Below, piece by piece: positions 1-53,264 of a stretch of DNA of 53,264 nucleotides. The stretch lies in NCBI RefSeq assembly GCF_010672065.1, contig NZ_JAAHHX010000045.1:1-53264 (forward strand). The letters are read 5' to 3'. Within the stretch, counting starts at the first letter, position 1. Each line of letters starts with the position of its first letter. Origin of the DNA: Moorena sp. SIO4A1 (GTDB lineage Bacteria; Cyanobacteriota; Cyanobacteriia; Cyanobacteriales; Coleofasciculaceae). Below the pieces are notes generated by a model. The model was not told the origin of the DNA and ran no database searches. It saw only the letters and a list, made by a program, of their open reading frames with translations. The position numbers were made by a program, and so were the translations under genes.

Positions 1-107
1 CTCTTCTAGGGGTCGGGTTTGCACCGCCATCCGGATGAATAGTTGTAATCTTTCGGGGTTGTCCCCGCGAATTACCTAAGTCTTACCCCTCCTGGTAAAG
101 GAGGCTC

Positions 108-1328
108 TTACTTAGAACAAGCCGCACGTCCTGATTTAGTTGAGATATTGAAATATCCTGATTTTCGAGTTGCAACTCGTCCCACGTAGGTACCGATTTT
201 CTTGCCTTGAGTTACCACAGCACGGACAATATCACCCGTCTGAAAGCCTTTATGAATTTTTGTCCTTGAACAGTGACGGACAGGAAAACCATACTTGTTT
301 GTTCGACAAAGCTGACGAGTTCCGTGACCTTTGGCAGCAATCATCAAAGGTTGGTAGTTTTCGATCATCAATGTTTCAACCTTTCCGACATTCGCTGCGT
401 CTAACCAATGAGTTTTTGGAAGGCTTTGACGGCATCGATTGAATTTAGTCAATCCGCCGCTACCAACCTCAACAGGTAACCCAATTGATTTCAGTTCGTG
501 GTACAACTTCCAACGAGTTGAATTAACAGAAGCCGCATCTGCTAAAGGACGTTTAGCTTGACTTAATACACCCTTGAGAATACTAGGTTTCTTAGACAGG
601 AAAAGCTCAATATCTTGATTATATTTAGCTTGATTGCATGGGCGACACGCAATAGCTAAATTAGAAACCCGATCGGATCCGCCTTTAGACTTGGGTTTGA
701 TATGCTCAATTTCTAACTGAATATCTGTTGCCCCACAATAAGCGCATTTACGATTCCATTTTTCAAGCAAATATTCCCGAAGTTCGTAACCGTAAAGTGT
801 ACCCTGCTGGTACTCGATCCCAGATATTTCAGGATTTTGCAGTTTTTGAGTGTCGAACCTGACCAACTCTTGAGAGATGCCCGTAACAGGACATAATCGA
901 GTCAGTTTTTTAACCCAAGTTAAAATGTTTTGAACTCTAGACGTCAGGCTAGGAGCTAGCCAACTTTTTGGTCTAGTTCTATTAAGAAATCTGGGCTGAC
1001 GATATCGAGTCTTACGGTGGCGTCGGGCACGCCTTAACTGCCTACGAGAGGTTAAAGCGTTTGTTACCTGGAAACCTCTATGAGTAAGCTCGGCTCCCCA
1101 AACCACTCGATTCCCTTGGACGATAGCTAAGCCACTTGTTTTTGCCCCAGGATCTATTTTGATTTGTGACCCGTGAGTTGTTGGTTCTTTTATTTCCTCC
1201 GTCAAGATTATAGTAAACGGATAACGACGATAGACCTTGGCTTTGCCTGCTGAGAGTAAAATTCTAGCTCTCACCGGTTTGCAAGGGTCTAAAGGTTGCC
1301 GATTTTTGTTAAGTACAAATACACGCAT
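108..1328 (-). CDS. iscB: IscB-type RNA-guided endonuclease (OMEGA system; RuvC-HNH nuclease, Cas9-ancestor family)
   Basis: 406 aa. N-terminal PLMP-like block VFVLNKNRQPLDPCKPVRARILL; RuvC-I IKIDPGAKTSGLAIV; Arg-rich bridge helix RRQLRRARRHRKTRYRQPRF; RuvC-II ISQELVRFD; HNH CAYCG..EHIKPKSKGG..NLAIACRPCNQAK; RuvC-III HWLDAANVG. All catalytic D/E/H/D residues present. SD AGGAG about 9 nt upstream of the ATG at 1328. No TnpA nearby. Confidence 0.85.
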   Translation of the reverse strand: MRVFVLNKNRQPLDPCKPVRARILLSAGKAKVYRRYPFTIILTEEIKEPTTHGSQIKIDPGAKTSGLAIVQGNRVVWGAELTHRGFQVTNALTSRRQLRRARRHRKTRYRQPRFLNRTRPKSWLAPSLTSRVQNILTWVKKLTRLCPVTGISQELVRFDTQKLQNPEISGIEYQQGTLYGYELREYLLEKWNRKCAYCGATDIQLEIEHIKPKSKGGSDRVSNLAIACRPCNQAKYNQDIELFLSKKPSILKGVLSQAKRPLADAASVNSTRWKLYHELKSIGLPVEVGSGGLTKFNRCRQSLPKTHWLDAANVGKVETLMIENYQPLMIAAKGHGTRQLCRTNKYGFPVRHCSRTKIHKGFQTGDIVRAVVTQGKKIGTYVGRVATRKSGYFNISTKSGRAACSK

Positions 1329-1615
1329 AACTGTGTTTTCTCCTATCGCTAGGGTAAAGTTAGCTTAGTCAAAGTTATTTCTCGGTACTTTCCCAATCGC
1401 ACTGGTTTAACTCAACTACACCTGTTTAACGACCGGGTTCTAGAGCTGGGGACTAGCTACGCATCCCCAGGTAGGAACTTGAACTCTTAGAAATAACGTA
1501 GTTCTATAAAAACTTAGACTGGTAAACTTTGAGCTTGAAAGCTCCCGCTATAGTCTGTTCGCGCAGCGTCGGCTACGCCGAAATACTTAGCGGTGAGTTG
1601 TTTACAGTTTCCCAA
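1329..1615 (-). ncRNA. candidate IscB omega-RNA (guide + scaffold) encoded directly upstream of iscB
   Basis: 287-nt ORF-free leader on the iscB strand between the stop of the 77-aa ORF (1616) and the iscB ATG. Several local perfect stems on this strand: CTGGGGA..TCCCCAG (1447-1470), GAGCTT..AAGCTC (1531-1546), CGGC-TAC-GCCG (1570-1580). The iscB RBS lies at its 3' end. Position is the canonical one for IscB omega-RNA. Boundaries are approximate. Confidence 0.4.
1557..1583 (+). repeat. REP-like dispersed element copy (GTTCGCGYAGCG + short GC hairpin + AAA/AAGG)
   Basis: GTTCGCGCAGCG-TCGGC-TAC-GCCGA-AA; sits at the 5' edge of the IscB leader. Confidence 0.6.
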
Positions 1616-1849
1616 TTATCTTTGGTGTTGTGCTACCAATTTTTTTAGGTAAGAGTAAGCTTCTTCTGGTGAAAGAGTGAAGATTTGACCTTTGCATAGG
1701 ATTTCGTACCTTCCTAAGTAATAACCATGTCCACCAATTAAACCCATCTTTGCGGCTTGATTGCCAAGCTTGGTTAATTCCTGTCGAATTGAATAGTCCA
1801 ATTCTTCTATTTGTTGATCAATAACTTGATTAATAGTTTGTTCCTTCAT
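1616..1849 (-). CDS. hypothetical small protein (77 aa), no recognisable motif
   Basis: Clean ORF with no overlap. Co-oriented with the upstream 204-aa ORF and immediately abuts the IscB leader. Confidence 0.4.
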   Translation of the reverse strand: MKEQTINQVIDQQIEELDYSIRQELTKLGNQAAKMGLIGGHGYYLGRYEILCKGQIFTLSPEEAYSYLKKLVAQHQR

Positions 1850-1920
1850 GTTTGACCGCTCCTCGTTTATTTATAATACTGCTTTATGCACCCCACAACC
1901 CATCGACCTGGGGATAGCGG

Positions 1921-2535
1921 TCAACAAATTGGGCGCTTGCCTGGATTAACTGCATGAATGTACTCACTTCCTGATGTCGGCCATCCCCGTTTATAGGATG
2001 CTTCCTCAGGTTTCCCCCAACCTAGCTGCAATATAATTTCCCAAAAGTTGTAATTCTTATATTCATAGAGATTTGCCCATTCCGTTTTCTGGGCGACCTC
2101 TTTTACATCATTGGGCATAATTTTTTGATAGTCTTTACCAAAATTAATACTTAGGTATAAGTCCATACCTTGGATGCCTCTATGCCAAAACTCGAACAGG
2201 TCAGCTTTGGCAGCTTTAAGGATTTTCAGGTCACTCTCTAGGGCGGCTAACTGCTCGTCAATAGCAGGATAACGTAGAGTCTTTCCTTTCATAGTCAGTT
2301 CGCGCCAAATAATGCCTGAAACTTGGTGTTGCCGTTGGTAGCTGTGAACTGCGGCTTTAAAGTCGTTATAAGCACTGAACTTTTGAATTCCCTCCGGTTT
2401 CAGAAAGCGATCAATCACAGGGTTACCAGACACCGAAGCTGACAGATTAAGACGTTGCCCATTCATGCACGAACGACGTTCTTGAGCCAAAATTTCGATT
2501 AGCTCCTGTGTGCTGTAAACCTTGGACATCAGCAC
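1921..2535 (-). CDS. hypothetical protein (204 aa), unrecognised family
   Basis: Long clean ORF. Forms a possible two-gene cassette with the 77-aa ORF. Confidence 0.5.
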   Translation of the reverse strand: MLMSKVYSTQELIEILAQERRSCMNGQRLNLSASVSGNPVIDRFLKPEGIQKFSAYNDFKAAVHSYQRQHQVSGIIWRELTMKGKTLRYPAIDEQLAALESDLKILKAAKADLFEFWHRGIQGMDLYLSINFGKDYQKIMPNDVKEVAQKTEWANLYEYKNYNFWEIILQLGWGKPEEASYKRGWPTSGSEYIHAVNPGKRPIC

Positions 2536-2690
2536 GGATGTTAACTGTACTTACAAATAGCTTAACCCGTAAACGTGACAAAAAAATAGGGTAAACGCCA
2601 ATGGCAGTTCACTCATGACTAAAACAATTGTCTTCATGTTACGTTGTGGGAGTTTGATTGGATGGATGTCTCAGCACTAAGCCAATTAAA

Positions 2691-3305
2691 TCACTCTGAT
2701 GTTAACTGAGCATTTATATCATTGACAGTGCGCAGCTTTAACTCTACAGATTCTGAACGGGGTAGTAAGTTAAACACTTCCCGAAACACATCATCTATCT
2801 GTTCATAAGCAACTTGTCCAATTTCATTGAGTACTACCTCTGCCTTTTGGTCAATCAGTACTGTCTGGGGAATTAAATCTTGGTAGTAGTATCCCGCTTC
2901 TGTGGGTGTATAGGTAGCATCGGCTAACAAAGTGTCGATGTTGACTGGAATAAAACTCGCTGCCCTACCATAAGGCTCCTGTAACTTAGAGATAGTCACA
3001 GAATATAGCTTGCAATCCCTACTGTCATCTACGTAGAACACCAACAAAGCTGGCTTTTTCCTGCGCAAAGAATCTTCTAAGGTAATTCGTGGTGGGACTA
3101 TAGAGCCATTCCCAGCATACAGAGCAAAAATATTACCATCAAAGCTGTCATCATCGAAACTTGCTAATGCTGATGGTGTTCCCAGTAGATACCAGCAGCT
3201 CAGTAAGCCGACCAGAATCAATAGGCATTTGGAAACAAATCTACACCTTACACAGCAACTATATTTAATAGTCCTGTATCCGAATCTTCCTAAACCGTCT
3301 ATCAT
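2691..3305 (-). CDS. thioredoxin-fold protein with N-terminal signal/anchor (possibly thylakoid PSI accumulation factor-like)
   Basis: 204 aa. N-terminal hydrophobic segment LLILVGLLSCWYLLG. Thioredoxin-like core pattern KPALLVFYVDDSRDC..; only a single Cys in the active-site region. Confidence 0.4.
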   Translation of the reverse strand: MIDGLGRFGYRTIKYSCCVRCRFVSKCLLILVGLLSCWYLLGTPSALASFDDDSFDGNIFALYAGNGSIVPPRITLEDSLRRKKPALLVFYVDDSRDCKLYSVTISKLQEPYGRAASFIPVNIDTLLADATYTPTEAGYYYQDLIPQTVLIDQKAEVVLNEIGQVAYEQIDDVFREVFNLLPRSESVELKLRTVNDINAQLTSE

Positions 3306-3771
3306 ACCGAATTATTAGCCCTTATCTCAAATCCGAGGTGAATCCAAGTCCAAGGGTTTCAAAAATCGCAACAATCACTATAGCAATTGTAATTCAGTTG
3401 TGAACCGTAGTGCAGGCATATTGGCTGCACTACCAGGATAACTAGACTTAGTTGTGAGTCAACCGGATGAATGAAATGGTGACTAGCCTGTTTTCTATCC
3501 CAGCAGAGAAATGCTACGGATGAGTGACATCATACACGCTATGAATGCGATCGCATATACTGCACCCACGCGATCGCATTCATCACTGTATCACTGTCAG
3601 ATCAGCAGGAGCGACCCAAGGGCAGTTTACCTGCCCATTCGAACGCGCGCCTGAGATTTCCGATCAGGGAAAATTATCAAAAATCCTCGGTTGCTGATGC
3701 CCAAGGCACAGTTGATCAGCAGAAGTGATGGGCAACACCACTCCAGCTAAAGGAATTGATATTCAACTGCC

Positions 3772-6700
3772 TCAACCCTTGCTACCACAAGACCTAGGAA
3801 TATACCAATTACTCTTAGGTGTAACAGTATTCGGTTCAGCCGTCAGGATAATTGTACCATCCTCCCCAACAGTCCAACCCTGAGCTTCCACTATTTTCTT
3901 CGGACGAGAAGGAGTAGGAGTCTCGGCAGTGCGGCGTTTCCCTCTCATGGGCAAGTAACTGACCTCAGGGGTAGGAGTAGAGGTAGCTTCTTCGATCTTC
4001 TCTTCTTCAGTATCAAGGGTGATCCAATCTACCAGTACAGACTGTTGATTGATTGGGTCTAGGGGACTCGGGGGTAAGCCACCTCGTCCAGTAACAATGA
4101 ATTCACCCAGTTCATCTACGGCTACTTTTCCGCTACTGGGACAGTTAGCAACAATTAATGCTGAAGGGTCAACTAGTGATGTTGGTAAGTTTTCAGGATC
4201 CTGTGCTGAGCCGGTAATATCCCTGGTCACAGTCCCAGATTGACCACCGCTAAAGCTCAGAGCTGCTATTTCACTATTATTATTCTCAAAAGCTAGGGAT
4301 TCGATTATATTTCCAGATGAGTCCCTAAATGCACGGTCATCTTCGAGTACCTTCATATTGAATAAGCCTTGCAGGGTGATGTTAATTTTTCCACCATCCC
4401 CTTGCTGAGCATTAGCAAATATATCGCTACCTTTCTCATCATTAGTTAGAGGTAGCGCTACTAATACTCCACCAGAAATATCGATATTTCCACCATTGGC
4501 ATTACCTATAGCGCTAGCCAAAATTAGGCTGTTGTTATCGAGTATGATCACTCCCGGTACATTGATTTCGATAGTTGCTGCTTCTTGGTTGTTGGTTTGT
4601 TTGCCAGTAGCAGCTACAAGTTGGCCGTTGTCTAGGGTTAGAGACTCAGCCTTAATGGTTAGTGTGCCAGCTACTCCTCCCTCGCTCTCATCCACATCGG
4701 TTTCTGGAAAACCATTCTGAGTTAATTCTACACCGCTTACTGCTATTCGTGCTCCATTCTCGACAGTTAGCTTATCTGTTTCTATAGTCACATTTCCTGC
4801 TATCCCTGTTTTAGTGGAAGCGGAAATTTCGCTATTGTTTACCGTCAAGATGTCTAAATCTAAGGTTATGTTCCCACCTTGACTTGTTTTGGCAGTGGAA
4901 ATAATTTCAGCACCATCGGTTAGTTGCACTTCATCGGCATCAATGTTGATATCACCACCGGTAAAGTCACTTTCGCTTTGGGCATTCAAAACTCCACCAT
5001 CTGATAGATTCAAGCTCTTTGTTGTTATGTCAATACCCCCTCCTTTACCCTCAGCTCCTTCTCTAGTTGCAGTGGATATGCTACTGGTTCTTTTAACCCC
5101 AGAAATTTCCACAAAATCGGTGGCATTGACTGTAATATTACCTGCTGGGAGTTTGCCATTAGTCGAAGCTTCTAATTTCCCTCCATCTTTGAGGGATAGA
5201 GAGCGAGCTGTAATGGTAATGTTACCAAGGCCTCCTGGGGAGTTTTGCGCGCTCTCTGGGTTTCCCGCGTTACGCCCTATGGCAGTTCGGATGTCGCTAT
5301 TGGTAACCTCAATCTTATCTTTAGCAGTTATCTCGATATTTCCAGGATTTCCCTGACTGTTGTTTGTAGTCTGAGCATCGATCGAGCTTCTATTGCTTAA
5401 GAATAGTGAGCCAGCTTTAATGGTTATCTCGCCACCATTGCCTGTAACTCCCCTTTGGGATCTTGTTTCAATTTGGGCTCGATCTGTCATGATAAATTCT
5501 CCATCAACTTTGATGTCGATCGTGCCCGCGTTTCCATTTCCTGATGTATTAGCAGTTATACCATCAGAACCACCCCTTGGATTTTTATCTGAGCCTAATC
5601 CAATCATCGTCAGTGACCCGACACGAATGTCTATGGAACCGCCGTCACCCCCAGCTTTTGAGTCAGTCCTAGCTGTAATTTGGACTAGACCTCTTTCCGA
5701 TTCAGGATTGCTGGGATCTTTGCGAGCATCAAGCAATAGGGAATCAGCTTCAATCTCAATGCTCCCGCTATTTCCTTCAGCTTTATCTTGAGCGATACTC
5801 TCAATTTTGCTATCGTATTTAACCTCAACTGCTCCACCAGCCAAGATCGTAACTTTTCCTCCGGTTCCCTTACCGCTATTTTGGCTCTTAATTCTGCTGT
5901 TATCAGCCAGGGTAACATTGCCATTGACCTTTAATGAGATATTGCCGACACTGCCCTTTGTTTTGGAATTACGTTGTTCTGTTTTAATGGTACCTTGCTT
6001 TTTCAGGAGTACATCGCCAGTCACATCGATGGTAATGCTGCCGCTATCACCATCTCCCCCTGTTATTGCGGAAATTCCTGGGTTTTGTCTCCTAGATTCG
6101 ATTACCAGGGAGCCAGCAGTAATTTGAATGCTTCCTCCTGGTCCACCTTTTAGTTCACCTTTTTTGTCATCAGTTGTTAAGGTAAAAATTCCATGCTGAT
6201 TTCCGCTATTAGAAGCAATAATCGAAACTGAGTCATCAGCGGTAATAATAATATCACCCCCTTTCTGACCATTTCCCTTAGTTGTGGTGAAGATTCCCTG
6301 CTCTCTTCGAGCCGTCTCTACTGTCAACGAGCCAGTATCGATAGTAATTTTTCCGCCTTCTCCACCTTCTTGATTGGTCATGGTAAAGATGCCATTATCT
6401 CCTCTTCTGCGAGAAGTAGAGCGAACCGATACTGAGTTATCAGCACTTATAATAATATCACCACTTTTATGACCATTATTCTCAGTTTTAGTAAAAATAC
6501 CCTGATCTCGATTAGAGGTTTCTACTTCCAAAGAATCAGCAATAATCCTAATCTCACCACCATCAACATTACTATCTTTTGCTACGAAAGTTTCTATAGC
6601 GCTATCGGTAATTACAACATTCCCTTTCTTGACGCCATCCGGAAAATCTAAACCTAGCTTGTTACCGTCTTTAGTTAATGCTACTTGTCCTGGTGCGCCC

Positions 6701-7395
6701 AATCCCGCTAACAGAATATTCCCACCTTGATTGGTGCTAATCTTACTATCTTTAACCTCAACATCACCACCAAGTAACAATAGGTTATCAACTGCCAGCT
6801 TCTCTAACTTGGCTTGACTGGTAATATTCCCCGGAATTTGATTAAAGAAAAACACATTAGGATTAACCGTCAGCAATGGCGAAGGAGGCTCTGGATTAGA
6901 AGCACTAAACACTCCTTGATTCCCAAACCCAATCCCATCAGCAGTGGTGCCCACAAATGAACCAGATACATCCAGCTTGGCTTTATCCCCAAATAAAATC
7001 CCATTGGGATTAATCAAAAACAAATTCGCTCCACCATCGACACCCAAGGTTCCTAAAATATTGGAGGGATTAGCACCAGTTACCCGAGACAGAATATTTT
7101 CAATCCCAGCTGGATTAGCAAAATAAACTCTTTGCCCGTTTTCAACATTAAATTCTAAAAAACTGTGGAACAAGTTGATATCCCGGATTGCTCCTCCTTT
7201 AATTAGATCAACAATTTTCCCGTTTACATCACCAGAGCCCAGGTCTAGCTGCGATCTTTCCCCTGTGGGCAAGGTAGTATCAGGAGTAATCTGAGCATGA
7301 GCTTGGTTAGCTGAAAATGCGTACGCTCCACTAATGGCTAAACATAGGGCTAACCCTAACTGAGTGTTATACCGTTTCAAGACATCTAATGCCAT
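3772..7395 (-). CDS. two-partner-secretion exoprotein, filamentous haemagglutinin N-terminal (TPS) domain plus long beta-helical repeat region
   Basis: 1207 aa. Signal peptide. TPS-domain hallmarks NPNGILFG and ANPAGIENILSRVTG near the N-terminus. Hundreds of residues of G/N/S/T/I-rich repeat strands. Confidence 0.8.
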   Translation of the reverse strand: MALDVLKRYNTQLGLALCLAISGAYAFSANQAHAQITPDTTLPTGERSQLDLGSGDVNGKIVDLIKGGAIRDINLFHSFLEFNVENGQRVYFANPAGIENILSRVTGANPSNILGTLGVDGGANLFLINPNGILFGDKAKLDVSGSFVGTTADGIGFGNQGVFSASNPEPPSPLLTVNPNVFFFNQIPGNITSQAKLEKLAVDNLLLLGGDVEVKDSKISTNQGGNILLAGLGAPGQVALTKDGNKLGLDFPDGVKKGNVVITDSAIETFVAKDSNVDGGEIRIIADSLEVETSNRDQGIFTKTENNGHKSGDIIISADNSVSVRSTSRRRGDNGIFTMTNQEGGEGGKITIDTGSLTVETARREQGIFTTTKGNGQKGGDIIITADDSVSIIASNSGNQHGIFTLTTDDKKGELKGGPGGSIQITAGSLVIESRRQNPGISAITGGDGDSGSITIDVTGDVLLKKQGTIKTEQRNSKTKGSVGNISLKVNGNVTLADNSRIKSQNSGKGTGGKVTILAGGAVEVKYDSKIESIAQDKAEGNSGSIEIEADSLLLDARKDPSNPESERGLVQITARTDSKAGGDGGSIDIRVGSLTMIGLGSDKNPRGGSDGITANTSGNGNAGTIDIKVDGEFIMTDRAQIETRSQRGVTGNGGEITIKAGSLFLSNRSSIDAQTTNNSQGNPGNIEITAKDKIEVTNSDIRTAIGRNAGNPESAQNSPGGLGNITITARSLSLKDGGKLEASTNGKLPAGNITVNATDFVEISGVKRTSSISTATREGAEGKGGGIDITTKSLNLSDGGVLNAQSESDFTGGDINIDADEVQLTDGAEIISTAKTSQGGNITLDLDILTVNNSEISASTKTGIAGNVTIETDKLTVENGARIAVSGVELTQNGFPETDVDESEGGVAGTLTIKAESLTLDNGQLVAATGKQTNNQEAATIEINVPGVIILDNNSLILASAIGNANGGNIDISGGVLVALPLTNDEKGSDIFANAQQGDGGKINITLQGLFNMKVLEDDRAFRDSSGNIIESLAFENNNSEIAALSFSGGQSGTVTRDITGSAQDPENLPTSLVDPSALIVANCPSSGKVAVDELGEFIVTGRGGLPPSPLDPINQQSVLVDWITLDTEEEKIEEATSTPTPEVSYLPMRGKRRTAETPTPSRPKKIVEAQGWTVGEDGTIILTAEPNTVTPKSNWYIPRSCGSKG

Positions 7396-7837
7396 GGCAA
7401 TGGTTTCTCCTGATCCTGGGTCGGGTGATTTTACTTAGGCACTTAAGGTTAATCAATTTCTTGCCATCGATTACGTTAGTATTAATTAACCTAGTTTTGA
7501 TTAACCTAGTAACAGCTAATCAGTTTGATTCATAATGGCTTGAGACTGTTATTCTTTTTGGAAAGAATAATTTTAGTTATTATACACCTATAGGTGGTAG
7601 CCATGGATGTAAAGTTTTGTTAATTCAGATTAACTAGGGCTACAGGGAATGCTGATCCAAAGCGGCTGATCAGGAGCATCCTATCATATCCAAAATTGCT
7701 GAAATTTCCAATAGTGGAGTAATTGGACTGAAGTTCTAAACTAGCGCTATAGTTAGGAGCCGCTTAATCTGAGCAATTTTAATTAGCGCTATAGTTGCTG
7801 AATCAGATACTTCAATGGAGCAGCTGTGGGATTGACC

Positions 7838-7874
7838 GTTCGCGCAGCTTCGGGCTTTGCCCAAAAGGTCTTGG
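7838..7874 (+). repeat. REP-like dispersed element copy
   Basis: GTTCGCGCAGCTTCGGGCTTTGCCCAAAAGGTCTTGG. Confidence 0.6.
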
Positions 7875-8287
7875 TCTGGCTAGTTAAGGGAGTCTTACTA
7901 TTATAGCGCTACGCGCAAGTCAGCAAGGTTCTTGCGTCAGAAGTCAAAAGTAAGCTATGACTAAGTTTGCTGAGTTTAGGAATGTCAAACACCTTAATGG
8001 GTAGTGCTATACTAACTATCACTAAATGGTAGGCCATGCTTGGCTTCGCTGCACTAAAGCGCTTCGGATTGGCTGAAAAATTGGTCTATCTAAAGCCATT
8101 TCAAGGATACTGCCGTGGGATCCCCTAGCCACTGACGAGATCGCGCTGCACTATGATCGTGTCAACAAGGCGTGAGGTTTTTCCCGAGACTTGAGAAATT
8201 TTGCATCTACTTGATAGACTGGGGCATCCCATGAGATAATAGTAAATTGTGTTTAATTGTAATATTTGAGTTCTTAGAAAAAAAACT

Positions 8288-8482
8288 ATGGCAAGTAAGA
8301 AAGGTGTCCGAATCGTTATTACTCTAGAATGTACGGAATGTCGCAGTAACTCCAATAAGCGTTCGGCTGGTGTTTCCCGCTATACCACTAGGAAGAATCG
8401 CCGTAACACAACATCACGTCTGGAACTGAAGAAATTTTGCCCCAATTGCAACAGGCACACAATTCACAAAGAAATCAAGTAG
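8288..8482 (+). CDS. rpmG: 50S ribosomal protein L33
   Basis: [21 protein letters not shown].. with CxxC..CxxC zinc ribbon. Confidence 0.95.
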
Positions 8483-8603
8483 ATTTGGTCCTTGGTCATT
8501 TGTGAATTGAATTTTTTAATTCAAAATGGACTATTGACAAAGAACAAATGACTATAATCATTAACCAGTAACCCAAATAACCAATAACCAATCATAACCA
8601 ATC

Positions 8604-8819
8604 ATGACTTACTTTCGTAAACGTCTCTCTCCGATCAAACCCGATGAACCGATTGACTATAAAGATGTTGAGTTGCTGCGCAAGTTTATCACTGAACGGG
8701 GAAAAATTTTACCCCGCCGCATTACTAATCTAACGACTCAACAACAACGAAAGCTAACCACAGCCATTAAGCGAGCAAGGTTCTTGGCTTTGCTACCCTA
8801 TATTAATAAAGAAGGTTAA
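8604..8819 (+). CDS. rpsR: 30S ribosomal protein S18
   Basis: 71 aa, ..[43 protein letters not shown]. Confidence 0.95.
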
Positions 8820-9025
8820 GGTGAACAATCACGGTCTTCCTCTGGGATATTTCCCGTGTGAAGAATGAAATATCAAATAATAAGGATGAAGGATGAAGTA
8901 TGAAGTATGAAATGGGGTGATCGATGGCTCAGGCGTGGGATGCAGTGGCCTCATGGGGAGGCCACTCGCGCTCTGCATGGCTGACATGGTTAACTAAAAA
9001 CTTGCGACTCAACCAGGAGTTACAC

Positions 9026-9097
9026 TGACCACTGAGCGCTGACCACTGAGCGCTGACAACTTCAGACTTCAGACTTCAGACTTCAGACTTTAGACTT
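9026..9097. repeat. Short tandem repeats: 2 x TGACCACTGAGCGC then 5 x heptamer CAGACTT (STRR-like)
   Basis: Direct reading. Confidence 0.9.
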
Positions 9098-9187
9098 GAC
9101 CCCCTCTGCTGAGTTGGGCATCTCAACAACACAGGATAGACTGGGGGGAGGTGGATTTGGTAAACGCTACCCGGGTTATCAGAACTG

Positions 9188-11245
9188 GTGGAAAAGGGAA
9201 CACTAATCGAATTTCGCTTACAAGGAGAACGCCATCTCGCCGTTGTCGATCGTCCAGAGGGCAAGAACCACTTGATTGCTTTGGATCAACGGGGGAAACT
9301 GCACAAGCTCCATCCTCGACAAGTCACCTACACAGTGGCGGATTCTACTTATAAGCCATCACAAATACCAGAGTTTCTTGCTCGAGTACAACCGTATCTA
9401 GACCCAGATAGCTTAGAATTAGCCTGGGAATTACTGGTGGAAGAAGGAGAGGCGGTTACCTGTGCTGACATGGCACAGTTATTATTTTCTGAGCAAAGTC
9501 CACCCCAGTGCTATGCTGCACACTGTATTCTGTTTGAAGACAAAATCTATTTTAAACACAAAGCACAAACCTATGAACCCCGCTCCGCTAGCATGGTGGC
9601 TGAAATCAAGCATCAACTGGCAGCGGCTCAATCAAAGCACCAGGAACAAGAAGAATTTTTGAAGCGAGTACAACAAAAGCTAGGGGGTGAGGAAGTAGAG
9701 TGGCTTGATAGCGATCGCACTCGCTTTGATGCTCTAGAACGGTTCGTTAGTGAACCAGATAAACCCTCTCGTGCAGTTCAGGAAACTCTGGAAGCAGTAA
9801 AACGCCATCAAAACCCAGAAAATGCCTTCAATTTGTTGGTAAATCTGGGTTTGTGGCATCCTCACCAAAAGTACTTGCTGCGTCATAAAATCCCAACTCA
9901 ATTTCGTCGTGAGGTACTCGAATTGACCCAGCAATACCTGGCAAATCCTCCTACTGACCCAGATTCAGATCGCTTGGATTTAACTCATCTGAAACTCTAC
10001 ACCATAGATGATGAAAGTACCCAAGAAATAGATGATGGGTTGAGTATAGAAGATCTAGAGGATGGCACTCAGCGTCTGTGGATTCACATCGCTGACCCAA
10101 CCCGCTTGGTAATGCCAGGGGATAACCTTGACCTAGAAGCAAGACGGCGTAGTACCACCATATATCTACCCACAGGCATGATTCCCATGTTCCCATCGGA
10201 ACTGGCAACTGGTCCAATGAGTTTGGTTCAAGGTCAAGTCTGTGGCGCACTCAGTTTTGGCGTGATATTGGATGAAGATGGTGCCATCTATGACTATCAG
10301 ATTCGCCCCAGCTTGATTAAACCCACCTATCGCCTGACTTATGAAGATGTAGATGAAATGTTGCAGTTAGGGGTACAGGCAGAAACAGAACTGTTTGCGA
10401 TCGCTAACTCGGCTGTGCGTCGGCAAAAGTGGCGCAAGTCTCAAGGGGCGATTAGTATCCATATGCCAGAGTCGGTAATCAAGGTGGGAAATGATGAGCA
10501 AATTACCATTGAGGTGTTAGAAGATTCACCATCACGGCAAATGGTGGCAGAAATGATGATTCTGGCAGGTGAAGTGGCTGGACGCTATGGTCAACTGCAT
10601 CAAATTCCCCTACCATTCCGAGGACAACCCCAGCCAGAACTTCCCTCCCAAGAAGAACTGCTGCTATTGCCAGCGGGTCCAGTGCGGTTCTGTGCCATGC
10701 GTCGGTGTATGCCTAGAAGCGAAATGAGCATTACCCCAACACGCCACGCTAGTTTGGCTTTGGAAACTTACACCCAGGTAACCTCTCCCATCCGCCGCTA
10801 CACTGACTTAATGACTCATTTCCAGCTGAAAGCTCATCTACGGGGTGACCCCCTACCCTTTGAAGCTGAACATTTGCTCGAAACGATGCAGAGTGTAACC
10901 AGAACAGCTAAGGACGCTAGTGAAGTAGAACGTGATACCAACAAATATTGGGGATTGGAATATTTACGGCGTAACCCGAATCAGGTTTGGCAAGTATTAG
11001 TACTCAGTTGGTGGCGAGAAAACGAGAATAAGGGCAACATTCTCCTAGAAGAGTTAGGTCTAGAATTGCCCATGCGTTTCCAGCGTTCGGTTCAATTAGG
11101 CGATCGCTTACACGTCAAAGTCAGTCACGCTGATCCCCGTAAAGAAGTTATTCATTTTCAAGAACTAGCGAACTCAGAGGCTCAACTTGCTTTTAACTCA
11201 AAGCTAGAAGATGGCTCAGCTTCTGCTGTCAACAGGTTCGCGTAA
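9188..11245 (+). CDS. rnr: RNB-domain 3'-5' exoribonuclease (RNase II/R family)
   Basis: 685 aa. RNB catalytic motif LYTIDDESTQEIDDGLS. Conserved cyanobacterial position after rpmG-rpsR. HIP1 sites inside. Confidence 0.85.
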   Translation: MEKGTLIEFRLQGERHLAVVDRPEGKNHLIALDQRGKLHKLHPRQVTYTVADSTYKPSQIPEFLARVQPYLDPDSLELAWELLVEEGEAVTCADMAQLLFSEQSPPQCYAAHCILFEDKIYFKHKAQTYEPRSASMVAEIKHQLAAAQSKHQEQEEFLKRVQQKLGGEEVEWLDSDRTRFDALERFVSEPDKPSRAVQETLEAVKRHQNPENAFNLLVNLGLWHPHQKYLLRHKIPTQFRREVLELTQQYLANPPTDPDSDRLDLTHLKLYTIDDESTQEIDDGLSIEDLEDGTQRLWIHIADPTRLVMPGDNLDLEARRRSTTIYLPTGMIPMFPSELATGPMSLVQGQVCGALSFGVILDEDGAIYDYQIRPSLIKPTYRLTYEDVDEMLQLGVQAETELFAIANSAVRRQKWRKSQGAISIHMPESVIKVGNDEQITIEVLEDSPSRQMVAEMMILAGEVAGRYGQLHQIPLPFRGQPQPELPSQEELLLLPAGPVRFCAMRRCMPRSEMSITPTRHASLALETYTQVTSPIRRYTDLMTHFQLKAHLRGDPLPFEAEHLLETMQSVTRTAKDASEVERDTNKYWGLEYLRRNPNQVWQVLVLSWWRENENKGNILLEELGLELPMRFQRSVQLGDRLHVKVSHADPRKEVIHFQELANSEAQLAFNSKLEDGSASAVNRFA

Positions 11246-11440
11246 ATCCCTTTTCTTGTATAAGGCTCGGATGTAAGCAGTTAATGATGTGACCGAAAAG
11301 TCTGAGGGCGCAAGCCCCTGAATTCTATTCATGGGGTTAGCCCGAAAGGAATTTATTCCCTAACAGATAGCTGTAACTTTTCCTTTAAAATACCGACTAT
11401 AATAGTAAGCAAACTAAGCCAATCAAGGAGGTGATACTGG

Positions 11441-12643
11441 GTGTTGGTAATGGAATTTAAAGCGGTTTTAAAAGAGCCTCAAAAATTAGCAATAGACGAA
11501 GCAATTAGGACAGCAAGATTTGTCCGAAATAAAGTACTTCGGTACTGGATGGACAACCGTGGAGTGGGCAAGAAAGAACTGTACCGTTACAACACCCAAA
11601 TACGCGAAGAATTCAAGTTCGTAAAAGACCTTAATAGTCATGCATGCCAGGCGTCCGTTGAGAATGTAGAACGGGCTATCAAGCGGTTTTATGACAACTG
11701 CAAAAATAAGGTTCCTGGCAAAAAGGGATACCCCCGTTTTAAAAAACATTCTAGATCGGTCGAATACAAGCAGTCTGGATGGAAGTTATGGCCAGATAAA
11801 AAGTCGATAAAATTCACCGACAATAAAGGGATTGGCCAGGTTAAACTCAAAGGTACCTGGGACTTATGGCGTTTCGACCAAAAACTTATCAAGCGGGTCA
11901 GAATAGTCCAAAGGGCGGATGGTTATTACGTTCAATTCTGTGTCAAATTAGACAATCACGAACAACTAGAAGCTACCGGCTTTACTGTTGGTTTGGACGT
12001 AGGACTGAAAGAGTTTTATACGGACTCAGACGGGTATTCAGAACCCAATCCAAGGTTCTATCGAAAAAGCGAAAGACGTCTGAAATTTTATCAGCGTCGG
12101 GTTTCCCGGAAAAAGAAAGGCTCTGCTAACCGTAAGAAAGCAATTAATGATCTAGGCAGGACACACCTCAAAATAAGTAGGCAACGTGAAGAACATGCGA
12201 AGAGACTCGCGCGTTGCGTAATCCAGTCTAACGATCTGGTCGCTTACGAAGATTTGAGAATTAAAAACCTGGTAAAGAATCATTGTCTTGCCAAGTCTAT
12301 TAACGATGCTGGTTGGTATCAGTTTAGAAAATGGTTGGAGTATTTTGGCCAAAAGTTTGGCCGAATAACTGTTGCAGTTAATCCGGCTTATACAAGCCAA
12401 AATTGCTCCAGTTGTGGTGAGATGGTCAAAAAGTCATTATCGACTCGAACTCACGTTTGCCAATGTGGCTGTCAATTAGATCGAGACCACAATGCCGCCA
12501 AAAATATCCTAACTAGAGCACTGAGTACGGTGGGGCACACCGGAACTTTAATCAACGCTTGGGGAGAGGGTGCCTCTACTCTTCTTGGCTCCGGCCTGGA
12601 AAAGCAAGTAACCTCGTTGAACCAAGAATCCCCCAGCTTCTAG
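11441..12643 (+). CDS. tnpB: TnpB, IS200/IS605-family RNA-guided endonuclease (OMEGA)
   Basis: 400 aa. RuvC-I GLDVGLKE, RuvC-II VAYEDL, zinc finger CSSCG..CQCGC, RuvC-III LDRDHNAAKNIL. All catalytic residues present. No tnpA in the window. Confidence 0.9.
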   Translation: MLVMEFKAVLKEPQKLAIDEAIRTARFVRNKVLRYWMDNRGVGKKELYRYNTQIREEFKFVKDLNSHACQASVENVERAIKRFYDNCKNKVPGKKGYPRFKKHSRSVEYKQSGWKLWPDKKSIKFTDNKGIGQVKLKGTWDLWRFDQKLIKRVRIVQRADGYYVQFCVKLDNHEQLEATGFTVGLDVGLKEFYTDSDGYSEPNPRFYRKSERRLKFYQRRVSRKKKGSANRKKAINDLGRTHLKISRQREEHAKRLARCVIQSNDLVAYEDLRIKNLVKNHCLAKSINDAGWYQFRKWLEYFGQKFGRITVAVNPAYTSQNCSSCGEMVKKSLSTRTHVCQCGCQLDRDHNAAKNILTRALSTVGHTGTLINAWGEGASTLLGSGLEKQVTSLNQESPSF

Positions 12644-12730
12644 CTGTGGGGAGTGTCAAGAAACATCATATAGTGTGATTTAACAGTGTAATTTAATAGT
12701 GTTATGTAAGTATGTCAACCTACTTACCAG
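12500..12730 (+). ncRNA. candidate TnpB right-end omega/reRNA overlapping the tnpB 3' end and downstream spacer (approximate)
   Basis: Canonical position for the TnpB guide RNA. Imperfect hairpin CCCCCAGC-ttcta-GCTGTGGGG spans the stop codon (12630-12651). Three degenerate direct repeats AGTGT(G/A/T)AT(T/G)TAA lie at 12681-12720. Confidence 0.3.
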
Positions 12731-12772
12731 TTGGAAATTCACTTCTACTGTAAAACTAGAAAGCTTGCTTTG

Positions 12773-14347
12773 ATGTCTCGACATAAGTACAAGAGATTAA
12801 AACACCAAATCACCTCGGTACCGAGCCGTTGGTACTTCTGCCTATCTTTTGCTATTACCATCCTGCTGGGATGGGTTGGTGTAGCAGCAGCACAAGATAG
12901 TAACACGAATAATTTCACTAACCTGTCTACTATCTGGTTGTTAGTTTCATCTTTTCTAGTCTTTTTTATGAATGCTGGCTTTGCCATGTTAGAAGCCGGG
13001 TTATGTAGACGAAGAAATGCGACTAATGTCTTGGCTAAAAATTTGATAGTTTTCTGTATATCAGCCTTAGCATTTTGGCTAATTGGCTTTGGCTTAATGT
13101 TTGGTGATGGCATTACTTACAGTTGTGTTCCAGGAGAAAATACTAGTTTAAGTTTAGTGGGTCAAAAGGGCTTGTTTTTTAATCTTCCCTTTCCCCAATT
13201 TGGAAATCTGGGCTTTCCAGAATCAGGATTTAATTGTCTCAATCAAGATTGGTCTAATCACTCCTTTGCGTCTCTATTTTTATTTCAGTTAGTCTTTGCT
13301 GGAACTGCAGCGACTATTGTTTCAGGAGCTGTTGCTGAACGGGTAAAATTCTGGGCATTTCTCCTATTTAGTTTTTTCCTGGTTGGTTTTATCTATCCCG
13401 TAACCGGTCACTGGGTTTGGGGACACTATGGTTGGCTAGCCAAGGCGCTAAAATTTCATGATTTTGCGGGTTCAACTGTAGTCCATAGTGTTGGTGGTAT
13501 GGCTGCCTTGGTAGGTGCTTGGCTACTAAAGCCACGACAAGGTCGTTTTGGCTACAATTTAAGAACAGATAGATATGAAGGTCTCGAAACTGAAAAGTTC
13601 TCTGCCGATAATCTGGGTTTAGCCACCTTAGGCTGTTTAATTCTTTGGCTGGGCTGGTTTGGTTTTAATGGTGGCTCAGCAAAGGATCTCGATTATGTAG
13701 CCAATACCATCACAACTACCATGATGGCAGCAGCAGCTGGTGGAATATCCAGCGTATTTTTTAGTCCAATTATCCTAGGAAAACCCAGTCTAGCCTCAAT
13801 TATCAATGGCATTTTAGGTGGGTTGGTGGGAATTACAGCTTCAGCTGCTTTTGTAGATATCAGAAGTGCATTTATAATTGGCTCTATCAGCGGTATTTTT
13901 GTCCTTTTAGGCGAATATTTTATACAAGTTTGGAAAATTGACGACCCCGTAGGTTCGATTCCTGTTCACCTTTTCTGTGGATTTTGGGGAACGATTGCCT
14001 TAGGAATCTTTAGTAGCAATAGTTCTCTGTTGTACTCAGAACTTGATGTATATGACAATCCATTACTACAAGTGTTGTGTCAGTTCTTAGGCTGGCTGAT
14101 TATTATCATTGTAACAGCTCTATTGAGTTTAGTAGGTTGGCTATTAGTTAGCCTAATTTTATATTATGCAAGCCAGATCAATGAGCGGATTAGCGGCAAA
14201 CAACGCCATAGGAAACAATTACGTCAAACCCAATATTTTCAATTGGGAGAATTTATATTAACTATTTTTGAAATTGCTCGTCGAGGAATTAGGGTATCTT
14301 TGGAAGAAGAAATAAGTGGTAGCGATGGAGTTTTTTATAATCCTTAA
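12773..14347 (+). CDS. amt: ammonium transporter, Amt/MEP family
   Basis: Signal peptide WYFCLSFAITILLGWVGVAAAQ. Amt signatures ..MLEAGLCRRRN.., FAGTAATIVSGAVAERVKFWAFLLFSFF.. Start placed at ATG 12773; the track start at 12731 is TTG. Confidence 0.85.
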   Translation: MSRHKYKRLKHQITSVPSRWYFCLSFAITILLGWVGVAAAQDSNTNNFTNLSTIWLLVSSFLVFFMNAGFAMLEAGLCRRRNATNVLAKNLIVFCISALAFWLIGFGLMFGDGITYSCVPGENTSLSLVGQKGLFFNLPFPQFGNLGFPESGFNCLNQDWSNHSFASLFLFQLVFAGTAATIVSGAVAERVKFWAFLLFSFFLVGFIYPVTGHWVWGHYGWLAKALKFHDFAGSTVVHSVGGMAALVGAWLLKPRQGRFGYNLRTDRYEGLETEKFSADNLGLATLGCLILWLGWFGFNGGSAKDLDYVANTITTTMMAAAAGGISSVFFSPIILGKPSLASIINGILGGLVGITASAAFVDIRSAFIIGSISGIFVLLGEYFIQVWKIDDPVGSIPVHLFCGFWGTIALGIFSSNSSLLYSELDVYDNPLLQVLCQFLGWLIIIIVTALLSLVGWLLVSLILYYASQINERISGKQRHRKQLRQTQYFQLGEFILTIFEIARRGIRVSLEEEISGSDGVFYNP

Positions 14348-14477
14348 AATCTGGATTATCAGTAAATAGCTAAGTCTTAAAAAGTAGGAAATAAAAGAAA
14401 GTTGTCTTGAATAAAACCATTACATTAAATTATATATATTAATTAGTTATTTAATTACTAAAAATCCCTACATACAT

Positions 14478-14524
14478 TTCCTATTCCCTATTCCCTATTC
14501 CCTGTTCCCTGTTCCCTGTTTCCA
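14478..14524. repeat. STRR-like heptamer array (CCCTATT / CCCTGTT x6)
   Basis: Direct reading. Confidence 0.9.
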
Positions 14525-14554
14525 CGACTACTGATTTAACAATTTAACAATTGA

Positions 14555-15718
14555 TTACCCCAAATATTTAGAACCGGGACAATCATATTTTATTAGATAG
14601 TTTTTCAACCAATTAGCATAATTCTCATTATTCCTATCCCATCGACGGAAAAAACGTGGAAGAGATTTTTGTTTAAACTGGTAGTAACGCTCTGATACTT
14701 GACAAAGATTTATCGTAGCTTGCTTGAATTCACCTTGACTAGCGAGCTCTTCTATAGCATAGGAAAACTGCAATTGATCTAACATTGACTGACATAGCTT
14801 GGGAAAAGCCTTATTTTGACTCTTTATCTTTCTAAGTTGCTCTATTTGTTCTTTTCTGGTAATAAATTGGCGTCTGCATATGTCCTGAGGAACAAGGTTT
14901 TTTAGTTGATCGTCTGCTCTTCTAGCACTAGTACACTGAAATACACCAAAGGTAATGACTAGAAACAAGGCGATCAAGCCACCCCAAAAACTAATGGGTG
15001 ATGGGATTCTGCTAGTTGATGGGGTAGCCGAGGTTGTGGCTTGGTCTGGCTCTAAAGGTACTACAGTTGATTGGTTGGGCTCGTCAGTTGTCAGATCTGG
15101 GTGTTTAGGCTGGTCAGTTGTGAGATCTTGGTGTTGAGTAACTGGGGTGATTGGTAGGTTAGGAAAAGCCATGGCGATGGCTTGATCAGTAGCATCTGTC
15201 GTCAGCTCAGATGCCAACCAATAGTCTGTACTGGTCAACTGTGCTAACTCTTGAGCTACCCAGCTGTGATTAAAAACAGCCTCATAAATACGGTTAGAAA
15301 CTTTTAAATTTCCCCCCTGGTTAATCACCACACCGGAGTTGAGCAACACTTTTTGTTCCCAACTGTCATTTGCCATCATGGCTCCCTGCAAAATTTTCTG
15401 ATACAGCCGCAGGAATTGTTCTTCGAGCAAGAAACTACGAATATCTTGCAGAAGTTCAGCGGCTTCCTGAGTTTCCCAATTTTCAACGAAGTGAGTTTTG
15501 ACGAGTTCTTCGACTTTAAGAGCTTCCTCACCAACAGGGATGGGAGATTTAAAGTCAAGGATAACTTGACAAAGCTTCTGGGTCAAAAAAGGCTGAGAGC
15601 CAGTCCATGCCAGTACCTCGTCTAAGATAACATCAGGGTTGATCAGATGTTCCGCCAATGCGGGTTTGAATGGTTCGAGGATTTTAGCCACCTCAGGTTT
15701 ATCCTGCTTAGAGGTCAT
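14555..15718 (-). CDS. hypothetical membrane-anchored protein (387 aa)
   Basis: N-terminal soluble domain containing WTGSQPFLTQKLCQV, a T/D/P-rich linker with direct repeats (HPDLTTDQP / HPDLTTDEP), one TM helix FWGGLIALFLVITFGVF, and a C-terminal domain. Confidence 0.55.
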   Translation of the reverse strand: MTSKQDKPEVAKILEPFKPALAEHLINPDVILDEVLAWTGSQPFLTQKLCQVILDFKSPIPVGEEALKVEELVKTHFVENWETQEAAELLQDIRSFLLEEQFLRLYQKILQGAMMANDSWEQKVLLNSGVVINQGGNLKVSNRIYEAVFNHSWVAQELAQLTSTDYWLASELTTDATDQAIAMAFPNLPITPVTQHQDLTTDQPKHPDLTTDEPNQSTVVPLEPDQATTSATPSTSRIPSPISFWGGLIALFLVITFGVFQCTSARRADDQLKNLVPQDICRRQFITRKEQIEQLRKIKSQNKAFPKLCQSMLDQLQFSYAIEELASQGEFKQATINLCQVSERYYQFKQKSLPRFFRRWDRNNENYANWLKNYLIKYDCPGSKYLG

Positions 15719-15849
15719 TTCATTCCTTGTGTATTCCAGACTATTTTTCCTTCAAACATATTTTGTGATAGTCTTAAATTTTGGATCAAGATTAACAAGG
15801 AATTTCTATGACCTACAAGCCAGGTTATCGGTAAGACATGGGGTTTCGA

Positions 15850-16194
15850 CTACATGTCCATTACATCCAACCCCTCTGATGGCATAACCTTTCCCCCATA
15901 GGACTTAACTACATCTTCAAACAAGGGCATATCATCCTGTGGGATTCCCACTACTACTACCATTTTGGCATATTCCTCTGCTCCTTCTTCCTTGTATTCT
16001 ATTTGCTCGAAGGGCAGGTCTGTTGTCCAATCGTCTAAATTGCTATTAATCATAGGGATGTTGGGCAACAGTTCTTCAACTGGGATAGCGCGAGGTTTAA
16101 AAGGTAGATCCACGCAAAATCGAGGCAGTGCCTGATGAGAAAAATTAACGAAATCCACGGGATTGGTAAAGACGACGGATACTTGGACTTTCAT
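15850..16194 (-). CDS. hypothetical protein (114 aa)
   Basis: ORF only, no motif recognised. Confidence 0.35.
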   Translation of the reverse strand: MKVQVSVVFTNPVDFVNFSHQALPRFCVDLPFKPRAIPVEELLPNIPMINSNLDDWTTDLPFEQIEYKEEGAEEYAKMVVVVGIPQDDMPLFEDVVKSYGGKVMPSEGLDVMDM

Positions 16195-16480
16195 AATCTA
16201 TGCTATGCTATTCAATCTATTGAGACCGATTTGAATTAATACATCATAGCAAAGATGAGCAGTAAGCTTACCCCGGGCTGTTGGCGTAGCCTGCCGCCAG
16301 GCATAGCACGGGGGCTTTCGCCCAGGCAACAGGCGCGTTGGTTTTCAGTACCCCTAGCTAACTAACGCCCTTAGACTCCCAATTAATTGAGCCTAAGGGT
16401 TAAGGGCTGAACCTCTAGGTCTGCTTACTCTACGGAAACCCGTAGCTTCTACAACCGAGTCAATTCCCGGACGACCCCAT

Positions 16481-16555
16481 TGAGAATTAAGAATTGAGAA
16501 TTGAGAATTGAGAATTGGTATTTCTGAATTCTTGATTCTTGATTCTTGATTCTTC
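16481..16555. repeat. Two adjacent heptamer arrays (GAATTGA x4; ATTCTTG x4)
   Basis: Direct reading. Confidence 0.9.
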
Positions 16556-16840
16556 AACATTGCTCCGATTTACGTATCACTCGCCGATACTAACCTACTG
16601 GCCTAGCCGTTTTCTCCAGAGCTAAGAGTGCCTTGGCCAATTTCAACCTATATCTATTATACTTTACTGGGGTTAAAACTGCTATGCCGCTTCATCCCGG
16701 AGACGAAACCTTTGTTTCTTACGTGAGACAGCCTCTGACTTGCAGTCATGCCAAATCTGGGTCTAATAGCACCGTTAACCAAACTGGTAATATGAACAGT
16801 GTATTATATCGCAATGACTCAATTTAGGAATTGATGCCTG

Positions 16841-17236
16841 GTGAATAAAGACGTATCAAGGAGTTTGGTTTACGAGTTCCAGCCTCATCAGATTATTTGC
16901 TTAGAGCATGACAATACTCGTTTATACGCTGAAGTTATCGAATTTGTGTCATCGCGACAAATGTGTTGGGTGCGTTCTATGATATTGGTCACCTTGCATA
17001 GTCAAGAGCCTGTGCCAGTGGAACCCCCTGAACAGCTTACTCTTTACGACCTACGCTCTGGACCGGATTTACTTTGGCCAGCGAGTTTATTACGACTAGC
17101 CTTAGACACTGAAGTAATTCCCCTCTTGGTTCGGTTAGATGACCCTGATGTCAATGTAGAAAGTGACCCTGATGCTCGCCAGCAACTAAGTTATTTTATC
17201 TGTGCAGTTTGGCAAGCTTATCCAGACAAGTTTTAA
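16841..17236 (+). CDS. hypothetical protein (131 aa)
   Basis: Clean ORF, no motif recognised. Confidence 0.4.
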   Translation: MNKDVSRSLVYEFQPHQIICLEHDNTRLYAEVIEFVSSRQMCWVRSMILVTLHSQEPVPVEPPEQLTLYDLRSGPDLLWPASLLRLALDTEVIPLLVRLDDPDVNVESDPDARQQLSYFICAVWQAYPDKF

Positions 17237-17476
17237 GTTTTGTTAATGGTTAATCGGTCATAGGACTTTGCCAACTCCATGGTGATCTGATCACGACTCA
17301 AGCAGTAGCAAGTCAGACCCCTTAGGAGAGTAAACTAAAGTTGTAGGGGTTTTGCCACATGTAGCTGTCAGAGCTTGCCCCAACCCTGAAAGTCATGGCT
17401 AAAAGTCATGGCTAAAAGTCATGGAGTAGTTACCAAGCCTCCGAGCTGGTCTAGCCTTAGTTTATAACCACTTTTT

Positions 17477-17671
17477 CTAGTGACTCGGAACTAGCTGTAC
17501 ACGACCAGCATCCATCTCAGACATTAATAATTCCAGTGCTTCGTAATCCACATCAGAGATGTAACCCGTTTGAGTTAGTTCGTAGTTAATTGCATTCTCT
17601 ATATCAGGAGTCAACTGCCTAATATAGAGGGCTTTTTCTACTAGTTGACGAATAACAAAGGTAGTTTTCAC
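17477..17671 (-). CDS. hypothetical small protein (64 aa)
   Basis: ORF only. Confidence 0.25.
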   Translation of the reverse strand: MKTTFVIRQLVEKALYIRQLTPDIENAINYELTQTGYISDVDYEALELLMSEMDAGRVQLVPSH

Positions 17672-17885
17672 AATTACTTACCCAAAATTCCATATAAATT
17701 TATTGTCTTCTGAAGTTACTAGCCACTATAGTGATCTTTATCTTATTGGTATGTGATCTAAATCACTGATAAGGTGGATTGGTACTCTCTTAAATACATA
17801 TTATAAGCCTTTTGGACTTAACTCATAAAGCTTAACCTGAACGTAAGAAGCTATGCCGTTTCAAGGGTTAGAGGTATTGAAGTTT

Positions 17886-17968
17886 AGGTGCGACCCGTTC
17901 CCGTAGCGTCGGCTTTGCCCAAAGGTGCGACCCAAGGGCGATTTACTCGCCCTTGGAGGCGCGCACCT
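17886..17968 (+). repeat. Compound GC-rich palindromic element: REP-like core flanked by two AGGTGCGACCC boxes plus a 9/10-bp perfect hairpin CCAAGGGCG-ATTTACT-CGCCCTTGG
   Basis: Direct reading. A degenerate relative is at 3611-3651, and a related 96-bp imperfect palindrome at 21947-22042. Confidence 0.6.
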
Positions 17969-18387
17969 AAGGCAGTTATAAGGACATACTGCTTAGTACT
18001 ACTTGCCTCTACACCCTAGTTAACGTTATACTTATCTAAAGCTAAACATTTGGCTCAAGCCTATAAAAAAAGTCTTATATTTCTATGTCAGGGCAGCTCT
18101 ATTTAGTGAATGTAACAAAAATTATTAAAATTTAATCCCTACTTATAGGCATGAACTGAGCGATGCTCTTAGCGACTTAGACCATCGGAAATGAAAAATA
18201 AATAAATTACTTAACTTGAAAAAAGTAATATATGATACATTTTGTTGATGGTAAGTTTTATGAAGATTTCAAAAACCATTAGCCATCTGTAAAGATTCGG
18301 CAAAGTATCTCAGAAGTGGTATGGAATTAGCAAAATTCCATACTATCTTCAATATATTCTCTAGAAAATTTTATTGGATTTGACCAA

Positions 18388-18735
18388 GTGAGGATTCTGC
18401 TCATGACACAGGCGACCCTGAGTGCAAAATTAAGAATTATTCAACCTTCCGGTCATATTAACGCTTCTAATGCAATTGAGTTTAAAAGTCAGTTGACAGA
18501 AGCTGTGGTGGCTGCTGAGGATTCGGCTTTGTTGGTTGATATGCATAAGTTAGAGTCTCTCGACAGTGCTGGCTTAATGGCCTTAATTCATGCCCTGAAG
18601 CTAGCAAGAAGTCTAGAGAGGCGCTTTGGTCTTTGCTCCGTAGCTCCTTCAATTCGCATTATGCTGGAGCTAACTAAATTAGATGGGGTGTTTGAGATTT
18701 TTGAGAGCCATGAGGCTTTTGCTACAGCCCTCTAG
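18388..18735 (+). CDS. STAS-domain anti-sigma factor antagonist (SpoIIAA-like)
   Basis: 115 aa, ..LESLDSAGLMALIHALKLARS.. typical STAS with a phosphorylatable Ser region. Confidence 0.8.
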   Translation: MRILLMTQATLSAKLRIIQPSGHINASNAIEFKSQLTEAVVAAEDSALLVDMHKLESLDSAGLMALIHALKLARSLERRFGLCSVAPSIRIMLELTKLDGVFEIFESHEAFATAL

Positions 18736-18983
18736 GGGGTTGGAGTAGGTTGGGAAGCTAACTCAATGGCTCTGAGTGCAGCAAAATAATAGGAAATCTA
18801 AGGAAGATTAAGTGCTTACAGCGATGATGATGGGAGGAGATAGGGAAATACCAGTCAAGAAGTATGGTGGTTCTTATCTCCCTCACTTCATCCACCTTCA
18901 CCCAACCCTATCTCTACCCTGAGTACTGATAAAATGAATGGTGGATCAGGGCTAACTGCATTGAAAGCAGTAATAAAGTTTCT

Positions 18984-29037: not shown

Positions 29038-29618
29038 GCATCCTTCGAGACCCGAATCCCCCGATTTCAGATAAATCCATACAGGAAGGCAATTTTTTTC
29101 AAACTAATTCTCAAAATAACTAGACACCCTTAGCAAAATACTATATACTATACAATAGTGGCATTATGACAGTTGCTTATTAAGCAACTGAATAGCTGCG
29201 TGTGCTGTGGGCTGAGAAATAGGTTCGAGGCAAGACAATATACACAGCATACCAGGCGTTTGTTTGGCATCAGGGCTAAAGTAGGTCAAAGACAGTTAGG
29301 TATAAACAACTCCCATCAGTTCTTGGGTCTGCTTTAGGTCAATCAGTGCTTACACTTTCGTGGATCAAGGGATACTGAGTCATTAACAACTTAAGTCCCA
29401 GCGAAGTCAGGCAAGTTTAATAGCCTTTTCTGACCAGTAAACGCAATTGAACGAGAATCTAGCTCGACCATCATGCCGAGCTAGATAAAAGTGGGCTCTC
29501 TGCTTATTTTTTGAGGAGAGGTTTATCCACTATAAATAGTGACCAGGTTTATAATGACCAGGTTTGTGGCACAAAGGGAATTCAGGTTTGTGAATATCCC
29601 TGCTGCCAGACTGCTGCA

Positions 29619-30275
29619 ATGTCTACAAAGGAGAAACCAGTGTCTGTCGGTATCCTCGGTACCAAACTCGGTATGACCCAAGTGTTCGATGATGAAGGAA
29701 GAGCGATTCCTGTAACCATCGTCCAAGCAGGGCCATGTACTGTGACCCAAATAAAAACTAACCAGACAGATGGCTACAATGCCATTCAAATTGGTTATGA
29801 CCAAGTCAAGCCAAAGGCAATTACTAAGCCTGAAATAGGACACTTGGCTAAATCTAGCGCCCCACCCTTACGCCACCTACGTGAGTACCGCGTGGATGAT
29901 ACCAGTAAGTTTGAACTGGGTCAGCCAGTCAATACCGATATGTTCAGTATTGGTCAAATTGTCGATGTCAGCGGTAAAACCATTGGTCGCGGGTTTGCGG
30001 GTTATCAGAAACGTCACAACTTCAGGCGAGGACCGATGGCTCATGGTTCCAAAAACCACCGCCTCCCAGGTTCCACTGGAGCAGGGACAACCCCTGGTCG
30101 TACCTATCCAGGTAAGAAAATGGCTGGTCGTTACGGCGGTACCAAGGTGACAATTCGCAAACTTGAGTTAGTCAAGATAGATGCAGAGCGCAATTTGCTA
30201 CTGATTAAAGGTGCAGTTCCCGGTAAACCAGGGACACTATTGAGCATTGCACCAACTAATAAAGTCGGACGTTAG
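29619..30275 (+). CDS. rplC: 50S ribosomal protein L3
   Basis: [17 protein letters not shown].. Start trimmed to ATG 29619. Confidence 0.9.
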
Positions 30276-30418
30276 TCAGAACGAAAAAGCAATTAGCTCC
30301 CTCATCGTTAGGTGTAAGCCTGATGTATATGTAACTGTTTATTTTTACTACTAGCACTGAGTGCTGAAAAGCTAACAGCTAATTGCTAAATGCTTGGTCC
30401 CTAAGAAGGAGAGAACAA

Positions 30419-31051
30419 ATGGTAGATTGTTCAGTGCGAAACTGGCAAGGGGAAGAAGTAGGGCAGGCAACACTCCAGATGCGAGTTGCCAAAGAAGAAA
30501 ACGCTGCCCACATTGTTCACCGGTCACTGGTTAGACAAATGGCCAATGCTCGTCAAGGCAATGCTTGTACAAAAACTCGTTCCGAAGTTAGAGGTGGAGG
30601 ACGCAAACCTTGGCGACAAAAGGGAACCGGTCGTGCTCGTGCTGGTTCGAATCGTTCACCCCTATGGCGTGGTGGTGGTGTGATCTTTGGTCCGAAACCC
30701 AGAGACTATAGCCAGAAAATGAACCGCAAAGAGCGTCGCTTGGCTCTAAGAACAGCGTTTATGAGTCGAGCCGAGGATTTGATTGTGGTAGAGGAATTTG
30801 TTGAGCAACTACCACGACCCAAAACCAAGGATGTGGTGGCAGCAATTGGTCGGTGGGGAATTGAGCCTGAGTCAAAAGTTCTCATAATCCTAGCTCAGCC
30901 AGAAGAAAAGGTTTATTTGTCAGTCCGTAACCTAGCAACTGTCAAGTTGATTTATGCCACCAACTTGAATATCTATGATATCCTAGCCGCTGATAAAATC
31001 GTGACCACTAACACGGCTCTTACCAAAATTCAGGAGGTTTACAATGACTGA
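30419..31051 (+). CDS. rplD: 50S ribosomal protein L4
   Basis: ..[20 protein letters not shown].. SD AAGGAG 8 nt upstream of ATG 30419. Confidence 0.9.
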
Positions 31052-31346
31052 GTATAACCCCCGTGACCTTGCTGATTTGGTGATTCGCCCAATTGTGACT
31101 GAGAAGGCGACCCTACTGATGGAGCAGAACAAGTATGTCTTTGATGTGATTATCAAAGCGACAAAGCCACAAATTAGAGCCGCGATTGAAAGTCTTTTTG
31201 AAGTGAAAGTGGTGGCAGTAAATACCCTACGTCCGCCACGTAAAAAGCGTCGAGTGGGAAGATTTGTAGGTTACAAACCCCAGTACAAACGGGCGATTGT
31301 TACCCTAGCTCCAGGAGATTCCATTACTCTATTCCCAGACGTATAA
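31044..31346 (+). CDS. rplW: 50S ribosomal protein L23
   Basis: 100 aa, overlaps the rplD stop. Confidence 0.95.
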
Positions 31347-31455
31347 AACTGGCTAATTGCTAAATGCTAATTATTAATTTGGTTAATTGCCAATTGGTAG
31401 ATTGTCAATTGTTAAGACAAACTAGTCAAGACAAACTAATTAAAAAATACTTGTT

Positions 31456-32319
31456 ATGGGCATCCGTAGCTATAGACCATACACCCCAGGCACTCGTCAG
31501 GGTACTGTCTCAGACTTCGCTGAGATTACTCGGACTGAGCCAGAAAAATCCCTAACCAAGTCTAAGCATCGTAAAAAAGGTCGCAATAATCGCGGTGTTA
31601 TTACCTGTCGCCATCGCGGTGGCGGACATAAGCGTCTATACAGGGTAATTGACTTCCGCCGGGATAAGCACAATATTCCAGCAAAAGTGGCAGCAATTGA
31701 GTATGACCCCAATCGGAATGCTAGGATTGCGCTCCTCTACTATCAAGATGGGGAAAAGCGATATATCTTGCATCCTGTGGGTTTGGAAGTGGGGTCAAGC
31801 ATCATATCTGGGCCTGACTCTCCCATCGAAATAGGCAATGCCTTGCCCCTAAAGGATATTCCCTTAGGCACAAACGTGCATAACGTTGAACTGATCCCAG
31901 GGCGAGGAGCACAGATTGTTCGTGCTGCCGGGGCAACTGCTCAAGTGCAAGCAAAAGAAGGTGACTATGTCACCCTAAAGCTGCCCTCTAGTGAAGTCAG
32001 GATGTTGCGTAAAGAATGCTACGCCACTATTGGACAGGTCGGTAATGTTGAAGCGAGAAACTTGAGTTTAGGCAAAGCTGGTCGCAATCGACATAGAGGC
32101 CGTCGTCCCCAAGTACGGGGCAGTGTAATGAACCCGGTAGATCACCCCCATGGCGGTGGTGAGGGTAGAGCTCCGATTGGTAGAAGTGGTCCAGTAACCC
32201 CCTGGGGTAAACCAGCCTTGGGAGCCAAAACTCGTAAGGTCAAAAAGCAAAGTAGTTCTTTAATTGTCCGGCGTAGGCGGAAATCCTCGAAGCGAGGGCG
32301 CGGCGGTCGCGATTCTTAA
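31456..32319 (+). CDS. rplB: 50S ribosomal protein L2
   Basis: [15 protein letters not shown].., 287 aa. Confidence 0.95.
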
Positions 32320-32430
32320 GGAGTTGAACGTTAAAGTTAGCAGGTTAAAGGTTGTAACTAGCAACTACTAACTACAAACTAGCAACTATTAACTACCAAC
32401 TAACAACTAAAAACTAACGAGCGTTGAATT

Positions 32431-32706
32431 ATGGGTCGTTCATTAAAAAAAGGTCCTTTTATAGCCGATAGTCTTCTGACTAAGATTGAAACCTTGAATG
32501 CTAAAGGCCAAAAACAGGTGATTAAAACCTGGTCAAGAGCCTCAACCATTGTGCCGCAGATGGTAGGTCACACCATTGCCGTTCATAACGGGCGGACACA
32601 TGTACCAGTTTTTATCAATGAGCAGATGGTAGGTCATAAGCTGGGCGAATTTGCCCCGACTCGAACATTTCGGGGACATGTTAAGGATGGTAAGGCCCGT
32701 CGTTAA
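32431..32706 (+). CDS. rpsS: 30S ribosomal protein S19
   Basis: [27 protein letters not shown]. Confidence 0.95.
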
Positions 32707-32756
32707 AGTGATTAGTTCAGTAGTTAGTAGCTATAAAGAAAGCAAATGATGGAACG

Positions 32757-33116
32757 ATGGCGATAGACACTACAGCAGAAACTAAAGCGATCGCACGCTA
32801 CATTCGAATGTCTCCAAGTAAGGTCAGGCGAGTACTTGACCAAATTCGAGGGCGTTCCTATCGGGAAGCTCTGATCATTCTGGAATTCATGCCCTACCGG
32901 GCTTGCCAACCAGTATTGAAAGTACTACGCTCCGCTGTTGCCAATGCTGAACACAATTCAGGTATTGACCCGGCTAGCTTATACATCACTAAAGCTTTTG
33001 CGGATATGGGACCAAGCTTGAAGCGATATCGACCAAGGGCTCAAGGTCGTGCTTATCAGATTCGCAAGCCAACCTGTCATATCACAGTGGCTGTTTCTCC
33101 AGAAGTAGATGATTAG
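32757..33116 (+). CDS. rplV: 50S ribosomal protein L22
   Basis: 119 aa, ..[23 protein letters not shown].. Confidence 0.95.
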
Positions 33117-33192
33117 TTAGTGAGTTAATTGAGAATTACCAAGGGCAAACACTAATAGCGCTATGGCTCGATAATAGGGAAAGAAAAGAACA

Positions 33193-33918
33193 GTGGGACA
33201 GAAAATACATCCAATTGGTTTTCGGCTAGGTATCACGCAAGAGCATCGCTCTCGCTGGTTTGCCGACTCAAAGCGTTATCCGCTTCTGTTGCAGGAAGAC
33301 TACCAAATCAGACAATATGTTGAGAAAAACCTCAATAATGCTGGAATTTCTGACATCCGGATTGAGCGCAAAGCTGACCAGATTGATTTAGAAATTCATA
33401 CAGCTCGACCTGGGGTAGTTGTTGGTCGTGGTGGCAGTGGTATTGAGTCTTTGCGTGTCGGTCTGCAAAAAGCCCTGCACAACAGTCGTCAAATTCGCAT
33501 CAACGTTGTAGAAGTATCGCGGGTGGATGCAGATGCTACCCTAATTGCCGAGTACATTGCCCAACAACTAGAGCGCCGAGTTTCCTTCAGACGAGTGGTT
33601 CGTCAAGCAATTCAGCGGGCTCAGCGGGCTGATGTCCAAGGCATTAAAGTTCAGGTAGGTGGTCGGTTAAATGGAGCTGAAATTGCCCGAAGCGAGTGGA
33701 CTCGTGAAGGACGAGTTCCCCTCCATACCCTCCGGGCAAATATTGACTATTCCTACAAAACGGCTCAAACCATTTATGGAATTTTGGGCATTAAAGTTTG
33801 GGTGTTCAAAGGGGAAGTGATTCCCGGTCAAGAAGAAAAGCCTACCCCTAACACAGCTCAACCTCGTCGCCGTCAGCCAAAACGCCGCCAGCAGTTTGAA
33901 GACCGGTCAAATGACTAG
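33193..33918 (+). CDS. rpsC: 30S ribosomal protein S3
   Basis: GTG start, [15 protein letters not shown]..; KH domain. Confidence 0.95.
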
Positions 33919-34003
33919 TTACTAATGACTAGTCATTTTAAAATTGCTTGCTTGTTAATTGTCAGTTTTCAGTTTTCGATTTTCAATTAACAAAGAACAA
34001 ATT

Positions 34004-34423
34004 ATGTTAAGTCCAAAAAGAACAAAATTTCGCAAACAGCACCGGGGAAGAATGAAGGGTATGGCCACTCGTGGCAGTACCATTAACTTTGGTGATTATG
34101 CGCTGCAAGCCACAGAACCAGCTTGGATTACCTCCCGCCAAATCGAAGCAGGTCGTCGGGCAATGACCCGCTACGTTCGTCGTGGTGGCAAAATCTGGAT
34201 TCGAATTTTCCCAGATAAACCAGTCACCATGCGTCCAGCAGAAACTCGTATGGGTTCTGGAAAAGGTTCCCCAGAGTTTTGGGTAGCAGTAGTTAAACCC
34301 GGTCGGATTATCTATGAAATCGCTGGGGTAAGCGAAGAGGTTGCTCGCGAAGCCATGCGTCTGGCTGCTAACAAATTTCCGATTAAATTGAAGTTCATTT
34401 CTCGTGAAGGGGAACAGGTATAA
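34004..34423 (+). CDS. rplP: 50S ribosomal protein L16
   Basis: [19 protein letters not shown].. Start trimmed to ATG 34004. Confidence 0.95.
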
Positions 34424-34426
34424 GCT

Positions 34427-34708
34427 ATGGCTCTGCCCAAGATAGAAGATGCTAGAAGCCTGAGCGATGCCGAACTGGAGCAGGAAATTTTAGCAGCTAA
34501 GCGTCAGTTGTTTGACTTGCGCCTGCAAAAGGCAACCAAACGCTTAGAAAAACCTCACCAGTTTAAGCATCTGAAGCACCGAATCGCTCAGCTAATGACA
34601 GTAGAACGAGAACGCCAACTCGCTCAGAAAGAATCAACAGATACCTCACAAAGTGATACCCCACAATCAGAAGAAAGTGATACCCCACAATCAGAATCAG
34701 ACGAATAG
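34427..34708 (+). CDS. rpmC: 50S ribosomal protein L29 with unusual acidic C-terminal tail
   Basis: L29 core ..[23 protein letters not shown].. plus a ~25-aa tail containing tandem SDTPQSE(E)SDTPQSE. Confidence 0.9.
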
Positions 34709-34716
34709 GAAAGATT

Positions 34717-34965
34717 ATGGCAGCAAAAGAGAGAGTTGGCCTGGTGGTCAGCGACAAAATGGACAAAACTGTGGTGGTGGCTATTGAAAATCGGTCTCCC
34801 CACCCAAAGTACGGCAAAATTGTTGTGCGTACCAAGCGATACAAAGCTCATGATGAGGAAAATAAATGTAAAGAAGGCGATCGCGTTCGGATTAGAGAAA
34901 CACGACCACTGAGTCGTACCAAACGCTGGATGGTTGCTGAAATCGTCAGTAGTTCCTCAAAATAG
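34717..34965 (+). CDS. rpsQ: 30S ribosomal protein S17
   Basis: 82 aa. Confidence 0.95.
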
Positions 34966-35116
34966 CGAGTTAACCATAGTCGATGTGGGTTCTCCACGAC
35001 CTACAAATGTGCGTGAGATCTCGGAAGAAAATCCTTTCGGAATTGGAAACTTACCAAGGTTTAACTCATAACTCGTTTAACTCATAACTGATTACTCTAT
35101 TAGAGGAGGAACACTG

Positions 35117-35485
35117 ATGATTCAACAAGAGAGCTACCTAAACGTTGCTGACAACAGTGGAGCCAGAAAAATAATGTGCATCCGCGTTATTGGTGCTGGA
35201 AATCGGCGCTACGGTGGTGTGGGTGATGTAATTATTGGTGTGGTCAAAGATGCCATTCCAAATATGGGGGTCAAAAAGTCAGATGTAGTTAGGGCTGTGA
35301 TTGTGCGCACCCGCAAGGGCCTACGTCGGGAAAGCGGTATGAGTATTCGCTTTGATGACAACGCAGCAGTAATCATAAACGCAGATGGTAATCCCAGAGG
35401 TACCCGTGTTTTTGGCCCTGTAGCGCGGGAACTGCGAGAGAAAAACTTCACAAAAATTATATCCCTTGCTCCGGAGGTGCTCTGA
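35117..35485 (+). CDS. rplN: 50S ribosomal protein L14
   Basis: [18 protein letters not shown].. Confidence 0.95.
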
Positions 35486-35847
35486 TGGCAAGTAAACGCA
35501 AGAAGGCACAAAAAGATACCCCATTACGCTACAAAATGCACGTTAAAAAGGGCGACACGGTACAAGTGATTGCCGGTCGAGATAAAGGCAAAATTGGAGA
35601 AATCTTGCGGACGCTACCCAAAATTAGCAAGGTAGTAGTCAAAGGAGTTAACGTCAAAACTAAGCATGTCAAGCCTCAACAGGAAGGTGAGAAAGGTCAA
35701 ATTGCTACGTTTGAAGCTCCAATCCATAGCTCCAACGTTATGCTTTACTCGAATAAAGAAAAAATTGCCAGCCGCATCTGCTATACCTTTACCGATGAGG
35801 GTCGTAAGGTGCGGATGCTCAAAAAAACTGGTGAGATTATTGACTAA
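35485..35847 (+). CDS. rplX: 50S ribosomal protein L24
   Basis: KOW motif, ATGA overlap with the rplN stop. Confidence 0.95.
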
Positions 35848-36003
35848 TTAGTCCCTAGTCCTTAATCCTTAGTCCTCAGTAATCAAAAAAGTAACAAAAA
35901 AATTACTATTGGCAGTTACTAATGGCTAATGGTCAATGACCAATGACTAATAACTAATCACAATTGCCCTGACCAAGCCCAGGGAAATCAAAGGAAAAAA
36001 ACT

Positions 36004-36549
36004 ATGACAAAAGGGTTAAAAATCCTATACCAGGAAACAATAGTCCCCAAATTAAAAGAGCAATTCGGTTACAAAAACATTCATCAAGTACCGAAATTAG
36101 TCAAAGTTAGTCTTAACCGAGGATTAGGAGAGGCATCTCAAAATGCCAAGGCTCTGGAATCGTCGGTAAGCGAAATTGCGATCATCACTGGTCAAAAACC
36201 GGTGGTCACACGAGCAAAACAAGCGATCGCGGGTTTTAAAATCCGTGCTGGGATGCCTGTTGGTGTCACGGTTACCCTCCGTTCAGAGCGTATGTACTCC
36301 TTTCTAGAGCGGCTAATTAACTTAGCCCTACCAAGAATTCGGGACTTTCGGGGTCTTAGCCCTAGAAGCTTTGACGGTCGTGGTAACTACACTCTTGGGG
36401 TGCGAGAGCAACTCATTTTTCCAGAAGTAGACTACGACAGCATCGATCAGATTCGTGGTATGGATATTACCATAGTCACCACTGCCAACACTGACGAAGA
36501 AGGTCGCGCCTTACTCAAAGAGATGGGAATGCCTTTCCGGGAGAAATAA
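36004..36549 (+). CDS. rplE: 50S ribosomal protein L5
   Basis: 181 aa. Confidence 0.95.
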
Positions 36550-36572
36550 GCCTGTAATCATAGGAAGGAACA

Positions 36573-36974
36573 ATGCCGGCAAACGACACAATTGCAGATA
36601 TGCTGACCCGCATTAGAAATGCCTGCTTGGTTCGGCATCAAACAACAAATGTACAATCAACTAAAATGACCCGGGCGATTGCCCAAGTACTCAAAGAAGA
36701 AGGCTTTATTACTGATTTTGAGGAAGCAGGCGAAGGGGTCAAAAGATACTTAGTTGTTTCCCTAAAATACAAGGGCAACAATCGCAAACCAATTATCAGA
36801 GCCCTGAAGCGGGTGAGTAAACCGGGATTGCGAGTTTACTCCAACCGTAAAGAACTGCCAAGAGTCTTGGGAGGGATTGGGATTGCTATTATCTCTACTT
36901 CTAATGGCATCATGACCGACAGGGAAGCAAGGCGTCGGGGAATTGGTGGTGAAGTTCTGTGTTACGTATGGTAA
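36573..36974 (+). CDS. rpsH: 30S ribosomal protein S8
   Basis: 133 aa. Confidence 0.95.
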
Positions 36975-37174
36975 ACGATGAAGCATGAAGGATGAAGGAT
37001 ATACTAAGAGCCGTCAGCTGACGCGCTACTTAAAAATCTAGGCTTGCCAGCTATCAGCTGAAAGCCCCTGTAGCTTAGAGCATCAGTTCGAGCAGCCAGA
37101 TCAGTATATGCCCAACGGTTCGATAACAACCTAGGATTGATCGGATTAGCTGATTAACCAATTCATGACATGGT

Positions 37175-37218
37175 TCATACTTCATACTTCATACTTCATA
37201 CTTCATAGTTCATACTTC
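37175..37218. repeat. STRR-like heptamer array (CATACTT x6) inside the rpsH-rplF spacer
   Basis: Direct reading. Confidence 0.9.
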
Positions 37219-37239
37219 TTTAGTTAGGAGGATTATTTT

Positions 37240-37779
37240 ATGTCACGTATTGGCAAGCGCCCTATACCAATTCCCAGTAAAGTTACTGTAACAATAGACG
37301 GTCAACAGGTTAAGGTCAAAGGTTCCAAAGGTGAACTGGATTGGGTTTTGCCAGATACAATTAAAGCTGAGCAAGTTGGTGAAACTGTAGAGGTTTCCCG
37401 GCGCGAAGAAACCCGAACCGCCCGTGAAAGTCATGGTTTGTCTCGTACTCTGGTTGCCAACATGATTGAGGGAGTCTCCAAAGGCTTTGAAAAACGTTTG
37501 GACATTCAGGGAGTCGGTTATCGAGCTCAAGTGAAAGGTCGAAATCTAATTTTAAACGTTGGTTACAGCCAGCCAGTGGAGATCGTTCCTCCTGAGGGGA
37601 TTGAAGTCAAAGTTGAAAACAACACCAACGTGATTGTCAGTGGCATCAACAAAGAAGTTGTAGGCAACACAGCTGCAAAAATTCGTGCAGTTCGACCCCC
37701 AGAAGTCTATAAAGGTAAAGGCATTCGATATGCCGGTGAAGTAGTCAGACGTAAAGCTGGTAAAGCAGGTAAGAAGTAA
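37240..37779 (+). CDS. rplF: 50S ribosomal protein L6
   Basis: 179 aa, SD AGGAGG upstream. Confidence 0.95.
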
Positions 37780-37782
37780 ACT

Positions 37783-38145
37783 ATGAAACTTACTCGAAAA
37801 GAATCTATACGACACAGACATAGGCGGGTACGCCGGAAAGTCAGTGGTACTGCTGAACGCCCAAGATTAGCTGTATTTCGCTCTAATGAGCACATTTATG
37901 TGCAAGTTATCGATGACAATCAGCAACATACCATAGTGGCAGCTTCAACGTTAGAACCAGCTCTGAGATCTGAACTCAAATCTGGAGCCACTTGTGAAGC
38001 CTCAGCTAAAGTGGGTCAGTTGGTGGCCCAGCGAGCACTAGAAAAAGGTCTCAAGAAAGTGGTCTTTGACCGTGGGGGATACCTATATCATGGTCGTGTC
38101 AAAGCTTTAGCAGAAGCTGCTCGTGAAGCAGGGCTAGATTTTTAG
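37783..38145 (+). CDS. rplR: 50S ribosomal protein L18
   Basis: 120 aa. Confidence 0.95.
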
Positions 38146-38260
38146 TAAATGCTAATTAAAAATTGAGAACTGACAATTGCAATTAGTTAAGAGTTAGCAG
38201 CGATAAATTAGCTAATCTTTGATTACTTACTATCATTCATGATTTAATCTATAGCGAACT

Positions 38261-38782
38261 ATGGCAAATCGGAGAAAAAACAACCGCTCTAAAGAAAAAG
38301 AAAGTAATTGGCAAGAGCGGGTTATCCAAATCCGCCGCGTTAGTAAGGTGGTCAAAGGGGGCAAAAAATTGAGCTTCCGCGCCATCGTAGTTGTAGGTAA
38401 TGAAAAAGGTCAAGTGGGGGTTGGTGTAGGCAAAGCCAGTGATGTAATTGGTGCTGTCCGTAAAGGAGTTGCTGATGCTAAAAAGCAACTCATTGATGTA
38501 CCCTTAACCAAAACTAATTCCATTCCTCACCCATCTAGAGGTAGGGCTGTAGGAGCCAAAGTGATCATGCGACCTGCTGCTCCAGGAACTGGGGTGATTG
38601 CTGGTGGTGCTGTGCGCACAGTACTTGAGTTAGCTGGAGTTAAAAATGTCTTAGCTAAACAGCTTGGTTCCAATAACCCCCTCAATAATGCTAGAGCAGC
38701 AATCAACTCTCTTGATTCCCTGCGCACATTTTCAGAGGTGGCTCAAGAACGAGATATTCCCCTTGAACAAATCTATGCATAA
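38261..38782 (+). CDS. rpsE: 30S ribosomal protein S5
   Basis: 173 aa. Confidence 0.95.
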
Positions 38783-38884
38783 ATTAAAAACCAGGTAGGT
38801 AGAAATAAAAGTAATATGCTCAAGGTTGACGGTTTAGCGTCAGCCGTCAATCAAAAAAAAACATTTTTATCCTTACAAAAAACG

Positions 38885-39334
38885 ATGAGAATCAATGATG
38901 CAGTCCCCAAACAAGGCTCCAAAAAGCGCCGACGCCGTGTAGGTCGTGGCATTGCTGCTGGTCAAGGGGCTAGCTGCGGTTTTGGAATGCGTGGTCAAAA
39001 ATCCCGTTCAGGTCGAGGGACAAGACCTGGTTTTGAAGGGGGTCAGATGCCCTTATATCGCCGTATTCCCAAGTTAAAACACTTTACGGTCATTAACCCC
39101 AAACATTACACTACAATCAACGTAGGTAAGTTGGCATCACTTCCCGCCAATACTGAGGTAACTTTGGAATCCTTGTTGGAGACAGGTTTGGTCACCACCA
39201 ATGATGGTCCATTGAAACTACTCGGTGATGGGGAGCTGAATGTGCCACTCAATATCAAAGCTGCTGCCTTTACAAGTGGTGCCCGCCAAAAAATCGAGGC
39301 GGCTGGTGGCAGCTGGGAAGTTATAGCTAAGTAA
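38885..39334 (+). CDS. rplO: 50S ribosomal protein L15
   Basis: [22 protein letters not shown].. Start trimmed to ATG 38885. Confidence 0.9.
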
Positions 39335-39378
39335 CCCCTTTAGCCCTTATGCTCCTGTATCTTCAAGAGGTACCTTAA

Positions 39379-40719
39379 ATGACTGTCAGTCGAGACAAAG
39401 CCCCAACTGCTCAAGAGACGTTTATGCAAATGGCTCAAGCGGCTGGCCTTAGAGGTCGGCTGCTTGTCACCGTTGGTTTGTTGATTTTAGCCCGCTTGGG
39501 TGTCTTTCTTCCTGTACCAGGAATTGATCGAGCCAGATTTTCAGCAGAACTGCAGAATAGCCCCTTTGTCGGTCTTTTAGACTTTTTCTCTGGTGGTGGT
39601 TTTTCCGCCCTAGGGATTTTTGCCTTGGGAATTTTGCCTTATATTAATGCTTCGATTATCCTACAACTGCTAACCGCAGCAATTCCTGCTTTAGAAAATT
39701 TGCAGAAAAATGAAGGTGAAGCAGGGCGTCGAAAAATCGGTCAGATTACCCGTTATGTTGCCCTAGGCTGGTCTGTGATTCAAAGTATTGGCTTATCGTT
39801 GTGGGCACAGCGGTTTGCTGTTGAACCAGGCGCATTCTTCGTGTTTGAAACTGTCCTTGCCCTCACGGCTGGCTCTATGTTCGTGATGTGGTTATCAGAG
39901 TTAATTACTGAACGAGGCATTGGCAACGGAGCTTCACTGTTGATTTTTGTCAATATTGTTGCTGTTTTGCCCCGCACCTTGGGTCAAACCATTGAACTGG
40001 CTCAGACCGGGGGTCGAGAAACCGTGGGTAAGGTAATTGTGCTGCTGTTAGTTTTCCTAGTCATGATTGTCGGTATTGTATTTGTGCAAGAAGGCAGCCG
40101 ACGCATTCCGATTATTACTGCCAGACGTCAAGTTGGTAAGCGCCTTTACCGGGAGCGGAAAAATTATTTGCCCCTAAGGCTAAACCAAGGTGGCGTGATG
40201 CCAATTATCTTTGCCTCAGCCGTCTTAATCCTACCCACATCTCTAGCTGGAATAACTAGTGGCGATAATAGCAATGGATTGTTAGCCCCAATCAATCAAG
40301 TCCTAATTCAGATTGCCAATTATCTCAACCCCAATGGTCAAACTCCTTGGGTCTATGTTGCTGTCTATTTAGTGTTGATTTTGTTCTTTAGCTACTTCTA
40401 CGCCTCCCTGATTATCAACCCAGTAGATATGTCCCAGAATTTGAAGAAAATGGGGGCAAGTATCCCTGGTATTCGACCAGGAAGAGCTACCAGTGAATAT
40501 ATAGAGAGAGTTTTGAACCGACTGACCTTATTAGGAGCAATTTTCCTAGGACTGGTAGCTGTAGTACCAACTGCAGTCGAAAGCGCCACTGGTGTAACCA
40601 CATTTAGAGGATTAGGTGCCACATCGTTGCTGATTTTGGTGGGAGTTGCCATCGATACAGCCAAGCAAATTCAAACCTACGTGATTTCCCAGCGTTACGA
40701 AGGTATGGTCAAGCAGTAA
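39379..40719 (+). CDS. secY: preprotein translocase subunit SecY
   Basis: 446 aa, 10 TM helices. Confidence 0.95.
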   Translation: MTVSRDKAPTAQETFMQMAQAAGLRGRLLVTVGLLILARLGVFLPVPGIDRARFSAELQNSPFVGLLDFFSGGGFSALGIFALGILPYINASIILQLLTAAIPALENLQKNEGEAGRRKIGQITRYVALGWSVIQSIGLSLWAQRFAVEPGAFFVFETVLALTAGSMFVMWLSELITERGIGNGASLLIFVNIVAVLPRTLGQTIELAQTGGRETVGKVIVLLLVFLVMIVGIVFVQEGSRRIPIITARRQVGKRLYRERKNYLPLRLNQGGVMPIIFASAVLILPTSLAGITSGDNSNGLLAPINQVLIQIANYLNPNGQTPWVYVAVYLVLILFFSYFYASLIINPVDMSQNLKKMGASIPGIRPGRATSEYIERVLNRLTLLGAIFLGLVAVVPTAVESATGVTTFRGLGATSLLILVGVAIDTAKQIQTYVISQRYEGMVKQ

Positions 40720-40776
40720 AATCATTGGGCTTTGGAAGCAGCAGCTTTTTTCGGTGAATGAACCTCAAATTTTCGG

Positions 40777-40820
40777 GTCAGTTGGTTTTTGTTCATTACC
40801 TAGGACAAAAACCAACTGAC
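40777..40820. repeat. Perfect 16-bp inverted repeat (GTCAGTTGGTTTTTGT / ACAAAAACCAACTGAC, 12-nt loop) in the secY-adk spacer
   Basis: Direct reading; potential RNA hairpin / processing or attenuation site. Confidence 0.8.
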
Positions 40821-40843
40821 ACATCACCCATGACACATGACAC

Positions 40844-41407
40844 ATGAAAAGATTAATCTTTTTAGGACCTCCAGGAGCAGGTAAAGGAACTCAAGCCAAA
40901 ATTGTGGCTGAACAACTAGGGATTCCTCACATTTCAACCGGGGAAATTTTGCGAGGTGCTGTTAGTGCTCAAACCCTCCTGGGTCAAAAAGCTCAGTCCT
41001 ATATGGATAAGGGAGAATTGGTGCCTGACGAGTTGCTCATAGATCTGATCCGCGATCGCCTAAATCAACCCGATGCTCAAAAGGGTTGGATATTAGACGG
41101 TTTTCCCCGTAACGTCAGCCAAGCCCATTTCTTGAATGACCTGTTGCAGGAGCTTGACCAAACTTTGGATGGTGCCATCAACCTGGAAGTTCCAGATCAG
41201 GTTTTGATCGACAGACTATTGGAAAGGGGTCGTAAGGAGGGACGTACAGATGATAATGAGGAAACTATCCGCACACGTCTTGAGGTCTATAACCATCAAA
41301 CAGCTCCTTTGGTGGAATTTTACCGAGAACACTCAGCTTTAAAATCGATTAATGGTGATCTCTCCTTAGAGCAAGTCACAGAATCGATTAAACAGGTTCT
41401 AGGGTAA
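40844..41407 (+). CDS. adk: adenylate kinase
   Basis: P-loop [10 protein letters not shown]. Confidence 0.95.
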
Positions 41408-41734
41408 TGATTTTAGGGTAAACCGGTTAGCGTGTAAATTCGTAAAACCCCCTGCGTCCGGCAGGTCAGCCATCATCTGACCCTATTGTAGCTAATACCA
41501 TTAGCCTAATACGACTAATTTAGACTAATGGTTCTTATAATGGTTCGACCGGTGTAACCTATGCTTTGAGCTAGCCCACGGGAAAAATGCTTCCCTCACC
41601 CCGCTACTCCAAATTTGGTGGCAAAGTCATTTAGTTGGTATAATTTTGGATTTGATAAAATATGTTAAGACTCCCTGAATTAAATAATCAAAATTTAGAA
41701 CCTAGGGGGATAGTTGTATTGAGGTTAAAACACG

Positions 41735-41959
41735 TTGGCTAAACAAGACTTAATTGAAATGGAAGGCACGGTGACCGAATCCCTGCCGAATGCCATGTTC
41801 CGGGTTGACTTGGACAATGGCTTTAATGTCCTAGCTCATATTTCCGGTAAAATCCGTCGGAATTACATCAAAATTCTGCCTGGAGACCGGGTCAAAGTTG
41901 AACTAACCCCCTACGATTTAACCAAAGGTAGGATTACCTACCGCCTGCGTAAGAAGTAA
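41735..41959 (+). CDS. infA: translation initiation factor IF-1
   Basis: S1-like ..[30 protein letters not shown].. Apparent TTG start. Confidence 0.9.
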
Positions 41960-42061
41960 AACTAGCAGTGACTTCTGTTTTATTAAAAATCAGTTAAATT
42001 TGACAAGTCAACCAAAAAAAAGATATAATAACCAACTGCATTATGTCCAGAAAAAAAAGAC

Positions 42062-42175
42062 ATGAAAGTTAGACCATCTGTCCGAAAAATGTGTGAGAAG
42101 TGCCGCGTAATTAAACGCCACGGTCGAGTTATGGTAATTTGCCCCAATCCCAAGCACAAACAGCGTCAGGGATAA
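42062..42175 (+). CDS. rpmJ: 50S ribosomal protein L36 (37 aa; absent from the ORF track because it is under 60 aa)
   Basis: Translation [37 protein letters not shown]. Zinc-ribbon CxxC..C..H. Canonical position between infA and rpsM. Confidence 0.9.
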
Positions 42176-42246
42176 ATCTCAAATCCATACACTTAATCCA
42201 TACATTTAATTTGTAGCACAAAACTTCAGTCAAGGGAGAACCAAGC

Positions 42247-42630
42247 GTGGCTCGGATTGCCAGTGTAGACCTACCTCGCGATAAACGTGTAGAAATAGGT
42301 CTGACCTACATTTATGGAATCGGTCTGTCGCGGTCTAAAGACATTTTAGCAGCAACAGGAGTTAACCCAGATACGAGGGTTAAGGATTTGACCGATGCGG
42401 AGGTGGCTGCCCTCAGAGCAGCTGTCGAAAAAAATTATCAGGTGGAAGGGGATTTAAGGCGCTGGCAGTCAATGAACATCAAGCGCCTAGTAGATATTGG
42501 TACCTATCGCGGACGTCGTCATCGCATGGGACTGCCCGTGAGAGGACAGCGAACCCGCACTAATGCCCGTACCCGTCGCGGTAGACGAGTGACTATCGCT
42601 GGAAAGAAAAAAGCACCGGCTAAGAAGTAA
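42247..42630 (+). CDS. rpsM: 30S ribosomal protein S13
   Basis: GTG start, 127 aa. Confidence 0.95.
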
Positions 42631-42816
42631 TAGCTCTAGTCAGCCCAACTATCCACCACAGCTTTCTTGTCATTGGTCATTCGTCAAAAGTAACTGCCAG
42701 GAGACCTTCTGTTAGTCACTTTGGACAAAGGACTTTGGACAAAAGACTTTCGAAAAAATTGTACAGGTTACTCAACCCCAAGATAATCAATCACCCATAG
42801 AGTAAAGTCAAGTGAC

Positions 42817-43209
42817 ATGGCGCGACCAACAAAAAAAGGTGGTACAAAAAAGCAGAAACGCAATGTACCCAATGGAATAGCATACATCCAGTCTACGTTC
42901 AATAATACTATCGTTACCATTTCTGACACCAAAGGGGATGTAGTCTCTTGGGCTTCAGCTGGCTCTAGTGGATTTAAGGGGGCAAAAAAAGGAACTCCCT
43001 TCGCTGCTCAGACCGCTGCTGACAGTGCTGCCCGACGAGCCATAGACCAAGGTATGCGTCAGGTGGAAGTGATGGTGAGTGGACCAGGAGCAGGTCGAGA
43101 AACCGCTATTCGGGCCCTGCAAGGAGCCGGACTGGAAATCACCCTAATCAGGGATGTAACTCCAATTCCTCATAACGGCTGCCGTCCACCCAAACGGCGT
43201 CGAGTATAA
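42817..43209 (+). CDS. rpsK: 30S ribosomal protein S11
   Basis: 130 aa. Confidence 0.95.
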
Positions 43210-43361
43210 GAGTATATTTTTTGCGACCGTTAGGTTGAAAGGAAAGTAGCTTGAAAGGAGGAGGTTCATCAGGAACTTCTTACCCTTTTTACCCTTTGGC
43301 TTACTATCCCTTCAACCTGTATTCGGTTAAAGGGGTCTTATGAATAGAGGGAGGTCACTCT

Positions 43362-44306
43362 GTGGCGCAGTTTCAGATTGAGTGTGTAGAATCCAAAACA
43401 CTGAAGAACCAAAGTCAGTATAGCAGATTTGTCCTAGAGCCTCTCGAACGTGGTCAAGGCACAACGGTTGGCAACGCCCTCAGACGAGTTTTGCTGTCCA
43501 ACCTAGAAGGGGCAGCAGTGACGGCTGTCCGGATTGCTGGCGTAAACAATGAGTTTGCCACAATTGAGGGAGTCAGAGAGGATGTCCTGGAAATTATGCT
43601 GAATATGAAGGAAGTTGTCCTAAAAAGCTACACCTCTCAACCTCAGATAGGTCGAGTGATGATTACTGGGCCATCCACTGTGAGAGCTGCTCAGTTTGAT
43701 TTGCCCTCGGAGGTGGAAATTATTGCTCCAGGTCAGTATGTTGCTACCTTAGCAGAAGGGGCTAAGCTGGAAATGGAGTTCCGCATCGAAAAAGGTACAG
43801 GATATCGCTCTGTGGAACGGGGGCATGATGAATCAACAGCGGTAGATTTCCTCCAGATTGACTCTGTGTTCATGCCGGTGACTAAAGTAAATTACAGCGT
43901 TGAAAATACTCGCATTGATGGTGCTCTGGAAAAGGATCGCTTAAGTTTAGAGGTCTGGACCAATGGTAGTATAACTCCCCAAGAAGCTCTATCTCAAGCG
44001 GCTGGTACCCTGGTCGATCTGTTCAATCCTCTTAAGGAGATTAATCTAGAATCTATTAAAGATGACTATGGTGATGATGACGATCCCACCAGCCAAATCC
44101 CGATCGAAGAATTACAACTCTCGGTTCGGGCTTACAACTGCCTGAAACGAGCACAGATAAATTCTGTATCCGATTTGCTCGATTATAGTCAGGAAGACCT
44201 CCTAGAAATCAAAAACTTTGGTCAAAAGTCGGCTGAAGAAGTGATTGAAGCTCTGCAACGACGTCTAGGAATTACACTGCCCCACGAAAAATCCGCTAAG
44301 ACTTAA
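43362..44306 (+). CDS. rpoA: DNA-directed RNA polymerase subunit alpha
   Basis: 314 aa, GTG start. Confidence 0.95.
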   Translation: MAQFQIECVESKTLKNQSQYSRFVLEPLERGQGTTVGNALRRVLLSNLEGAAVTAVRIAGVNNEFATIEGVREDVLEIMLNMKEVVLKSYTSQPQIGRVMITGPSTVRAAQFDLPSEVEIIAPGQYVATLAEGAKLEMEFRIEKGTGYRSVERGHDESTAVDFLQIDSVFMPVTKVNYSVENTRIDGALEKDRLSLEVWTNGSITPQEALSQAAGTLVDLFNPLKEINLESIKDDYGDDDDPTSQIPIEELQLSVRAYNCLKRAQINSVSDLLDYSQEDLLEIKNFGQKSAEEVIEALQRRLGITLPHEKSAKT

Positions 44307-44409
44307 CCACAACAATTAAACTTAAGGGACTGGAGAAGCACGCAAGTAGCTAGTCTAAACCCTAGGAATAAAGGCAAATCTTGTTCAAAAAAAAGGAGGA
44401 AGCTAAAAA

Positions 44410-44760
44410 ATGCGTCACGGGCGTCGTGTGCCAAAACTGGGCAAGCCAGCAGATCAACGTCGGGCTCTGATGAGATCCCTGACCACTGAATTACTGCGTC
44501 ATGGTCGAATCACTACCACTAAAGCTCGGGCAAAAGCCATTCGTTCGGAGGTGGAGCGAATCATTACCCTGGCCAAGGATGGTTCATTGGCATCCCGACG
44601 TAGGGCAATTGCCTATCTCTACGACAAAAAGTTAGTTCACTCCCTCTTTGCTGGAGTGAACGAGCGATATGGCGATCGCAATGGCGGATATACCCGAATT
44701 CTGCGCACGGTGCGGCGTCGTGGTGATAATGCTGAAATATCTATTATTGAACTAGTCTGA
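44410..44760 (+). CDS. rplQ: 50S ribosomal protein L17
   Basis: 116 aa. Confidence 0.95.
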
Positions 44761-44818
44761 GGCAATTAACCATTAAAGCAATTAACCATTAAAAATGTCA
44801 ATTGTTAATCGTTAATCC

Positions 44819-45655
44819 ATGATGTCTGCCAACGATGCTAAAGCTATCCAGCGAATTGCCCTGGTTATTCAATACCTGGGTAATAACTTTTATGGCTGGC
44901 AGCGACAACCAAAGCATCGCAGTGTTCAGTCGGAAATCGAAACAGTTCTGTCCACCGTGCAACAGCGAGCCATAACCCTATATGGTGCTGGTCGTACTGA
45001 TACAGGGGTTCACGCTGCTGCCCAAGTCGCTCATTTTAATGCCACAGGTCCCATACCAGCCCATCGCTGGGCAGCCATACTCAATAGTAGACTGCCAGAG
45101 GATATCTTAGTCCGAGCATCAGCATTAGTATCACCAGACTGGCATGCTCGGTTTAGTGCCATCTGGCGTCGTTATCGATACACAATCTATACCGACGCCT
45201 GCCCTAACTTGTTTGTGCAACCCTTTTGTTGGCACTATTATCAAGCTCCCCTTGATGAATCCCTGATTCAGGCAGCCTTAAAACCACTGCTGGGTAAGCA
45301 TCACTTGGCAGCCTTTCACCGAAGCAACTCGGGGCGATCGCATTCCTGGGTAAATGTGCAAGCAGCCGAATGTTATCGCAATGGACCATTTATTCATATA
45401 GAAATTCAAGCTAACGGATTTCTATATGGTATGGTGCGTCTGTTGGTAGGAATGCTAGTACAAGTGGGAATAGGGAAGCTAACCCCAGAACAGTTTACTG
45501 ACATCTGGGTTAACCAACAGCGGGACAAGGTGAAATACGCTTCCCCAGCCAAAGGCTTGTGCTTGCTAAGGGTTGGCTACCCAGAATGCCCCTTCCCGCC
45601 AGAAATATGGTATGATACCCAACCCAAATTTATACTACCTCAATTGACCGGTTGA
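44819..45655 (+). CDS. truA: tRNA pseudouridine(38-40) synthase
   Basis: ..YGAGRTDTGVHAAAQVAHF.. Confidence 0.9.
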   Translation: MMSANDAKAIQRIALVIQYLGNNFYGWQRQPKHRSVQSEIETVLSTVQQRAITLYGAGRTDTGVHAAAQVAHFNATGPIPAHRWAAILNSRLPEDILVRASALVSPDWHARFSAIWRRYRYTIYTDACPNLFVQPFCWHYYQAPLDESLIQAALKPLLGKHHLAAFHRSNSGRSHSWVNVQAAECYRNGPFIHIEIQANGFLYGMVRLLVGMLVQVGIGKLTPEQFTDIWVNQQRDKVKYASPAKGLCLLRVGYPECPFPPEIWYDTQPKFILPQLTG

Positions 45656-45765
45656 AGGTTACAGGTAACAAGGTTGAAGGTCACTGAATCTGTCAATAGT
45701 CAACCTTTTAACCTGTCAACCTACTAACTGACAAGGGATCCCTGGGCTAGAACAACCTGTCAAGC

Positions 45766-45792
45766 TTGGCCAAAAGGCCACGCTACGCGAAC
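45766..45792 (-). repeat. REP-like dispersed element copy, identical to the unit expanded inside the radical SAM gene
   Basis: CTTGGCCAAAAGGCCACGCTACGCGAAC in the truA-rplM spacer. Confidence 0.7.
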
Positions 45793-45833
45793 AACGTTTC
45801 AACCCAACCGTAAACCTGATATTAATTGAACCG

Positions 45834-46283
45834 ATGGAAAAAACCCACATCCCAACTCAAGACTCAATCGAAAAAAAGTGGTACGTTGTAGACGCCACCA
45901 ACCAACGTCTAGGACGACTAGCCAGTGAAATTGCCATCATTCTGCGGGGTAAAAACAAACCTACTTACACCCCCCACATGGATACTGGAGACTTTGTGAT
46001 TGTTGTCAATGCCGAAAAAGTTATGGTCACTGGCAGAAAACGCGAACAAAAGCTATACCGCCGTCATTCCGGTCGTCCTGGGGGTATGAAGACAGAAACC
46101 TTTGCCCAATTGCAAGCACGTATACCCGAAAGAATTATCGAGAAAGCTGTCAAGGGTATGCTACCTAAAAACTCTCTGGGTCGCCAACTTTTCAAGAAGC
46201 TGAAAGTTTACACTGGTCAGACCCATCCCCATGAAGCACAACAACCCCAAGAACTAACTATTAAAACAATTCCAGGAGGCTAA
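45834..46283 (+). CDS. rplM: 50S ribosomal protein L13
   Basis: 149 aa. Confidence 0.95.
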
Positions 46284-46288
46284 AACCA

Positions 46289-46702
46289 ATGCAAGCAGAA
46301 GAACAAGCAGGTCGCGCTGTTTACTGGGGAACTGGTCGTCGTAAGTCATCAGTTGCTAGGGTGCGTTTGGTTCCCGGTAGCGGTCAGTTGATTGTTAATA
46401 AACGTCCAGGGGACGCTTACTTTAACTTTAACCCCATGTACCTAGCCAGCCTGAAAGCACCTTTGGAAACCTTAGGTTTGGAAAATGAGTACGATATCCT
46501 AGTCAATGCCCACGGTGGTGGCTTAACGGGACAATCTGATGCTGTGCGTCTAGGGGTGGCTAGAGCCTTGTGCGAACTAGACCCAGAAAACCGCCAACCT
46601 CTTAAAATAGAAGGCTACTTGACTCGTGACCCACGGTCAAAAGAGCGCAAGAAATATGGATTGAAAAAAGCTCGGAAAGCCCCCCAATACTCGAAGCGAT
46701 AA
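46289..46702 (+). CDS. rpsI: 30S ribosomal protein S9
   Basis: 137 aa, C-terminal ..[12 protein letters not shown]. Confidence 0.95.
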
Positions 46703-47059
46703 ATTATCAGCTGGCTAATTTAAAATTCAACATGGTAATTAAAAATTTGTAAGCATTCAGACCTTAGCTATTAGCTATCAGCCATTCCGAATAAACGTTT
46801 AGCTAAAAGCAATAATAAATAAGCTAATAAATTAGCTGATTAAGGGTTGTCCACAATAGCTAATGTATGGGCAATATTAAGCCACATGCCTAAGTTTGAC
46901 AGGATTGAAAAGCTGACTGCTAAGGGGCTGATAGCACCTCAAGTAGCGTACGGCACAGGCTTCTAGCCTGTGGTGTAGCGCATATCATTACCATAATTTA
47001 ACAATTAGCAATGTAAAATTAGCTAATTATATAGTAAAATACAAAGCAAAGGAGGAACT

Positions 47060-47308
47060 ATGCCAAAACCAGATATTCACCCAGAGTGGTACCCAGAAGC
47101 CAAAGTCTATTGCAACGGGGAAGTTGTGATGACCGTTGGCTCAACTCAGCCAGAACTTCACGTAGATGTTTGGTCTGGTAATCATCCCTTCTACACAGGA
47201 ACCCAGAAAATTATTGATACGGAAGGGCGAGTTGAACGCTTTATGCGGAAATATGGGATGCTGGATGGTGCAGAAAATACAGCTAGCTCTGATGGGACAA
47301 AGAAATAG
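47060..47308 (+). CDS. rpmE: 50S ribosomal protein L31
   Basis: MPKPDIHPEWYPEAKVYCNGE.., SD AGGAGG upstream. Confidence 0.95.
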   Translation: MPKPDIHPEWYPEAKVYCNGEVVMTVGSTQPELHVDVWSGNHPFYTGTQKIIDTEGRVERFMRKYGMLDGAENTASSDGTKK

Positions 47309-47528
47309 CTCCTAACGTTCAAGGGTGAAGGATGAAGGAGAAAAGATGAACCAGGAGGAATGAAGGATGAAATGGGTTTAGCGATGGCTAACTTAAGGTT
47401 GACTAAAAACTTGATAAACAGTTAGGAGTTAAATTTCCCACTTAATACTTCCCAGTTCATAATTCATAAATTTATACTTCATCCTTCCTAACTTCTGAGG
47501 CTATTTCAAGAGAGCGATCGCATAAACC

Positions 47529-48641
47529 ATGGCTGAAACCTACCTGCTGGAAAAACTAAACTCTGTCGAGCAAACCTACCATGAATTAACAAGGCGTCTG
47601 GCTGATCCAGATATCGCCACTGACCCCAATGAGTTGCAACGAGTGGCAAAAGCTCGTTCCTCCCTAGAAGGAGTTGTTGCTACCTACGACAACTGGAAGC
47701 AAACCCAAGAGGAGTTGGCAGGAGCACGGCAAATCCTTAAAGAATCCACTGGTGAGCCAGAATTGCAAGAAATGGCAGCTCTGGAAGTTGAGGAACTCCA
47801 GACCAAGCTAGAGCACCTGGAAAGAGAACTTAAAATATTACTCTTGCCTAAAGACCCGAATGATGAAAAGAATATCATGCTAGAGATTCGGGCAGGAACT
47901 GGTGGCGATGAAGCAAGTATCTGGGCAGGGGACTTGGTACGAATGTACTCACGCTATTCCGAAAGTCAAAACTGGCGAGTAAAGTTATTGAGTGAGTCTC
48001 TGGCGGATATGGGAGGCTTCAAAGAAGCGATATTAGAAATTCAGGGAGAGCAAGTTTACAGCAAGCTAAAGTTTGAAGCTGGGGTTCATCGAGTCCAACG
48101 AGTACCTGTGACTGAGGCTGGCGGTAGAGTTCACACCTCAACAGCAACGGTAGCCGTGATGCCAGAAGTTGATGACGTGGATGTGGACATAGACCCCAAG
48201 GAGATCGAAATTTCTACAGCCCGTTCTGGTGGTGCTGGTGGTCAGAACGTAAACAAAGTAGAAACGGCAGTTGATTTGTACCACAAACCTACAGGAATTC
48301 GCATTTTTTGTACAGAAGAACGATCTCAGCTACAAAACCGAGAGCGAGCCATGCAAATTCTCCGGGCTAAGCTGTATGAGATCAAGTTACAGGAACAACA
48401 GGAAGCGGTGACCTCGATGAGGCGTTCCCAAGTTGGTACAGGGGCTCGTTCTGAGAAAATCCGCACCTACAACTACAAAGATAATCGGGTCACCGATCAC
48501 CGACTGGGTCAAAATTATTCCCTCGCTCCTTTGCTGGAGGGGGACTTGGAGGGAGTGATTCAATCTTGCATTAGCCAAGACCAGCAGGAGCAATTGGAAA
48601 AATTGGCATCTTCTACATCCAACGGTGAATCTTTAACTTGA
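47529..48641 (+). CDS. prfA: peptide chain release factor 1
   Basis: GGQ motif [18 protein letters not shown] tripeptide. Confidence 0.95.
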
Positions 48642-48650
48642 TGCCAAGTT

Positions 48651-48677
48651 AGCTAAAGGCTTCTCGCGCCTTTAGCT
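48651..48677 (+). terminator. 10-bp perfect hairpin (AGCTAAAGGC-TTCTCGC-GCCTTTAGCT) 10 nt after the prfA stop; lacks a clear U-tract
   Basis: Direct reading. Confidence 0.3.
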
Positions 48678-49164
48678 AAAAGCCTTGCCTTATCTGGGGT
48701 TTACTCTAACTGAAGCGCAGACTAGAAAACAACAGTGTGTTGTTAGGTTTGTGTATTAAATCATAATCAAAATTTTGTCAACTAGATTTTAAGTGTTGCT
48801 TGATTTTATTGACACTCCGCGCCGAAGTAAGAACGGGGATTCTTAGTTCCTCGACATGCCTTAAAATTAGCTATCCGTCAAAGGCAATATTTAAGCCAAA
48901 TGCCCGTTAAAAACCAAACATCTAGCCTAATTTAACTAACCCCAGTGGGCTTGTCTCCCTAAGCGTTGAGTTTCCTCAGTTTCCGTGTGCCCCACGGTAC
49001 TTTTGTTTTCAAAGTTTGCTTTACTGGTTGTCGGTATCTGTTAGGATCCATACGTTTTTAATGAGGTTTTTCGCGCCTCAAGTGCTAACATCGCTTTACG
49101 TCGTGAAATTATGACAGTACCGACGAATCCTGTCTGTGTTAGGCCACTCTCTTATTCTAGCACA

Positions 49165-51051
49165 TTACTTGAAAGCCGTCCTAGAAGGACGGGGCTTGAA
49201 ACCCATCTTTTTAGTCACTCCAGAGAGACGAGTATGAAGTTGACATTGTCCAAGATAAATTTGTGCTACACTATCTCCTGGGTTCAAGCGTAGACATTCC
49301 TGAAACAGAACTGATGCCTTGGAGAAATAATGGAGATTATAAAGTACCAAGGCTTGTTCAAATTTGCTGCGAGTAATTAACTTCCCTTCTCGCAGTTGAG
49401 GTTTATCGGCATCAAAGATTTCATAAACTGTCACCATTTCCGATTTCCCCTTGACTGGTACCCGATCAATCAAGCGAATGGCATAAGCTAAGGGATTATC
49501 TAACTTCCAATAAGTATGCTGAGTGATTAATAACGGCACCCCATAACGTTTCGTTAATTCTTCTAAACGAGACGCTAAATTGACCCCATCGCTGATGACA
49601 GTGCTATCCATCCGATTTTTTCCTCCCACTGCTCCTAGCATCAACGAACCAGTATTGATGCCAATCCCAACGGTGATGGCTGGGTGTCCTGAGCTTCGCC
49701 GAGATTGATTATAGTCAGCTAGGGACTTTAGCATAGCAATTCCGGCGTTGACCGCATGATTAGCACTTTCGTTAAACAGAGCCATAATCCCATCCCCCAT
49801 GTATTTATCAATAAAGCCATGATTTCCAGTGATGGCAGATTCCATACGAGAAAGATAGGTATTGATAAATTCAAAATTTTCCTCAGGTGTCATACTTTCC
49901 GATAGGGTGCTAAAGGAGCGAATATCGGAAAATAGCACCGACATCTCTTGCTGAACATGATCCCCTAATTGAACATCGGTAATGCTTGGTTTGTTCAATA
50001 ATTGGAGAAACTGATGAGGGACAAAGCTTGCATAAGCTTGATTGACTTGGGAGAATTCCTGCTTCAAGCGTAGGTGTTCTGCTTCTGCTTTTTTGCGTTG
50101 GGTGATATCGTGAAAAGCTACGATAGCATAGGCAATGTTGCTCAATTCATTAAAGATAGGTGTTCCCCAACTTTCTATAGGGATAATTTTTTCTCCTTGG
50201 TGGATTTCCAGATCATCCAGGGTGGCGTTTTCACCTTTTAATGCCTTTACAGCAACTAATTTTTCAGCAAAGTATAGCTGATTGGTTCCGGCAACATAAA
50301 GTTGATAAACCTCTGGCATTTGCTCAGCTGTAGTTAATGGCACGACTCCCTTACCGAATAACTGCCGCGCCTTATAATTGAGGAATTCTAGTACCCCCTT
50401 ATCATTAAACACAGCCACACCCACAGGCATCCTTTCTAGAAACTGGGTCAATTGATACTGGTTCTCTAGCAGTTCGTCAACTAGGACAGTTTGCTGACGG
50501 TTTATAGCACTCAGATGCTGCCACTCTTGATTAGCTTGTTCTGGTGCTGTAGTATATTCTGAAATCTGTGCTGCTTGATCACAGATGATTTTTTCCAACT
50601 GCTGATTGAGTTCCTGAAGTTGGCGATTTTGTGCCTTCAGTGTTTCCTCAAGAAGATAAGTATGTATGGCTTCTATGACTGTCAATTTCAGGTCTTCAGA
50701 TGGACAAGGCTTCCCTAGGTAACGATATAACTTTGCATACCGAATAGCCTTGGCTGTAGCTTCCAAATCCAGATCACCCGTCAGCATAATTTTGAGAGTT
50801 TGATTAGAGAAAAAATAAGCTATGTTTAATAAGTCATCCCCTTTCAGATCAGGGATAACAGCACCAGCCAAAACTAAAGCAACTTCATACTCGTCATTGC
50901 GCAACTCTTCGACTAACTTTACAACCCCTTTACTCCCTTCAAAATTTTCAATCAGATTTTCTTTGCCGAGAGTATTACCTAGAGATATTTTTAGGTTATT
51001 GAGAACTGATGGATCATTATCAATACAAATAATTATTAATGGGTTTGTCAT
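49165..51051 (-). CDS. response-regulator receiver - PAS - class III adenylate/guanylate cyclase
   Basis: 628 aa. N-terminal receiver-like domain. PAS-like middle. Cyclase domain VLFSDIRSFSTLSE..GDGIMALF.. Confidence 0.8.
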   Translation of the reverse strand: MTNPLIIICIDNDPSVLNNLKISLGNTLGKENLIENFEGSKGVVKLVEELRNDEYEVALVLAGAVIPDLKGDDLLNIAYFFSNQTLKIMLTGDLDLEATAKAIRYAKLYRYLGKPCPSEDLKLTVIEAIHTYLLEETLKAQNRQLQELNQQLEKIICDQAAQISEYTTAPEQANQEWQHLSAINRQQTVLVDELLENQYQLTQFLERMPVGVAVFNDKGVLEFLNYKARQLFGKGVVPLTTAEQMPEVYQLYVAGTNQLYFAEKLVAVKALKGENATLDDLEIHQGEKIIPIESWGTPIFNELSNIAYAIVAFHDITQRKKAEAEHLRLKQEFSQVNQAYASFVPHQFLQLLNKPSITDVQLGDHVQQEMSVLFSDIRSFSTLSESMTPEENFEFINTYLSRMESAITGNHGFIDKYMGDGIMALFNESANHAVNAGIAMLKSLADYNQSRRSSGHPAITVGIGINTGSLMLGAVGGKNRMDSTVISDGVNLASRLEELTKRYGVPLLITQHTYWKLDNPLAYAIRLIDRVPVKGKSEMVTVYEIFDADKPQLREGKLITRSKFEQALVLYNLHYFSKASVLFQECLRLNPGDSVAQIYLGQCQLHTRLSGVTKKMGFKPRPSRTAFK

Positions 51052-51724
51052 GGCAAATTATCATCTGCAAAATTATCTTGAATTATTTAAATAAATGCCT
51101 GGCGGCAATTGATTATTATTATAATATATTTTTTTTTGTCATAACAAAATATTGCCTGCTTATTAATTGATTGGATTAAATGATTGAAGTAAATCATTTG
51201 GTGGAATTAAAGATAAACTATTATTCCCTAAACTCTTAGTTGTTTACCATTGATTAATAACAGTAAGCCATCAACAGTAAACCACAAAAAAATTACATAT
51301 TTTATTTATTAATACCAAATCACTTATCTCAAGCTATGGATTGAGCAGACAAGTTTTATTTTTTGGAGCAACATATAGTATTGTGGCGATAGTGCCCTCT
51401 ACAGTCAACACCAAAATGTAGCCAATTGCTTTTACGATTTAGCTACACTATTGACCCAATCTGCTGGAAATTTATCTGATTAAGCCACTCAATTAACCCC
51501 TAATTCCCTAGACAATCTACCTAAATACCAATAAATATCATTAAATAATTGATTTGTCAACTATCCCAAGACACCCATTTGATAGGCATGTTAGCACTAT
51601 ACATAATAGTATGTATTTGTCAATTAGCAAGTGTAGCCAGTTTAATCACGCTCATCAACCTAAATTAATTGTCTGCCTTGTTAGAAACCGCTAAAGTGTC
51701 GTTTGAGATATTGGGGAACTCTTA

Positions 51725-53059
51725 GTGATGACTATTGATCAGGTACTTGACATCCTCAAAAGTGTTGAGAAAATCAAGTTAACTCCACTTCAGGAATGGA
51801 TATTGCACCAAGCCTGGGAAGGAAAAACCTATACCGATATGGCGATCGAAGCACACTATGGCCCTGAATACCTCAGAAAGACTGCCTATAAGTTGTGGCG
51901 ATTACTGGGAGACATTTTTGGCAAAGCGATCACCAAGACCAATTTCCGGAACACCCTGGAAACAACCCCGATTACTTCCTACCATCAAGAACTAATTCAG
52001 CAATATTACCGCCGTCAATGCCTACGTAAAATTGCTGAATTTCCTAGTGGAGCACTTCCCCTACCATCTCACCTTTATATAGAGCGTCCTCCGATTGAAG
52101 AGCTTTGCTATCAAGCCATTCACCAACCCGGAAGTTTACTCCGGATTACAGGACCAAAAGAGACAGGAAAAACGTCTTTGCTATTGCGAATATTAGACCA
52201 GGCAAGAGAAAAACAATATGGCAGAGTTTACCTCAATTTTAACCAAGCAGAAACCGCCATTTTAAGCAATTTAGACCGGCTATTGCGCTGGTTATGTGTT
52301 AACATCAGTTACCAACTCCAGCTTCCCCAGCAACTGGATGACTATTGGGATAAAGACCTAGGCAGTAAGGTCAGCTGTATGAGTTACTTACAAGAACATA
52401 TCCTAGAAAAAATAGACCATCCCCTAGTTTTGGCAATGGATGAAGTCCATCGGTTGTTTGAGCATACCCAAACTGCTAAAGATTTTTTACCCTTATTGCG
52501 CTCTTGGCATGAGGAATCTAAACAACTACCGCTGTGGCGAAAGCTGCGGGTTGTTGTGGTTTACTCGACAGAAATTTATGTTGCTCTGGAAACTTCCCAA
52601 TCTCCGTTTAATGTGGGATTACCGATTAAGTTACCCGAGTTTAACAAACAGCAAATCCAACAGTTAGCTCAGCTTTATAGATTACATTGGTCAAATAGTG
52701 AAGCTGCTGGCAAACTGATGGCTGTGGTGGGGGGACATCCGGGATTAGTGCAGCTTGCTCTGTATCACTTGGCTTATCATAATATTAGCCTAGAACAATT
52801 ACTCGCTGAAGCAGCTACTGCTACGGGAATTTATAGTGACTATTTGCGGCAACACTTAAGTGTACTTAGGGCAAATCCTGATTTAGCTACTACTCTTAAA
52901 CAGGTGGTTGCAGCAGATAGGGGAGTTGAGCTCGATCCAATCAGTATCTATAAGTTACAGAGTATGGGTTTGGTGAGTGTTCAGAGAAATCAAGTTACAC
53001 TCTGTTGTAATTTATATCGTCAGTATTTTTTAGAACACCTTGATATGTTGAAGGTTTAA
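51725..53059 (+). CDS. AAA-like domain protein (cyanobacterial pfam AAA_35-type ATPase with N-terminal HTH-like segment)
   Basis: 444 aa. LTPLQEWILHQAWEGKTYTDMA.. then Walker A GPKETGKTSLL, hhhhDE LVLAMDEVH. ..VVGGHPGLVQLALYHLA. Confidence 0.7.
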   Translation: MMTIDQVLDILKSVEKIKLTPLQEWILHQAWEGKTYTDMAIEAHYGPEYLRKTAYKLWRLLGDIFGKAITKTNFRNTLETTPITSYHQELIQQYYRRQCLRKIAEFPSGALPLPSHLYIERPPIEELCYQAIHQPGSLLRITGPKETGKTSLLLRILDQAREKQYGRVYLNFNQAETAILSNLDRLLRWLCVNISYQLQLPQQLDDYWDKDLGSKVSCMSYLQEHILEKIDHPLVLAMDEVHRLFEHTQTAKDFLPLLRSWHEESKQLPLWRKLRVVVVYSTEIYVALETSQSPFNVGLPIKLPEFNKQQIQQLAQLYRLHWSNSEAAGKLMAVVGGHPGLVQLALYHLAYHNISLEQLLAEAATATGIYSDYLRQHLSVLRANPDLATTLKQVVAADRGVELDPISIYKLQSMGLVSVQRNQVTLCCNLYRQYFLEHLDMLKV

Positions 53060-53264
53060 GGTTTAAGGTTTAATGTTGAAGGTTTAATGTTGAAGGTTTA
53101 ATGTTGAAGGTTTAATGTTGAAGGTTGTCTGTCAGAATTAATTCTTAATTCTTAATTCTTAATTCTTAATTCTTAATTCTTAATTCTTAATTCTTAATTC
53201 TTAATTCTTAATTCTTAATTCTTAATTCTTAATTCTTAATTCTTAATTCTTAATTCTTAATTCT
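53051..53264. repeat. Heptamer-based tandem arrays (AAGGTTT / AATGTTG units, then AATTCTT x about 18) starting in the stop codon of the AAA-like gene and running off the window
   Basis: Direct reading. Confidence 0.95.

Follow-up and report, generated by a model that had tools for sequence, protein, structure and literature searches.

The window analyzed here, a 53,264-nt stretch of contig NZ_JAAHHX010000045.1 from Moorena sp. SIO4A1, carries close to its first position a minus-strand open reading frame (ORF) of 406 codons. As a sequence-only reading of this DNA had stated, the ORF is preceded by an ORF-free leader of 287 nt (positions 1329–1615) with a ribosome binding site. A small host gene lies just upstream, and the start of an inserted repeat overlaps the 3' end of the ORF (Table 1).

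Table 1. Features of the iscB locus, in window positions; all are read on the minus strand.
Feature	Positions	Strand	Remarks
Called ORF	108..1328	(-)	406 aa, IscB
iscB exon 1	128..1328	(-)	Codons 1-400 and first base of codon 401
Insert-derived ORF tail	108..127	(-)	Last two bases of codon 401, AACSK, stop; replaces conserved LVQGISHKYCQFIHRKDGYAYTN
First 127 nt of inserted multi-copy element	1..127	(-)	Read 127 down to 1; begins GUGCGGCUUG...
Shine-Dalgarno AGGAG of iscB	1340..1344	(-)	11 nt upstream of ATG
Omega-RNA scaffold (HEARO RNA)	1354..1605	(-)	Rfam RF02033
23-nt mini-repeat insertion (CGGCGUAGCCGACGCUGCGCGAA)	1558..1580	(-)	Apical loop of first omega-RNA hairpin; dispersed repeat family
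Predicted guide segment (AGAUAAUUGGGAAACU)	1606..1621	(-)	Host flank directly 5' of element end; paralogue alignment and empty sites
Host 77-aa ORF	1616..1849	(-)	Just upstream; stop codon inside guide segment

The ORF encodes a protein of the IscB (OMEGA) nuclease family. It matches the full Pfam RRXRR profile at residues 3–176 (E = 8.6e-76), spanning the PLMP domain and the Arg-rich bridge helix, and Pfam HNH at residues 195–238 (7.4e-13). It also scores 473.6 bits against the NCBIfam equivalog NF040563 guided_IscB (cutoff 175), a model that covers residues 3–315 only. These profiles place it with IscB and not with another HNH family. IscB proteins are likewise its best PDB and Foldseek matches, with TbaIscB and OgeuIscB recovered by phmmer against the PDB. 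The domains run in the order PLMP-like N-terminus, RuvC-I, Arg-rich helix, RuvC-II, HNH and RuvC-III. The RuvC catalytic motifs contain D59 (IDPG), E154 (SQELVRFD) and H307/D310 (THWLDA), invariant in alignments of 11 and 34 sequences, and the HNH residues C195/C198, H209, C228/C231 and N232 are also invariant, so that the CxxC...CxxC pattern and the catalytic histidine are present. Residues D59, E154, H209, N232, H307 and D310 match the OgeuIscB active-site motifs in position. The alignments, Pfam and this motif match bear out the earlier view that every IscB hallmark is present in the right order and that no catalytic residue is lost. Up to residue 400 the protein is 86–91% identical to 423-aa Moorena IscB paralogues, and exactly this 406-aa protein is already named IscB (Moorena) at NCBI, with no partial flag.

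The leader upstream of iscB encodes the omega-RNA, as had been proposed. The covariance-model check returned Rfam RF02033 (HEARO) at 128.5 bits (gathering threshold 83; E = 1.3e-27) with model positions 1–211 complete, the only Rfam family match in the 53-kb window, and HEARO was found upstream of iscB at all 20 of the 20 paralogous loci scanned. Between this RNA and the gene, the sequence TAGGAG is invariant in 14 paralogues. At the other end, paralogue conservation in the alignment begins at GT (position 1605), and the sequence upstream of it is unrelated between copies.

The element boundary can be read from ten Moorena assemblies that lack the element. Their empty sites read ...AAAG(A/G)TAATTGG(G/T)AAACT^ATGAA (the caret marks the insertion point), and the downstream flank is ATGAA(T/G)TGTGAAGG. 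The insertion falls between AAACT and ATGA, 10 nt past the stop codon of the conserved 77-aa host gene. Comparison with the empty sites therefore sets the element start at 1605 and the predicted guide at about 1606–1621, with a guide length of 16 nt assumed. The earlier placement of the guide at 1590–1615 was off by roughly 15 nt: positions 1590–1605 are part of the scaffold and conserved, and the flank that varies between copies begins at 1606. The TAM is predicted to be ATGA. An identical 77-aa protein is encoded on at least 23 Moorena contigs, ten of them shown to carry no iscB downstream. A sigma-70-like promoter was sought on the minus strand of positions 1–2700 and none was found; the 77-aa host ORF is the likely source of read-through transcription into the element.

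Dozens of dispersed copies occur in Moorena, conserved from GT to just before ATGA and set in unrelated flanks, with family ends GTAAAC... and ...GGCGGACAG. The ten empty sites show a precise insertion with no target duplication at the omega-RNA-side junction, and paralogues end ...CAG^ATGA; the far junction of the window copy lies outside the window. Complete paralogues continue past the break described below with 23 further codons and then an end of about 70–115 nt finishing GGAGGCGGACAG^ATGA. Positions 128–1605 are the first three quarters, counted from the 5' end, of a non-autonomous transposon of the ISC type (IS200/IS605 superfamily). No tnpA was found in the neighborhood of the element, where two upstream ORFs have no Pfam match. 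This state is normal for iscB, with a neighboring tnpA in only about 1.5% of cases (Meers et al., PMC10055086), and it is not special to the Moorena element. Covariance-model, HMM, structural and empty-site evidence thus agree with the sequence-only reading on a TnpA-less IS200/605-type (ISC) element that takes its guide from the 5' flank.

The gene had also been called intact, and here that reading fails. Homology to the uninterrupted 423-aa paralogues ends at nt 128–130, and iscB is broken after the first nucleotide of codon 401; the last six codons of the ORF and its stop (nt 127–108) come from the inserted repeat and are not IscB sequence. Because the insert lies after this nucleotide, iscB is not intact as encoded. 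Aligned with its paralogues, the ORF ends ...STKSG-RAACSK and misses the conserved C-terminal 23 residues; if the insert is an intron, the exon 2 encoding them would be expected to begin TGGTGCAAGG... or TGGTGCAAGGAATCAGTCAC... Among 120 homologue clusters only 3 carry the AACSK tail, and 104 of the remaining 117 end no more than 12 residues from a conserved ...KDGYxY motif. Exon 1 covers the PLMP-like domain, the split RuvC, the bridge helix, HNH and the greater part of the TAM-interacting domain. In an AlphaFold model of a full-length paralogue, the C-terminal beta domain contains strands 400–406 and 410–414, both predicted with confidence; these final two beta-strands of the TAM-interacting domain are missing from the 406-aa ORF, and the domain is incomplete. 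The domain could be restored only by splicing out the insert, and the unspliced 406-aa product is probably inactive. Since NF040563 ends at residue 315, the C-terminal defect escapes the HMM by which such proteins are named.

The 127 nt of insert visible in the window recur with 100% identity in two other copies, L069 and L070, at the same position of iscB. A third assembly record, GCA_010672005.1 (Moorena sp. SIO4A5), contains the window copy again as L001; its junction and contig end are unchanged. The insert-bearing copies comprise three diverged iscB paralogues from at least two assemblies, plus the third record. The three iscB copies that receive the insert differ from one another within 12–20 nt of the junction, so the insertions are independent. 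In each copy, a contig end or scaffold N follows after exactly 127 nt, and this breakage of the assemblies indicates that the insert is multi-copy. Two of the filled copies have near-identical uninterrupted counterparts: L069 aligns with L015 at 99.07% identity over 4201 nt and L070 with L013 at 99.8% over 2516 nt, both alignments ending at the junction. The exon base at position −1 varies, being C or U.

Further copies were sought in several collections. When the 127 nt were compared by BLAST with the window and all 80 fetched loci, only the three junction copies and L001 were recovered. Metagenome contigs gave 0 exact matches to the 5' 25-mer or an internal 25-mer of the insert, and a scan of viral contigs and a distant BLAST search of plasmids each gave 0 matches. 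A full-text literature search for the insert sequence returned nothing relevant. In the L069 scaffold, the single N is followed not by iscB exon 2 but by an unrelated chlI 3' fragment, which is either a mis-scaffold through the repeat or a hint of a short insert or rearrangement. A protein search with this fragment (59 aa) gave only short partial ChlI pieces, none of them from Moorena, and BLAST of the region after the N matched no other fetched locus. Locus P0027, also checked for the chlI fragment, is a different paralogous locus.

Group II introns begin with the 5' consensus GUGYG. The insert starts with GUGCG (window 127–123) directly after the last exon base; the background frequency of GTGYG is 0.0007 per position. 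Together with its multiple copies, its sense orientation and an insertion point that is identical to the nucleotide in the three iscB paralogues (near-identical uninterrupted orthologues exist for two of them), this start leads us to consider the insert probably a multi-copy group II intron with its body beyond the window edge. A list of genomes rich in group II introns includes Moorena producens (PMC8919778), and in two other cyanobacteria bona fide Intron_gpII 3' ends lie directly next to a HEARO and an iscB. Some observations point away from an intron. A search of nt 1–135 against Rfam (threshold E ≤ 10) matched no group II or other family beyond a best, chance hit to RAGATH-28 (E = 7.7), although these 135 nt are only about a quarter of domain I, a part that the Rfam D1–D4 models may not cover. 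The fold of the 127 nt is no more stable than shuffled sequence (z = −0.72), and the chlI joint of L069 counts in the same direction. An EBS1-like match within the 127 nt was discarded for its one mismatch and the self-palindromic nature of the segment.

As an alternative that we consider unlikely, the insert could be a recombination joint or a mobile element of another kind, site-specific or homing, for example an IS110-type element or a short PATE/MITE-like IS200/605 derivative. In that case iscB would be a pseudogene truncated at its 3' end, and its omega-RNA might still be produced. Such an origin would fit the missing covariance-model support within the 127 nt, the chlI fragment that follows a single N in L069 and so suggests little sequence between, the two small hairpins in the 127 nt of the kind found at IS200/605 ends, and the many further small insertions and IS matches in Moorena elements of this type. 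It accounts less well for the group II consensus at the insert's start, the varying −1 base, the absence of a terminal inverted repeat in the visible insert and the proven group II introns in other cyanobacterial IscB elements, and a target specificity of 4–5 nt would not explain three independent insertions at one nucleotide. An IS110-type insertion was rejected in particular for want of a conserved core dinucleotide and for the varying −1 base, and an ISC/IS605 insertion at ATGA was rejected since the site has no ATGA.

That the 406-aa ORF is instead a complete, functional IscB with a naturally shorter C-terminus appears very improbable. The open frame, the full catalytic set, the NCBI annotation and the tail common to three proteins would speak for it, but that tail shows no nucleotide difference between copies that diverge by about 13% in their iscB parts, near-identical insert-free orthologues encode the canonical 423-aa protein, and the homologue clusters, the two lost beta-strands and the blindness of the NCBIfam model to this end all weigh against it. 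We give even less credence to the idea that assembly created the junction at nt 127/128 by following a chimeric de Bruijn path across a repeat, and that the true gene is uninterrupted. The length of 127 nt is a common maximum k-mer size and the contig ends look graph-driven; yet the junction recurs in three different paralogues with copy-specific variants 12–20 nt away, in at least two assemblies, and again in GCA_010672005.1. Moreover, the contigs extend unbranched for 127 nt past the junction, so an uninterrupted path is absent for these copies. We accordingly read the locus as an ISC element with an omega-RNA and an iscB interrupted at codon 401 by a repeated element, likely an intron, and assign this reading as a whole a probability of about 0.72. 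More tentatively, and at somewhat under even odds, the intron may belong to a group II lineage specialized for homing into iscB (codon 400/401), with relatives in the omega-RNA gene or iscB 5' region of other cyanobacteria.

The first 252 nt of the element encode a HEARO-type omega-RNA scaffold, followed by an iscB with a complete catalytic set. The biology of the family suggests how such an element may persist. Transcription would enter from the host gene and yield an RNA whose 5' ~16 nt (1621–1606) serve as guide, and IscB with this omega-RNA may cut DNA in which a guide match is followed by the TAM ATGA. The target would be the joint left by scarless excision, or else the empty allele of other strains, and recombination with a filled copy would then restore the element, itself presumably moved by TnpA supplied in trans. 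A group II intron has probably homed to one shared site in three or more diverged iscB paralogues; if the insert is an intron, the full-length 423-aa IscB would be made only after splicing.

The closest relatives by sequence and fold are OgeuIscB and the other solved IscB complexes (PDB 7XHT, 7UTN, 8CSZ, 9K30), with which the Moorena protein shares domain order and catalytic residues; in OgeuIscB, too, the omega-RNA is encoded upstream of the nuclease on one strand, and the guide forms the 5' end of the RNA. The complete Moorena protein, at 423 aa, has about 70 residues fewer and shares only ~20% identity (19–24% by Foldseek), its gene is broken at codon 401, and its activity is predicted from sequence. 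Cyanobacterial ISC elements have an N^ATGA target and a 5'-GT terminus (Kapitonov, Makarova and Koonin 2016, PMC4810608), and the TAM of GstIscB is TTCAT, or ATGAA on the iscB strand (PMC10055086); the Moorena boundary and empty-site sequence agree with both. ISC1-1_MA of Microcystis is likewise a non-autonomous element of about 1.6 kb that encodes IscB only, starts with 5'-GT and lies upstream of ATGA with no target duplication (PMC4810608). It resides in another host genus and family, the Moorena copy carries two secondary insertions, and the Moorena element has the HNH that the ISC1 elements in that study lack. In GstIscB, as in Moorena, the omega-RNA is HEARO-like and has the transposon end as its boundary, and there is no tnpA in cis; the GstIscB mechanism has been demonstrated (PMC10055086), whereas that of the Moorena element is inferred. 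For the insert, group II introns in other mobile elements and the IStrons (a group I intron with TnpB; PMC10690162) offer a functional analogy: in these a self-splicing element sits within a gene of a transposon, and production of nuclease or guide would depend on or compete with splicing. The IStron intron is a group I intron and part of the transposon, whereas the Moorena insert is a secondary invader of iscB and a probable intron.

IscB, HEARO/omega-RNA and N^ATGA-targeting ISC transposons have already been described, and the Moorena element is of this known kind with a modest twist. Its filled and empty alleles give a clean natural display of guide, element end and TAM (ATGA). The 406-aa 'IscB' entries in databases call for caution, being interrupted genes with a foreign tail. 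The apparent repeated invasion of iscB and omega-RNA genes by group II introns in cyanobacteria is a lead that could matter for compact-nuclease mining or the study of nested mobile-element conflicts. If an iscB-homing intron exists, one selfish element would have made the nuclease or guide RNA of another depend on splicing, and this nested parasite could restrain OMEGA activity or set its timing, in analogy to the conflict between intron and guide RNA in IStrons.

Two smaller claims concerned short repeats. The element indeed contains no HIP1 octamer, but this is uninformative because only 0.5 copies are expected, and we rejected it as a sign of foreign origin. A dispersed REP-like repeat does exist, its motif ACGCTNCGCGAAC having 11 occurrences in the window where 0.06 would be expected, one of them at 1557–1569. 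It had been placed at the 5' edge of the leader, and it lies instead within the first omega-RNA hairpin, in a 41-nt unaligned loop of the otherwise full-length, above-gathering HEARO match. Most paralogues lack this 23-nt mini-repeat; L006 shares it, and L015 and L069 have a longer version. In the fold it lengthens the hairpin.

The minus-strand ORF at 108..1328 is present as the sequence-only reading described it, encoding 406 aa, and its assignment to IscB holds. In Pfam, the RRXRR profile matches at full length (residues 3-176, E=8.6e-76), with HNH next at 195-238; the NCBIfam equivalog 'RNA-guided endonuclease IscB', for which the cutoff is 175, scores the protein at 473.6 bits. The top solved-structure matches by sequence, TbaIscB (2e-42) and OgeuIscB (7e-28), are both IscB proteins, and a Foldseek search started from the structure that AlphaFold predicts for a full-length paralogue ranked IscB-omega-RNA complexes first (8CSZ, 9K30, 7XHT). 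Residues D59, E154, H209/N232, and H307/D310 fall in the motifs that line up with the RuvC and HNH catalytic centres of OgeuIscB, and they are unchanged in the relatives aligned. The proposed omega-RNA upstream was likewise borne out by a match to HEARO, the sole Rfam family above threshold across the 53-kb window, which was subsequently shown to be the IscB omega-RNA (PMC13565253; PMC10055086). The same RNA occupies the same place at 20 of 20 paralogous Moorena-type loci scanned (94-144 bits). This is a known, already annotated kind of element; NCBI lists the identical protein, encoded for one on contig JAAHHZ010000148.1, under the name 'MULTISPECIES: RNA-guided endonuclease IscB [unclassified Moorena]'. 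A scan of the element's strand over window 1-2700 found no sigma-70-like promoter, and the omega-RNA is therefore likely to be made by read-through from an upstream host gene.

Features of the IscB element, related loci (L handles) and the surrounding window
Feature	Location	Strand	Description
Omega-RNA scaffold	window 1354-1605	(-)	Rfam HEARO RF02033, whole model, 128.5 bits (gathering 83), E=1.3e-27
Intron_gpII (domain V/VI), Spirulina MAG	L031:44-120, contig start		above Rfam threshold; leads into mid-HEARO omega-RNA
Intron_gpII (domain V/VI), Stigonema ocellatum	L041:164-241, contig start		above Rfam threshold; leads into iscB
Additional domain-V-like hairpin	L041:52-83		
Mini-repeat copy	window 1558-1580		23-nt insertion, apical loop of first omega-RNA hairpin; copy alignment
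Further mini-repeats	window 20690-20960; 29025; 45780; L002/L010/L016 near HEARO 3' end		
Mini-repeat tandem array	window 20762-20972		39-nt period
Insertion sequence	L016:1385-2965		~1.58 kb, between HEARO and iscB start codon
Decayed IscB copies	L057:2850-3060; L064:3690-3840		
TPS-domain exoprotein	window 3772-7395		1207 aa, two-partner-secretion type, upstream of IscB locus
Long heptamer tandem runs	window 16476-16580; 37163-37239; 53045-53264		TTAATTC, TACTTCA, GAATTGA types

Across 14 aligned copies, the conserved sequence starts sharply at GT(A/C)AA(C/T)AACTC, window position 1605, and sequence further upstream is unrelated. Just upstream lies a 77-aa host ORF (1616-1849) whose protein is encoded identically by 23 or more other Moorena contigs. 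Ten of them, M. producens JHB and 3L among them, were compared with the window: they carry no iscB and read ...AAAG(A/G)TAATTGG(G/T)AAACT|ATGAA..., while the filled site in the window reads ...AAAGATAATTGGGAAACT|GTAAACAAC... By this comparison, the element begins with a 5'-GT and is inserted precisely at N|ATGA, the terminus and target reported for cyanobacterial ISC transposons (PMC4810608). The ATGAA of the empty site is the reverse complement of TTCAT, the TAM of GstIscB (PMC10055086). Together with the start of conservation at 1605, the filled and empty sites place the predicted guide in the flank, from 1606 to ~1621 (AGAUAAUUGGGAAACU, length assumed), overlapping the stop codon of the host ORF; the guide proposed earlier, 1590-1615, lay ~15 nt too far inside the element. 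The empty allele, in which ATGA follows the guide match, would be the natural target of such a guide.

The iscB gene had also been taken to be intact, but its tail is foreign. Most relatives are 423-424 aa long and end in ...ISTKSG-LVQGISHKYCQFIHRKDGYAYTN, whereas the window protein and its homologues P0012 and P0017 end in ...ISTKSG-(R/C)AACSK instead. At the DNA level, homology with complete paralogues ends at window 128-130. Complete copies have 23 more codons and then ~70-115 nt of conserved element end; in the window, the sequence at 127-1 (GTGCGGCTTGTTCTAAG...) stands there instead. The 127 nt are 100% identical in two further interrupted copies, L070, a different iscB paralogue from the same assembly as L001 (the window's own copy in another record), and L069, from another strain. 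In each copy the contig stops, or a single scaffold N appears, exactly 127 nt past the junction, a pattern typical of a multi-copy repeat that breaks an assembly at k=127. The uninterrupted orthologue of L069 is L015 (99.07% identity over 4201 nt) and that of L070 is L013 (99.8% over 2516 nt), with both alignments stopping at the junction; the three interrupted copies differ from each other by ~13%, with differences within 12-20 nt of the junction. Thus, one nucleotide position was hit independently and recently in each of the three copies. AlphaFold, modelling a full-length paralogue with pLDDT in the 80s over residues 361-410, places the final two beta-strands of the C-terminal domain at residues 400-406 and 410-414; with their loss the 406-aa product is probably defective in its TAM-interacting domain.

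We read this insert as a group II intron, with a probability of roughly three in four. Its 5' end is the group II consensus GUGCG (GTGYG occurs in the window at 0.0007 per position), and it is in sense orientation, multi-copy, and site-specific. The exon base at -1 is C or U, variation that would fit RNA pairing to a G, which tolerates either, and M. producens is listed among the genomes rich in group II introns (PMC8919778). Furthermore, two other cyanobacterial IscB loci, L031 and L041, begin with a genuine Intron_gpII domain V/VI match that passes straight into element sequence, in L041 joining iscB ~13 codons upstream of the IKIDPG motif. Some observations speak against an intron. Rfam covariance models gave no match on the 127-nt fragment, the predicted fold of which is unremarkable, and searches of metagenome contigs, viral contigs, plasmids, and full text did not recover the remainder of the insert. 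In L069, the single N at 7329, exactly 127 nt past the iscB/insert junction and the only single N within ~590 kb of fetched loci, is followed by an unrelated 3' fragment of chlI (Mg-chelatase I, C-terminal part) and a CHAT-domain gene, not by iscB exon 2. This join may reflect wrong scaffolding across the repeat or a genuine rearrangement.

The iscB-distal end of this ISC family closes GGAGGCGGACAG|ATGA (L002-L016, L028), ~70-115 nt past the iscB stop (e.g. L015:4342, L008:4339, L003:4343). At 9 of the 12 distinct loci, a host ORF (89-810 aa; glutaredoxin-like, KatG-like, VWA protein, and others) begins with the ATG of this target, and so the element sits exactly before host genes and provides them with a Shine-Dalgarno 8 nt ahead of the start. 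In the window itself, no gene starts at the target ATGA. The additions made here are modest: a probable intron at one iscB site in three paralogues, introns in other cyanobacterial omega-RNA/iscB genes, and a Shine-Dalgarno-bearing distal end abutting host start codons.

Identity, boundaries, target site, and the interruption are shown; from them we infer how transcription, splicing, cleavage, and mobility might proceed. The element is a non-autonomous ISC element that a Y1 TnpA would move in trans; tnpA is found near only ~1.5% of iscB genes (PMC10055086). Its omega-RNA guide would be copied from the flank, and IscB with omega-RNA would cut the joint of guide match and ATGA, whether left by excision or present on an empty chromosome. 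A functional IscB here would also need the insert removed from the mRNA.

A dispersed repeat unit of ~23-26 nt consists of a short GC hairpin and ACGCTNCGCGAAC, which the window contains 11 times (0.06 expected), partly as a tandem array near 20.8 kb. One copy had been placed at the 5' edge of the leader; it lies instead within the first omega-RNA hairpin, which in the predicted fold merely becomes longer. This insertion is missing in most paralogues, common to L006, and present in a longer version in L015 and L069. L002, L010, and L016 carry the repeat in reverse orientation close to the HEARO 3' end, so that, between copies, HEARO genes hold it at two positions and in either orientation. Mini-elements have therefore struck the RNA gene more than once, and the repeat behaves like a mobile mini-element.

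The L016 insertion sequence, another secondary hit on an IscB element, has a transposase ORF on the opposite strand and GAGAAATAAC duplicated at both sides. Among the decayed copies, L057 keeps its omega-RNA and has an internal deletion joining ~codon 8 to ~codon 151, and in L064 divergence begins after ...LACQH in the HNH domain.

The TPS-domain exoprotein, compared across L071-L080, is a strain-variable island: it is missing in the closest strain (L076, flanks 99% identical), is 1335 aa in L072, and has a resolvase and a TnpB-like gene in its place in M. producens JHB (L074). The window's end falls within a heptamer run, and heptamers (GAAGGAT) are also frequent in the flank of the empty site for the IscB element.

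What the first reader, a model, noticed from the sequence alone, without database searches (positions are those of the whole stretch)
11246..12772. Catalytically intact standalone TnpB inserted 130 bp upstream of the ammonium transporter gene
TnpB retains RuvC D/E/D and the zinc finger. No tnpA is present. The element sits between rnr and amt, so its right end, the presumed omega-RNA (hairpin across the stop codon, 12630-12651) and the downstream guide occupy what should be the amt promoter. A weak NtcA-like box GTA-N8-AAC (12706-12719) with a possible -10 TACTGT (12746-12751) lies between them. If real, the guide region and nitrogen-regulated promoter overlap, so amt expression and TnpB RNA production could be coupled.
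Basis: partly seen in the sequence, partly recalled or inferred. Interest (0 to 1): 0.55.

Follow-up and report, generated by a model that had tools for sequence, protein, structure and literature searches.

The report
TnpB-only insertion sequence upstream of amt
A small, ordinary mobile element that carries an RNA-guided nuclease gene (TnpB) and its guide RNA has landed between two genes of a Moorena cyanobacterium, and it leaves the neighbouring ammonium-transporter promoter intact.

Summary
Window 11294-12659 (1366 bp) is a discrete, non-autonomous IS200/IS605-family element. Two sister Moorena genomes have the uninterrupted rnr-amt spacer, joined exactly at GTGAC|GAAACATC with no target duplication.

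The element carries:
- one gene, tnpB (11441-12643), with the RuvC D/E/D triad and the zinc finger intact;
- matching subterminal palindromes at both ends;
- a structured omega-RNA scaffold (12513-12659), followed by a 16-nt guide (12660-12675).

A covariance model built from 56 relatives, without the window, hits the scaffold at 119 bits (E about 3e-28). In that alignment 25 of 44 pairs show compensatory changes. The flank motif across relatives is T-T-G/T-A-C.

The regulatory idea is only partly supported. A canonical NtcA promoter lies 4 nt further on: GTA-N8-TAC at 12710-12723, then 22 nt, then TACTGT. It is the only such composite in the 53 kb, is ancestral, and starts 50 nt past the element and 34 nt past the guide. 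Guide and promoter therefore do not overlap, and coupling by read-through remains untested.

Verdict: a new member of a known kind, of low interest.

The parts
9188..11245 (+). Upstream flanking gene: RNase II family exoribonuclease (rnr/rnb)
   Evidence: Pfam RNB, CSD_RNase_II, wH_RNase_II and HTH_RNase_II. It is 97-98% identical to the Moorena orthologues L001-L003.
11289..11293 (+). Transposon-adjacent motif (TAM, the target motif) GTGAC, immediately 5' of the left end. It belongs to the flank.
   Evidence: It is present in the empty sites of L001 and L002. In 50 relatives the flank positions read -5 T 29/50, -4 T 45/50 and -3 G 36 / T 12, then AC. Positions -8 to -6 are random.
11294..12659 (+). 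The insertion sequence itself: 1366 bp, a non-autonomous tnpB-only IS200/IS605-family element, with no target-site duplication
   Evidence: Window 9000-11298 and 12654/12672-15000 are contiguous in L001 and L002. The junctions were read base by base. Similarity among 70 relatives stops exactly after GAGTGTCAA.
11306..11336 (+). Left-end subterminal palindromes: GGGC-GCAA-GCCC (11306-11317) and CCCCTGAATTCTATTCATGGGG (11315-11336)
   Evidence: Read. The single-stranded DNA fold has z = -2.9. The second palindrome has the same architecture as the right-end hairpin: a CCCC clamp, a 5-bp stem, a TCT loop and a bulged T.
11398..11403 (+). Putative tnpB promoter -10 box TATAAT inside the left end. 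The Shine-Dalgarno sequence AAGGAGG lies at 11425-11431.
   Evidence: Read. Relatives carry TAnAAT-like hexamers at a similar distance from their start codon. This is a consensus match only.
11441..12643 (+). tnpB, 400 aa, GTG start. RuvC residues D186, E270 and D349. Zinc-finger cysteines C322, C325, C340 and C342.
   Evidence: dN/dS against three Moorena paralogues is 0.02-0.03 upstream of the omega-RNA overlap.
12513..12659 (+). Omega-RNA (reRNA) scaffold, overlapping the last 131 nt of the tnpB reading frame (12513-12643) and the right end
   Evidence: Covariance model R1, built without the window, gives 119.4 bits, E = 2.9e-28, over the full model length. In the alignment 96.3% of cells pair, against 27-51% in slid controls, and 25/44 pairs have double changes. 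Synonymous divergence drops 5-10 fold here.
12630..12651 (+). Right-end subterminal hairpin, which is also the last omega-RNA helix. It spans the TAG stop codon (12641-12643).
   Evidence: (helix 6: 6 of 8 pairs have compensatory changes).
12660..12675 (+). Predicted 16-nt guide GAAACATCATATAGTG, the first flank bases after the right end
   Evidence: The position follows the ISDra2 rule (PMC8612924). It matches 16/16 next to GTGAC in the empty sites of L001 and L002. The window holds no other match with 3 or fewer mismatches. The length of 16 nt is assumed from ISDra2.
12672..12702 (+). 13-nt tandem repeat (AGTGTAATTTAAC, 2.4 copies) in the ancestral spacer, between the guide and the NtcA box
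   Evidence: TRF. L002 has one more unit. Its function is unknown.
12710..12751 (+). Predicted NtcA-activated amt promoter: GTATGTCAACCTAC (12710-12723), 22 nt, then the -10 box TACTGT (12746-12751). The predicted transcription start is about 12758.
   Evidence: It is the only GTAN8TAC-N22-TAN3T in the window on either strand, against 0.23 expected. It is conserved in L001, L002 and L164 and absent from L003. The geometry follows PMC3898017 and PMC5714215.
12773..14347 (+). Downstream flanking gene: ammonium transporter (amt)
   Evidence: Pfam Ammonium_transp at 351 bits. NCBIfam TIGR00836 at 345.7 bits against a cutoff of 343.3. The ATG at 12773 is taken as the start because it is the first ATG of the ORF and is conserved in L001-L003.

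Best explanation
Window 11294-12659 is a non-autonomous, tnpB-only member of the IS200/IS605 family. It integrated, without target duplication, immediately 3' of a GTGAC motif in the 161-bp rnr-amt spacer of one Moorena lineage.

Shown here:
- the exact ends;
- empty sites in sister genomes;
- matching left- and right-end subterminal palindromes;
- an intact TnpB under strong purifying selection;
- a covarying omega-RNA scaffold (12513-12659) that ends at the transposon boundary.

Inferred from ISDra2 and the Geobacillus elements:
- Transcription from the left end runs through tnpB.
- TnpB binds the 3' part of that transcript as its omega-RNA, and the first ~16 flank nucleotides (GAAACAUCAUAUAGUG) serve as the guide.
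- If a Y1 TnpA supplied in trans excises the element, the scarless joint GTGAC+GAAACATCATATAGTG becomes a TAM-plus-target site. TnpB cuts it, and recombination with a sister chromosome restores the element.
- The occupied site is safe, because GTGTCAA rather than the TAM precedes the target.

The insertion point is about 99 nt upstream of the predicted amt transcription start. The canonical NtcA-type promoter (12710-12751) is untouched. The most likely consequence for amt is therefore small: the promoter stays nitrogen-regulated, perhaps with some added read-through from tnpB.
For: - Empty sites and base-exact junctions.
- Right-end boundary, where conservation across 70 relatives stops at GAGTGTCAA.
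- TAM T-T-G/T-A-C.
- Protein family and catalytic residues.
- Omega-RNA. RNAalifold finds 23/42 pairs with compensatory changes. The independent covariance model scores 119 bits, E = 2.9e-28. The controls are 0/500 shuffles and 96% paired against 27-51% slid.
- Selection: dN/dS is 0.02-0.03, and dS collapses in the RNA-overlap region.
- No tnpA in the element or the window, or beside any of about 85 related loci.
- Guide rule, TAM rule and homing model: PMC8612924 and 10.1101/2023.03.14.532601.
- NtcA promoter. It is the unique composite in the window, against 0.23 expected, and is conserved in the empty-site genomes. The consensus geometry and the NtcA control of amt genes come from PMC3898017 and PMC5714215.
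Against: - There are no expression, RNA or cleavage data for this element. The omega-RNA 5' end and the guide length are assumed.
- The local TAM is GTGAC rather than the commonest TTGAC, so cleavage of this particular donor joint could be inefficient.
- No cognate TnpA was identified, so current mobility is unproven.
- The single-sequence fold of the omega region is not more stable than shuffles (z = -0.9). The support for structure comes from covariation only.
- The Moorena subgroup lacks one helix that most relatives have.
- The amt promoter is predicted from consensus geometry, not mapped.
Confidence: 0.85

Rival explanations
1. The element's right end and guide overlap or replace the nitrogen-regulated amt promoter, so amt transcription and omega-RNA production are mechanistically coupled. 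The link would be either a shared promoter or obligatory read-through.
For: - rnr, tnpB and amt are all on the + strand, and no terminator-like site lies between the right end and amt, so tnpB/omega transcripts could run into amt.
- In M. producens 3L a different, decayed TnpB element abuts amt 21 nt before its ATG. The NtcA promoter is missing there, yet the amt ORF is intact. In that strain amt may depend on transcription coming out of the element.
Against: - In this window the guide (12660-12675) ends 34 nt before the NtcA box, and the whole promoter (12710-12751) is ancestral and unchanged.
- A class II activator site centred at -41.5 does not need sequence beyond about -60, while the insertion is at about -99.
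- No data show read-through.
Confidence: 0.1
2. An immobile fossil. The element can no longer move, or no longer makes an active ribonucleoprotein, because no cognate TnpA exists in the genome. The ORF is intact only because the insertion is recent.
For: - No Y1 transposase was found in the window or beside any of about 85 related tnpB loci.
- The copy in the same spacer of strain 3L is split into two ORFs and lacks a recognisable left end, which shows that such copies do decay in place.
Against: - The family shows dN/dS of 0.02-0.03 over saturated synonymous divergence, and both ends and the omega-RNA are intact.
- Presence/absence polymorphism among 96-98% identical flanks argues for recent mobility.
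- Moorena genomes hold very many 75-92% identical paralogues.
- Standalone tnpB elements mobilised in trans are the norm (10.1101/2023.03.14.532601).
Confidence: 0.15
3. A domesticated TnpB, acting as a TldR-like RNA-guided regulator or other host function that is fixed next to amt.
For: The only support is its position next to a regulated gene. TnpB relatives have been exapted as RNA-guided repressors (10.64898/2026.09.22.753285, listed).
Against: - The catalytic triad is intact.
- The left end, right end and TAM are canonical, and sister species have empty sites.
- The guide is simply the adjacent flank. It has no other match with 3 or fewer mismatches in the window, and its genomic copy is not preceded by a TAM.
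Confidence: 0.02

Closest known systems
ISDra2 TnpB and its right-end RNA (reRNA/omega-RNA) from Deinococcus radiodurans (PMC8612924; structures 8exa, 8h1j)
   Same: - The proteins align over nearly their full length (E = 6e-44), with D/E/D and the zinc finger aligned.
- The RNA scaffold overlaps the 3' end of tnpB plus the right end, and the guide is the flank just past the right end.
- The target motif is 5' of the left end (TTGAT in ISDra2, TTGAC/GTGAC here).
- There is no target duplication.
   Different: - ISDra2 is autonomous (tnpA plus tnpB), whereas this element has tnpB only.
- The TAM differs at its last positions.
- The omega-RNA sequence is unrelated enough that no Rfam family matches.
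- No biochemical data exist for this element.
Non-autonomous tnpB-only IS605-family elements and PATE-like mini elements of Geobacillus stearothermophilus (Meers et al., 10.1101/2023.03.14.532601)
   Same: - Standalone tnpB with an overlapping, covarying omega-RNA.
- Presumed mobilisation by TnpA in trans.
- Protein-less derivatives that keep the ends and the omega-RNA. The window has one at 48809-49213.
- The homing and retention model applies directly.
   Different: The host phylum, the TAM and the end sequences differ. No cognate TnpA was identified here.
IS608 of Helicobacter pylori, the mechanistic model for peel-and-paste transposition
   Same: - Insertion 3' of a tetranucleotide (TTAC; some relatives here also use TTAC).
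- The right end finishes in TCAA. For IS608 this is recalled from my own knowledge and was not checked in a paper here.
- Subterminal imperfect palindromes at both ends on the same strand.
   Different: IS608 carries tnpA. Its palindromes and its TnpB are only distantly related.
TldR, the nuclease-dead TnpB-like RNA-guided repressors
   Same: TnpB fold and an omega-like guide RNA. They can sit next to the gene they regulate.
   Different: TldRs have lost the RuvC residues and their transposon ends, and their guides match host promoters. None of these features is seen here.

Membership tests
IS200/IS605 family insertion sequence (tnpB-only, non-autonomous group) | Encodes an OrfB/TnpB protein (OrfB_IS605 plus a C-terminal zinc-ribbon domain) | tested here: met
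   Pfam PF01385 at 84 bits and PF07282 at 78 bits. NCBIfam guided_TnpB at 283 bits against a cutoff of 100.
IS200/IS605 family insertion sequence (tnpB-only, non-autonomous group) | Inserts 3' of a conserved 4-5 nt motif without target-site duplication | tested here: met
   The empty site reads ...GTGAC|GAAACATC..., and the occupied site has the same bases on either side of 11294-12659. The flank motif T-T-G/T-A-C is seen in 50 relatives.
IS200/IS605 family insertion sequence (tnpB-only, non-autonomous group) | Subterminal imperfect palindromes at both ends on the same strand, and no terminal inverted repeats | tested here: met
   Left end 11315-11336 is CCCCTGAATTCTATTCATGGGG and right end 12630-12651 is CCCCCAGCTTCTAGCTGTGGGG. 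The termini CGAAAAG... and ...GTGTCAA are not inverted repeats.
IS200/IS605 family insertion sequence (tnpB-only, non-autonomous group) | Y1 (HUH) TnpA transposase encoded in the element (defines autonomous members) | tested here: not met
   The 1366-bp insert holds only one long ORF. A tblastn search with an IS608 TnpA probe found no hit in the window (best E = 1.5) and none next to related loci, while the same probe detected a TnpA in L060. The element is therefore filed as non-autonomous. The probe sequence was recalled from memory.
IS200/IS605 family insertion sequence (tnpB-only, non-autonomous group) | Evidence of mobility | tested here: met
   There is presence/absence polymorphism between genomes whose flanks are 94-98% identical. 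The element is also present in MAG GCA_010672005.1. Actual transposition cannot be tested here.
TnpB-omega-RNA (OMEGA) RNA-guided nuclease | Intact RuvC D-E-D triad | tested here: met
   D186/E270/D349 align with ISDra2 D191/E278/D361. The roles of D191 and E278 are given in PMC8612924. D361 as the third catalytic residue is from my own knowledge of the ISDra2 literature and was not found in that paper's text.
TnpB-omega-RNA (OMEGA) RNA-guided nuclease | Conserved structured RNA overlapping the 3' end of tnpB and ending at the right-end boundary | tested here: met
   119 bits with an independent model, 25/44 pairs with compensatory changes, 0/500 shuffles.
TnpB-omega-RNA (OMEGA) RNA-guided nuclease | Variable guide immediately 3' of the scaffold, derived from flanking DNA | tested here: met
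   Sequence identity among 70 relatives falls to background directly after GAGTGTCAA.
TnpB-omega-RNA (OMEGA) RNA-guided nuclease | RNA-guided, TAM-dependent double-strand DNA cleavage | not testable with these tools
   This needs an interference or in-vitro cleavage assay.
TldR (nuclease-dead TnpB-derived repressors) | Loss of RuvC catalytic residues and of the transposon ends, with a guide complementary to a host promoter | tested here: not met
   The triad is intact, both ends are intact and empty sites exist, and the guide equals the adjacent flank only.
Canonical NtcA-activated (class II) cyanobacterial promoter, for amt | GTA-N8-TAC box followed about 22 nt later by a TA-N3-T -10 box | tested here: met
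   12710-12723 plus 12746-12751. It is the only such composite in the window, against 0.23 expected.
Canonical NtcA-activated (class II) cyanobacterial promoter, for amt | Box centred at about -41.5 from a mapped transcription start, with NtcA binding and induction on nitrogen deprivation | not testable with these tools
   No transcription-start, ChIP or expression data exist for Moorena. The rule is taken from PMC3898017 and PMC5714215.
Any curated Rfam RNA family | Score at or above the family's gathering threshold | tested here: not met
   A cmscan of 10800-13200 at E <= 10 gave only a chance bxd_3 match at 21.6 bits against a gathering score of 70.

The most novel reading that the evidence does not exclude
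Transcription leaving TnpB elements through the omega-RNA and guide may contribute materially to amt expression in Moorena. In this strain, read-through from tnpB would add a nitrogen-independent component to an NtcA promoter. In M. producens 3L, a decayed TnpB element deleted the NtcA promoter and ends 21 nt before the amt ATG, so the element remnant would have been co-opted as the gene's only promoter or 5' leader. Two different TnpB elements in the same 161-bp spacer would then mark a recurrently used, and perhaps selected, regulatory insertion site.
Probability: 0.1. Interest if true: 0.45.

Novelty: new member of a known kind. Interest (0 to 1): 0.2.

Why it matters
There are three modest points.
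- It gives a cleanly delimited example of a cyanobacterial tnpB-only element. The ends, TAM (T-T-G/T-A-C), omega-RNA model and guide are all defined, for a clade that is hugely expanded in Moorena and is not represented in Rfam. This is useful for annotation and for mining compact nucleases.
- It locates a textbook NtcA-type promoter for a Moorena amt gene.
- Three natural alleles of one spacer exist: empty, intact element, and decayed element with the promoter deleted. Together they form a ready-made comparison for asking how TnpB elements affect neighbouring gene expression.

None of this changes current understanding of TnpB biology.

Tried and rejected
- **Rfam.** A search of 10800-13200 at a permissive threshold found no omega-RNA family. 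The RNA was therefore modelled de novo.
- **In-window repeats.** The repeat search found no second copy of the element by DNA identity. The mini element at 48809-49213 was found only by the covariance model.
- **Plasmid collection.** Only 74-78% identical Nostoc tnpB genes turned up, with no context of use.
- **Exact-protein look-ups.** Three close paralogues gave one locus each, too few for covariation. The metagenome scan supplied the diversity.
- **Single-sequence folding.** Folding of the omega region alone is not significant (z = -0.9), so it was not used as evidence.
It was rejected as being at chance frequency.
- **More distant rnr-amt spacers.** The gene adjacency exists only in Moorena.
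- **First TAM tabulation.** The first regular expression was out of register. It was replaced by an anchored version, which still mis-anchors two loci (L081, L082) and fixes the last two bases (AC) by construction.
- **Window against L164.** A base-by-base comparison failed for a bookkeeping reason and was not repeated. Identity of the two loci rests on exact protein look-ups.
- **TldR-like domestication.** This was considered and rejected.
Full report
**What is in the sequence.** The interval 11246-12772 is the space between an RNase II family gene (9188-11245) and an ammonium transporter gene. The transporter ORF is listed from 12731, but its first ATG is at 12773. Both are on the + strand. 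The interval holds one long ORF, 11441-12643 (400 aa, GTG start, preceded by AAGGAGG at 11425-11431).
- It matches Pfam OrfB_IS605 and Cas12f1-like_TNB, and NCBIfam guided_TnpB at 283 bits against a cutoff of 100.
- It aligns over almost its whole length with ISDra2 TnpB (8exa/8h1j, E = 6e-44).
- ISDra2 D191, E278 and D361 align with D186, E270 and D349 of the 400-aa protein, in the motifs GLDVG, YEDL and DRD. The zinc-finger cysteines are present as CSSC...CQC.
- D191A and E278A abolish activity in ISDra2 (PMC8612924).

**It is an insertion, and its ends can be read to the base.** The RNase II protein retrieved orthologous loci from three other Moorena genomes at 97-98% identity, so the window comes from a Moorena strain. 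In M. bouillonii PNG (L001) and a Moorena MAG (L002), window 9000-11298 and 12654/12672-15000 are contiguous. Base-level alignment gives an empty site ...GTTAATGATGTGAC|GAAACATCATATAGTG.... In the window the same bases flank 11294-12659. The insert is 1366 bp. It begins CGAAAAGTCTGAGGGCGCAAGCCCC, ends GGGGAGTGTCAA, and has no target-site duplication. An NCBI MAG (GCA_010672005.1) carries the identical RNase II and TnpB proteins in the same arrangement.

**Family anatomy.** The protein search shows a very large expansion of this TnpB clade in Moorena, with the best paralogue at 92% identity. A metagenome scan gave 80 further loci at about 65-73% identity. Three features follow from them.
- *Right end.* Nucleotide conservation among 70 distinct relatives runs to an invariant GAGTGTCAA and then drops to background. 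This fixes the right end at 12659.
- *Left flank.* Flank positions -8 to -6 are random. They are followed by T (29/50), T (45/50), G/T (36/12) and then AC, directly before the element's first base. The transposon-adjacent motif is therefore 5'-TTGAC, with variants TTTAC, ATGAC and GTGAC. The window has GTGAC (11289-11293).
- *Palindromes.* Left end 11315-11336 (CCCCTGAATTCTATTCATGGGG) and right end 12630-12651 (CCCCCAGCTTCTAGCTGTGGGG) share one architecture: a CCCC clamp, a five-pair variable stem, a TCT loop and one bulged T.

Taken together, these features fit the IS200/IS605 family: insertion 3' of a short motif, no duplication, no terminal inverted repeats, and similar subterminal hairpins on one strand.

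There is no room for tnpA in the insert. A Y1-transposase probe found none in the 53 kb, nor next to any of about 85 related tnpB loci, although it did detect one in the unrelated locus L060. The probe was the IS608 TnpA sequence recalled from memory. The element is a non-autonomous, tnpB-only member, which is the commonest state for tnpB (10.1101/2023.03.14.532601).

**The omega-RNA.** Rfam has no matching family, so the RNA was modelled from relatives.
- RNAalifold on 70 sequences predicts 42 pairs, 23 of them with compensatory double changes.
- A hand-completed six-helix structure was counted on 56 relatives without the window. It gives 96.3% of cells paired against 27-51% when partners are slid by 1-3 columns. 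There are 25 of 44 pairs, and 287 cells, with changes on both sides, against 13-32 cells in the slid controls. None of 500 shuffles reaches the observed values.
- A covariance model built from those relatives hits window 12513-12659 over its full length at 119.4 bits, E = 2.9e-28.
- The Moorena subgroup lacks one helix that the other relatives have.
- The single sequence does not fold better than shuffles (z = -0.9), so the evidence for structure is comparative.
- Codon analysis supports dual use. Against three Moorena paralogues, dN/dS is 0.02-0.03 upstream of 12513 with saturated dS (1.6-2.7). In the overlap dS falls to 0.23-0.32 while dN rises.

**How it most likely works.** By the ISDra2 rule, the RNA bound by TnpB matches the 3' end of tnpB plus the right end, and then continues about 16 nt into the flank. 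The guide here would be GAAACAUCAUAUAGUG (12660-12675). That sequence, preceded by GTGAC, is exactly what the empty sites of L001 and L002 contain. The ribonucleoprotein would therefore recognise the scarless donor joint left by excision. In the occupied site the same sequence is preceded by GTGTCAA, so it is protected. This is the homing and retention mechanism described for ISDra2 and the Geobacillus elements. For this element the anatomy is shown and the activity is inferred. No other match to the guide with three or fewer mismatches exists in the window.

**The amt promoter.** Four bases downstream there is a canonical GTA-N8-TAC (12710-12723, GTATGTCAACCTAC), one of only ten in the window. 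Exactly 22 nt after it lies TACTGT (12746-12751), which fits TA-N3-T. This composite is the only one on either strand of the window, with 0.23 expected. It is on the right strand just upstream of amt, and it is conserved in L001, L002 and L164. Canonical NtcA-activated promoters have this box centred at about -41.5 (PMC3898017). The amt genes belong to the direct NtcA regulon in Synechocystis (PMC5714215). The predicted start is about 12758, 15 nt before the ATG.

All of this DNA is ancestral spacer. The element ends 50 nt before the box, and a 16-nt guide ends 34 nt before it. The statement that the guide and the nitrogen-regulated promoter overlap is therefore not supported. The insertion is at about -99 and should leave a class II promoter functional. 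What cannot be excluded is read-through. All three genes are co-oriented, and no terminator-like site lies between 12659 and 12773.

**A second allele of the same spacer.** In M. producens 3L (L003) a different TnpB element, only 71-75% identical in DNA, lies in the same spacer.
- Its gene is split into two ORFs, and the left end is not recognisable.
- Its right end (...GGGGAGTGTCAA) abuts AAAACTAGAAAGC, 21 nt before the amt ATG.
- About 92 nt of ancestral spacer, including the NtcA promoter, are missing, yet the amt ORF is intact.

This shows that such copies decay in place. It is also the only observation that gives any weight to the idea that element-derived transcription can matter for amt.

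**Comparison with known systems and verdict.** The element works like ISDra2-type TnpB/omega-RNA systems. It meets every testable criterion for a non-autonomous IS200/IS605 member and for a TnpB-omega-RNA pair. It fails the criteria for TldR-like domesticated repressors. The gene is already annotated in public records as an RNA-guided endonuclease TnpB family protein. What is new is only the exact delimitation, the TAM and the RNA model for this cyanobacterial clade. I rate it a new member of a known kind, with interest 0.2.

Noticed in passing
window 48809-49213 (- strand): A protein-less mini derivative of the same element family (PATE-like, 405 bp). It has a GTGAC motif at 49218-49214, a left end with the family's GGGTTTCAAGCCCC / GTCCTTCTAGGAC hairpins, a TAGAAT -10-like box and the first few tnpB codons. 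An internal deletion then leads into a full omega-RNA scaffold (covariance model 69.4 bits, E = 8e-16, with a 64-nt insertion in one helix). The scaffold ends GGAGTGTCAA and is followed by the guide TAAAATCAAGCAACAC. The element forms the last codons and the stop of the 628-aa ORF 49165-51051.
   Followed up: partly
L003 8077-9667 (Moorena producens 3L): A different, decayed TnpB element occupies the same rnr-amt spacer. Its gene is split into ORFs 8203-9114 and 9331-9675, and it has no recognisable left end. Its right end lies 21 nt before the amt ATG, and the NtcA-type promoter is deleted. That makes two independent TnpB insertions in one 161-bp spacer across Moorena lineages.
   Followed up: partly
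window 12672-12702; L002 about 8115-8160: A 13-nt tandem repeat (AGTGTAATTTAAC-like) lies between the insertion site and the NtcA box. It has 2.4-3 units here and in L001, and one more unit in L002. Its first unit partly overlaps the predicted guide. Its function is unknown.
   Followed up: no
window 12718-12690 (- strand): A sigma-70-like match (TTGACA, 17 nt, TAAATT; 10 of 12) lies on the opposite strand. Its first hexamer is inside the NtcA box and it points back towards the element's right end, so a transcript from it would be antisense to the guide and omega-RNA. This is a consensus match only.
   Followed up: no
window 12513-12643: The last ~43 codons of tnpB show 5-10 fold lower synonymous divergence and higher non-synonymous divergence than the rest of the gene. 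This is consistent with the RNA structure, rather than the protein, being the constrained product there.
   Followed up: yes
alignment A3/A4, columns 38-53 of A4: The Moorena subgroup (window, L081-L083) has lost one omega-RNA helix (TTGGRTC...GAYCCGA) that is present and covarying in the other relatives. Several relatives instead carry large hairpin insertions at that same point.
   Followed up: partly
window 20723-21011 and 45713-45845: A 39-bp tandem array of 5-6 units contains the palindrome TTGGCCAAAAGGCCA. Inverted copies lie at 20679-20725 and a related pair near 45713-45845. This is a separate repeat family, unrelated to the TnpB element.
   Followed up: no
window 16476-16580, 37163-37239, 53045-53264, 8860-8914: There are long runs of 7-nt tandem repeats (TTAATTC, TTGAGAA, CATACTT, GGTTTAA and similar), resembling the short tandemly repeated repetitive sequences described in filamentous cyanobacteria.
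   Followed up: no
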